This document shows, piece by piece, positions 1-50,432 of a stretch of DNA of 50,432 nt; within the stretch, counting starts at the first letter, position 1, and every line of letters begins with the position of its first letter. A model generated the notes under the pieces. The model was not told the origin of the DNA, ran no database searches, and saw nothing but the letters and a program-made list of their open reading frames with translations. Origin of the DNA: Clostridia bacterium. Lineage in GTDB: Bacteria > Bacillota > Clostridia > Oscillospirales > CAG-272. The DNA is taken from assembly GCA_017414385.1 (NCBI GenBank), contig JAFQMO010000124.1, positions 1 through 50,432 of the forward strand, read 5' to 3'. Both the position numbers and the translations under genes were made by a program.

Positions 1-52
1 ATGAAAAAACAGCGAAAAATAGCCGCAGAAATCTCCAAAAGGGGACCATGAT

Positions 53-441
53 TCACCCCCAATAACAGAGGACATACAGCTTTCGTCATGAAATTAACGA
101 CAGTCTCTGCGCGCATCCTTCACCAAATCACCCCCAATAACAGAGGACATTACAAACACTGTCAAAGAAACAAGGACGAAAAAACCCCTTTGTTTCGGTT
201 TTTTCAGAAACACATCACCTCCAATAACAACGGACAGTATCATCTCAATATATGATTGTATTCGCGATAACAAAAGCATCGAAGCAGCGTTTTTCTGGCA
301 CCTCCAATAACGGGGGACATAATGTCCGCTGCCATTGCACCCCAAAACAGACCCCACATGCAATAAAACACCACATCACCTGCCATAAATCGGTACATCC
401 CTCCAATAAAAATGGACATATCCCCCAATAATAAAGGACAT
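53..441. repeat. Array of 23-bp imperfect direct repeats (iteron-like), consensus TCACC(C/T)CCAATAA-N5-GGACAT
   Basis: Copies at 53-75 and 128-150 (identical, TCACCCCCAATAACAGAGGACAT), 215-237, 298-320, 376-398, 397-419 and 419-441. Degenerate copies near 31-49 and 337-359. Start-to-start spacings are 75, 87, 83, 78, 21 and 22 bp. Confidence 0.9.
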
Positions 442-569
442 TCGGTTTTTGTGAGGAACGCGAAAACCACTTATATTTCGGGATTTTTACGTTATTATTG
501 TCTACTGTTTTTTTCTGTAAGTATATGTATGTATGTGTATGTTACTTGTATGACGGTATTTGCGCGTGC

Positions 570-598
570 TTGACAAAAAACTCCTTTTCTTGTATTCT
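570..598 (+). promoter_or_regulatory. sigma-A-type promoter for the Rep-like gene
   Basis: TTGACA (570-575), 17 bp, TATTCT (593-598). Strong RBS GGAAGGAGGGG at 690-700 before ATG 705. Confidence 0.6.
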
Positions 599-704
599 AT
601 ATACTGATATATCTTAAAATGCGATCGTTGTCTTGTATCGACCACAAATTTTGACTGCATTCGAAATTGCTTGACAGATACTGATCATAGGAAGGAGGGG
701 TTAT

Positions 705-2051
705 ATGTCCGCATCAGAGTATACAACTGCAAAAAAGACGGCTTCTGTCGATGTTGTTCCGTTTTTTCGGCTGTCCAATCTGCATATCACAGGTACGATG
801 GCTTCCAATGTGTGTGCTGATACCTCTTTGAATATGGGATTTTCTTCCTTGCGTGACCTCGGTCTTTATTCTATGATCGGTGCATTGCTCTCCAACCCCT
901 CCTTTACTTATGCCTCCGGCGGTCTTCAAAAGCTCCTTTTAATGCATTGTAAAAATAGATATTTCAGTCTTCACGCTTCGTTTAAAAGACTCCAAGAGAC
1001 CGGATACCTACTTCGTACACGTATTCCCATGGGCAAAAATTGCTTCCGTGATTACTACACATTGTCTCAAAATACGCAGAATACGCCATCTCCGGCCGTT
1101 CATCTTCGTCGTGCACAATCAAAAGCATTTCTTTCCGCATATCAACCCTTCACGCCTCCAACCGAAGATTTTACCAAGATTTCCATACCAATGCTGATGG
1201 ATCCGCGTCTCTCATTATCTGCCAAAGGGTTATATGCCGTGATTGCGCGTTTTATCCGGATTTCCGAGTATTCATCTGCCTGTATCATATCAAAGGATAT
1301 GCTCAGAAAGGTATGCAAGGAAGGGCATAACGCATTTGACCGTATTTTTCGAGAACTCCGTTGTGCAGGTTATCTCTCTTTGATCCGCGTAACCGATGCA
1401 AGAACAGCAAAGCCTCGTTATTTGTATGTGCTTTCAGCAACAGCCTCTCAGGTAGATCCTATTTCCAATGAGGTATGCCAGGTACGGCAAAAAACGTCTT
1501 CTGTCCGTATCGAGAAACAGCAAAATAGGCCTGTTGATCAGCGCAAAGCGGAGCCTCCGCATCTGGATCCAAATCCATCCATCTCGCAAAATCAAGCGAT
1601 TATCTCCACACATATACAGCCTCAATCGATGTCAGAGATCGAAAAAACGGTTCGTGAACAGATTGAGTATCCTTGTTTGTGTGAGGAATACCCGACAGAA
1701 AAGCTGAACTGTATCGTTTCCATCATATCCTCCTTCCTACATAGCGCCGCCACAGACAGAGCTGTGGTCGGATCAAACAAAACTCAAGGGAAAACCGTTT
1801 CCTTGGGACGAAATACCGTTCTTTTCTCGGAAGTAAATGAGCGTTTCAAGCAGCTTGACAGTGAAGATATCCGTTTTGTTTTGGATTCCTACACACAAGC
1901 CTCCAAAAGTGTAAAGATCCGGAATCTGCGTGCGTATCTCACAACCTGTCTCTTCCATGCAAAAGAAAACCTTGCCTTGGCATTGGAATCTCTTGCCGAC
2001 ACTGTTCCCGGATCGACGGAGAAACTTCATCCCCCATGTCCATCTCAATAA
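705..2051 (+). CDS. Putative replication initiator: two tandem winged-HTH domains plus a C-terminal DUF6017-like domain
   Basis: Two related segments (SLRDLGLYSMI...FKRLQETGYLLRTR and FTKISIPMLMDPRLSLSAKGLYAVI...FRELRCAGYLSLIR) resemble phage/ICE initiator N-terminal HTHs. The C-terminus (VREQIEY...EVNERFKQLDSEDIRFVLDS...IRNLRAYLTTCLFHA) resembles the DUF6017 domain of Firmicute Rep proteins. Good RBS. Confidence 0.7.
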   Translation: MSASEYTTAKKTASVDVVPFFRLSNLHITGTMASNVCADTSLNMGFSSLRDLGLYSMIGALLSNPSFTYASGGLQKLLLMHCKNRYFSLHASFKRLQETGYLLRTRIPMGKNCFRDYYTLSQNTQNTPSPAVHLRRAQSKAFLSAYQPFTPPTEDFTKISIPMLMDPRLSLSAKGLYAVIARFIRISEYSSACIISKDMLRKVCKEGHNAFDRIFRELRCAGYLSLIRVTDARTAKPRYLYVLSATASQVDPISNEVCQVRQKTSSVRIEKQQNRPVDQRKAEPPHLDPNPSISQNQAIISTHIQPQSMSEIEKTVREQIEYPCLCEEYPTEKLNCIVSIISSFLHSAATDRAVVGSNKTQGKTVSLGRNTVLFSEVNERFKQLDSEDIRFVLDSYTQASKSVKIRNLRAYLTTCLFHAKENLALALESLADTVPGSTEKLHPPCPSQ

Positions 2052-2143
2052 GAGTTCGCATCTGCAACAATAAAAATCCCAGCCTTGTGTCATCATGATA
2101 TGTCACAGGGCTGGTTGTGTTGCTATACATAAGAAAATCACAT

Positions 2144-2192
2144 AAAAAAGGAAACACAGACACGCTTGTTTTTGTCTGTGTTTCTTTTTTTT
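2144..2192 (+). terminator. Intrinsic terminator downstream of the Rep-like gene
   Basis: GAAACACAGACA-loop-TGTCTGTGTTTC followed by a T-run. A second hairpin CCAGCCTTGTG...CACAGGGCTGG lies at 2079-2114. Confidence 0.7.
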
Positions 2193-2417
2193 CCGATCGT
2201 GCAAGCTCACGTGCAGAAGCTTCGGCGCTATGTCTCATGCGCAACCCGTTTCTTCTCTCTTTTTTCCTAGCTTTTTTCAGGAATTCATTGCCCCTCGAAT
2301 TTCAAAAGGATGGGAAAAATAGGGATGGAAAATGAATGAATGAATGACAAAAGCATGATAATTTTCCGGATGAAAAAATGGACAATGGCAATGGGATGGA
2401 TGAAATTTTACTGCAAA

Positions 2418-2458
2418 TTATTATATCCCTTGTTATTATATCCCATAACAATTATATC
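2418..2458. repeat. Short AT-rich direct repeats TTATTATATCCC
   Basis: Exact copies at 2418-2429 and 2433-2444, partial copy ATTATATC at 2451-2458. Confidence 0.7.
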
Positions 2459-2504
2459 TTCATCTTCTTTGTGACATTACAACAGCAGAAAGTGAGAAAA
2501 TCCC

Positions 2505-2533
2505 TTGACATTTTAAGAAAAACATGGTATACT
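2505..2533 (+). promoter_or_regulatory. sigma-A promoter of the ileS leader
   Basis: TTGACA (2505-2510), 17 bp, TG-extended TATACT (2528-2533). Confidence 0.85.
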
Positions 2534-2552
2534 AAATCAAAGATAATGCTGC

Positions 2553-2810
2553 AAAAATGATGACGAAGACAGTATGTATTGACCAAAGGTATCCACAGAG
2601 AGTCAGCAGGGGTGAGAGTTGACGTTACCGTTGATACAGAAAATCACTTCCGAGTTGCAAATCCGAAAGGAAGTCTTTTCCGATTAAGATGCGCCGGATC
2701 CGCCGTAAAAGGACACGTCTGTTGGGACTGTGGAAATAAAACAGCTGAATGTCTCTTTAGAAAGGCAATGTTCAGACCTGTTCCGATGTCTCGGGGCCGG
2801 TCTTTTCTTT
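2553..2810 (+). ncRNA. T-box riboswitch (Ile specifier AUC) upstream of ileS
   Basis: Stem I hallmarks: GA motif, AGTA...GAA loop-E, AGAGAG bulge, GGTGAGA distal loop and specifier ATC at 2643-2645. Terminator AGACC...GGTCT plus T-run at 2774-2810. Confidence 0.8.
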
Positions 2811-2880
2811 ATGCGGGAGCTTTGTTATTTAGATGAGCGTTTGTATAAGCAATCAAAACAATAAAAAAGGGAGTCTGCTT

Positions 2881-5800
2881 ATGTTGTATGAAAAAGTGTC
2901 GACAGGTATGAATTTTGTTGACAGAGAAAAAGAAATCGAAAAGTTTTGGCGTGAAAATCGGATTTTTCAAAAAAGCATCGATATTCGTGAAAACGGACAG
3001 GAATATACTTTTTATGATGGTCCCCCCACAGCAAACGGAAAGCCGCATATCGGACATGTTTTGACCCGTGTCATCAAAGATATGGTTCCCAGATACCGTA
3101 CAATGAAGGGATGTCATGTCCTCCGTAAGGCGGGATGGGATACACACGGTCTTCCTGTTGAGCTTGAAGTAGAGAAATCCGTCGGAATTGAAGGAAAGGA
3201 TCAGATCGAAGCGTACGGTCTTGAGCCGTTTCTTGGCAAATGCAAGGAATCTGTCTGGAAATATAAAGGGATGTGGGAGGATTTCTCCGCAACGGTCGGC
3301 TTTTGGGCAGATATGGAGGATCCTTACGTTACCTATCATAATGAGTTTATCGAATCTGAGTGGTGGGCATTGAAGCAGATTTGGGACAAAGGATTGCTTT
3401 ACAAGGGCTTTAAGATCGTTCCTTACTGTCCTCGTTGCGGCACCCCCCTTTCCTCTCATGAGGTTGCACAGGGCTATAAGACGGTAAAAGAAAGATCTGC
3501 GATCGTTCGTTTCCGTGTTGTCGGTGAGGATGCGTATTTTCTTGCATGGACAACAACCCCGTGGACACTGCCTTCCAATGTTGCGTTGTGTGTCAATCCC
3601 AATGAAACCTACTGTAAGGTAGCGGCAGGAGACGGAAGGACCTACTATATGGCAAAGGCACTTCTGGACACTGTCCTTGGCAGCTTGAAGACAGAGGATG
3701 CGGCAGCATATGAGATCCTTGCCGAGTATACAGGTACAGATTTGGAGGGGCGCGCATATGAGCCTTTGTTTGAATGTGCGGGAATCTGTGCGGAAAAGCA
3801 GAATAAAAAGGGCTTTTACATTACCTGTGATGACTACGTTACAATGAGTGACGGTACCGGTATCGTTCATATTGCACCTGCATTCGGTGAAGATGATGCT
3901 AATGTTGGCAGAAACTACGATCTTCCGTTTGTACAGTTTGTTAACGGAAAGGGTGAAATGACGGAGGAGACTGCATATGCAGGTGTCTTTGTTAAGGATG
4001 CTGATCCGCTGATCCTTCGTGATCTGGATGCGGCTGGGAAACTGTTTTCCGCGCCGAAGTTTGAGCATGATTATCCCCATTGTTGGCGCTGTAATACACC
4101 GCTGATCTATTATGCGCGTGATTCTTGGTTCATCAAGATGACAGCGGTCAAGGATCAGCTGATCCGTAATAACAATACCGTTCATTGGATTCCCGAATCC
4201 ATCGGAAAGGGCCGTTTTGGCGATTGGCTTGAGAATATTCAAGATTGGGGTATTTCCAGAAACCGCTACTGGGGAACACCGCTCAATATTTGGGAATGTG
4301 AATGCGGACACAAACATGCGGTCGGTTCCATTGAGGAGCTGAAATCGATGTCCGATGATTGTCCTTCTGAGATCGAGCTTCACAGACCCTTCATCGATGC
4401 GGTAACGCTGCGCTGTGAGAAGTGCGGCGGCAAGATGCACCGTGTTTCTGAGGTTATCGACTGTTGGTTTGATTCGGGCTCGATGCCCTTTGCACAGTGG
4501 CACTATCCCTTTGAGCATAAGGAAGAATTCCATGAGCATTTCCCGGCAGACTTCATCTCGGAGGGTGTTGATCAGACCCGCGGTTGGTTCTACTCGTTGA
4601 TGGCGATCTCCACCTTGCTCTTTGACTGTGCCCCCTATAAGAATGTTCTTGTCCTCGGCCACGTACTTGATAAGGATGGTCAGAAAATGTCCAAGTCCAA
4701 GGGAAATGCGGTCGATCCCTTTGAAGCATTACAGACATACGGCGCTGATGCGATTCGTTGGTATTTCTATTCCAATTCCGCTCCGTGGCTTCCTAACCGC
4801 TTCTATGCGGAGGCGGTGACGGAGGGCCAGCGCAAGTTTATGGGTACACTGTGGAATACGTATGCGTTCTATGTTCTCTATGCAAATATTGATGGCTTTC
4901 ATCCGATGTCTTACCGTCTTGATGAGGATTCGCTCGGTGTTATGGATCGTTGGATCCTTTCTAAGCTGAATTCAACGGTGAAGAAGGTCGACGAGAATAT
5001 GGATGCTTACCGTATCCCCGAGACCTGCCGTCTTTTAACAGATTTCATTGATGAGCTTTCCAATTGGTACGTCCGCCGTAATCGTGAACGTTTTTGGGCG
5101 AAGGGAATGGAGCAGGATAAGATCAATGCGTATCTCACACTGTATACTGCGCTTGTAACGATCTGTAAGGCTGCTGCACCGATGGTTCCCTTTATGACAG
5201 AGGATATTTACCGCAACCTTGTCTGCCGTATTGATCCGACAGCACCGGAAAGCATTCACCTTTGTGATTATCCTGTTGCAGACGAAGCACGGATCCTTCC
5301 CGAGCTTGAAAAGGATATGGATGACGTCCTTTCTGTTGTCGTACTTGGCCGTGCTTGCAGAAATCAGGCCAATATCAAGAACCGCCAGCCGGTTGGCTTG
5401 GTTTATGTTAAGAGCGATTTCTCCCTTCCTGTTTTTTGCTGTGATATCATTGAGGATGAGTTGAATGTCAAGAAGGTCGTTTTTACAGATAACGTTCGTG
5501 ACTTTACAACGTATTCCTTTAAGCCGCAGATGCGTACCTTAGGTCCGAAGTACGGTAAGCAGCTGAATGCGATCAGACAGCTTCTGACGGAGGTTGACGG
5601 CAATGCTGCAATGGATTCGCTTGATTCTGTCGGCTCGATCACCTTGAAGCTTCCCGACGGAACCGATGCGATTTTGACAAAGGAAGATCTTCTGATTGAA
5701 ATGACACAGAAGCCCGGATATGAATCCGTTTTCGATCGTGGAATTACCGTGGTGATCGATACGAATCTGACGCCGGAGCTTTTGGAAGAAGGTTTGGTAC

Positions 5801-6036
5801 GAGAGATCGTATCCAAGATCCAGACAATGCGTAAGGATTGCGGCTTTGAGGTTATGGATCACATTGAAATCGGTGTCGCACAGAATGAAGTAATTGAGAA
5901 CATCATGAGAAAGTATGCGGAGGATATCTGCGCAGATACACTCTGTGACTCGATTGTATACGGAGAGACCGGTGAAAACGAAAAGAATTGGAATATCAAC
6001 GGACAGAATGTCATGCTTTCTGTAAAGCAGCTTTGA
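2881..6036 (+). CDS. ileS: Isoleucyl-tRNA synthetase (type 2, archaeal/eukaryote-like)
   Basis: DGPPTANGKPHIGH, GWDTHGLP, WTTTPWTLPSN, DWGISRNRYWG, EGVDQTRGWF and KMSKS motifs. Start moved to ATG 2881 after the GGGAG RBS. The Ile T-box upstream agrees. Confidence 0.97.
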   Translation: MLYEKVSTGMNFVDREKEIEKFWRENRIFQKSIDIRENGQEYTFYDGPPTANGKPHIGHVLTRVIKDMVPRYRTMKGCHVLRKAGWDTHGLPVELEVEKSVGIEGKDQIEAYGLEPFLGKCKESVWKYKGMWEDFSATVGFWADMEDPYVTYHNEFIESEWWALKQIWDKGLLYKGFKIVPYCPRCGTPLSSHEVAQGYKTVKERSAIVRFRVVGEDAYFLAWTTTPWTLPSNVALCVNPNETYCKVAAGDGRTYYMAKALLDTVLGSLKTEDAAAYEILAEYTGTDLEGRAYEPLFECAGICAEKQNKKGFYITCDDYVTMSDGTGIVHIAPAFGEDDANVGRNYDLPFVQFVNGKGEMTEETAYAGVFVKDADPLILRDLDAAGKLFSAPKFEHDYPHCWRCNTPLIYYARDSWFIKMTAVKDQLIRNNNTVHWIPESIGKGRFGDWLENIQDWGISRNRYWGTPLNIWECECGHKHAVGSIEELKSMSDDCPSEIELHRPFIDAVTLRCEKCGGKMHRVSEVIDCWFDSGSMPFAQWHYPFEHKEEFHEHFPADFISEGVDQTRGWFYSLMAISTLLFDCAPYKNVLVLGHVLDKDGQKMSKSKGNAVDPFEALQTYGADAIRWYFYSNSAPWLPNRFYAEAVTEGQRKFMGTLWNTYAFYVLYANIDGFHPMSYRLDEDSLGVMDRWILSKLNSTVKKVDENMDAYRIPETCRLLTDFIDELSNWYVRRNRERFWAKGMEQDKINAYLTLYTALVTICKAAAPMVPFMTEDIYRNLVCRIDPTAPESIHLCDYPVADEARILPELEKDMDDVLSVVVLGRACRNQANIKNRQPVGLVYVKSDFSLPVFCCDIIEDELNVKKVVFTDNVRDFTTYSFKPQMRTLGPKYGKQLNAIRQLLTEVDGNAAMDSLDSVGSITLKLPDGTDAILTKEDLLIEMTQKPGYESVFDRGITVVIDTNLTPELLEEGLVREIVSKIQTMRKDCGFEVMDHIEIGVAQNEVIENIMRKYAEDICADTLCDSIVYGETGENEKNWNINGQNVMLSVKQL

Positions 6037-6041
6037 TATCG

Positions 6042-6076
6042 AAAAAAACCGATGATCATAGATCATCGGTTTTTTT
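6042..6076. terminator. Bidirectional intrinsic terminator
   Basis: AAAAAAACCGATGATC-ATA-GATCATCGGTTTTTTT between convergent genes. Confidence 0.85.
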
Positions 6077-7096
6077 ATATGTTTTATCTTGAGCGGGATC
6101 GATTTCCGAGGAGTTGGACGATGACGCATTTATTTGGCCTTCCGTTTCGGCGGATGAAACTTTTATGCGACGCAGACGGGCTGTTTGACGCGCTGCAGTA
6201 TAACGCTTCTTTTGGTGACTGTCATAAGGAAAAAGGATCGCCGAGGCGGTATACAGATTTGTTTCTTTGATTGGCCGAGATACGGTTTCCAAGAGAAATT
6301 TCCCGTGATGCTCGCAGTAGAATAGCGTCAGCATCTCTGTCTTGGACATCCGGATCCATGTTCCGGTGCTTCCCGCATTTCCGCAGATCGGGCAGTAGTA
6401 GCGCAAGGAACGTGCAGCGTGCAGACTTTCTCCGGGGGTCGGAGCAGGTGGGGTGGTTGTTTGAAGAACTCCTGTGGCGGTGGGTACAGCCGGAGAGGTA
6501 TCTTCGGATTTCAAGGAAAAGAGCTCCGTTACACTGTCGGGATTGTTTTTTTGAAGATATGAGAGGATTCTTGCGGTGTCCGACGCATCAGCCAATGCAT
6601 TGTGTCTGTTTTTGGAGTCCTGCATCAGGCCGAGATGATTTAAGAGCGCGGCAAGTCCCGGATATGGCTGACGTAATCCGGCGCCTCTTGACAGGATCGG
6701 CTGAAGATCGCGCATTTTGGGGATAAGTGAGGATGCGCTCTCTGCGCTGCAACCGCCTTTTACGCGAAGATTTTGCAGCAGTGCGCTGCGGTCGGCACAT
6801 CCCCAGGTAAAAATCGGGAGATTCCTTGTAAATGCGCAAAATTCCTCGAAAAATCGGGAAAACGAGGGGGCATATGCAAGTGCTGCTCGGTCCAAAAGAA
6901 GAACATTCAGCACAACGGGATGGAGGTATTCCGGTGTCATTGGTTGAATGAGTGTGTAGAATTGATCGAGAATTTGTCCTTCCTCGTCGATACGGACGGC
7001 TCCGGCAGAAAGAATTTCATTGAAATATTGAAAATGAGTTTCCGATGGGTAGGGCGTGACTGCCCATTCGAAATCAGCAATAATAAATTGTTTCAT
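6056..7096 (-). CDS. DEDDh 3'-5' exonuclease (ERI-1/KapD-like) with C-terminal Zn-ribbon-like region
   Basis: IIADFEW, WGCADR and HNALADA motifs, plus C-terminal CPICG...CEHHG. Start at MKQFII (7096) after AAGGA. Confidence 0.8.
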   Translation of the reverse strand: MKQFIIADFEWAVTPYPSETHFQYFNEILSAGAVRIDEEGQILDQFYTLIQPMTPEYLHPVVLNVLLLDRAALAYAPSFSRFFEEFCAFTRNLPIFTWGCADRSALLQNLRVKGGCSAESASSLIPKMRDLQPILSRGAGLRQPYPGLAALLNHLGLMQDSKNRHNALADASDTARILSYLQKNNPDSVTELFSLKSEDTSPAVPTATGVLQTTTPPAPTPGESLHAARSLRYYCPICGNAGSTGTWIRMSKTEMLTLFYCEHHGKFLLETVSRPIKETNLYTASAILFPYDSHQKKRYTAARQTARLRRIKVSSAETEGQINASSSNSSEIDPAQDKTYKKTDDL

Positions 7097-7142
7097 AAGT
7101 GAGTCCTTGCATTGGGGATTTGATCCGAAGATCACAATGCAT

Positions 7143-7171
7143 ATCATATCATGTTTTCATGAAAAAGTCAA
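7143..7171 (-). promoter_or_regulatory. sigma-A promoter of the exonuclease gene
   Basis: Minus strand TTGACT, 17 bp, TG-extended TATGAT. Confidence 0.6.
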
Positions 7172-7224
7172 GATTCTTCGGCAAACATACAAGGCAACAC
7201 AAAGAAACTGTTTGAAGAGGAAAG

Positions 7225-7240
7225 TGTTTCACGTGAAACC
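7225..7240. promoter_or_regulatory. parS (ParB/Spo0J binding site)
   Basis: TGTTTCACGTGAAACC matches the consensus TGTTTCACGTGAAACA at 15/16 and has a perfect 14-bp palindromic core. Intergenic. Confidence 0.8.
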
Positions 7241-7472
7241 AAGAACAAATGTTCTTGTGAAATGCAAGGATTCCGAAAACGTGCAACAATTTTGAAACGA
7301 AAATTGATCCTCGGTACAGTTGGGGTGGATTACCGAAATTTATGCGGTACGTGGATCCCGGCATATTTCGATTATAAAACGATGATAACCTCGGAAGAAC
7401 GCATTGCGTGAAAGGGAATAAAAAATCTGCCGGAGCTCCGTGAAGGCCGGTTCCGACAGATATTTGGATATA

Positions 7473-8747
7473 TTATTTTTGGTGAATGTTTGTCTTCTTT
7501 GCATTTGCAAGCATCAGCTTCAATCGATTCTCCTGATTGACACGCGTTGCACCTGCATCATAGTCGATGGCTACGATGTTAACATGGGGATTTCGTTCCT
7601 TGATGGGGCGCATCATACCTTTTCCGCAGATATGATTGGGCAGGCAACCGAAGGGCTGTGTACAAACGATGTTTTCAACACCCGATTCGGCAAGCTCCAG
7701 CATTTCCGCTGTCAAAAGCCAACCCTCACCCATTTTGGTACCCACATGGATATATCCTTCAATCAAAGACAGAATGTGCATAAAATGCGCAGGGGATTCG
7801 AATACCCCATGCTCATCCATGATTGAGATCAGATCATTTTTCTTTCTGTCAAACAACTGAAAGATCTTTCGGAAGGCAAGATATTTCAACCGATGAATAC
7901 CGTATAATTGATAATCTGAAATATTGGCGTATACGGTATACATAAAGAAGTCTACAAGGCCGGGGACAACCGGCTCCGCACCCTCGGAGACAAGAAAGTG
8001 CTCGAGGTCATTATTTGCAAGCGGGGAGTATTTGACGAAGATCTCTCCGACGATACCGACACGGGCGGAGGGGCGAAGCGTACGGGGGATGGCAGCAAAA
8101 TCTGCAAGAATCCGACGATAGTTGTCCTTTACCTTCTTGTAATCCACGAAGGCGCCGACAGAAAGCTCATTTGCAAGCCGATCCGTCCATTGCTGTGCCA
8201 GATGATGTGCGGCACCTTTTTCATTTTCGTAAGGACGGCATTGGTTGACAAGGGACATCAAAAGATCCGCATACAGAAACGCATAGAGGATCTTATGGAT
8301 CAAGGGAAGGGTAAGGGTAAGCCCGGGGTGCTTTTCCAAACCGCCAAAGCTGATCGATACGACAGGGACATAGCCGTATCCTGCTTTTTTTAAGGCCTTA
8401 CGCAAAAGAGAGACATAATTGGAGGCACGACATCCGCCGCCTGTCTGAAACAGAATGAGCGCAACCTTGTGCGGGTCGTACTTCCCGGATTTGATTGCAT
8501 CAATAAACTGACCGATGACAAGGATCGCGGGATAGCAGGTATCATTATGAACATACTGAAGTCCTTCATCGGCAATATGCTGTCCGGTTGTCTCCAACAA
8601 CTCGCAATCATACCCAAAGTTTTTCAATACACTGCAAACCAATTTGAAGTGCATGGGAAGCATCATGGGGACGAGGATCTTATACTCTTTCTTCATTTCC
8701 TTGGTGAAGGGAATATACTGCTGTTGGGGTGTCTTTTTCTTTTTCAT
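7473..8747 (-). CDS. 2-hydroxyacyl-CoA dehydratase-related protein (C-terminal part of the activase/dehydratase module)
   Basis: YVHNDTCYPA, QTGGGCRASNY, VGIVGEIFVK, GEGWLL and QPFGCLPNH motifs. ATGA overlap with the upstream gene. Confidence 0.8.
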   Translation of the reverse strand: MKKKKTPQQQYIPFTKEMKKEYKILVPMMLPMHFKLVCSVLKNFGYDCELLETTGQHIADEGLQYVHNDTCYPAILVIGQFIDAIKSGKYDPHKVALILFQTGGGCRASNYVSLLRKALKKAGYGYVPVVSISFGGLEKHPGLTLTLPLIHKILYAFLYADLLMSLVNQCRPYENEKGAAHHLAQQWTDRLANELSVGAFVDYKKVKDNYRRILADFAAIPRTLRPSARVGIVGEIFVKYSPLANNDLEHFLVSEGAEPVVPGLVDFFMYTVYANISDYQLYGIHRLKYLAFRKIFQLFDRKKNDLISIMDEHGVFESPAHFMHILSLIEGYIHVGTKMGEGWLLTAEMLELAESGVENIVCTQPFGCLPNHICGKGMMRPIKERNPHVNIVAIDYDAGATRVNQENRLKLMLANAKKTNIHQK

Positions 8748-11700
8748 CGCACATCCTCCGGTTTCGTACTTTGTGCCTGTTCCGTTTGGACCTTTTCATC
8801 CAATGCGCCGATCAGACTGCGGAGCCTGATTTTTACGGCACCGAGATTGGTGATTTCGTCAATCTTGATCTGCGTGTAGAATTTATTGCGGCTTTCCAGA
8901 ATTTCCCGAACCTCATCGGTCGTGATAGCATCGATGCCGCAGCCAAAGGAGACGAGCTGGACAAGCTCTGTGTCGCTGTTTTGTACGGCAAACATGGCAC
9001 TGCGGTACAAACGCGCATGATATGTCCACTGATTCAGGACGCCGAGAGCAGGGGCTTCTGCCAGTTCTGAAACGGCATCCTCCGAAACAACGGCAAAACC
9101 CAAGGACGCAGCGAGACGATCGATACCATGACCGATCTCAGGATCGATATGGTACGGTCTGCCTGCAAGGATCATGATCCGTTTTCCTGCCTTCCTTGCA
9201 GCTTCGATGGCCAAGCGCCCTTGTTCCCGAACGGCATCCATATAAGCTTGGTAGGCTGCAAATGCCTTGGATACCGCGCGGCGGATCTCTTTATCGGGAA
9301 TCGGGGTGCCGTGCTCACGGAATGCACGGGAAAGCGTACGGGTGAGGATTTTTTCCGAATCCAAATTCAAATACGGATAAAAGAAATCGGTATTTTCAAG
9401 ACTGTCCATATTGCCTGAGAGGAGCTCAGAATAATATGCGACAACAGGACAGTTATAATGATTTGCACTCTGCTTCTCGTCAACGTTGTAGGAAAGGCAG
9501 GGGTAAAAGATGGTATCGACTTTTTTCTCGATCAGATCCTCGATATGTCCGTGCATCAGCTTTGCAGGATAACAAGCCGTGTCAGAGGGGATAGAGAACT
9601 GTCCTTTTTCGTAGGTAGATCTTCTGGAAGGGGAGGAAAGAACGACACGGAAGCCGAGCTCGGTAAAGAGCGCATGCCACAGCACGGCAAGCTCATACAT
9701 TCCGAGTGCCATCGGCAGACCGATGGTCCCGCGGGGTGCATTGCCATCGGGCGATGTCAGTCCATACAGATAGTTCCGCTTAAACTCATAAAGATTTGGC
9801 AGAAGCTCAGCTGCCTGCTCCAGTCCCGCGCCTTTTTCACACCGGTTTCCGGAAATGAACCGACGACCGCCATCAAAGGTATTGATCGTCAAACGGCAAT
9901 GGTTGGTACATCGCTTACAGACCGTGGAGGTCGAGGTATGTGTAAATGCCTCGAGTTTTTCTTTTGGCAATATGGAGGAGGTGTGCAATTTCAACTGATT
10001 TTTGACGTGGAGTGCAGCCCCGTAGGCACCCATGAGCCCTGCGATAGACGGCCGGATCACATTTGTTCCAAGCTCTCTCTCAAAGGCACGAAGCACACAA
10101 TCGTTGAAAAATGTTCCTCCCTGGACAACAATATGCTTGCCCAGCTCATCGGCATTATTGACACGGATGACCTTGTAAATTGCATTTTTAACGACGGAGA
10201 TGCACAGACCGGCAGAAATATCCTCAGGCGAAGCACCGTCCTTTTGCGCTTGCTTGACAGAGGAGTTCATAAATACGGTACATCTTGTACCGAGATTGAC
10301 CGGATGAGTACTGAAAAGACCCTTTTGTGCAAATTGAGCAGCAGTAAATCCCATGCTTTTTGCAAAGGTTTCAAGGAAGGATCCGCACCCTGAGGAACAG
10401 GCTTCATTGAGCATGATGCTGTCAATGGCACCGTTTGCAATACGGAAACACTTGATATCCTGTCCGCCGATATCGAGAATAAAATCAACGTCGGGACGGA
10501 AATACTTTGCTGCTGTGAAATGTGCGATTGTCTCAACGATGCCGACATCCACACCAAAGGCATTTTTGACCAGCTCTTCGCCGTAACCGGTAACCGCACA
10601 TCCACAGATACGGATACGGTCAGCGCATAGACGGTAGATCTCCGAAAGCTGTTCGCGGATAATGGAGATGGGATCGCCGAGATTGGAGGCGTAATACTGA
10701 TATAATATATCGTCATTGCTGCCGATCACAACGAGCTTGGTTGTGGTAGAGCCGCAATCGATACCGATCCAAGCATTGCCGCTGTATGCAGAAATTTCCG
10801 TCATGGGTACGGAGGCTTCCGCATGACGGGCATGGAAAATACGGTAATCCTCTTCTGTCAAAAACAACGGCGGAAGAGAATCGATCACACTTTTTTGCTG
10901 CAGACTGGAACGGATGGCCGCACGAAGCTCCTGTATGGAAATGCGGTGATTGGATTTCTGTGCATAAATTGCTGCGCCGCGTGCAACAGCATAAGGGCCC
11001 CATTCAGGGAAAATGGCATTTTCGTTATATGTAAGATGCAGTGTTTCAATAAAGCGCTGCTGCAATCCCTTGCAAAAATACAACGGACCGCCGAGAAAGA
11101 GAACCTTGGTCGGATTCCCGTTTTTGTCCCGGCCGATACGGCGTCCTTGTGCGAGACCGGCAATGGTCTGATTTACGACGGCCTGATAAATGCTGGCTGC
11201 GACATCTGCTTTGTTTGCGCCCTGGTTGAGGAGCGGTTGAATGTCGGATTTGGCAAATACACCGCAGCGAGAAGCAATCGGGTAGATTCGCGTGTGTGCA
11301 AGACTCAGTTGATCCATATCGGTAACCGAGAGGTTCAGAAGCGTTGCCATCTGATCGATAAAGGCTCCGGTACCGCCGGCACAGGTTCCGTTCATACGTT
11401 CATCCATGGCACCGTCGAGGAAAATGATCTTTGCATCCTCACCGCCGAGCTCAATGACGGCGGAGGTATCCGGCTCCAATTGTTTTACTACCTCGCCTGT
11501 GGCAAAAACCTCCTGAACAAAGGGAATACCGATTGCCTGAGAGAGACCGAGACCGGCAGAGCCTGAAATTGCGGCAGAGACAGTTACGGAGCCGTCCAAA
11601 GGAAGCGCATCCAAAAGATCAAGGATCTTTTCACGGACGCGCGAAAAATGTCTTTCATATGTTTCATGCAGAACAGTGTCTTTTATTGGATCGGTTCCAT

Positions 11701-11770
11701 CTTTCTTCACCAGTACCAATTTTGCGGTTGTAGAACCGATATCGATACCAAGATAATATATGTTTTCCAT
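8744..11770 (-). CDS. CoA-substrate-specific enzyme activase (two BadF/BcrAD-type ATPase domains plus DUF2229-like domain)
   Basis: GIDIGSTTAK and GIDCGSTTTK, ELGGEDAK and DIGGQDIK, MNGTCAGGTG and LNEACSSGCG, RCGVF and RCTVF motifs, followed by IPSDTACYPAK. Confidence 0.88.
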   Translation of the reverse strand: MENIYYLGIDIGSTTAKLVLVKKDGTDPIKDTVLHETYERHFSRVREKILDLLDALPLDGSVTVSAAISGSAGLGLSQAIGIPFVQEVFATGEVVKQLEPDTSAVIELGGEDAKIIFLDGAMDERMNGTCAGGTGAFIDQMATLLNLSVTDMDQLSLAHTRIYPIASRCGVFAKSDIQPLLNQGANKADVAASIYQAVVNQTIAGLAQGRRIGRDKNGNPTKVLFLGGPLYFCKGLQQRFIETLHLTYNENAIFPEWGPYAVARGAAIYAQKSNHRISIQELRAAIRSSLQQKSVIDSLPPLFLTEEDYRIFHARHAEASVPMTEISAYSGNAWIGIDCGSTTTKLVVIGSNDDILYQYYASNLGDPISIIREQLSEIYRLCADRIRICGCAVTGYGEELVKNAFGVDVGIVETIAHFTAAKYFRPDVDFILDIGGQDIKCFRIANGAIDSIMLNEACSSGCGSFLETFAKSMGFTAAQFAQKGLFSTHPVNLGTRCTVFMNSSVKQAQKDGASPEDISAGLCISVVKNAIYKVIRVNNADELGKHIVVQGGTFFNDCVLRAFERELGTNVIRPSIAGLMGAYGAALHVKNQLKLHTSSILPKEKLEAFTHTSTSTVCKRCTNHCRLTINTFDGGRRFISGNRCEKGAGLEQAAELLPNLYEFKRNYLYGLTSPDGNAPRGTIGLPMALGMYELAVLWHALFTELGFRVVLSSPSRRSTYEKGQFSIPSDTACYPAKLMHGHIEDLIEKKVDTIFYPCLSYNVDEKQSANHYNCPVVAYYSELLSGNMDSLENTDFFYPYLNLDSEKILTRTLSRAFREHGTPIPDKEIRRAVSKAFAAYQAYMDAVREQGRLAIEAARKAGKRIMILAGRPYHIDPEIGHGIDRLAASLGFAVVSEDAVSELAEAPALGVLNQWTYHARLYRSAMFAVQNSDTELVQLVSFGCGIDAITTDEVREILESRNKFYTQIKIDEITNLGAVKIRLRSLIGALDEKVQTEQAQSTKPEDVR

Positions 11771-12021
11771 ACTGTCACTCCGTATATTTTTATATGGACT
11801 ATCATAAAAAATTTACGTTCAATTATATCATAAAAGTATGAAAAAATCGTAAACATTCGCAAAAGAAACTGAAAATGATACGTTGTTGGGGAATTGGGTC
11901 ATGTTTTGTTTTGGTTTGGATGTGTAAAAAAAATGTAAATTCAACCGCAGAACACTTGCGGTGATAGGGCCTCTGTGATATACTTTTAACGTTTTATGTA
12001 TCGGTGAGAGGAGAGACGGAA

Positions 12022-12873
12022 TTGAAGCGTATTATTACGGTGCAGGATATTTCCTGCGTGGGAAAATGCAGTCTGACGGTAGCCTTGCCGATCATATCTG
12101 CGATGGGAACGGAATGTGCTGTTCTTCCGACGGCTGTCCTTTCCAATCATACGGCGTTTCGGCAGTTTACGTTTCATGATCTGACCGATGAGATCGAGAG
12201 GACGGTCGATGCCTGGATGGAGGAAGGGCTCATCTTCGATATGATATACACAGGGTATCTTGGCTCCTTTGAACAGATTCATCTGGTTTGTGCGATGATT
12301 GACCGTCTGCGTGAACAAAATCCCGATCTGTTTGTTGTGGTTGATCCTGCGATGGGGGATGGCGGTACACTGTATAAGGGTTTTACCGAGACGTTTGCGA
12401 AAGAGATGGGAACGCTTTGCAGAAAAGCAGATCTGATCCTTCCCAATCTGACGGAAGCGGCATATCTTTTGGGTATTCCGTATCGGCATGAGGGATATTG
12501 TGAGACGCAGGTCAAGGATATCCTTTTGCGTTTGACCGACATGGGTGTGAAGCAAGCGGCACTGACGGGAGTTTCCACCTCGGCGGACACGATCGGTGTC
12601 ATGGCTTATCATGCGGAGGAGGAGCGGTATTTCTGTTACGAAGGTACCCGCGCCCCGGTAATGTATCACGGAACCGGAGATATTTTTGCATCAACGGTCG
12701 TAGGTGCGCTCTCTGTTGGTATGGGAATTGATGCGGCATTGTCCTTGGCGGTGGATTATACGTTTGCCTGTATTGAGCAGACAATGAAGGATCCGAATGC
12801 GCGGTGGTACGGTGTGAATTTTGAATCGGCACTTGGTATGCTGACGGAGACTGCAAAAAAAATCCGCACATAA
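12022..12873 (+). CDS. pdxK: Pyridoxal/pyridoxamine kinase (PfkB/ribokinase fold)
   Basis: QDISCVGKCS, LPTAVLSNHT, YTGYLGS, VDPAMGDGG, PNLTEA and HGTGDIFAS motifs. Probable TTG start at 12022 after GAGGAG. Confidence 0.85.
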   Translation: MKRIITVQDISCVGKCSLTVALPIISAMGTECAVLPTAVLSNHTAFRQFTFHDLTDEIERTVDAWMEEGLIFDMIYTGYLGSFEQIHLVCAMIDRLREQNPDLFVVVDPAMGDGGTLYKGFTETFAKEMGTLCRKADLILPNLTEAAYLLGIPYRHEGYCETQVKDILLRLTDMGVKQAALTGVSTSADTIGVMAYHAEEERYFCYEGTRAPVMYHGTGDIFASTVVGALSVGMGIDAALSLAVDYTFACIEQTMKDPNARWYGVNFESALGMLTETAKKIRT

Positions 12874-12896
12874 CTGTGCGAATACGGAACTGTTAA

Positions 12897-12942
12897 AAAA
12901 CACGATCAACGATGGGACGTAGCCTATCGTTGATCGTGTTTT
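12897..12942. terminator. Bidirectional terminator hairpin
   Basis: AAAACACGATCAACGAT...ATCGTTGATCGTGTTTT between convergent genes. Confidence 0.8.
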
Positions 12943-12955
12943 GGTTTGTGCTTGT

Positions 12956-13651
12956 TTATTGGATTTCCGTTTTGTGAAGGGCATCCCCGTTTCCGCAGAG
13001 CATACGCTCGATGTTTTCTGCAGTCAACTCAAAAATGAATGCATGACAATCGGTATTGATAAGAAGCTCTGCTGCCTCCAGATCAATAACTCCCAGCTTA
13101 TCTGCTGCGATCTGTGCAAAGGTGATCGAGGGGATGAATGTCGCGGGAATGTCACTGACCTTGTTGGGATCGCGGTCATATACGCCGTCGCAGCCGCTCT
13201 TTGCAAAATAAATATCACACGAGTGCTCCTTGGCTTTTACTGCACAGACAAAATCGGTAGAATGTCCGGGTTCTCCGACACCGCCTGCATATATGATAAC
13301 ACGGCTGTCTTCGCAAATATCTGCCTCATGGCATCCGTTCGGGATATCAAAGTTATCGGGAATGACAAGCTGGCTCTTGATATTGAGTGCTTTCAGTGCA
13401 ATGGTGAGAAAGAGGCCGTTTTGGATAGATGCGAGCATACCGGCGTAGTCTGTCAGAACATTTCCGCCAAACGATCTTCCGCGACAAACATTTCCTCCGC
13501 CGCATACGACATAGATCCGTTTACGGAATGCAAGACCTCTCTCAATGGCTTCTGCGTAAGCAGAGATCGTTTTTTGATCGAACGCGTTTTCCTCTCCGCC
13601 AAAGGCTTCTCCTGACAGCTTCAAGAGAATATCTTTCATCATTTCTTTCAT
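12956..13651 (-). CDS. Divergent UMP kinase (PyrH)-like amino-acid-kinase-family protein
   Basis: LLKLSGEAFGG, VVCGGGNVCRG, DYAGMLAS and DGVYDRDP motifs. Start at MKEMMK (13651) after GAAAGG. Confidence 0.75.
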   Translation of the reverse strand: MKEMMKDILLKLSGEAFGGEENAFDQKTISAYAEAIERGLAFRKRIYVVCGGGNVCRGRSFGGNVLTDYAGMLASIQNGLFLTIALKALNIKSQLVIPDNFDIPNGCHEADICEDSRVIIYAGGVGEPGHSTDFVCAVKAKEHSCDIYFAKSGCDGVYDRDPNKVSDIPATFIPSITFAQIAADKLGVIDLEAAELLINTDCHAFIFELTAENIERMLCGNGDALHKTEIQ

Positions 13652-14028
13652 ATCAAATATCCTTTCGGTTTGTATAGTACACATTGGGTGCTCCCATATA
13701 TTATATATGATTTTTTTCCTTTTTGCAAGAACTTTTCTCATATTTGCAAGGAACAGGATCACGATTTTACAAAAACAGGGAAAATGAACTATGAGGAATG
13801 ACTGTGATGGAAAAAGGGATAGCGGCGAGAACGGTCCGATAAATGAGTATAAAAAACGGGAAGCAGCATGATTTTCGTCATGTTGCTTCCCGTTTATCAT
13901 AATAGCAGGGTTTGGAACGCTATTTCCCGGGCTTTTCCTCTTTTACCAGTGCTGCAATCTGACACTTTTCCGAAACCAAGTACAGACCGAAAGTCTTCAC
14001 GTTTGTTTGGGGTTGGGGGAGGCGTGAT

Positions 14029-15300
14029 TTACAATATGGGGGGAGGAGGGGAACCTTCCTCAAAAACAGCATCATAAAGCTCAAGGATGTTCTCCGCGAA
14101 CTGTTCCTTGGAAAACTGATTGGAGCGGATAAGATTCTCCTTACGCATTGCAGCGGAGAGCATGGGGTCATCCAGAATACGGGAAATATAACTGCAAAAT
14201 TCTGTACTGTTGTGATAACAAAATCCGTTTGTTCCTTGAATTAAAACACTGTCAAGCGCAGCATCCGCGCGGCAGACGAGCGGAACTCCGCAGGCAAGCG
14301 CCTCGACATAGGTCAGACCTTGTGTTTCGCTGGTAGAGGCGCACACAAAAATGTCGGCGAGTGCGTAATACTGACGTACAAGCTCCGGCTTTACCATACC
14401 TGTGAAGACCACCTTGTTTTTCAATTTGTAGGACTCTGCGATCTCGATAAGACGCTGTGAATCGGGACCGCCGCCGACGATCATGAATTTTACGTCATCC
14501 CGTTGGTCTGACAATGCTGCATAGTAACGGATCAGCTCCTCAATGTTTTTCTCTTTTCCGATCCGTCCGAGAGAAAGCAGGACCTTGTCTTCCGGCGTAA
14601 TTCCATATTGCAGACGAAGCGCTGCGATGATTTCCTCGGAAACCGAAACACGGAATTTTTCCATGGCAATACCGGTTGGAATCACCACAATACGATTTTT
14701 CAGTCCGTATGCAAGCAAGGCATCCTTGACCTTTTTCGTCGGAGCGATAACGGTATTTACATCGTTCAAACGCATCTGGGAAACCATACCGATCATTTTT
14801 TCCGTATTGGTCATAACAGAGGAAAACGGCAGGTAAGAGGCGTATTGTCCATATAATGTGTGATACGTATGAATAATGGGCGCATTGGTCCTTTTGGCGA
14901 TCTTTTTCGCATATTCGAACGAAAAGAACTCGCACTGACTATGGATGATATCAGGCTTCCATTCCGTAAGCTCCTCCAGATATTCGTGCCTGACATAGTT
15001 GAGCGGCATGCGAACTCCGGGATAAATGTTAAAGGGAATCGACTGCATATAATACACCTGTTCTGCCTCATCATAATGATAGTGCGTGTCATTGGATGTG
15101 GCAAGAATACGGACGTCATAGTTGCGCTTACGCAATTCACCGACCAGATTGGTGATCGATGTGACAACACCGTTGACAGAGGGTAGATACAAGTCTGATG
15201 TGATCAGAATCTTTTTTACTTTTTTTGTGCGGTTTCCCTCGGAAAATTGTTTTTCCCAGGTATTTCCGGTCAAAATGGGAGACATGGTACGAGGATTCAT
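14029..15300 (-). CDS. Glycosyltransferase family 4 (diacylglycerol glucosyltransferase-like)
   Basis: ILITSDLYLPSVNGVVTS, IIHTYHT, GRIGKEKN and ETQGLTYVEA motifs. Start codon uncertain (15300 or 15285). Confidence 0.85.
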   Translation of the reverse strand: MNPRTMSPILTGNTWEKQFSEGNRTKKVKKILITSDLYLPSVNGVVTSITNLVGELRKRNYDVRILATSNDTHYHYDEAEQVYYMQSIPFNIYPGVRMPLNYVRHEYLEELTEWKPDIIHSQCEFFSFEYAKKIAKRTNAPIIHTYHTLYGQYASYLPFSSVMTNTEKMIGMVSQMRLNDVNTVIAPTKKVKDALLAYGLKNRIVVIPTGIAMEKFRVSVSEEIIAALRLQYGITPEDKVLLSLGRIGKEKNIEELIRYYAALSDQRDDVKFMIVGGGPDSQRLIEIAESYKLKNKVVFTGMVKPELVRQYYALADIFVCASTSETQGLTYVEALACGVPLVCRADAALDSVLIQGTNGFCYHNSTEFCSYISRILDDPMLSAAMRKENLIRSNQFSKEQFAENILELYDAVFEEGSPPPPIL

Positions 15301-15334
15301 CCTTTCTTTTGTAGGTTCTTCAAGGACAGGTGGA

Positions 15335-17704
15335 TCAATAGAGGACATCGATCCATTGATGACGAAGCCGACGCAGCAGGGTATCTGCAGTCTTGAGATC
15401 GGCGGCTTGTTTTTCGTAATATGCTGATATCGCGGAGAATTCCGCATCGGTCAACGTATGTTGACTGAATTTTGCTTTTTCTGCGAGCGTATACAGTGTG
15501 TCCGGGACGGATTCTGTATGGAGCTTGGCGATTGCATGGATATATCGAAACAGGTACAGTGCTGCGTCATTTCGTTTGTCCGAGGGGGCGTGCAGAGCAG
15601 CGTACAGCTTCTGTGTCTTGCTGTGGCGTCGGACCATCAGTACGGCGATCGGAGTAAGAAGTCCGATGCTTATCAGAATCACAAGGAGGACGATACGTAA
15701 AAGCTTTTGGGAACGTGTCAGTGGAGGGCTCTGTGTTGGAGAACTGTCCAGCTCATCTGTATCGCTTTCGGCAGGAGTCGTGGCATCTGCTGTCGGAGCC
15801 TTGGGAGGCTGTGTGTCACCTTCAGTCGTAATCACGGGCTCGGGTATTGTCTCGGTTGTTTCCGGAGACTCTGTGACACTGTCGGATGTCGTTGTGGGAA
15901 GGTCATCCTGTTCATTTTGAATAACGGAGCCGGGGGGTGTTGCTTCTATGGGTACCCACCCAAGCTGAGGATAAAAAACCTCGACCCATGCATGGGCATC
16001 GGAATCCAGGATCGGATTCCAGGTGATGGGCGTCTTGATCTTTGCAAGGAATCCGACCGCGAGCCGCGCAGGAATTCCGCAGGCACGAAGAAGCATGACC
16101 TCTGTGGTTGCAAAATGTGTACAGTATCCTGCTTCGGCATCCTCCAAAAACCAAAGAACGAAATCCTTTCCGTTATCGGGCTTTTTTTCGACATCCAAAG
16201 AATACTCAGCACAGCTTTGCGTGAGCAGAGTGATCTCATCGACAATGCTCCAATATTGTTCTTTGGTGATATCAAGCGAGGGAAGCGGGGTAATGTCATT
16301 GCTTTCCAGAAACTCTAGCAGCAGCGCTTTCGTTTGGTCATCGATCTGTGTATATTCGGAAAGATGCTCGAGATAATATCCGGTTAAGAGATTTTTGAAC
16401 GGCGCTTGATCCGTTGTAAAAGAGGCGGTCCGAATCTGTTCAAGGGAAAAGGGACGGCAATGAACCGTGTAGGTATCGCCGGGAGATCGCTTTATGATAT
16501 TCTGATCACCATTTGTCTGATATTCGGCGCTGCTGCCGGAAAAATAATACGGCGTGAACAGAATATCGGAGTGCACATCGGCAAGAGTAAGATCTGTTAC
16601 CCATGTGGTGAAATTTGAGATAATAACGGAGGAGACGGTCAGAATCTGATCGTCGGTCACACGGACGGTTGCGGTATCGGGATTGCTCCATTCATCGGAT
16701 GTATACCGCTTGTACGTGTTTTCGCGAAGGTAAACGGTTTGTTTTCCGGAGCCTTTGATCTTCATGACCGGTTGATCACGGTAACGCTTACTTTCCAAAT
16801 TGGAAAGAGAAACCGTATTGCCCTCTGCAGAGGTATAGACGGGATCTTCTGCGTTTGAATTCCCGAATCGTGACCGGAATGTCATTTGAATGGAGGAGGT
16901 AAGGTCAAGGATGGCATTGTAGCCGCTTTGAAATATTTCCGGCATGGTATTATCCTTGGGACAGTACCGATACGTCATTGTGATAAGGAGGATGGCGGGG
17001 ATCAATAGGATGGCTGTCTGAGAGAAGATCGCCCGTGGCTGAAGCCGGAGGGCAGATCGTGTAAACAGCAATAAGAGCCAATATGTGAATATGGTCAGAA
17101 GTGACCAAAAATCGGGAATGGTTATTTCGATGATCAAAAAACAAAGAATGAAGAAGGGGACAGGAATCAAGGCTGCAAGAAAAACAACGTGATTTCTGGA
17201 ATACAGAAAACACCATAAAAGTGCGATCAGAACAGCAATGATAAGCAAGGCCTCTGTGACCTTCGCGGATATGTCCTCTTGAACGGCTGCGGAGGAGCCG
17301 ATGTAGGGCAGCTGCCCGGCGTAAGGCTTCAAGAGAGAGGGCATCTCCATTGCAGGATATCCCCAACAAAGGAAACGGACAACATAAGCCGATATTAAGA
17401 GAATGCCGTCAAGAAGCATGTCCGTTCTGCAAAGAAACCATATTCCGCATAGAATCAGGATCCCAAGATGTGGCAGGTACTGTCTTACGAAGCATCGTTG
17501 GATCAGCGGACAAGCAATCGCAATTCCGATGACGGCGATGATCAGAACATCTGAAAAAACGGGGAGATCGAATCCCGTTATAAGGCATCCGACGGTTCCG
17601 CCAAGACATAACAGGAGAAGAAACACATCGAGAAGTGCATTTGCGGATAGGACCGAGCTGCGCTGCTTGGTAATGATCTGCGGTTTGTTTGTGGGCATGT
17701 GCAT
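15335..17704 (-). CDS. Membrane protein with transglutaminase-like domain
   Basis: Multiple N-terminal TM segments, GYCTHFATT..LLRACGIPARLAVGF, AHAWVEVF...GWVPIEATP, a T/P/E-rich linker and a C-terminal TM. Confidence 0.85.
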   Translation of the reverse strand: MHMPTNKPQIITKQRSSVLSANALLDVFLLLLCLGGTVGCLITGFDLPVFSDVLIIAVIGIAIACPLIQRCFVRQYLPHLGILILCGIWFLCRTDMLLDGILLISAYVVRFLCWGYPAMEMPSLLKPYAGQLPYIGSSAAVQEDISAKVTEALLIIAVLIALLWCFLYSRNHVVFLAALIPVPFFILCFLIIEITIPDFWSLLTIFTYWLLLLFTRSALRLQPRAIFSQTAILLIPAILLITMTYRYCPKDNTMPEIFQSGYNAILDLTSSIQMTFRSRFGNSNAEDPVYTSAEGNTVSLSNLESKRYRDQPVMKIKGSGKQTVYLRENTYKRYTSDEWSNPDTATVRVTDDQILTVSSVIISNFTTWVTDLTLADVHSDILFTPYYFSGSSAEYQTNGDQNIIKRSPGDTYTVHCRPFSLEQIRTASFTTDQAPFKNLLTGYYLEHLSEYTQIDDQTKALLLEFLESNDITPLPSLDITKEQYWSIVDEITLLTQSCAEYSLDVEKKPDNGKDFVLWFLEDAEAGYCTHFATTEVMLLRACGIPARLAVGFLAKIKTPITWNPILDSDAHAWVEVFYPQLGWVPIEATPPGSVIQNEQDDLPTTTSDSVTESPETTETIPEPVITTEGDTQPPKAPTADATTPAESDTDELDSSPTQSPPLTRSQKLLRIVLLVILISIGLLTPIAVLMVRRHSKTQKLYAALHAPSDKRNDAALYLFRYIHAIAKLHTESVPDTLYTLAEKAKFSQHTLTDAEFSAISAYYEKQAADLKTADTLLRRLRHQWIDVLY

Positions 17705-17755
17705 ATTCTCCTTTCTGTTCTGTTATGCAATGGCGTGGACGTGAACGGGTATGTG

Positions 17756-18817
17756 TCAATATTTGCGTTGATCGGATGTATAGGATTCTTTGTCGATGTG
17801 AAATCCGATGTCGGCGGTCTTATATACGGAATCGAAGGATGCACCGGGATGATTCTGACGGATACCCTCAGAGAAGAGACGACGGTAGAGTCCGACAGCA
17901 TCGTGCGGTACACGGACGGTTTCGGTACGAAGATCTCCTTTTGCTGTCAGCCATACAACGGTGACGCATCGAATGGTCGAGTGTGAAAGAAGAGTCTGCA
18001 GATACCATGCAAGCGTGTCATGGATGCTATCTGCGATATCGGGATGAGGATCGCGCTCCAGGGTGATCATAACAGAACGGTCAGCAGCATCCATCGCTTC
18101 ACGAACCAGAAGATCGTCTGTTTTTGCACTTAGCTTCCAATGTACGGCACGCATGGTATCTCCGGGACGGTATTGACGGATTTCGTACTGCTCGGAAAAG
18201 CGCTGTGTGGGTACGGGGACGGATTGGACCTGATCCCATGTGCGAAGGATCTTGTCAGGCTTCCGCGGGATGGGACACACAACGGTCTCCGTACACTGTT
18301 TTCTTGATACACGTGGAAGCGGAAGCAAAAACAGTCCGAGAAAATCGTACATACAGAAAGAGATGAGTCTCCCCCGGATGACAGCGGTATGCTCTGTGCT
18401 GAGCGGGACCGCAGCGGTGCCGGTCAGCTTCAGCAGATACCAAAACGGCGGCTGCAGGCATCGTTCTTTGACCGGATAGGGGAGGATGGTATTTGTGATC
18501 CTGTTTTCCGTGTCTTTTTCGGATGCCAAATTCTTTTGTGCGACTGTCACACGAATGGGCAGCCCATAGGGACAGTGCTTACCTTCAACGTGAATGTACA
18601 TGATACCGTATTCTCCGCGGACGATTTCTGTTGGTGCGACGAGCTTGATACGTATGCAAAACAGCGGAGGAAGCATCAAGATCAGCGAAAAGAGCGGGAG
18701 GATCATCACAAGAAGGAGAAGAAACGTGGAGAACCAAGCGGTGTAATTCATGCAAAACAGCACACATCCACAAATAGAAAGCAGGTATAATATCCAATTT
18801 CGAATTAAGATCTTCAT
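17756..18817 (-). CDS. DUF58 domain protein
   Basis: EIRQYRPGDTMRAVHWKLSAKTDDLLVRE motif, DFLGLF segment and N-terminal TM pair. Coupled to MoxR. Confidence 0.85.
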   Translation of the reverse strand: MKILIRNWILYLLSICGCVLFCMNYTAWFSTFLLLLVMILPLFSLILMLPPLFCIRIKLVAPTEIVRGEYGIMYIHVEGKHCPYGLPIRVTVAQKNLASEKDTENRITNTILPYPVKERCLQPPFWYLLKLTGTAAVPLSTEHTAVIRGRLISFCMYDFLGLFLLPLPRVSRKQCTETVVCPIPRKPDKILRTWDQVQSVPVPTQRFSEQYEIRQYRPGDTMRAVHWKLSAKTDDLLVREAMDAADRSVMITLERDPHPDIADSIHDTLAWYLQTLLSHSTIRCVTVVWLTAKGDLRTETVRVPHDAVGLYRRLFSEGIRQNHPGASFDSVYKTADIGFHIDKESYTSDQRKY

Positions 18818-19803
18818 GCGTTTTTCGGTGGTTGTTTATTGGTGGTTTTCCGTTCGGAAGAGGCAGTGTTCTGAAGAACATTTGGAATGGGGGTGTCCTT
18901 CAGTATCTGATTTGCGATATCCATGGCTGTTTTTCCAAGATGCTCAGCCTCCGGCGTGAGAAGCAGGCGGTGGAAAACCGTCATGGTGAAAACGGTACGA
19001 ACATCCGCAGGCACCACATAATCTCGCTCGGAAAGATACGCATGGGCTTTTGCCATCGCCATGATACCGAGTGTTGCACGGGGGGATGCGCCTCTGGCAA
19101 GGTCGGGGGATTGTCGGGTTGCCGTGACAAGAGCAACGATATAATCGGCTACCTCCTTTGCAATGTACACGGATGCACATTCATTTTGCATGTTGCAGAG
19201 ATCGCTTCCCGAGATCACGCGCATGACACGGTCCAGCGGACGTCCCTGTTGATAACGCAGGATCATTTCGCTTTCACTTGTCGGGTTCGGATAACCGATA
19301 GAAAGACGGATCATGAAACGGTCGATCTGCGAATCGGGCAGGCGTTGAGTACCGGCGGCACCGGTCGGATTCTGTGTCGCAATGACACAAAACGGACGAG
19401 GAAGCGCATAGGAGCTTCCGTCTACGGTGACCTGTCCCTCTTCCATTGCCTCCAGAAGCGCGGATTGTGTTCTGCTTGTTGCACGGTTCAACTCGTCCGC
19501 AAGAAACAGATTGCAAAAGATCGCTCCGGGTCGGTATTCCATTTTTCCGCTGTCCTTATGATAGAGGGAATAGCCTGTGATGTCGGAGGGCAGTACATCG
19601 GGTGTGAACTGTACACGTCCGTACTGTAAATTCATCGCACGGCAAAAAGCGAGTGCCATAGTTGTTTTTCCGACACCGGGGATATCTTCCAGCAGGATAT
19701 GTCCGTCTGCAAGAATGGCAAGCATTGCCCAAATCAAAATATTCCGTTTACCGATAACGGCTTTTTCCGTTTCTGCAATAATACCTTGTATTTTCGAATT
19801 CAT
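18814..19803 (-). CDS. MoxR-family AAA+ ATPase
   Basis: HILLEDIPGVGKT, RVQFTPDVLPSDITG, LADELNRA, QSALLEAMEE and IATQNP motifs. Confidence 0.93.
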   Translation of the reverse strand: MNSKIQGIIAETEKAVIGKRNILIWAMLAILADGHILLEDIPGVGKTTMALAFCRAMNLQYGRVQFTPDVLPSDITGYSLYHKDSGKMEYRPGAIFCNLFLADELNRATSRTQSALLEAMEEGQVTVDGSSYALPRPFCVIATQNPTGAAGTQRLPDSQIDRFMIRLSIGYPNPTSESEMILRYQQGRPLDRVMRVISGSDLCNMQNECASVYIAKEVADYIVALVTATRQSPDLARGASPRATLGIMAMAKAHAYLSERDYVVPADVRTVFTMTVFHRLLLTPEAEHLGKTAMDIANQILKDTPIPNVLQNTASSERKTTNKQPPKNA

Positions 19804-20213
19804 AACAATCTCCTTGTCTTGCGGGATCTTTGGTTACCAAATGGCTGTTTCTTTTATTTGACGTAATTTTTTTGGTTTTGTTCCCTGTTGTACCAAAATA
19901 CTCCATTTTAACTGTGTGAAATGAGGACCGGCGGTGCTTATGTGGACAGACCGATATGCAACACGCCATTTATGAGGACGTTTTCTGTATGGAAAAAGTA
20001 TATCATAAATGATCCGATTTTGCAATATTTTTTTGGTCAAAGCATTTCTGTGTGAAGGAAGGCGATATGGCTTTGAAGAAGGAATATATATCAAATTTGA
20101 TTCCTTTGTTTTTGTGTTAAACAAAAAGGTAAGGAATTTTTGCTTTGATGAAACCTTTTGCGTGTTTTGACGAGTTATATAGTGACGGCCGATCAAAACA
20201 GTGGGGGTGACAT

Positions 20214-20774
20214 ATGATGAACGATACGGATATTGTCGAATTATTTTGGGAACGGGATGAGGGGGCAATCGTAGAATGCCGTGGACGGTACGGAGCATAT
20301 CTGACACGTGTTGTCATGAATATTCTCGGTTGTCTTGAGGACTGTGAGGAATGTGTGAATGATACCTATCTTGCTGCATGGCGATCGATCCCGCCGAACA
20401 GACCGCAGCAATTACTGCCGTATCTGGCTAAGATCAGCAGACGGATTGCGATCGATCGAATCCGACGTATGAACAGAGAGAAGCGGCGCGATACAGAGTA
20501 TTGGCAGCTGCTGTCAGAGCTTTCAGAGGTTGCTTATGAGGACAGCACAGCAGAACAGGTGGAGGCACAGGTCCTGGCAGAGACAGTGAACACATTTCTG
20601 TACACCTTGCCGATAACAGATCGGACCGTGTTTATCCGGAGGTATTATTATATGGAACCGATCGGAACCATTGCCCGGAACGTCGGGATGCGTGAGGCCG
20701 GTGTCAAAACGATGCTGTTTCGTCTTCGTGGACGTCTGCGTGAATATTTGAGAAAGGAAGGATATAAGCTTTGA
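20214..20774 (+). CDS. ECF-type RNA polymerase sigma factor
   Basis: Region 2 DCEECVNDTYLAAWRSIPP...YLAKISRRIAIDR, region 4 VFIRRYYYMEPIGTIA...VKTMLFRLR. Confidence 0.9.
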   Translation: MMNDTDIVELFWERDEGAIVECRGRYGAYLTRVVMNILGCLEDCEECVNDTYLAAWRSIPPNRPQQLLPYLAKISRRIAIDRIRRMNREKRRDTEYWQLLSELSEVAYEDSTAEQVEAQVLAETVNTFLYTLPITDRTVFIRRYYYMEPIGTIARNVGMREAGVKTMLFRLRGRLREYLRKEGYKL

Positions 20775-21778
20775 ATGCGGAAGGATTATTGGATGCAATC
20801 GGTTTCATTGATGATATGCTAATTTTGGAGGCGGAGGAATACTCCGGAAACTTGAAAAAAAGAGAGCGGCACACACGGAAGCGGATACTGCCGATCGCGG
20901 CTTGCGTATGTACAGCGTTTGTACTGATAACGGCATGGATCGGACTTGGAAAATCATTTTTCTCGTTTTTCAACGCAGAGGGGTCTCCGTCCGAAAAGAA
21001 AGACCCGTTTGCTTATTCGGTGATCACTGCTCCCGACGGTGGGGTGACCATCCCCAAAACCGTACCGCAGGCGGATTCTTCTGCTATCGCCGATATGATG
21101 GGACTGTTTCTGTACGACGGTCGTTGTTATGTGGAATACACAGCATTTGAAGATGCAAAGGAAGAGGAACTGCTCGGAGCATATCTCGGAACGGTAACGG
21201 CGGGGATCGATGAATGGAGCGGTAAGGCGGAATGGAAGGATTTTTGCGGTACCGTTGTCGGTGATATTTACACGGTGAAGGGAATGCCGTCAAGCTTCAT
21301 GCTTTGTCTGAAAAATGAGGTCGGTGTCGGATTGTTTATCAACGATAACGGGATTACGATACAGACGGGAGCGGATCTGTACAGCGAACGACTTGATCTG
21401 AAGGATAGCTATACGGGGGTCTGGGCAGAAGCATATGATGATTGGTATTGCGGCAGGAATCATAGGATCGTATTGCTTGATGAACATGTGGAAGCGAGTG
21501 ATGACCACAAAAAAACGATCGTGGACAGGTTTATCGATGCATTGAATGACGGAAGGGTACACAGTCTTCGGGATATTCAGAAGCGAGAATCGGGAAGGCT
21601 TTATCAGACACAGCTTTATGCACTGAACTTTACCACGGATCACGGATTCCGGATCTTCCTGCGGGTATTTGAAAACGGGCTCGTCAGCTTTGACGGCGTG
21701 GGATCGGTCGTTGTACAGATAGAAGAGCGTGCATGGCGTGATCTGATCGAGATGATTGAAGAAGTGGCTGAAAATTGA
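20771..21778 (+). CDS. Putative anti-sigma factor (single TM, extracytoplasmic domain)
   Basis: Overlaps the sigma stop codon. LLDAIGFIDDMLILEA N-terminus followed by a TM helix (IAACVCTAFVLITAWIGLG), typical of clostridial ECF partners. Confidence 0.65.
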   Translation: MNAEGLLDAIGFIDDMLILEAEEYSGNLKKRERHTRKRILPIAACVCTAFVLITAWIGLGKSFFSFFNAEGSPSEKKDPFAYSVITAPDGGVTIPKTVPQADSSAIADMMGLFLYDGRCYVEYTAFEDAKEEELLGAYLGTVTAGIDEWSGKAEWKDFCGTVVGDIYTVKGMPSSFMLCLKNEVGVGLFINDNGITIQTGADLYSERLDLKDSYTGVWAEAYDDWYCGRNHRIVLLDEHVEASDDHKKTIVDRFIDALNDGRVHSLRDIQKRESGRLYQTQLYALNFTTDHGFRIFLRVFENGLVSFDGVGSVVVQIEERAWRDLIEMIEEVAEN

Positions 21779-21802
21779 TTGTTTGACATTGGGAAAACAG
21801 AA

Positions 21803-21839
21803 AAAAGGACCGCGGCGGAGCTTTCCGTCGGGTCCTTTT
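21803..21839 (+). terminator. Intrinsic terminator
   Basis: AAAAGGACC...GGTCCTTTT hairpin after the anti-sigma gene. Confidence 0.65.
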
Positions 21840-21874
21840 CCATGTTTTGGAAATATTGCAAAAACAGTGTCGGG

Positions 21875-21903
21875 TTGACTTATATTTGGTTTTGTGGTAT
21901 AAT
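21875..21903 (+). promoter_or_regulatory. sigma-A promoter
   Basis: TTGACT, 17 bp, TG-extended TATAAT. Confidence 0.75.
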
Positions 21904-21967
21904 CACAGTGAAAGAGATGTATGTCCGTCATGTTGTTTGCTTCGAGGACGATAGGAGGTCTATAAAT

Positions 21968-23476
21968 ATGAAACATCAATACCGTTTGGCGGCTGCGATG
22001 CTTGCGATCCTGCTTTTTTGCAGTGCGGCGGTTCTTCCGATGAATGCGGTCGGGTTTGATGCGTTCGAGGAAAAAAAGACTTACACGCAGGGGCAGTTTA
22101 AGGATGTGGGAGAGGAAAATTGGTTTGCGGAGAATGTTGCCGCAGTGTACCGTCTGGGCCTTATGATCGGTACTGCCGATGATAGCTTTTCTCCCGACGG
22201 AATGGTTACGGCAGCAGAGATTTATACGTTGATTGCCCGTATTTATGCCATTTATACGGAAGATCGTATGGCTGATTTTTCTGCAGCATCTCCGTGGTAC
22301 AGTCCGTATGTGACATACGGAATTGCACACGGACTGATCCCCGCTGAAACGGCGGACCGTCCTGCTGCGTATTTTGGTCAATCGGTGACGCGTGCCTTTA
22401 TGGTCGAGGCGTTTTCCGCCTTGCCCGATGAGATGTGGGCAGAGATCAATTTGGTTGATGACGGAGCAATTCCCGATGTTTCGATGGATGAGGAATATGC
22501 AGCAGATGTTTACCGTGCATACCGTGCGGGAATCCTCGTCGGTACCGACGGAAATGTTTTCTCTGCGGAAAAGGGAGTAACCCGTGCAGAGATCGCTGCG
22601 ATTGTCGGCCGCTTGGTCGTTCCGTCTCAAAGACTTCGTGTTACTTTGCAGAATCCAACAACGGTTATCTTATATGCGGCAAACGGATCCTCGAGAATCG
22701 TTCCCTATGAAGAGACGGAGCAGTATTATCTGCGCGGATGGAAGGATACACCGTATCCGACAGAAACGCCTTCCGTTACCGTATTGCTCAATGAGGCTTC
22801 TCTGGACCCCGTGAAAACGGGATATACACCGCTTGATGCAAAGATCGATGCGGTGTTTGCAAAGATTATCAAGCCTGCAATGACGACTGAAGAAAAGGTT
22901 CGTGCTTGTTATGATTATTTGATCAATCATTTTTCATACGGCAGAAGCGAAGCGTCCGGATGGTATCGGCCTATTTATGCCAATAATCCATACGATTCCC
23001 CCTCACCGGGGCTTATTTGCACGCCTGTTCCGGCGCTTGCATCGTCACGCGGATACGAGTATTTTTTCCGTGCACTTGGGGAACATGCATTGGAGGCGTA
23101 TGCAGTATTGTATGCATCGGAGATGCTTTCGGGAACGCATGGCTGGTGTGATCACTATTCTTTGACTTTCGTGGTCATGATGCGCAGGATCGGTCTGCAG
23201 TGCTTCCCTGTGTATGCAAGTGCGAAAAACGGGAATACGTACGGTGTACATATGCTGACGTTTATAACGGTTGGCGGTGTGGATTACATATTTGATCCGC
23301 AGATCGAGGATGTTCTCGTGCAGTCAACAGGTATATGCAGCTATAAGCGTTATGGTAAGACCATTGAAGAATTAAAGGACCATTATAGGGATTTCGATTT
23401 GATGGAGGATTGCAGACAGCTGTTCGGACCGTTTTCTTATGATGCAGCCAAGATGCAGGCGATCCTAAATTCCTGA
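21968..23476 (+). CDS. Secreted S-layer-homology (SLH) protein with C-terminal transglutaminase-like domain
   Basis: Signal peptide. SLH repeats (FKDVGEENWF...GLMIG, VTRAFMV, GILVG...VTRAEIAAIV). EEKVRACYDYL, GWCDHY, VHML and IFDP give a putative Cys-His-Asp triad. Start 21968 after GGAGG. Confidence 0.8.
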   Translation: MKHQYRLAAAMLAILLFCSAAVLPMNAVGFDAFEEKKTYTQGQFKDVGEENWFAENVAAVYRLGLMIGTADDSFSPDGMVTAAEIYTLIARIYAIYTEDRMADFSAASPWYSPYVTYGIAHGLIPAETADRPAAYFGQSVTRAFMVEAFSALPDEMWAEINLVDDGAIPDVSMDEEYAADVYRAYRAGILVGTDGNVFSAEKGVTRAEIAAIVGRLVVPSQRLRVTLQNPTTVILYAANGSSRIVPYEETEQYYLRGWKDTPYPTETPSVTVLLNEASLDPVKTGYTPLDAKIDAVFAKIIKPAMTTEEKVRACYDYLINHFSYGRSEASGWYRPIYANNPYDSPSPGLICTPVPALASSRGYEYFFRALGEHALEAYAVLYASEMLSGTHGWCDHYSLTFVVMMRRIGLQCFPVYASAKNGNTYGVHMLTFITVGGVDYIFDPQIEDVLVQSTGICSYKRYGKTIEELKDHYRDFDLMEDCRQLFGPFSYDAAKMQAILNS

Positions 23477-23489
23477 AAAAGGAAAGAAC

Positions 23490-24128
23490 ATGAAAACGTT
23501 ATTGATCACGGGCTTTGACCCGTTTGGCGGAGCAACCGTCAATCCTGCTTGGGAGGCTGTGCAGCAGCTGCCGGAAACGGTTGGTGTATATCGGCTTTGC
23601 AAGCTACAGATACCGACGGTTTTTGACGATGCTGCCAAAATTGTTATAGAGAAGGCAGATGAGGTTCGGCCATCGGTGATTTTGTGTATCGGACAGGCGG
23701 GCGGACGTGATGCGGTTACGCCGGAGTTTGTTGCGATCAATCATCGATATGCATCCATTGCAGATAATGCGGGACAGATGCCGCAGGGGACTTGCATAAA
23801 CCGTGAAGCTCCTGCAGCATATTTTGCGACCGTTCCGGTCCGTTTAATGACAGAAGCGGCCTGTGCGGAGGGAATACGGGCGTCGGTTTCTTATACTGCG
23901 GGTACGTTTGTCTGTAACGATGTGTTGTTTCAATTGTTGCACTATTATCGCAACGATGATATACGTATCGGCTTTATTCATGTACCGTATATTCCGTCGC
24001 AGCTGACAGACTCGCGGAAAAGCATGCCGTCTATGCCGGTTGAAGACATCGTACGTGGATTGATTGCCGCAATTTCGGCATTAGATACGCCATCTGTTCA
24101 GCCCGACATTAAGGAGATGTCGGGCTGA
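23490..24128 (+). CDS. pcp: Pyroglutamyl-peptidase I (pyrrolidone-carboxylate peptidase)
   Basis: LLITGFDPFGG..NPAW, GQAGGR...PE, AGTFVCN and GFIHVPY motifs. Confidence 0.93.
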   Translation: MKTLLITGFDPFGGATVNPAWEAVQQLPETVGVYRLCKLQIPTVFDDAAKIVIEKADEVRPSVILCIGQAGGRDAVTPEFVAINHRYASIADNAGQMPQGTCINREAPAAYFATVPVRLMTEAACAEGIRASVSYTAGTFVCNDVLFQLLHYYRNDDIRIGFIHVPYIPSQLTDSRKSMPSMPVEDIVRGLIAAISALDTPSVQPDIKEMSG

Positions 24129-24678
24129 GAGGGGGTGTCGGTGGGATCGATTGCTGTTTCCTCATTTCCAAATTGAACATTTCTGCAATCGCGTTCCAGG
24201 TTGGAAGATCCAGCTTTCCGGTCGTGTTAAGATTCCAAAGAGATTGTATAACGGTGACGGCAGAGGCGGTTGCTTGATACCCTACGCCGGTTACTGCAAA
24301 AGGAGGATAAAAATCACCGATTTCGGATAATGTACGCAGGACTGCTTGCAGAAACTCGATAAGCAGAGGGAAATCTTCGATCGATTCAGTAATAAAAGGA
24401 TTGTATAACGGATATAACGGCGCCCCCGCCTGAAAACGGGAGGCGCTTTTTTCATGCTCGGATACCAGCCGCTCCCATGTGTTCAGGTCAACAACGCCCG
24501 TTTGTTCAAGTGCATATCGGTTTTGAAATGCGAGGAGGGCAGCTGCGGTTTGTTCGTTCCACACTCCGGTAATGGCAATACGTGGGATGTCCGGATCGGT
24601 GTAACTGAGCCCTAACAAAAGAAATTGAAGCTCGCGAATGTTTTGGGGTGTCTTTGAAATATCGATCGTGTGCTGCAT
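24109..24678 (-). CDS. Peptidoglycan-binding domain protein (two PG_binding_1-like modules)
   Basis: IRELQ...TGVWNEQTAAALLAFQ...TGVVDLNTW and a second module ending TGKLDLPTW. Confidence 0.75.
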   Translation of the reverse strand: MQHTIDISKTPQNIRELQFLLLGLSYTDPDIPRIAITGVWNEQTAAALLAFQNRYALEQTGVVDLNTWERLVSEHEKSASRFQAGAPLYPLYNPFITESIEDFPLLIEFLQAVLRTLSEIGDFYPPFAVTGVGYQATASAVTVIQSLWNLNTTGKLDLPTWNAIAEMFNLEMRKQQSIPPTPPLSPTSP

Positions 24679-24692
24679 AGGGTACCTACCTT

Positions 24693-26087
24693 TTATTGAT
24701 AATTTCCGGCATACTGTCCGACTGAGCGTAGGTTGCCTTCACGAATGTTGGAAGCTTCGGTTGCAATTGCGCTCCAGGTGATTGGTCCGACTACGCCGTT
24801 TGGTTCGATTCCGAAAATCTCCTGCGCGGTAATAACAGCCTGCTGTGTGGCATCGCCGAAATAGCCGGTAACAGAGAATGGCGTAATCTCCGGCTGTACG
24901 GCTGCAAGTGTATTCAGATATTCTTGTAAAAGACGTACATCCTCTCCGGATGAGCCGCGAACGAGAAAGTTCCCGGGGAACGGGACGGCGGTATTATTGA
25001 AGGAGGACGGCGGCTGACTCTCAATGATACCGCGGTATACATCGTATATGGCATCCCATGTGAGGGGACCGACGATTCCGTCAATATCAAGACCGTATGC
25101 CTGCTGAAAGGCTATCACTGCATTTTTTGTCTGTTCTCCGAAATATCCTGTGATTGGAATAGGAGGGACCTCATTCACATATACAGCAATATAGGCAAGC
25201 AGATATTGCAATGTTTGAACGGCAAGCGATTGCTGCCCTTGTTGCAGGGTTTGGGGAAACGCAGTACTGATATCTGAAATCTTCAGTCCCTCCGAGTTCA
25301 GTTCGTTCAGACGTTTCACAGCGTTAAATATACGGATGATCTGATACCATGTTGCCGGCCCGACAACACCGTCGGGTGTCAGATTGAAAATTCGCTGAAA
25401 CGCTTTAACGGCATCGGCGGTTTCGACGGTATATATTCCGTCCACCGGGTAGATTTTGGGGATCGCAGGATAATTACGGGAGATCCGATTGAGCCGCAGC
25501 TGTACATTTTTGGTATCGTTGCCGATGGATCCGATGGAAAGAGGGGAACCCGGATATGATTCGGAAACATTTCCGGTAGGTACGTTGGAGACAACACGGA
25601 TATCATCACCGTAATAGTATTGCAGGATCTGATAGGGGAGAAGCCCATCCTCCGCAAGCGGAACCGTTCCCCATTGAGATAATCCGCTGCAGGTTACGGT
25701 TGTTCCATTGCAGTATTGTGTAAAATACGGCTCTATGGAATCTCCTTTTACAACATAGCTGTTGAAAATGTCGTCTGCGATACGGTCGATATTATCAAAG
25801 ATCGTTCTGCCGTTGATAAAATATTGGTCATATGCAGTGGAATTTGTTATGTCAAAATCATATCCGCGGGAACGGTAATACTCGGTATAGATACGGTTGA
25901 GTGCAAAAGAGATTTGTGCATACATATTGGCACGAATGGCACTTTCCGGCCAGGTCGGATATATTTCACTGGATGCGACATTTTTGACATAATCGATAAA
26001 GGGAACGGTGACATTTGGAGCGGCAGCTCCGGGGGCACCCAAATGGACGGTGATGGTTTCCGGAATGATGGGATTGATATTCGGCAT
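24693..26087 (-). CDS. SleC-like spore cortex-lytic enzyme (SpoIID/LytB-type catalytic domain plus three PG-binding modules), lacking the prepro region
   Basis: IPETITVHLG, YVKNVASSEIYPTWP, LNRIYTEYYRSRGYDFDITNSTAYDQ, QYCNG and SQWG match mature clostridial SleC. Three DG(I/V)VGPxTW-type PG-binding repeats. Confidence 0.85.
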   Translation of the reverse strand: MPNINPIIPETITVHLGAPGAAAPNVTVPFIDYVKNVASSEIYPTWPESAIRANMYAQISFALNRIYTEYYRSRGYDFDITNSTAYDQYFINGRTIFDNIDRIADDIFNSYVVKGDSIEPYFTQYCNGTTVTCSGLSQWGTVPLAEDGLLPYQILQYYYGDDIRVVSNVPTGNVSESYPGSPLSIGSIGNDTKNVQLRLNRISRNYPAIPKIYPVDGIYTVETADAVKAFQRIFNLTPDGVVGPATWYQIIRIFNAVKRLNELNSEGLKISDISTAFPQTLQQGQQSLAVQTLQYLLAYIAVYVNEVPPIPITGYFGEQTKNAVIAFQQAYGLDIDGIVGPLTWDAIYDVYRGIIESQPPSSFNNTAVPFPGNFLVRGSSGEDVRLLQEYLNTLAAVQPEITPFSVTGYFGDATQQAVITAQEIFGIEPNGVVGPITWSAIATEASNIREGNLRSVGQYAGNYQ

Positions 26088-26099
26088 GAGGACCTCCGA

Positions 26100-26570
26100 T
26101 TACAGATTGTTTGGGCGTGTTTCCGAAAAAATAATCAGCTCACCGTTGGGTTCGGCATACTGTTCACTTTTGGATAAGGGGATCATATCAAAATACTGCA
26201 GAGATCGTATCCCCGGAAAAATGGGGACCTCCTTCGCTTCAGCAGAATAATACCCATCACGGAAAACGCGTACATGGACGGTCGTGTACGGCAAGTAGGG
26301 GCTGTTGGGCGCAAGGGAGCTTTTGGGAGAAGGTGTTGGAATCGGAACAGCCTCGGCGATCCCACTTTCATCGGAGGTCTGTCGGCGATAGAGAGAATAT
26401 TCATTGTCATCATTTGGCAGATAGATCTCAATTTGAACATTGGATAAGGGGTAAGCCTTCCCGCCGGTTCCCGTCGAAACTGTTAAGTATCCGACATCGC
26501 TGCTTTCCGATATGGGTGGATTATCTCGTTCTTTTATGGGCATGATGTCGGTATTTTGTTCTTTTTCGCT
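26100..26570 (-). CDS. Stand-alone homologue of the SleC N-terminal pre-domain
   Basis: GYLTVS...PLSNVQIEIY...TSDESG...PIPTP...SLAP...PY...DGYY...VPIFPG resembles the N-terminal region of clostridial SleC as I recall it. Start at MSEKEQ after GAAAGGAG. Confidence 0.65.
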   Translation of the reverse strand, partial: SEKEQNTDIMPIKERDNPPISESSDVGYLTVSTGTGGKAYPLSNVQIEIYLPNDDNEYSLYRRQTSDESGIAEAVPIPTPSPKSSLAPNSPYLPYTTVHVRVFRDGYYSAEAKEVPIFPGIRSLQYFDMIPLSKSEQYAEPNGELIIFSETRPNNL

Positions 26571-26611
26571 CATATGTGATGCTCCTTTCATATATGTGAG
26601 GATTCCGTTTC

Positions 26612-26640
26612 AGCATATGTGCGAGCACGGTTATTTAGAA
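26612..26640 (-). promoter_or_regulatory. Possible sigma-E (mother-cell sporulation) promoter
   Basis: Minus strand TTCTAAA, 14 bp, CATATGCT upstream of the SleC-like operon. Confidence 0.35.
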
Positions 26641-26663
26641 TCGGGAAAATACGATCAATGCTC

Positions 26664-26692
26664 TTGAAAATATGATTTTGATATGGTATAAT
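26664..26692 (+). promoter_or_regulatory. sigma-A promoter
   Basis: TTGAAA, 17 bp, TG-extended TATAAT. Confidence 0.7.
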
Positions 26693-26724
26693 GAACCGAA
26701 AATATTTTTGGTGAAGGAGATAAA

Positions 26725-27465
26725 GTGATGCTGATTATTGCAAGTGATTTTGACGGTACGATCTGTAGGGTTTATGGGGATGAGTATTGTATTTCCGAAA
26801 AGGACCGCAATGCAATCCGGTGTTGGCAGAAGGAGGGAAATCGTTTCGGTATTGTTACGGGACGGGGCTCCGAATTGTTTGATGAGGAATCGGTACAGAT
26901 GATCAAGCTTGATTATGCTGTTGTTTATAACGGTGCACTGATTATGGATGGGAATCGAAATGTGATCGCAGAGGAATATATTTCGCGTGAATTGGCTGAA
27001 GATTATGCTGCATTTATTCGTCAATTCCCCGGATTGGAGGAATGTGAGTTCGGTTTTGCTTGCCGCGATCCCAAGGCGGCCCCAACCGATGGAAATATCA
27101 AAGGAGTATACCAGATCTTTACAGGAGGAAATGTGCAGGAGGAGGTCGACCGTGCGGTTGCGCTGTGTAATGAGCATTATGGGGATACGATCATTACCTA
27201 TAAAAACGGCGATTGTATCAATGCAGTGAAAAGAGGTGTCAGCAAGGCAACGGGAATCCGGGCATATATGAGGGCGGTTGGATGCACAGAGAGGGAGGTC
27301 TTTTCTGTGGGGGATAACTACAATGATCTTCCGATGCTGTATGCATTTGACGGCTATGTGGTCAACACCGCTGATAAGGAGATCCGTGATCTGATCCCCA
27401 ATCACTGTGAGGATATGGACGATCTTATGATGCAGGCAAAGAAACGGTATTCAGGAGGTTGCTGA
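26725..27465 (+). CDS. Cof-type HAD-IIB hydrolase
   Basis: IASDFDGT, IVTGR, YNGA, VSKATG and VGDNYNDLPM motifs. Confidence 0.88.
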   Translation: MMLIIASDFDGTICRVYGDEYCISEKDRNAIRCWQKEGNRFGIVTGRGSELFDEESVQMIKLDYAVVYNGALIMDGNRNVIAEEYISRELAEDYAAFIRQFPGLEECEFGFACRDPKAAPTDGNIKGVYQIFTGGNVQEEVDRAVALCNEHYGDTIITYKNGDCINAVKRGVSKATGIRAYMRAVGCTEREVFSVGDNYNDLPMLYAFDGYVVNTADKEIRDLIPNHCEDMDDLMMQAKKRYSGGC

Positions 27466-27530
27466 GATTTATCGGATGCTTTGATCGCAGCAGCGGTTGA
27501 ATGTTACTTATACTGTATTCGACAAAAAAG

Positions 27531-27578
27531 AGAGGACTTGCACGATCCGTTTTACACGGATCAGGGCAAGTCCTTTTT
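27531..27578. terminator. Bidirectional terminator
   Basis: AGGACTTGC..GATCCGT...ACGGATC..GCAAGTCCT flanked by A and T runs. Confidence 0.75.
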
Positions 27579-28147
27579 TATGATTTCGTGATTGGGTAGG
27601 GGAGCGTTTTGGGATATTCGCCGCGTGGATCGAGCGATCGGAGATAGGCAAAGCAAGCATCCTCTCCCTCGTTGGCAAGCATGCAAAAAAGAGATTCAAG
27701 AAGCAGTGCGGTTTCTCTGTGCATCTCGTTTCGGTCGGGTCCGGAACGAAAATACTGCAGGGGATGGTTATTGTCATATTTTTCGCCGCGATAAATCTTG
27801 GATGCGGCCACACGGTCGCAAAACATCTCCATAACAAAGCGCAAGGGCATTTTGATGGGGACATTTGTTTTTTCCAGCTCGGAAAAATCACGCCAATACT
27901 CGAAGTGATGTCTGTTACGGCCCTTGTGATGCATCCATGCGGAGGAGTAACCCTTTTCTTCTCTTTCCGCGGCGTTGGGACTGCGTCGCCCCTGAAAATA
28001 ATGTGCACCTGCAAAAAACTCTGCCGGTGAATACTTGGACAGATCGTGAAGCAGCCCCTGCAGACCGATACCGGCTCGAAAGCAATGCACGATAACACGG
28101 TGTCTGTGGCGGGTGATCACGAGAAAATGCTTGATGGGATGGCTCAT
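27578..28147 (-). CDS. DUF5662-like HD-type protein
   Basis: ITRHRHRV, GLLHDLSKYSP and AWMHHKGRNRHHFEYW motifs. ATGA overlap with the recombinase gene. Confidence 0.7.
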   Translation of the reverse strand: MSHPIKHFLVITRHRHRVIVHCFRAGIGLQGLLHDLSKYSPAEFFAGAHYFQGRRSPNAAEREEKGYSSAWMHHKGRNRHHFEYWRDFSELEKTNVPIKMPLRFVMEMFCDRVAASKIYRGEKYDNNHPLQYFRSGPDRNEMHRETALLLESLFCMLANEGEDACFAYLRSLDPRGEYPKTLPYPITKS

Positions 28148-29244
28148 GTCGGCGGTTCCTCTTGGGTATTTTTTTTCGTTCTCATTTGAAATACGTTTCT
28201 GTGGCGGAGCAGGTTTTCCGTTGATTCCTCCACATAGTATTGCTTTGTCGTGTTGACATCATTATGGCCGAGTGCTTGTGCAACCAAAAAAATATCTCCT
28301 GTTTCGTTATAGAGCTCGGTTCCATATGTTTTGCGGAGCTTGTGCGGTGTAATATGTTCCTTGGTGCCGATCAAAACGGTATATTTGCGGACCAATGCCT
28401 CGACGGTCTGTACACACATCCTTCTCCTTCGTTCAGACAGAAACAGTGCATCTTCATCAAGCGGAGAGGCGGGAGTGATGCTTTCACGAAGCTGTAAATA
28501 ATCTTTGATTGCGGCAATAACCTCGTCACTGAGTGCGATCCGTTGCCGCTTGGCACCCTTTCTATCGACCTCCAAAATGCAGTTCTCCAGATCCAGATCG
28601 GAGATATTGATGCCGACACATTCGGATACACGGATCCCTGTGCCGAGCAGGATGCTGAAGATGGCAAGATCCCGTACCTTATTTCGTTCCAGAGCGGACC
28701 GTTGCCGTTTGGAAAGAGAGCCTGACACGAGCGATTGTGCCGTTTTGGCACCACCTTCCACGGTATCGAGGAGCAGGGGGATCTCCTTTGGCTGAAGCTT
28801 TACCATATGTGTTGCGTTTTTGGACTCGTTTTTTGTGATTTTTTCGGCTTTATCCAGGGGATTTGCTGTCAAAAGATCTTTGCGGATCAAGTACAGAAAA
28901 AAAGAATTCAAGCAACAGAATTTTCGGTGGACACCTGCATAATGATTTCCGGTGCTCCATAGATATGCGACATATGCATCAATATCTGAACCACGCAGCG
29001 CTGCCAGCACATCAATGGTGATCTCAGAAAGTGCATCTCCCGGCAGCGACGACGTTGTGTCACGCAGCCAGAGGAAAAAATGACGGATGTCATACGCATA
29101 GGAAAGTCTTGTTTTTGCAGTGGAGTTTCCTTTTCTCATAGAGAGATATGCGGCCACGAACGGCGGAAGGTCACGGCAGATGGCAAAGGCTTTTTCGTCG
29201 ATCATATCATCATTTTGCGCGCGGTAGCTTCCGGGCTTTGCCAT
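28144..29244 (-). CDS. Tyrosine recombinase (XerC/XerS-like)
   Basis: Complete catalytic set: GIRVSE (R), RKG (K), TPHKLR (H-x-x-R), LGH and TTKQY (Y). N-terminal SAM-like region TRLSYAYDIRHFF. Confidence 0.9.
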   Translation of the reverse strand: MAKPGSYRAQNDDMIDEKAFAICRDLPPFVAAYLSMRKGNSTAKTRLSYAYDIRHFFLWLRDTTSSLPGDALSEITIDVLAALRGSDIDAYVAYLWSTGNHYAGVHRKFCCLNSFFLYLIRKDLLTANPLDKAEKITKNESKNATHMVKLQPKEIPLLLDTVEGGAKTAQSLVSGSLSKRQRSALERNKVRDLAIFSILLGTGIRVSECVGINISDLDLENCILEVDRKGAKRQRIALSDEVIAAIKDYLQLRESITPASPLDEDALFLSERRRRMCVQTVEALVRKYTVLIGTKEHITPHKLRKTYGTELYNETGDIFLVAQALGHNDVNTTKQYYVEESTENLLRHRNVFQMRTKKNTQEEPPT

Positions 29245-29271
29245 GACTATCCCTCCTTTTTGAATTGCGGT

Positions 29272-29532
29272 CTATTTGCGATTTTTTGCACGCATCCGTA
29301 AAAGCTGCATTTTTTTTCGGATGGATGCACGTTTTTTCTGTGTATCCTCCGGAAGAGGCTCAACGGAGAGTACGGTACCGTTTTCATCGATCTCAACAGA
29401 GAAAACCGTTCCCTCTGTCGGCGGACAGCCGTCGAATCGTCCGAGGGGTACCGTTATGATATTTTCTTGCATATCCTGCAGAATGACCGTTCCCTCTTCC
29501 AAACGGTCCACGGTCAGTTGTTCCTTTTTCAT
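29272..29532 (-). CDS. DUF3006-like small protein
   Basis: VDRLEEGTVILQ...EGTV...T..KRASIRKKM pattern, with GGGGGGC RBS. Confidence 0.65.
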   Translation of the reverse strand: MKKEQLTVDRLEEGTVILQDMQENIITVPLGRFDGCPPTEGTVFSVEIDENGTVLSVEPLPEDTQKKRASIRKKMQLLRMRAKNRK

Positions 29533-29633
29533 GCTGTGCCCCCCTTGGATTTTGTTGAAGCGATACGGAGACCGCCCCTATACGGTACGGCATCGTTTGC
29601 GATGTCCCATTTGCTGATCATACCGATATGCAT

Positions 29634-29662
29634 ATTATATCAAAGATCCGTGTAACTGTCAA
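29634..29662 (-). promoter_or_regulatory. Consensus sigma-A promoter for the DUF3006-xer-DUF5662 unit
   Basis: Minus strand TTGACA, 17 bp, TG-extended TATAAT. Confidence 0.85.
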
Positions 29663-29676
29663 GAATAACCGCGGCG

Positions 29677-29710
29677 AAAAAGAAACGGTACACCGCGCGG
29701 CGTACCGTTT
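29677..29710 (-). terminator. Intrinsic terminator
   Basis: AAACGGTAC...GTACCGTTT hairpin with a minus-strand U-run. Confidence 0.6.
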
Positions 29711-29720
29711 GTAAGAAAGG

Positions 29721-29963
29721 TTACAGAAGTGCAAAGATCAAGCGCAGGATGGAATCTTCCGCGGAGAGCTTTCCATTTTTTTGTGTGATCCTCTGACAGT
29801 TGTCGGGGAGAAAAGAAAGATCCGCATAGGAGACTGCATTGCAGATGGAGGAGCGGATCTCCTGCAACGAGATATTCTCTTCTTGCGCAAGCTGCTCGAG
29901 GATCGTTTGAATGCGTGCGAGTACAGCCTCTTTGTCATCATATACCATAATAAACCCAATCAC
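29721..29963 (-). CDS. Small hypothetical protein
   Basis: 80-aa helical-looking ORF with AAGGA upstream, followed by a terminator. Start uncertain. Confidence 0.45.
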   Translation of the reverse strand: MIGFIMVYDDKEAVLARIQTILEQLAQEENISLQEIRSSICNAVSYADLSFLPDNCQRITQKNGKLSAEDSILRLIFALL

Positions 29964-30054
29964 ATCCTTTTTTGTTTTCGGAACGGAATGAAATACAGGT
30001 GTTAGTATACGGAAAAAGAGCCTGTTTATTCATGCTTGAAAAAAGCAGATACTG

Positions 30055-30678
30055 TCAGCGGTCATCGTTGGAAGCGAGCGCATCCAACATATTACGCATG
30101 GTTTGTTCATCCAAATAACCGATATGTGTGGACACGATTTTTTTGTTTTGATCGATCAGCACCGTTGTCGGCAGATAAATGACCCCATAGGCAATGGCTG
30201 CATCCCGGTCGAGATCATAATAAGTCGGGAAGGTGAAGCCCTCATTTTTTAAGAAGGCGGCAGCCGTTGCTATTGTTTCGCGATAACCGTCGGTCATATT
30301 GATTACCATAAAGCTTACGTGATCCAGATATTCGGCGTAGATCTTTTCGAGATTGTGCAGCTCCAGTTTACACGGGGAACACCAGGATGCAAAGAAGCTG
30401 ATCATTACGGGACGGTCGATCGAGTCAAAAAGAGTGATAGGCTTCCCGTCAATGTCATATACCGTGAAATCCCAAGCGGTATCCTTGTTATCGGAAGCGG
30501 ACGGATGTTCATTTTCTGCGGAGTCGGTGTGCTCTGCATCAGATGCGTTTGTCTGAGGATCAGAGACCGTATTGGAAGGGTCATAATTCTCGGACAAGTA
30601 CCGGTAACCGAGAAATGCTCCTGCCAAAACAATGACAAAAACGATACATAGGATCAAAACAGAATGGTACTGCTTCAT
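30055..30678 (-). CDS. TlpA/ResA-like membrane-anchored thioredoxin
   Basis: N-terminal TM, DFTVYD, FFASWCSPCKLE and LPTTVLID motifs. Confidence 0.88.
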   Translation of the reverse strand: MKQYHSVLILCIVFVIVLAGAFLGYRYLSENYDPSNTVSDPQTNASDAEHTDSAENEHPSASDNKDTAWDFTVYDIDGKPITLFDSIDRPVMISFFASWCSPCKLELHNLEKIYAEYLDHVSFMVINMTDGYRETIATAAAFLKNEGFTFPTYYDLDRDAAIAYGVIYLPTTVLIDQNKKIVSTHIGYLDEQTMRNMLDALASNDDR

Positions 30679-30693
30679 AGGCTGCTCTCCTCC

Positions 30694-31359
30694 TTATGCA
30701 AAAAGAGATAAAAATGAACTCAACCAACCGAGCATCATGGAAATTCCCATGACGATCAGAAGGGTTCCGCAAATGATATTGATAATACGGTAGTGCTTTT
30801 TGATTGCTTGTATGGTATCGCGAAGACGATCGATCAGAAGCGCGGATAAAATGAAGGGAATACCAAGTCCCATGGAGTAAGCAAGAAGCAGAAGCAATCC
30901 TTTTACGGCACTGCCGGCGTGCGATGCAAGCATCAATGCGGCACCTAAAAAAGCACCGACACACGGTGTCAGACTGACGGAATACACAAGGCCGAAAAGA
31001 AATGCGGTCACGATCCCGCTGATAGAAATCCGCTTGCGTTTGCCGCTGATAGAGGGCAATTGGAAAACACCGAGGAAGGAGAGCCCCAGAAGACAGACAA
31101 TAATACCGCTGATGATATTAACCGCTTGTCTGTATCGGCTGAGCAGCATTCCAAGTGTTCCGGCAAACAGACCGAGTGCACAAAAGACCGTGGTAAAGCC
31201 AAGTACAAAGGAGATGGCGCGCAGGACGGTGGAGGCGTTGTTTCTACGATTCTCGGTTTCGGTCCCGGCAAAAAACGAAATATACAACGGAAGGAGAGGG
31301 AGCATGCATGGAGAAAGGAATGAGATGAGTCCCTCAAGAAAGGTAATCAGATAAGACAT
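30694..31359 (-). CDS. ccdA: CcdA-family (DsbD transmembrane domain) thiol-redox protein
   Basis: GLISFLSPCMLPLLP and LTPCVG motifs, about six TM segments. Confidence 0.85.
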   Translation of the reverse strand: MSYLITFLEGLISFLSPCMLPLLPLYISFFAGTETENRRNNASTVLRAISFVLGFTTVFCALGLFAGTLGMLLSRYRQAVNIISGIIVCLLGLSFLGVFQLPSISGKRKRISISGIVTAFLFGLVYSVSLTPCVGAFLGAALMLASHAGSAVKGLLLLLAYSMGLGIPFILSALLIDRLRDTIQAIKKHYRIINIICGTLLIVMGISMMLGWLSSFLSLFA

Positions 31360-31678
31360 GTGATTTACTGCGTTCCGTGATCCGTGACGGATTGCCCGGC
31401 TGCAGGATACAGCACTCCCTTCTTTGATTTTGAGAAAACAGGATGAAGACTGTCGATCTCGGATTCTGTTGTTAGTATATCAACGGAATGTGATGCGAAT
31501 TCGTATAATCATTGAATTATTTGTTAACGATACGGTGGAGAGGTGCTTTTTTGCAGTCTGTTACAATAAAATTTACATTTCAGATATGGTAATTATTGCA
31601 TATTTATAGTATAATAAAGAAAATTATCTTTTGGCTTTCGCCGCAAGATAGAGTACGTAAGATTGGAAGTATACGCAA

Positions 31679-34465
31679 ATGGGACTGATTGATAAACTTT
31701 TTGGAACATACAGTGAACGTCAGGTAAAGAGACTGATGGGTACGGTTGCGCGTGTTGAGGCACTTTCTGATAAATATAAGGGGATGTCGGACGATGAATT
31801 GAAGAAGCAGACCGCAAGACTGAAGGCTCGTCTGCGTGACGGAGAAACGTTGGACGATATTTTGCCCGATGCATTTGCCGTTGTCAGAGAGGCGGATGAG
31901 CGTGTATTGAACAAGCGGCCCTTCCAGGTTCAGGTCCTTGGCGGTATCGTTATTCATCAGGGACGTATTGCCGAAATGAAAACCGGTGAGGGTAAGACAT
32001 TGATGGCAACAATGCCTGCTTACCTGAATGCATTGACAGAGAAAGGCGTTCATATTATCACAGTCAATGATTATCTTGCACGTGTCGGTGCCGAAGAAAT
32101 GGGAAGAGTATATGCATTTTTGGGATTGAAGACAGGTCTTGTTGTGCACGGCATGTCGAAGCAGGAAAAAAAGGATGCATACAATGCGGATATTACCTAT
32201 GGTACTAACAATGAGTTTGGTTTTGATTATCTGCGTGATAATATGGTTCTGTACAAGGAGGAGATGGTACAGCGCGGACACGTTTTTGCGATTGTTGACG
32301 AGGTAGACTCGATTTTGATCGACGAAGCGCGTACACCGCTTATTATTTCCGGTCAGGGTGAAAAGTCAACGATGCTGTATGACTTGGCTGACCGTTTTGT
32401 GCAGACACTCTCCTGCTATAAGGTCAAGGAGATGGATGACAAGGATGATATGGAGGAAATCCAAGAGGATTACCTTGTCGACGAAAAGGCGAAAAATGCT
32501 GTTTTGACCGGTAACGGTATCAAACGCGCAGAGGAATATTTCCATGTTGAGGATTTTTCCGATCCGCAGAATTCCGCACTTGCGCATCATATCAATCAGG
32601 CTCTTCATGCGCATGGTTGTATGCAGCGCGATGTTGACTATATTGTGAAAAAGGATGAAAACGGCGAGGAAAAGGTTGTTATCATCGATGCATTCACCGG
32701 ACGCCAAATGCCCGGAAGACGTTATTCCGACGGTCTGCATCAGGCGATCGAAGCAAAGGAGCATGTTAAGATCGAGCGCGAGTCCAAGACCTTAGCGACG
32801 ATTACCTTCCAGAATTTCTTCCGTCTTTACAAGAAGCTTTCCGGTATGACCGGTACTGCTCTGACTGAGGAAGAAGAGTTTCGTGAGATCTATAACTTGG
32901 ACGTTGTTGTCATTCCGACCAATAAGCCGATGATTCGTATTGACCATCCGGATTCGGTCTATAAGAATACCCGCGGCAAATATCGGGCAATTATTGATCA
33001 GATCAAGATCTGCTATCAAAAGGGACAGCCCGTTCTTGTCGGTACGGTTTCCGTTGATAAGTCAGAGTATTTGTCCGGTCTGCTGAAGAAGGAAGGGATC
33101 CCGCATACGGTCTTGAATGCCAAATACCATGACAAAGAAGCGGAGATCGTTGCGGAGGCAGGTAAGTTTAAGGCGGTTACCATTTCGACCAACATGGCAG
33201 GTCGAGGAACGGATATTCAGCTCGGCGGTAATCCCGAATTTCTTGCAAAGAGAGAAATGCGTACGATGGGTTATGCGGAGGAGGTTATCATCGATGCAAC
33301 CGGTACATCTGTTTCCGTAAGTGAGGAGGCAATGGCCGCAAGAGAGATTTTCTACTCTCTCTATAGGAAGTACAGAGATGAGATCGCACCCGAGGCAAAA
33401 AAGATTTGCGAGCTTGGCGGTTTGTTTATTATCGGTACGGAACGCCATGAATCCCGCCGTATTGATAATCAGCTGCGAGGACGTTCGGGACGTCAGGGTG
33501 ACCCCGGCGAATCGCGTTTCTATCTCTCCTTTGAGGATGATCTGATGCGTTTGTTCGGTTCAGACCGTATATTGGGGGTTGTTGAAAAGCTTGGTCTTGA
33601 AGAGGATCAGCCCATCGATGCGCGTATTCTTTCCAATTCCATTGAAAGTGCACAGAAAAAGCTTGAAAGCATCAACTTTGAACGCAGAAAGAATGTGCTT
33701 ACCTATGACGATGTTATGAATCAGCAGCGTCATGTCATCTATTCTCAGAGACAAGAGGTTTTGGATGGTGTAGATATCAAGGATAAGATCCAGAAGATGA
33801 TCTCCGAAACCATCGTGAATGCTGTCAACAGCTTTACGACCGCTGAGGTTGCAGATGACTGGAACTTTGACGGCCTGCGTACGTATTTCTTTGGTACGCT
33901 TTGCAGGGCGGAGGATTTCCACTATACTGCGGATGATTTCAATACCTTGCAGAGAAAGGATCTTGTAAAGATCCTTCAGGAGCGTGCAGATGAGGTCTAT
34001 GCAGAAAAAACTGCTTTGTTTGGAGATGAGTCGCTGCGTGAGATTGAGCGTGTGGTCCTTCTGCGCAACGTAGATACCAGATGGATGGATCACCTGGATG
34101 CAATGGACGATCTGAAGGGAAGCATCCGTCTTCAGGCGTATGCACACAGAAATCCCGTAACGGAATTCCGTCTGCAGTCCGGTGATATGTTTGATGAAAT
34201 GATCGACGGCATCAAGGAAAGCACGACACGCACATTGTTGTCCATCATCCCCTCCAACCGTGAGATCAAGAGAGAAACGGTCGCGAAGGCAACCTCCGAG
34301 GGCTTTGAGGGAGGAGAATCTCTGACACCCGCTGCTCCTGCTTCGCCGTCTGCTCCGAAAAAAGCAGATGGCTCTAAGGTTGGAAGAAATGATCCCTGTC
34401 CTTGCGGAAGCGGGAAAAAGTATAAGAAATGCTGCGGCTTTAATCCCGCAGAGCCCGATGCATAA
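31679..34465 (+). CDS. secA: Preprotein translocase subunit SecA
   Basis: EMKTGEGKT, IVDEVDSILIDEARTPLIISG, TNMAGRGTDI and RRIDNQLRGRSGRQGDPG motifs, plus C-terminal GRNDPCPCGSGKKYKKCC. Confidence 0.98.
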   Translation: MGLIDKLFGTYSERQVKRLMGTVARVEALSDKYKGMSDDELKKQTARLKARLRDGETLDDILPDAFAVVREADERVLNKRPFQVQVLGGIVIHQGRIAEMKTGEGKTLMATMPAYLNALTEKGVHIITVNDYLARVGAEEMGRVYAFLGLKTGLVVHGMSKQEKKDAYNADITYGTNNEFGFDYLRDNMVLYKEEMVQRGHVFAIVDEVDSILIDEARTPLIISGQGEKSTMLYDLADRFVQTLSCYKVKEMDDKDDMEEIQEDYLVDEKAKNAVLTGNGIKRAEEYFHVEDFSDPQNSALAHHINQALHAHGCMQRDVDYIVKKDENGEEKVVIIDAFTGRQMPGRRYSDGLHQAIEAKEHVKIERESKTLATITFQNFFRLYKKLSGMTGTALTEEEEFREIYNLDVVVIPTNKPMIRIDHPDSVYKNTRGKYRAIIDQIKICYQKGQPVLVGTVSVDKSEYLSGLLKKEGIPHTVLNAKYHDKEAEIVAEAGKFKAVTISTNMAGRGTDIQLGGNPEFLAKREMRTMGYAEEVIIDATGTSVSVSEEAMAAREIFYSLYRKYRDEIAPEAKKICELGGLFIIGTERHESRRIDNQLRGRSGRQGDPGESRFYLSFEDDLMRLFGSDRILGVVEKLGLEEDQPIDARILSNSIESAQKKLESINFERRKNVLTYDDVMNQQRHVIYSQRQEVLDGVDIKDKIQKMISETIVNAVNSFTTAEVADDWNFDGLRTYFFGTLCRAEDFHYTADDFNTLQRKDLVKILQERADEVYAEKTALFGDESLREIERVVLLRNVDTRWMDHLDAMDDLKGSIRLQAYAHRNPVTEFRLQSGDMFDEMIDGIKESTTRTLLSIIPSNREIKRETVAKATSEGFEGGESLTPAAPASPSAPKKADGSKVGRNDPCPCGSGKKYKKCCGFNPAEPDA

Positions 34466-34490
34466 CCGGAAGCATTGACAGGAGACGATC

Positions 34491-35237
34491 ATGGGCTTTG
34501 GTATCCTTGTTACAGGTTACATGTTTTTGCTTTCGATACCGATCAGTTCTATGGGTATCCCCGCTGAATTGATCGGGTACATCATGCTTAGTGTAGCGCT
34601 TTGGCGCCTTAAGCAGTATGAAAAATGGTTTTCTTATGCTTTATATGTGGATATCGCGCTGATCCCCTGCGGTGTTTTTTCCATTTTGAAAAGCAGCTTG
34701 CTTTGGTTTGGCAGGAATGATCTTTACGAAAAGATCCATACCACCGCTGCGTTGCCGTACAGTATTGTGCTTGCGGTGTTGCTGTTGCTGTTCCATTTGT
34801 GTTTGATGGAGGGCGTGCGGCGGATGGCGAAGGAGGTCGATCTTCCGAATATCGTCGAACAGGCGGTCCGCAGTGTGGTCTTGACATGGTTTTATTTTGC
34901 ACTGTCGGTCAGTGTCGTTTTCCTGAATATTCCAAAGGTCACAGAGGTTATTCCGTATACACACTTGATCGGTATTGTGATGGCGTTCAGTGTGGTATGG
35001 CTATTGTTGAATTTGAAGGTTCTTTACTGTTGTTATGCCTTGATCTGCATGCCCGGTGAAGAGGAGCTTCCTGAAGTGGAACAAAAACTTCCTGCATTTT
35101 TGCAAAAGAAAAAGAAAACAGAGCCTGAGGAGCCGTCAGAAGAACGTTATGCTCGCCGTAAAGCGGAATATAACGAGGCAATGCGGCAGAGACAGCTGGA
35201 GAGAACCAAGAAAAATAAGCGCAGAAAACGTCATTGA
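34491..35237 (+). CDS. Hypothetical polytopic membrane protein with basic C-terminal tail
   Basis: About six hydrophobic segments, AGGAG RBS, directly downstream of secA. Confidence 0.75.
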   Translation: MGFGILVTGYMFLLSIPISSMGIPAELIGYIMLSVALWRLKQYEKWFSYALYVDIALIPCGVFSILKSSLLWFGRNDLYEKIHTTAALPYSIVLAVLLLLFHLCLMEGVRRMAKEVDLPNIVEQAVRSVVLTWFYFALSVSVVFLNIPKVTEVIPYTHLIGIVMAFSVVWLLLNLKVLYCCYALICMPGEEELPEVEQKLPAFLQKKKKTEPEEPSEERYARRKAEYNEAMRQRQLERTKKNKRRKRH

Positions 35238-35268
35238 AGTCAGAAAGGACGGTTGACGCGAAGGACTT

Positions 35269-36702
35269 ATGAAAAAACGTTCTATGGGTTTGGGGTTGTT
35301 TGCATTCGGAATTCTCTTTCTTTGTAATCCGAATGTCAATGTGATTGATGTTTTGCCGGACGTGTTCGGATGGCTTTTGATCGCGTTGTCCATGACAACC
35401 TTTGCGTATATCAATGAAGACATGGCGAATGCACGGCGATTGGCGTGGATCCTATGTCTTGTTTCCACTATAAAGCTTTGGCCGATGTATTGCTCCCTTC
35501 AAGGAGAAAAGGCCTTTCCTCTGATGGCTGAACCGACAATGGTACTGGTTTTTGCGTGCTGCTTCGGTGCTCTTGAGATGGTCATGGGGATCATGATCCT
35601 TCGTACATGGATCTCTTCGGTTTCATATTTCGGTCTTATGAGCAACAGTACTGTAGCAATTCGCGGTGATGGCGGTCTGCATTTTATCACAGTGTATTTT
35701 TTGATTGCACGGGCTGTGGGAAGTGTCTTGCCGGAGCTGGTTTATTTGCGTACAACGGAATACCTCAGCGATGTCGTATACGGCGTTGTGATTGATATTC
35801 GTGATTACCGTCCGTACCTGATTGTTCTGTGTGCGGCAGCGGTTCTCTATGCCGGCATTGGCTTCTGCATATTGTTTTTCCGTTACCTTCGGCGGTTATC
35901 CAAGGATTCGCTCCATGCAGAAGCATACCTTCGCTTAACGGAAGAGAACGAGGACAAGATTACAAACAAGGGTACGATGGAGCGGATTCGAATTGCTTTC
36001 TTTCTGATGATGCTCGGCGGCGTATTTCTGTGTTATTTCTCCGTGGATTTTGTGAATATTCTCCCTGATTTTGTTGGTTTGCTGCTCCTTGCTGCAGCGG
36101 TATTCCTCCTGAGAAAAAAGCTTTGTGTTTCTAAGAGCTTGCCGCTTCTGTTCGGCGGAGGTGCCCTGATATCTGCTGTTTATTACGGTGTTCGCTGGTG
36201 GCACAGTCATGAGCATGCAACAATGTGGGCGGATAACTACACAGACTATTTCAACAGAACGATTGCAATCAGTGTGGAGCATCAGACACGGTTGATGCAG
36301 TTGCAGTTGATCATGGTTTTGTGTTCTGTAATAGAAACGGCGATCGTATGTTTTTTGTTCTATCGGTTTCTGAAAACCGTTGATGGGATCCAGACCATCA
36401 ACGCCCATGATGCGCATAATGTATATGACAGTATGCCGACGGAGTATCAATCCTTGGAGAAACTGCATTTTGCAAAGCAGTTAAAGCATTGTTTTGTGTG
36501 GCTGTGTATTTCTGTGGGATTTGAGCTTTTGCATACGCTTCCAATGTTTTCCTTTGTAATTTCTCCGTTCCCCATGATTCATATTGTGATCAATGGTGTG
36601 TTTTTGTGTATATTCTATCGGTATTTGATGTCACGTTTCCAGGTTGCGGAGTACCATTATCGTTATCACGGAGATAAACAGTCCGATCCAAAGACCTCTT
36701 GA
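35269..36702 (+). CDS. Hypothetical polytopic membrane protein with internal duplication
   Basis: Many TM segments and a repeated motif, IDVLPDVFGWLL and VNILPDFVGLLL. Confidence 0.75.
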   Translation: MKKRSMGLGLFAFGILFLCNPNVNVIDVLPDVFGWLLIALSMTTFAYINEDMANARRLAWILCLVSTIKLWPMYCSLQGEKAFPLMAEPTMVLVFACCFGALEMVMGIMILRTWISSVSYFGLMSNSTVAIRGDGGLHFITVYFLIARAVGSVLPELVYLRTTEYLSDVVYGVVIDIRDYRPYLIVLCAAAVLYAGIGFCILFFRYLRRLSKDSLHAEAYLRLTEENEDKITNKGTMERIRIAFFLMMLGGVFLCYFSVDFVNILPDFVGLLLLAAAVFLLRKKLCVSKSLPLLFGGGALISAVYYGVRWWHSHEHATMWADNYTDYFNRTIAISVEHQTRLMQLQLIMVLCSVIETAIVCFLFYRFLKTVDGIQTINAHDAHNVYDSMPTEYQSLEKLHFAKQLKHCFVWLCISVGFELLHTLPMFSFVISPFPMIHIVINGVFLCIFYRYLMSRFQVAEYHYRYHGDKQSDPKTS

Positions 36703-36725
36703 TCCCCGATATATCATCGTATATG

Positions 36726-36762
36726 AAAAAACCTCGACAAGTTATTCATGTCGAGGTTTTTT
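36726..36762. terminator. Bidirectional terminator
   Basis: AAAAAACCTCGACA...TGTCGAGGTTTTTT. Confidence 0.85.
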
Positions 36763-36767
36763 GCTGT

Positions 36768-38543
36768 TTATTGCTTGTTGTACTTTTTCGTATACGCATT
36801 GACACGGTGACGGAAAAGAGGGTCGGAGAGCTGCAGATCATGCAGATAACGGTGTGCCTGAAAGCTTTTGTTCTTTGTTTCGATGACTGCAACCGCAATA
36901 TTGGAGCAGTGGTCGGAGATGCGCTCAAACTGTTGAAGAATGTCCGACAGGATAAATCCGGCGTCTAAAGAACAGTGGCCTTGCTTCAGTCTTGTGATAT
37001 GGTTGAGTCTGCTTTGTGCGACCAAGCCGTCGATGACCTGCTCAAGCGGCTCGACTGCCTTGGCTGTTTCCGTATCATCATTACAGTATGCTGTCAGTGT
37101 CAACTCCAAGATCTCTGTCAGTGCGGTCATAATATTCTCAAGCTCGTCGGAGACGTCGTCGGATAACCGAAGACCTTTTTCCTTGATCTCCTCCGCGGCA
37201 TCTGCCAGCTTTTCTGCATGGTCTCCCAAGCGTTCAAAGTCTCCGATAACACGCAGAAGCTTTGTGAGAGTCTGGGAATCATGCTCGGAATGCGATTGAG
37301 CGGCGATGGTTACGAGATAATTTCCAAGACGGTCTTCGAAGATATCGGTTTCTTTTTCGGTATTTCGGATTGCTTCTGCAGTGTATTTGACCTTTTTTTC
37401 GGGAACCGATCGCAGGGAGGAGAGTAAACAAAGTGCCATGTCTACACTGCTGCAGGAGAGTTCAGCCATGCGGCTTGCAGCAGTGGTACACGCCGTGAGT
37501 GCTGCAGAGGGGGTATGATATAATCTCTCGTCCAGGAAAACGATACTTTCCGTATCAGCAATCGAAGGTGTGGAGGGGAGCCATTTTTCCACACACCGAA
37601 CAAGCAGGTTTCTTATCGGTAGCAGGATTGCGGTGTTCGCAAGATTAAAAAGTGTGTGACTTACAGCAATATGAAAGGCTGTGGCATTGCTTTGAAGGAT
37701 TGCCGGAGCCAAGAAGGCGTCAACGATCAGATACAGCGGGAACCACATCGCCGTTCCGAGAACATTGACAAGCAGGTGCATAACAGAAACGCGCTTTGCT
37801 TGTGTGCTTGTACCGATAGAGGAGAGGATCGAGGTAATACAGGTACCGATATTTTGTCCCATGATGATTGGAATAACAAATCCCATGGTCATGCTTCCTG
37901 TTAACGAAAACGCTTGCAGAACACCGACTGATGCAGAAGAAGACTGAAGGATCGCTGTCGTCACAATGCCAAACAGCAATCCGAGCAGGGGACTGTTCAG
38001 CTTTGAGAGAATTTCGGGAAACATGGGTGATTCGGACAATGGTTTTACCGTATCGGACATAAGATTCATGCCGAAGATCAAAACAGCAAAGCCGATAAAT
38101 ACCGTTCCCAAGGTCTTTGTTTTTTCCTTTTTTGAAATGATACGCAGAAGTATTCCGATAAAAGCCAAAATTGGAGAGAAATGCGCGGGCTTGAGTAGCT
38201 GAAGCCAAACAACATCACTGTTGATTCCCGAAAGACCGAAGATCCATGCGGTTACGGTGGTGCCGACATTGGTTCCGAAAATCAAACTGACAGATTGTCC
38301 AAATGTCATGATACCGGAGTTGACAAGCCCGACGAGCATGACGGTCACTGCTGAAGATGACTGAATTGCAAGTGTAATCAGTACGCCGAGACAGAAGCCG
38401 CGCAGAGGGCTTGCGGTGATCTGTTTCAGCCGTTGTTCAAGACGACTGCCTGCAAGACGTTCCAAATTTTCCGACATGATGTCCATTCCGAACAGAAAAA
38501 AGGAAAGACCGCCAAGAAAGGGGAGAAAATCAATGAGATTCAT
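36768..38543 (-). CDS. Na/Pi cotransporter family protein with C-terminal PhoU domains
   Basis: Duplicated QSSS motifs, GTNVGTT and GQNIGTC, C-terminal DFERLGDHA and FERISDHCSNI. Confidence 0.92.
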   Translation of the reverse strand: MNLIDFLPFLGGLSFFLFGMDIMSENLERLAGSRLEQRLKQITASPLRGFCLGVLITLAIQSSSAVTVMLVGLVNSGIMTFGQSVSLIFGTNVGTTVTAWIFGLSGINSDVVWLQLLKPAHFSPILAFIGILLRIISKKEKTKTLGTVFIGFAVLIFGMNLMSDTVKPLSESPMFPEILSKLNSPLLGLLFGIVTTAILQSSSASVGVLQAFSLTGSMTMGFVIPIIMGQNIGTCITSILSSIGTSTQAKRVSVMHLLVNVLGTAMWFPLYLIVDAFLAPAILQSNATAFHIAVSHTLFNLANTAILLPIRNLLVRCVEKWLPSTPSIADTESIVFLDERLYHTPSAALTACTTAASRMAELSCSSVDMALCLLSSLRSVPEKKVKYTAEAIRNTEKETDIFEDRLGNYLVTIAAQSHSEHDSQTLTKLLRVIGDFERLGDHAEKLADAAEEIKEKGLRLSDDVSDELENIMTALTEILELTLTAYCNDDTETAKAVEPLEQVIDGLVAQSRLNHITRLKQGHCSLDAGFILSDILQQFERISDHCSNIAVAVIETKNKSFQAHRYLHDLQLSDPLFRHRVNAYTKKYNKQ

Positions 38544-38767
38544 AACAGAGGTGCTCCTTATGAGAGTATTAGGGATGATATAATTTTTGCATCCGTTTCT
38601 ATATCAAACAATCTGTTTGAAAAAAGAAGCTCTTCGAAAGATGCCATATGTTTTGTTATCAATAGCGTCTCCATAAAAAAAGGATCTATCCCGGTATTGC
38701 CGTGAAAAACAAAGAGACCGGAATAAGGAACGTAGAAAAGTGTGTACTTTGTACGCCGTTGCATGTA

Positions 38768-38806
38768 AAGAAAAATCCGATCCGTGATTTTTTTCACGGG
38801 TCGGAT
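38768..38806 (-). terminator. htpG terminator
   Basis: ATCCGATCCGTGA...TCACGGGTCGGAT hairpin with a minus-strand U-run. Confidence 0.7.
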
Positions 38807-38853
38807 GAAGTATTCGGTGAGGATACCTGTCTGCTATGCAAATCTTTTTGAGA

Positions 38854-40734
38854 TCAGATCATCAGATCACAGATCAAGGAAGAAAGCTCAGCGGGATTCT
38901 CGATGGAAAGACCGCCAATCAGCCGCGCTTGTGCATAAAGGATCTTTGTGTACGAGGCGAGCTTCTCGGCATCATCGGAATGAAGCATTTTCAGCTTTTC
39001 GGCAATCGGGTGGGATGTATTGATCTCCATGACGATCTGCGCTTTTGCTTTTTCTTCTCCCGTCGGCATACGGTTCAGGACCTGCTCCATGCCGACAGAC
39101 AGTCCTCCCTCGCTCGTAAGGCAAACGGGATGGTTTTTCAGTGTATTTGTGAAACGGACAGCGGAAACTGCATCGCCGAGAATGTACTTCATGGCAGAGA
39201 GGAGCGCTTCGGATCGCTCGTTTTCCTCTTTCACGGTAGCCTTTTCTTCCTCTGTTGAGATGTCAAGATCCTCGGCGCAGACGTTAACAAAGGTCTTTTC
39301 TTCATAATTTGCGAGCATGCGAAGCGCAAATTCATCGATGTCATCGGTGAGATACAGGACCTCATATCCCTTGGAGATAACGGTTTCTGCCTGTGGGAGC
39401 ATCTTGATCTTATCGACAGTTTCACCGCAAGCATAGTAGATGCTCTTTTGCTCCTCTCTCATGCGGGACACATACTCTTTCAGCGTGACAAGCTTGTCTT
39501 CATTGGAAGAGGTGAAGAGGACGAGATCCTGAAGGACCTCCCTATGCATACCGTAATCAGCGTACAGGCCGAATTTTAATTGGACACCGAATGCGTTCCA
39601 AAAGCTCTCGTATTTTTCGCGGTCGCTCTCGAGCATTTTGGCAAGCTCGTTTTTGATCTTTTTCTCAATCGCTTTAGAGATGACCTTGAGCTGGTGATCA
39701 TGCTGTAAAAGCTCACGCGAAATATTCAGCGAAAGGTCGGCGGAATCGACGAGACCACGGACAAAGCTGAAATAGTCCGGAAGCAGATCGCCGCATTTTT
39801 CCATGATCAAAACGCCGGAGGAGTACAGCTGCAATCCCTTCTCAAAATCCTTTGTATAGTAGTTGAAGGGAGCCTTTGAGGGAATGAACATCAACGCATC
39901 AAAGGTTGCGGTTCCCTCCGATTTGAAATGAATGGTTTTTGCAGGCGCTTCGAAATCGTAGTACTTATCTCTGTAGAACGCAGCATAATCGTCCTCGGAG
40001 ATGTCCTTTGTGCTCTTTTTCCAAAGCGGGACCATAGAGTTGATGGTTTCGGTCGTCGTTTCCGTTTCGTATTCGTCGGAGTCTTCATTGCGTTTTTCTG
40101 TAGTGATGTCCATGCAAATGGGATAACGGATATAGTCGGAATACTTTCTGATCAGATTGCGGAGACGGTATGTGTCTAAATACTCCGAATATGTTTCGTT
40201 TTCGGTATCCTCGCGCAGATGGAGCGTGATTTCCGTTCCTGCATCGGTTTTTTCACATGGTGTGACAGTGTATCCGTCCACACCCTCGGATTCCCACATC
40301 CATGCCTCGTCCTTTCCGAATGCACGTGTGATGACGGTGATACGGTCACTGACCATGAATGCGGAATAAAATCCGACGCCGAATTGACCGATAATGTCGA
40401 TTTCCTCGCCGTCCTCATGACTGTGCTTGAAGTCGTACGAGCCGGATTTTGCAATGGTTCCGAGATTGTTTTCCAACTCTTCCGCAGTCATACCGCAGCC
40501 GTTGTCTGTGATCTTGATCGTACGGCTTTCTTTGTCAGGGATGATACAGATCTTGTAGTCACTGCGTTTTAATGTCACGGTGTCATCGGTAAGAGAACGG
40601 TAATACAGCTTATCGATGGCATCGCTCGCATTTGAAATGAGCTCGCGCAGGAAAATCTCCTTATGCGTGTATATAGAGTTGATCATCATGTCAAGCAGCT
40701 TTTGAGATTCTGTTTGAAACTGTTTCTTTTCCAT
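38854..40734 (-). CDS. htpG: Molecular chaperone HtpG (Hsp90)
   Basis: IYTHKEIFLRELISNASDA, DNGCGM, LGTIAKSG, IGQFGVGFYS and LNISRE motifs. Start at MEKKQF (40734). Confidence 0.96.
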   Translation of the reverse strand: MEKKQFQTESQKLLDMMINSIYTHKEIFLRELISNASDAIDKLYYRSLTDDTVTLKRSDYKICIIPDKESRTIKITDNGCGMTAEELENNLGTIAKSGSYDFKHSHEDGEEIDIIGQFGVGFYSAFMVSDRITVITRAFGKDEAWMWESEGVDGYTVTPCEKTDAGTEITLHLREDTENETYSEYLDTYRLRNLIRKYSDYIRYPICMDITTEKRNEDSDEYETETTTETINSMVPLWKKSTKDISEDDYAAFYRDKYYDFEAPAKTIHFKSEGTATFDALMFIPSKAPFNYYTKDFEKGLQLYSSGVLIMEKCGDLLPDYFSFVRGLVDSADLSLNISRELLQHDHQLKVISKAIEKKIKNELAKMLESDREKYESFWNAFGVQLKFGLYADYGMHREVLQDLVLFTSSNEDKLVTLKEYVSRMREEQKSIYYACGETVDKIKMLPQAETVISKGYEVLYLTDDIDEFALRMLANYEEKTFVNVCAEDLDISTEEEKATVKEENERSEALLSAMKYILGDAVSAVRFTNTLKNHPVCLTSEGGLSVGMEQVLNRMPTGEEKAKAQIVMEINTSHPIAEKLKMLHSDDAEKLASYTKILYAQARLIGGLSIENPAELSSLICDLMI

Positions 40735-40771
40735 AACTTGATTCCTTTCTGTTTCGGGCTTGTGCACGGCA

Positions 40772-40798
40772 TTAGCACTCAAACAATTTGAGTGCTAA
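40772..40798. promoter_or_regulatory. CIRCE element (HrcA operator) upstream of htpG
   Basis: Perfect TTAGCACTC-N9-GAGTGCTAA, just downstream of a minus-strand TTGACT-18bp-TATAAT promoter (40802-40831). Confidence 0.95.
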
Positions 40799-40945
40799 TA
40801 TATTATATAACAAATTCCAAAGGAAAGTCAAGTGGTATGTGGAAATGTTTATAATATTTGCAAAATTTGTTCAAAAAGAGAAAGATTTTCCCGTCTGAAG
40901 GTGTTGAAAAATCTGTGAATAAACGGGAGAAGTTCGGATAAACGG

Positions 40946-40974
40946 TTGACAAATGAAAACGCATCGTTTATAAT
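40946..40974 (+). promoter_or_regulatory. Consensus sigma-A promoter
   Basis: TTGACA, 17 bp, TATAAT. Confidence 0.85.
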
Positions 40975-41045
40975 ATAATCAGCGGAATGGGTAATATCAG
41001 ACAGAGTTCCGTTTATTTGAATGATATGAAATTAAGGAGCGTATT

Positions 41046-42437
41046 ATGGGACTTATTAAAGCAGCACTTGGCGCAGCACAGGGTGTACTTGCGGATCAAT
41101 GGAAAGAATTTTACTACTGTGAATCGATTCCCAATGAAATTTTGGTAACAAGAGGACAAAAGCGTACCTCTTCCCGTTCCTCCAACACAGGCAGTGATAG
41201 TAATATCATTTCCAACGGTTCTGTTATCGCGGTTGCGGACGGACAGTGTATGATCATTGTTGAACAGGGAAAGATCGTTGAGATTTGTGCAGAGCCCGGA
41301 GAATTTACATATGACTCTTCAACAGAGCCCTCGATCTTTGCCGGAAGCCTCGGTAAGAGTATCATTGATTCCTTTAAAACCCTCGGTAAGCGTTTTACCT
41401 TCGGAGGTGATACCGCAAAGGATCAGAGAATCTATTATTTCAATACAAAAGAAATTCTTGATAACAAATTTGGCAGCCCGTCACCGATTCCTTTCCGTGT
41501 TGTTCAAAAGAGCATCGGTCTTGATATCGATGTGTCGCTTCGTTGTAACGGCATATACTCCTTCAGAATCGAAGATCCAATTCTGTTTTATACCAATGTG
41601 TGCGGCAACGTTTCTGAGAACTACTATGTAGAACAAATTGCGGGAACGCTGAAGAGGGATTTTATCAGCGCGCTTGCTCCTGCAATCGGTAAGCTTTCCG
41701 AGCTTGAGCTTCGTCCGAACCAGATCCCCTCACATAATGAAGCACTAGAGCAACATCTGAATGAGGAATTGAGCGCAGAGTGGGGCGAAAAGCGAGGTGT
41801 GAAGATCGTATCCGTTGCGATGACACCCCCCACCCTTCCCGAGGAAGATCAGGAGCTGATCAAAACGGCGCAAAAGACAGCAATGTACCGCGATCCTACA
41901 ATGGCGGCTGCAACGCTCGTCGGTGCGCAGGCTGATGCAATGAAAACGGCTGCTGCAAATGAAGGCGGCGCAATGACGGGCTTTATGGGAATGGGAATGG
42001 CCATGAATGCAGGGGGATTGAATGCACAGAATCTGTTTGCAATGGGACAGCAGCAACAGCAGGCAGAGGCTGCAGCAAACACATGGAAATGCGCTTGTGG
42101 CGCGTCGGTATCGGGCAATTTCTGTCCTGATTGCGGCGCAAAGAAGCCGGAAGAAAAGTCGGCTGATACATGGACGTGTGCTTGCGGAGCGACCGTCAGC
42201 GGAAAATTCTGTCAGGAATGCGGTGCAAAAAGACCGGAAGCTTCCGCTGGCTGGACGTGTGTCTGTGGCGCTGTAAACAAGGGTAAATTCTGCCCGGAAT
42301 GCGGTGCAAAGAAGCCGGATAACGTTCCTCAGTATCGTTGCGATAAGTGCGGCTGGGAACCTGCTGATCCGACAAAAGCGCCGAAGTTCTGCCCGGAATG
42401 CGGTGATCCGTTTGATTCCGGAGATATCAAGGCGTAA
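41046..42437 (+). CDS. SPFH/band-7 domain protein (YdjI-like) with C-terminal zinc-ribbon repeats
   Basis: NIISNGSVIAVADGQCMIIVEQG, PGEF and GMGMAM motifs, plus four CxC/CxxC...FCPECG units. Confidence 0.85.
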   Translation: MGLIKAALGAAQGVLADQWKEFYYCESIPNEILVTRGQKRTSSRSSNTGSDSNIISNGSVIAVADGQCMIIVEQGKIVEICAEPGEFTYDSSTEPSIFAGSLGKSIIDSFKTLGKRFTFGGDTAKDQRIYYFNTKEILDNKFGSPSPIPFRVVQKSIGLDIDVSLRCNGIYSFRIEDPILFYTNVCGNVSENYYVEQIAGTLKRDFISALAPAIGKLSELELRPNQIPSHNEALEQHLNEELSAEWGEKRGVKIVSVAMTPPTLPEEDQELIKTAQKTAMYRDPTMAAATLVGAQADAMKTAAANEGGAMTGFMGMGMAMNAGGLNAQNLFAMGQQQQQAEAAANTWKCACGASVSGNFCPDCGAKKPEEKSADTWTCACGATVSGKFCQECGAKRPEASAGWTCVCGAVNKGKFCPECGAKKPDNVPQYRCDKCGWEPADPTKAPKFCPECGDPFDSGDIKA

Positions 42438-42487
42438 TGCAAGAGAGCAATTGTGCCGTGACTGTGATTTCAAAAATATTACAATTG

Positions 42488-42521
42488 AAGGAAGACCGTG
42501 CTTGAAACGGTCTTCCTTTTT
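42488..42521 (+). terminator. Intrinsic terminator
   Basis: AAGGAAGACCGT...ACGGTCTTCCTT plus T-run. Confidence 0.85.
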
Positions 42522-42549
42522 ATATGCAATGCGAATATGCAGAAGGCGG

Positions 42550-42620
42550 AAAATAAAAGTGTTGGCAGCGCCAACGTGAACTCTTTGAAAATCAAAGGCT
42601 CGAGGCAGAATACCAACACC
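42550..42620 (-). ncRNA. Candidate orphan structured small RNA
   Basis: Minus-strand promoter TTGACA-16bp-TGGTAAAAT (42627-42654), about 60 nt of self-complementary sequence, then a U-rich tail. No credible ORF. Confidence 0.4.
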
Positions 42621-42859
42621 ACAGATATTTTACCACAGGTGGGAAAAATGTCAATAGGCAGGATCTCTTTTGCGCTGAAGGAACAAACAGCTTTATCGTA
42701 ATCTACATTTTTATTTATAACAGGTACAGTTTCTCAGTGTTACGATTGTAGGAACGGGAGGTATCCGACGCGGCGGAGCTGCGTGTTTACATATTATTAA
42801 CATTGGATTCAAGGAATATTGTTGATTTTAACGCTGTTTCGAGTATAATAATATACAGA

Positions 42860-42886
42860 TTAGCAGTCTTGGCACATGAGTGCTAA
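42860..42886. promoter_or_regulatory. CIRCE element upstream of hrcA
   Basis: TTAGCAGTC-N9-GAGTGCTAA (one mismatch), after TATAAT at 42844-42849. Confidence 0.93.
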
Positions 42887-42939
42887 TTTGCCCGCAGAGT
42901 GCCTTGAGAATCCCGGAAGTACTGTAAAGGAGAAGAGGA

Positions 42940-44040
42940 ATGGATCGTCGAAAAGAGCTGAGTGAACGCAAAAGAGCCATTCTGAAAGCGGTTGTTGATG
43001 TTCACATCAAGCTCGGTGAACCGGTTGGCTCCAAGTTTTTGACACAGAATGAGCAGATCGCACTTTCGAGTGCTACGATACGCAATGAGATGGCAGAGCT
43101 TGAGGAAATGGGCTATCTGGAACAGCCGCATACATCCGCAGGCCGCGTTCCTTCGCGTGCGGGATATCGTTTGTACGTGGATTCCCTGATGAACCGTTAT
43201 CCGATCTCCATGCAGGAAACTGAGGAGCTGAACGCCTTGATGCGTTCCAAGATCGATGCGCTTGATCAGCTTCTGGAACAGGCGGGGAAGATGGTCTCTC
43301 TTTTGACCAATTATACTTCGCTTACCATGAAGGCAGGCGGTATACAGGCTTGTGTCCGAAGATTTGATGCAGTTTGGATTGATCTGCGCAGCTTTATCTT
43401 GGTTTTGACGTTGGATGCGGATGAAGTTCGTTCTAAAACGATCCGTGTGCATCAGGATGTTACGCGTCAGGTGCTTGAGAAGCTGATGACAGTTCTCAAT
43501 GAAACGATCGCGGGGATCCCGATGGAGCAGGTCAACCTGCCTCGGATGGTTGAAATGGAAGCTGCAATGGGTGACGATGCATTTGTCATATCACCGGTAA
43601 TCAAGTATGTATATGAGATGATCGGGATGACGGAGCATTCAGAGTTGCATTTTGAAGGCGTGAATAAGCTGCTGCAACATCCGGAGTATACTGACATCAG
43701 TCGTATGCGCGAGATGTTTGACGTATTCGAAAAGAAGCAAGAGATCATGAACGTCATGACGAATGCAAAGAGCGAGGGCGTCAATGTTATCATCGGCGGG
43801 GAGACTACGGTGAGGACGATGGAGAATTCCACTTTGATTTTCAAAAATCTTGTGGAAAACGGCAGGGTCGTCGGTGCGATCGGTGTAATCGGACCGTGTC
43901 GAATGGATTATTCTAAGGTTGTAACATTGATCGAATGCATGACAGATCGTTTGTCTGAAATGCTGACGGGGGAAACGCCTACGGAAAATATGTTACCCGG
44001 ACATTTTGGACCGCCGAGTGAACAGGAGAATGGTTCATAA
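42940..44040 (+). CDS. hrcA: Heat-inducible transcription repressor HrcA
   Basis: EPVGSK, SSATIRNEMAELEEMGYLEQPHTSAGRVPS and GVIGPCRMDY motifs. CIRCE upstream. Confidence 0.96.
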   Translation: MDRRKELSERKRAILKAVVDVHIKLGEPVGSKFLTQNEQIALSSATIRNEMAELEEMGYLEQPHTSAGRVPSRAGYRLYVDSLMNRYPISMQETEELNALMRSKIDALDQLLEQAGKMVSLLTNYTSLTMKAGGIQACVRRFDAVWIDLRSFILVLTLDADEVRSKTIRVHQDVTRQVLEKLMTVLNETIAGIPMEQVNLPRMVEMEAAMGDDAFVISPVIKYVYEMIGMTEHSELHFEGVNKLLQHPEYTDISRMREMFDVFEKKQEIMNVMTNAKSEGVNVIIGGETTVRTMENSTLIFKNLVENGRVVGAIGVIGPCRMDYSKVVTLIECMTDRLSEMLTGETPTENMLPGHFGPPSEQENGS

Positions 44041-44078
44041 CGGTGGTGACCGCGGTCGAAAAAGAAAGGACGAATAAT

Positions 44079-44642
44079 GTGATGAAAAACAAGGAAAAAA
44101 TCAAGGAAACAGAAGAAACGACAGAGGCAATTCCTTCTGAGGGACAGGATCCGCAGCAGAATGATTCCGAGCCCTGCTTTGATGCAGAGGCGTTGCAGGC
44201 GGAGCTTGCATCTGCCACAGCGGCATTGGCTGAGGAAAAGGATAAGTATTTGAGAATGGCAGCGGAATATGACAATTACCGTCGTCGTGCGGCAAAGGAG
44301 AGAGAAACGGTATACAGTGATGCATACGCGGATGCGTTGATGCAGATCCTGCCGGTGATCGATAATCTGGAGCGTGCAGCGGGCTTTGGTGATGTCGGAG
44401 ATGCCAAACAGTTGGCGGACGGTGTGAATATGATCTTGAATCAGTTCGGTGATGTTCTCAAGAAGATGGGTATCGAAAGCTTTGGCGAAAAGGGTGATGC
44501 GTTCGACCCCAATATCCACAATGCGATCATGCATGAGGAGGACCCCGAGCAGGTAGAGAGCGTTTTGGGCGATGTATTCCAAAAGGGTTATCGCCGCGGC
44601 GATAAGATCATTCGCTGTGCGATGGTCAAGGTCATCAATTAA
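44079..44642 (+). CDS. grpE: Nucleotide exchange factor GrpE
   Basis: YLRMAAEYDNYRRR, LPVIDNLERA, FDPNIHNA and FQKGY...IRCAMVKV motifs. Start 44079 or 44082. Confidence 0.95.
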   Translation: MMKNKEKIKETEETTEAIPSEGQDPQQNDSEPCFDAEALQAELASATAALAEEKDKYLRMAAEYDNYRRRAAKERETVYSDAYADALMQILPVIDNLERAAGFGDVGDAKQLADGVNMILNQFGDVLKKMGIESFGEKGDAFDPNIHNAIMHEEDPEQVESVLGDVFQKGYRRGDKIIRCAMVKVIN

Positions 44643-44689
44643 ATCAAGCGTCAATTATTAAACTGTAATAGATCAAATTTTTATAATAA

Positions 44690-46516
<1,827 letters not shown>

Positions 46517-46558
46517 TTTTGATCGGCTGTATCCGGTGTTTGATACGGTATGATGCAG

Positions 46559-46593
46559 GATGGCGGAGGGCGGCAATGGCGTCTTCCGCCATC
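46559..46593 (+). terminator. GC-rich hairpin after dnaK (partial terminator or mRNA stabiliser)
   Basis: GATGGCGGAGGGCG...CGTCTTCCGCCATC with no strong U-run. Confidence 0.5.
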
Positions 46594-46754
46594 TGTGTGA
46601 CCTTGGATCAAGAATATTTGCCGTGTATAAAAAAATTAACAATTCAAGGTTGAATTCAGAACGATAGTTTGATATAATCACTCACATATGTGGTGTGTTT
46701 TTCATCAATTTCGGAAGAAATAAATGTATGCGGTGAGAAAGGGAAATCTGTTGT

Positions 46755-47894
46755 ATGGCAGAAACAAAACGCGATTATTATGAGGTGCTGGGGCTGCAAA
46801 AAACAGCGAGCGCCGATGAGATTAAACGTGCATATCGTCAGCTTGCCAAGAAATATCATCCCGATATGAATGCGGGCGATACGGACGCAGAACAGAAATT
46901 CAAGGAAGTCAACGAGGCGTATGCGATCCTTTCCGATGCCGATAAGAAGGCACGGTATGATCAGTACGGTCATGCCGGAGTCGATCCCAATATGGGTGGC
47001 GGTGGATTCGGTGGATTCGGCGGTATGGATTTTGACATCTCCGATATATTCGGAAGCTTTTTCGGCGGTGGTATGGGAGGATCCTCACAAGCGCGTCGAA
47101 ATGGCCCTACGCGCGGTGACGACATCCATTTACGTACGGCAATCTCCTTTGAGGAGGCGGCCTTTGGCTGTAAGAAGGATATTACCTATACCAAGGTAGA
47201 GAGGTGTGCGGACTGCGCGGGAACGGGCGCAGAGAAGGGAACCTCGCCGGAGCGTTGTACAAATTGTAACGGCTCGGGACAGATCCGGGTACAGCAGCGC
47301 ACGGCGCTCGGTGTTTTCCAATCCAGTCGTCCCTGTGATGTTTGCGGCGGAAGCGGTAAGATCATCAAAAATCCCTGCTCGGGCTGTAAGGGAAGCGGCT
47401 TCAGAAAAACCCAGAAAAAGATCGAGGTTTCGATTCCCGCAGGATGCGATGACGGAATGATGCTTGCTTTGCGTGATCAGGGGTCTGATGGCAGAAACGG
47501 AGGTCCCTCCGGAGATGTTATCATCACGGTTAATGTCAGACCGCACCATATTTTTGAGCGCGACGGTTACGATATTGCGTGTGAGATCCCGATTACGTTC
47601 CCGGAGGCTACCTTGGGAGCGGAAATTGATGTGCCGACGCTTGAGGGGGATGTGAAGTATACGATTCCCGAGGGAACACAGACGGGAACAACGTTTACTA
47701 TTCGCGGAAAAGGTATTCAGGTGATCAATTCCAAGAGCAAGGGTGATCTGCATTTCACCGTTGTGATCGAGGTCCCGAAGAGCCTCAGCGAGAAGCAGAA
47801 GGAGCTTTTGCGCGAATTTGGAGAGACCTGCGGAAAGAATAACTATACAAAGAAAGAAAGCTTTTTCAATAAAATATTTGGAAGCAGAAACTGA
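46755..47894 (+). CDS. dnaJ: Molecular chaperone DnaJ
   Basis: J-domain with HPD, G/F-rich region and four CxxCxGxG repeats. Confidence 0.98.
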   Translation: MAETKRDYYEVLGLQKTASADEIKRAYRQLAKKYHPDMNAGDTDAEQKFKEVNEAYAILSDADKKARYDQYGHAGVDPNMGGGGFGGFGGMDFDISDIFGSFFGGGMGGSSQARRNGPTRGDDIHLRTAISFEEAAFGCKKDITYTKVERCADCAGTGAEKGTSPERCTNCNGSGQIRVQQRTALGVFQSSRPCDVCGGSGKIIKNPCSGCKGSGFRKTQKKIEVSIPAGCDDGMMLALRDQGSDGRNGGPSGDVIITVNVRPHHIFERDGYDIACEIPITFPEATLGAEIDVPTLEGDVKYTIPEGTQTGTTFTIRGKGIQVINSKSKGDLHFTVVIEVPKSLSEKQKELLREFGETCGKNNYTKKESFFNKIFGSRN

Positions 47895-47979
47895 AAAGAG
47901 GGAGACGTGTATCCGTAGGGGTATACGCCTCCCTTATGGGTGTTTCGTTCGATTTTTATTGAGGAAAAGGAGAAAACAT

Positions 47980-48897
47980 ATGGAATGGACACAGTTGAAG
48001 GTCACATGCAGACAGGAGCATAAGGAACAGGTGTGTGCGATCATGATGCTTTTGGATAATCAGCTGATGATCGAAGATTATTCGGATATCGATATGGATA
48101 CGGTTTATGCGGATCTGATCGACGAGGGTATTCTGCAAAGCGATAAATCAAAGCTGTCTGTCAGCATTTACGTACCGGAGGATAAGAATCTCGGAGAGTA
48201 TGCGGCATTTTTGCGTGACCGTTTCCTGGCTGCTGATATTGATTTCGATCTGGAGTATGTCGGTGTAGATGAAGAGGCTTGGTCAACTGCATGGCGGAAG
48301 TACTATCATCCGACAAAAATCGGTGAAAAGCTGGTGGTCGTCCCGTTATGGGAAGAATATGCTGCAAAGGACGGAGAGATCATCGTACATATGGATCCGG
48401 GTATGGCTTTTGGAACAGGTACGCACGAGACTACGCGTCTGTGCGCTTCGCTTCTGGAAAAGTATGTAAAGCAGGGAGCTCGAATGCTGGATGTCGGAAC
48501 GGGATCCGGTATCCTTGCCATTTGCGGTTCGCTTCTTGGTGCTGCACAGGGATTTGCTTATGATATTGATCCTGTAGCTGTTCGAGTGGCAAAGGAAAAC
48601 ATGGAAGAAAACGGCGTATCCAATGTTGTATGTGAGGTCTCTGATCTTTTGAAGGATGTTGATAAAACCCGTCCGTTTACGATTTGTACGGCCAATATCG
48701 TTGCGGATATCATTATCCGTATGGCACCGGAAATCGGATCTTTTTTGAGTAATGATGCGGTTTATATTACCTCCGGTATCATTGATACAAGAAAAGACGA
48801 TGTTTTGCGTGCTATGACTGCTCATGGTTTTGTCTTGCTTGAGGAGCGTTATGAAAACGGTTGGGTCGCACTTGCGTTTTCTCCTGCGAATAACTGA
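47980..48897 (+). CDS. prmA: Ribosomal protein L11 methyltransferase
   Basis: WRKYYHP, DPGMAFGTGTHETT, LDVGTGSGIL and ANIVA motifs. Start 47980 after AAGGAG. Confidence 0.95.
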   Translation: MEWTQLKVTCRQEHKEQVCAIMMLLDNQLMIEDYSDIDMDTVYADLIDEGILQSDKSKLSVSIYVPEDKNLGEYAAFLRDRFLAADIDFDLEYVGVDEEAWSTAWRKYYHPTKIGEKLVVVPLWEEYAAKDGEIIVHMDPGMAFGTGTHETTRLCASLLEKYVKQGARMLDVGTGSGILAICGSLLGAAQGFAYDIDPVAVRVAKENMEENGVSNVVCEVSDLLKDVDKTRPFTICTANIVADIIIRMAPEIGSFLSNDAVYITSGIIDTRKDDVLRAMTAHGFVLLEERYENGWVALAFSPANN

Positions 48898-49021
48898 GAA
48901 AAATTTTCTTGTGTGTAAGCGCGTTTCCTCGTACCAAACAGAAAAAATGAAGATCATTTCCATGAATGTGTATGGTAAATGTTAAAAAAATAAAAATTAT
49001 GGATAATATCCAAAAAAACCT

Positions 49022-49050
49022 TTGACAAATTAGTTATTTTGTAGTATAAT
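49022..49050 (+). promoter_or_regulatory. Consensus sigma-A promoter upstream of rsmE
   Basis: TTGACA, 17 bp, TATAAT. Confidence 0.8.
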
Positions 49051-49147
49051 ATTTGTGAATCGTATAGAAATACGGGAATTAACTTGCGTAACTTTGATAA
49101 AATGACAAAAGCTGCGTTTGTAGTTCTGCGAAAGGATGTTTGCAAAT

Positions 49148-49912
49148 ATGGCAAGGTTTTTTCTTTCGCGTGACATGATGCGCCCGGAAACCGGGGAGAT
49201 CTCGATTTTTGGCGGTGATGCGCATCATATTGCGTATTCTTTGCGTATGGCAGTCGGTGATATGGTTATCGTTTGTGATATGCAGATGACAGAATATCAT
49301 TGTACAATCAGTGCTATTCGACCGGACGAGGTGCGTTTGCACATCGATCGGATAGAAAGCAATGATACGGAACTCCCTGTTCGAATTCATATTTATCAAT
49401 CCCTGCCAAAGGGGGATAAGATGGAGTATATCATTCAGAAGGCGGTGGAGTTGGGCGCAGCGTCCTTGACCCCGGTAATGAGCTGCCGCTGCATTGTGAA
49501 GCTTGATGATAAAGGCGTTGCAAAAAAAATGACCCGCTGGCAGAAGATTGCTGAAGAAGCTGCAAAGCAGTGCGGGCGTGGTTATATTCCCGAGATCAGA
49601 CAGCCTCGGTCCTTCGAGGATGCGATAAAGGAAGGTGCTGCGATGGATGTGCCGTTGTTCTGTTATGAGGGCGATGGAACGGTATCGCTGAAATCTGTGC
49701 TCGAGAATGTAAAATCATCTGCTCCGGTGAATGGAATGGAACAATTGTCTTCGGCTGTTTTCATTGGTCCGGAGGGCGGATATGATATCAAGGAAGTACA
49801 CCTCGCACAGTCGGCCGGAATAACTTGCGTGAATCTTGGCAAGCGGATTCTGCGATGCGAAACGGCATCAGGGTTTGTGTTGTCCGCAATGACCTATGTG
49901 TTTGAGCTTTGA
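49148..49912 (+). CDS. rsmE: 16S rRNA m3U1498 methyltransferase
   Basis: HHIAYSLR, PKGDKMEYIIQKAVELG, EAAKQCGR, IGPEGG and LGKRILRCETA motifs. Confidence 0.95.
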   Translation: MARFFLSRDMMRPETGEISIFGGDAHHIAYSLRMAVGDMVIVCDMQMTEYHCTISAIRPDEVRLHIDRIESNDTELPVRIHIYQSLPKGDKMEYIIQKAVELGAASLTPVMSCRCIVKLDDKGVAKKMTRWQKIAEEAAKQCGRGYIPEIRQPRSFEDAIKEGAAMDVPLFCYEGDGTVSLKSVLENVKSSAPVNGMEQLSSAVFIGPEGGYDIKEVHLAQSAGITCVNLGKRILRCETASGFVLSAMTYVFEL

Positions 49913-49958
49913 TTCACAGGTGCGATAAATCAAAAGACGGAAAGGATTTGTCTTGATA

Positions 49959-50432
49959 ATGGGTGAGAATAAGAAACAAGCGGTAAAAAAATCCGGAAAA
50001 CATATGATGACCAACGAAGAAAATGACTTGATGATGAACCGACTGATGTTGGTGTTTGTCGTTGCCGTTGCAATGGTGACGTTGGTTATCAACCTGAAGA
50101 ATGCGAACGGCATTCTTCGGATGTATCAGGTCGTTGCTCCTGTTATGTCTGTGTCATGCATTGCGCTGTTTTTGCTTTCTTTGGTTGTTTTTGCAATAAG
50201 GGTACACAAAAAAACAGATGACAGCAGGAAAGTTCTTACCCGATACAATGTTTTGGGAACAGGATGTGTTGCTCTGATGTGTGCGGCTGCATATGTCGTC
50301 AATGCATCGGTTGCGACAGGCTATGTGGTGGCGATCGTCATGGGGGCATGTGTACTGTATTTCATTCAGTATATTTATCCCAGAGACTTTTTTGCACTGT
50401 CGTGTTTTTGCTTGTGCGAGGGATTCTTTATA
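49959..50432 (+). CDS. Hypothetical membrane protein (runs off the window end)
   Basis: Open frame MGENKKQAVKKSGKHMMTNEENDLMMNRLMLVFVVAV... with several TM segments and no stop before the end. Confidence 0.65.
   Translation, partial: MGENKKQAVKKSGKHMMTNEENDLMMNRLMLVFVVAVAMVTLVINLKNANGILRMYQVVAPVMSVSCIALFLLSLVVFAIRVHKKTDDSRKVLTRYNVLGTGCVALMCAAAYVVNASVATGYVVAIVMGACVLYFIQYIYPRDFFALSCFCLCEGFFI

Follow-up and report, generated by a model that had tools for sequence, protein, structure and literature searches.

An iteron array in a CAG-272 genome of the Clostridia as the probable origin of an essential second chromosome with a predicted RctB/RepE-like initiator

The repeat array at the left end of the 50,432-nucleotide stretch of Clostridia DNA analysed here (the window, which is the start of contig C68) probably consists of iterons bound by a 387-aa RctB/RepE-like initiator (hereafter Rep) and serves as the origin of an essential second chromosome of about 0.4 Mb or more. 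An iteron origin with a predicted initiator of this type is well supported by structure prediction, covariation of repeats and initiator, origin anatomy, and nucleotide skew. That the origin drives a separate essential replicon also appears probable to us, and likelier than a single chromosome with two origins, which we consider unlikely. The element is not an ordinary plasmid: in a whole genus of uncultured gut Clostridia it occupies a minimum of GC skew and is surrounded by core genes present in one copy.

Anatomy of the repeat array

The original prediction of bipartite 23-bp repeats was correct for all seven units (starts 53, 128, 215, 298, 376, 397, and 419), which are separated by wide spacers of 52, 64, 60, and 55 bp and then by steps of 21 and 22 bp. 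Scored with a matrix of 59 copies taken from relatives only, with the window copies left out, six of the seven units reached 22–34 bits and the unit at 379 reached 4.7 bits; background sites of at least 5 bits numbered 0 per kb in 20 kb of the window, and none of at least 9 bits appeared in 100 shuffles of positions 1–705. Strong dispersed copies occupy positions 56–75 (34 bits), 131–150 (32 bits), 218–237 (25 bits, with a deviating last base), and 301–320 (33.5 bits), all on the plus strand. An inverted half-site is present as described, forming a pair at 315–327, and possibly belongs to a degenerate full inverted copy on the minus strand (322–343), in which the GGACA box is exact and the unit score (-4.7) is at background. 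Clear inverted copies occur in six of seven related arrays.

The tandem tier is indeed phased at 21–22 bp, but comprises four copies rather than the three first counted, all on the plus strand with steps of 22, 21, and 22 bp: two degenerate copies at 357–376 (-0.7 bits, marginal alone and initially missed) and 379–398 (4.7 bits), followed by copies at 400–419 (22 bits) and 422–441 (25 bits, the last iteron). Judged by eye, the copy at 357 shares its register with degenerate copies in all eight related loci, and the same four-copy array end is common to the window and these eight loci. Wide spacings between same-strand copies also follow a period of about 11 bp across loci, so that direct repeats in helical phase are found both in the 22/21/22 tier and among the dispersed copies. 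For gaps of 30–110 bp between same-strand copies of at least 13 bits, R was 0.71 (55 spacings) and 0.58 (34 spacings, three close loci dropped), with 0 of 2,000 simulations reaching these values; R is inflated by shared descent, and p was 0.001–0.004 when only distinct values were used.

The suspicion that the array continues to the left of the window was borne out by three further copies on contig C130. Position 18837 of C130 leads through 16 bases to window position 1 in contigs of all four public runs, which share one year and habitat and may represent a single campaign, and one 453-bp contig spans both sides of the junction. Contig depths, which do not represent copy numbers, were kept out of the argument. 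The end of C130 carries parB and parA (minus strand), the 387-aa gene (plus strand), and these further copies, the last of which lies 87 bp before the copy at 56–75 after the join. The full array spans about 0.9 kb between the 387-aa and 448-aa genes and holds nine strong direct, two degenerate, and one or two weak inverted copies, in a locus ordered parB-parA / rep - array - TGTA repeats - 448-aa gene - ileS. This cassette was intact on a single contig in seven of the ten loci found, an eighth begins within the array, and the remaining pair are partial, distant matches that lack it (these ten loci overlap with the 11 genus genomes in which rep was counted, and the two numbers are not additive).

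Matches to a strict pattern were confined to the array locus, as had been foreseen, with six in the window and three on C130 (n = 9 in this genome). Family-wide (151 genomes), three genus members had 9–12 matches each; outside the genus, one match each was found in 7 of 148 genomes, no more than with a reversed control pattern. A strong-scoring iteron-like site also lies far from the origin at G000:C5:785 (G000 being this genome), and one or two strict sites lie away from it in four of five relatives; a lone site of this type could conceivably act as a crtS-like checkpoint site.

The spacers are unique and Rep homologues occur on mobile-looking DNA, features that could suit a plasmid remnant lying dormant after integration, or a repeat-spacer array transcribed into guide RNAs. 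However, both ideas are largely refuted. Same-strand identical repeats with near-constant spacers, as in CRISPR-like arrays, were not found; spacers instead range from 0 to hundreds of bases, copies face either way along the DNA, and the centre of the unit is variable. The sole credible Rfam match in positions 1–3000 was a T-box leader (2551–2722, plus strand; RF00230, E = 9.4e-10, below the gathering score). The view that the array is neither coding nor a guide-RNA source was supported. Against a remnant, Rep is intact and 71–99% identical across genus loci (mean 83%), and skew flips exactly at the locus. The iteron-like architecture of a phased tier plus dispersed copies, already recognised in the original prediction, was upheld.

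Past the last iteron, a T-tract and moderately AT-rich spacer (442–514) leads to TGTA-type tetranucleotide repeats (515–552, plus strand) that are conserved in eight of eight related loci and likely constitute the DNA-unwinding element. These repeats lie some 55–75 bp past the last copy; AT content there is only 55–68% (68% over the 120 bp after that copy here, 55–64% in eight relatives). The TGTA pattern has a single occurrence each in this genome and in the examined DNA of a relative, G065, and GTA(A/T)GTA-like repeats follow the arrays of four of five array-bearing distant Rep loci (two by the strict pattern and two by eye; absent in the fifth). The 448-aa gene has a sigma-70-like promoter (570–598, plus strand) that matches 10 of 12 consensus positions, with a -35 hexamer that aligns across related loci. 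No DnaA box, with one mismatch allowed, was found in nine of ten array regions.

The predicted initiator and its 448-aa neighbour

We assessed which of the two genes flanking the array encodes its binder. For the model of the 387-aa protein (pLDDT 86.8), all three Foldseek matches at E ≤ 0.001 were to RctB domains 2–3 (best E = 6.6e-6), followed by RepE–iteron complexes (E = 0.001–0.1), and TM-scores to RctB were modest (0.35–0.38 by query length). The protein adjoining the array is therefore predicted to be of the two-winged-helix RepE/RctB type. Passages of a published study relate RctB domains II–III to the two domains of the Rep initiators of iteron plasmids, which bind the two halves of an iteron (PMC8565311). 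By sequence, the 387-aa protein matched no Pfam or NCBIfam family above cut-off (a weak Rep3_C match had E = 0.007), an alignment of Rep gave no meaningful match to solved structures, and a Pfam search of 66 Rep homologues yielded no family common to more than one member. Each of the 11 genus genomes has exactly one rep gene, which was also present in 2 of 296 genomes from other genera, and the Rep and ParB trees are congruent.

Repeat sequence changes with the initiator. Five of seven distant Rep homologues examined have a 21–22-bp array of different sequence directly downstream (the other two have none; an eighth locus, a fragment, was left out of this count), so the covariation of repeats with homologous rep loci that had been proposed as a check was observed. 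In these distant loci one motif recurs at both wide and tandem intervals, and no 448-aa homologue was found in the DNA examined, mostly under 5 kb per locus. One sequence deposited as phage (L087:1-4721) combines a Rep homologue, iterons, and TGTA repeats with a ParB-like gene and a primase-helicase-like fusion; these labels come from reading its sequence, and it appears to be a plasmid-like replicon of the same Rep family. Searching PLSDB with Rep returned a single record, from Anaerotruncus, which was rejected as a comparable origin (no array, non-replication neighbourhood).

The 448-aa gene (705–2051, plus strand) encodes two HTH-like repeats, a disordered linker, and a C-terminal DUF6017 domain. 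The original prediction had the repeats bound by this neighbour; the iteron-like nature of the sites and the two HTH-like repeats, which resemble each other (hhalign probability 94.8), both hold, but the assignment of the binder is not supported. In such a scheme, one HTH would contact each box and the 448-aa protein would be the initiator or a regulator, with the 387-aa protein acting elsewhere or sharing the sites. Adjacency to the array in eight of eight loci is in keeping with this scheme, as are look-alikes of the protein in the Atlas, among them one cluster labelled putative replication protein and others that carry HTH_36 and DnaD_N. Nevertheless, we judge it improbable, given that 448-aa identity between loci averages 49% and falls to 37% under an unchanged motif (compared with the mean of 83% for Rep), that no solved structure matched its model at E ≤ 0.001 in Foldseek (the DnaD N-terminal domain appeared only at E = 0.59), and that arrays track Rep homologues in loci lacking the 448-aa gene over the short stretches examined. 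The 387-aa protein, rather than the 448-aa neighbour, is thus the likely binder on the basis of its modelled fold, and the 448-aa protein is likely an accessory replication factor. Full-length members of the 448-aa family were confined to the genus among 151 family genomes, with partial 448-aa/DUF6017 matches in 16 others; homologues in contigs were recovered with an alignment query, a single-protein query having returned none.

Two origins and a linked gene pool

This genome also has a canonical oriC, on contig C44, with dnaA, up to nine DnaA boxes in 500 bp, and a skew flip. Judging by their sequences, its neighbours resemble recF and gyrase genes, and it has a parA/parB pair of its own; dnaA was present in five of five relatives. 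Cumulative skew in G065 has minima at dnaA on one contig and at the array locus on another, the latter after 175 kb of negative skew, along with one further minimum on C30 and more than two candidate maxima. The flip at the locus is weak in another relative, G144. Third-position skew passes from about -0.22 on C130 (left) to +0.17 in the window (right) on both coding strands, and hence reflects replication rather than transcription. Gene-strand bias was weak at both origins and uninformative.

Whether the second origin belongs to a separate replicon was assessed from gene linkage, using genes paired between this genome (75% complete) and about 2.0 of the 3.0 Mb of G065. Five G065 contigs (407 kb) formed one module at all four resolutions tried, with 101 of 513 ortholog pairs inside it and eight crossing. 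Although the same ortholog pairs served to choose the partner contigs of the module, circularity does not extend to the per-contig split: 11 of 63 contigs with at least three pairs had at least 75% of them inside the module, and the remaining 52 had at most 11%. Because Louvain clustering also finds modules on the main chromosome, we added a closure control, in which the module had 6 crossing and 17 internal links compared with 11–26 and 3–5 for other large-contig seeds; both its closure and its internal shuffling exceed those of the sets started from such seeds. Flank matches to this genome from G144 and a further relative, G152 (loci L043, L072-L074, L007), fell on module contigs in 20 of 20 cases. 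A Fiedler split was uninformative, and GC plus tetranucleotide clustering of this genome's own contigs gave a continuum with no two classes.

End overlaps in G065 support two joins (C7-C36-C29); three end joins are absent and the circle is not closed. The module size of about 0.4 Mb is a lower bound. The right arm enters a repeat common to two other contigs, with an ambiguous exit. Three contigs begin with the end of a 23S rRNA, making an rRNA operon on the replicon likely. Clusters of four to six DnaA boxes were also seen away from oriC on C31, C100, and C147 of this genome, and none on module contigs. GC content in this genome follows a steep gradient, from 54.5% near oriC (C44, C100) to 44% elsewhere (C145, C49).

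The replicon combines a plasmid-type replication and partition system (Rep, ParA, and ParB matches) with core genes that are normally chromosomal, found on both the window contig and the module. The only full-length ileS found (2833–6036, plus strand) follows the cassette in six of eight related loci (the other two end before it), and the window contig also carries the only secA found (31679–34465, plus strand), an hrcA-grpE-dnaK-dnaJ operon (42940–47894, plus strand), and htpG; ligA, obgE, greA, glyA, and pfkA lie in the module. One full copy each of ileS, ligA, and secA was present in five of five genomes (75–94% complete where given), with the module placement of ligA and secA checked in two. 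Carriage of the only secA copy found marks the replicon as essential. Its GC content is 2.0–2.6 points lower than that of the remaining DNA in these incomplete data (46.8 versus 49.4% and 45.0 versus 47.0%), outside the strict chromid criterion of 1 point from the chromosome given in part of one source (PMC12456017), and we accordingly term it a likely second chromosome rather than a strict chromid.

Alternatively, the same iteron origin and Rep could sit on the main chromosome, in one circle where DnaA-dependent and plasmid-derived origins are both active, perhaps joined via rRNA operons. This arrangement could account for the heavy core-gene load, the chromosome-type parS beside the origin (below), the continuum of GC, and the entry of the module arm into a repeat that the oriC contig shares, and the genus assemblies, none of which is closed, are compatible with it. 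Yet genes shuffle freely inside the module between species and almost never leave it, the G144 and G152 flanks fall on module contigs without exception, and a dedicated ParA/ParB pair, superfluous for a fused origin, is kept in all seven loci that reach the par genes. A genus-wide single chromosome is therefore unlikely, including one in which a DnaA oriC is accompanied by a domesticated RctB-like iteron origin that acquired a host parS and, in the 448-aa protein, an adaptor for helicase loading; if it did exist, it would be a bacterial counterpart of the multi-origin chromosomes of archaea.

Other observations on these genomes concern a recombinase and genome size. A XerS/XerC-like recombinase is encoded at 28144–29244 of the window, and both genomes have another paralogue outside the module contigs, possibly indicating one resolvase per replicon; a search for a dif-like pattern gave four scattered, unconvincing matches. 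The more complete genus genomes measure 3.0–4.2 Mb, compared with 1.5–2.6 Mb for most listed family members, and the 0.4-Mb replicon accounts for only part of this larger size.

Segregation, related systems, and implications

At 7225–7240 the window contains a palindrome with one mismatch to the consensus of chromosome-type parS. All six genus genomes have three or four such sites together on a single contig, which carries dnaA in each of the four checked, and one further parS elsewhere (two in one genome), which in three genus genomes lies on the origin contig at a distance of 7–10 kb. In other genera, 17 of 18 parS-bearing genomes have all sites on a single contig, and parS was found on the ileS contig in none of eight genomes. 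ParB-parS loads SMC according to passages of PMC13342612, and the lone parS by the second origin suggests how a plasmid origin may join host ParB-SMC segregation, a matter of wider interest for large secondary replicons.

No conserved palindrome or parS candidate was established as a ParB2 site in the regions examined. Together with the one or two iteron copies directly behind the par operon in this genome and four related loci, this could suggest that the dispersed copies form the centromere for ParB2, and that the phased tier alone serves replication. We regard such a division of labour as very improbable: a single consensus covers the dispersed and the phased copies, the unit has no palindromic symmetry, and the distant Rep loci show both kinds of spacing with a single motif. 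In this genome, a lone perfect iteron (L001:14165-14182) lies behind the parA-parB-orf131 operon beside a terminator-like hairpin and is possibly a copy-control site. The 131-aa gene (L001:14191-14586) overlaps the end of parB, is 55–67% conserved, and matched nothing in Pfam or NCBIfam; its product may be a third partition or regulatory protein. The parA-rep intergenic region on C130 (L001:16870-17090) holds two elements conserved in an alignment of eight loci. One is a pair of boxes with TGCA in inverted orientation; the other is a 16-bp near-palindrome, present two or three times, that resembles LacI/CcpA-type operators. Either may be the site of ParB2 or place the origin under catabolite control.

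Under the preferred reading of an iteron origin on an essential second chromosome, Rep monomers would read the two boxes of each unit through their two winged-helix domains, and Rep on the last four phased copies would open the TGTA tract. Rep would then hold a single strand there while the host helicase is loaded, possibly with help from the 448-aa protein, and forks would proceed bidirectionally from the array locus. Firing may be restrained, through titration or handcuffing, by the dispersed copies, which are phased too, and by the outlying copy that follows the par operon. ParA2/ParB2 would handle segregation of the replicon, onto which host ParB could load SMC through the one chromosome-type parS, 7 kb away.

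By analogy, the origin would work like the ori2/RctB system of Vibrio cholerae without being a member of it. Shared features are the predicted fold (RctB domains 2–3), regular iterons beside an unwinding element with 4-base repeats (ATCA in ori2), own par genes (ParAB2), and essential cargo; parts of two sources describe such 4-base repeats in the unwinding elements of Vibrio ori2 and RK2 (PMC11711613, PMC10316083). In contrast to the proteobacterial system, the array here lies downstream of rep, its 20-bp units, unlike the GATC-containing 12-mers of ori2, have no GATC in their consensus, the DnaA box is missing from nearly all array regions, and the 387-aa initiator lacks the large extra domain IV of the four-domain RctB. 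The locus further differs in its additional 448-aa gene and its parS of chromosome type, and no crtS- or 39-mer-like site was identified. RepE/Rep3 iteron plasmids (mini-F, and RK2 for the unwinding repeats) resemble the locus in their two-winged-helix initiator, as predicted here, their 21–22-bp phasing, and their extra dispersed copies; unlike them, the Rep described here falls in no family above cut-off and is fixed in the genus and not mobile, its tree congruent with that of ParB.

Chromids of Butyrivibrio and Pseudobutyrivibrio are likewise secondary replicons of gut Clostridia (Bacillota), but are given as 92–186 kb in part of one study (PMC5716241), compared with about 0.4 Mb here; the same passages place the GC content of the B. 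hungatei chromid 2.2 points below that of its chromosome. Replication proteins of Bacillota mobile elements with DUF6017, HTH_36, or DnaD_N share the C-terminal DUF6017 domain and the Atlas neighbours with the 448-aa protein, which differs in its duplicated HTH and its tie to this origin, and whose role in replication is putative.

Iteron chromids are described in beta- and gammaproteobacteria in passages of a 2018 review (PMC6090056), and our search of open-access literature for Clostridia/Oscillospirales chromids, DUF6017 replication, and multiple origins found no description of this system. If the reading is correct, it would represent an iteron-driven secondary replicon in Clostridia that is fixed in a genus and carries indispensable genes. 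A function would also follow for an initiator family that has no annotation and numbers 4,185 clusters at 50% identity, and the iteron and unwinding-element sequences could be used to find replicons in draft genomes.
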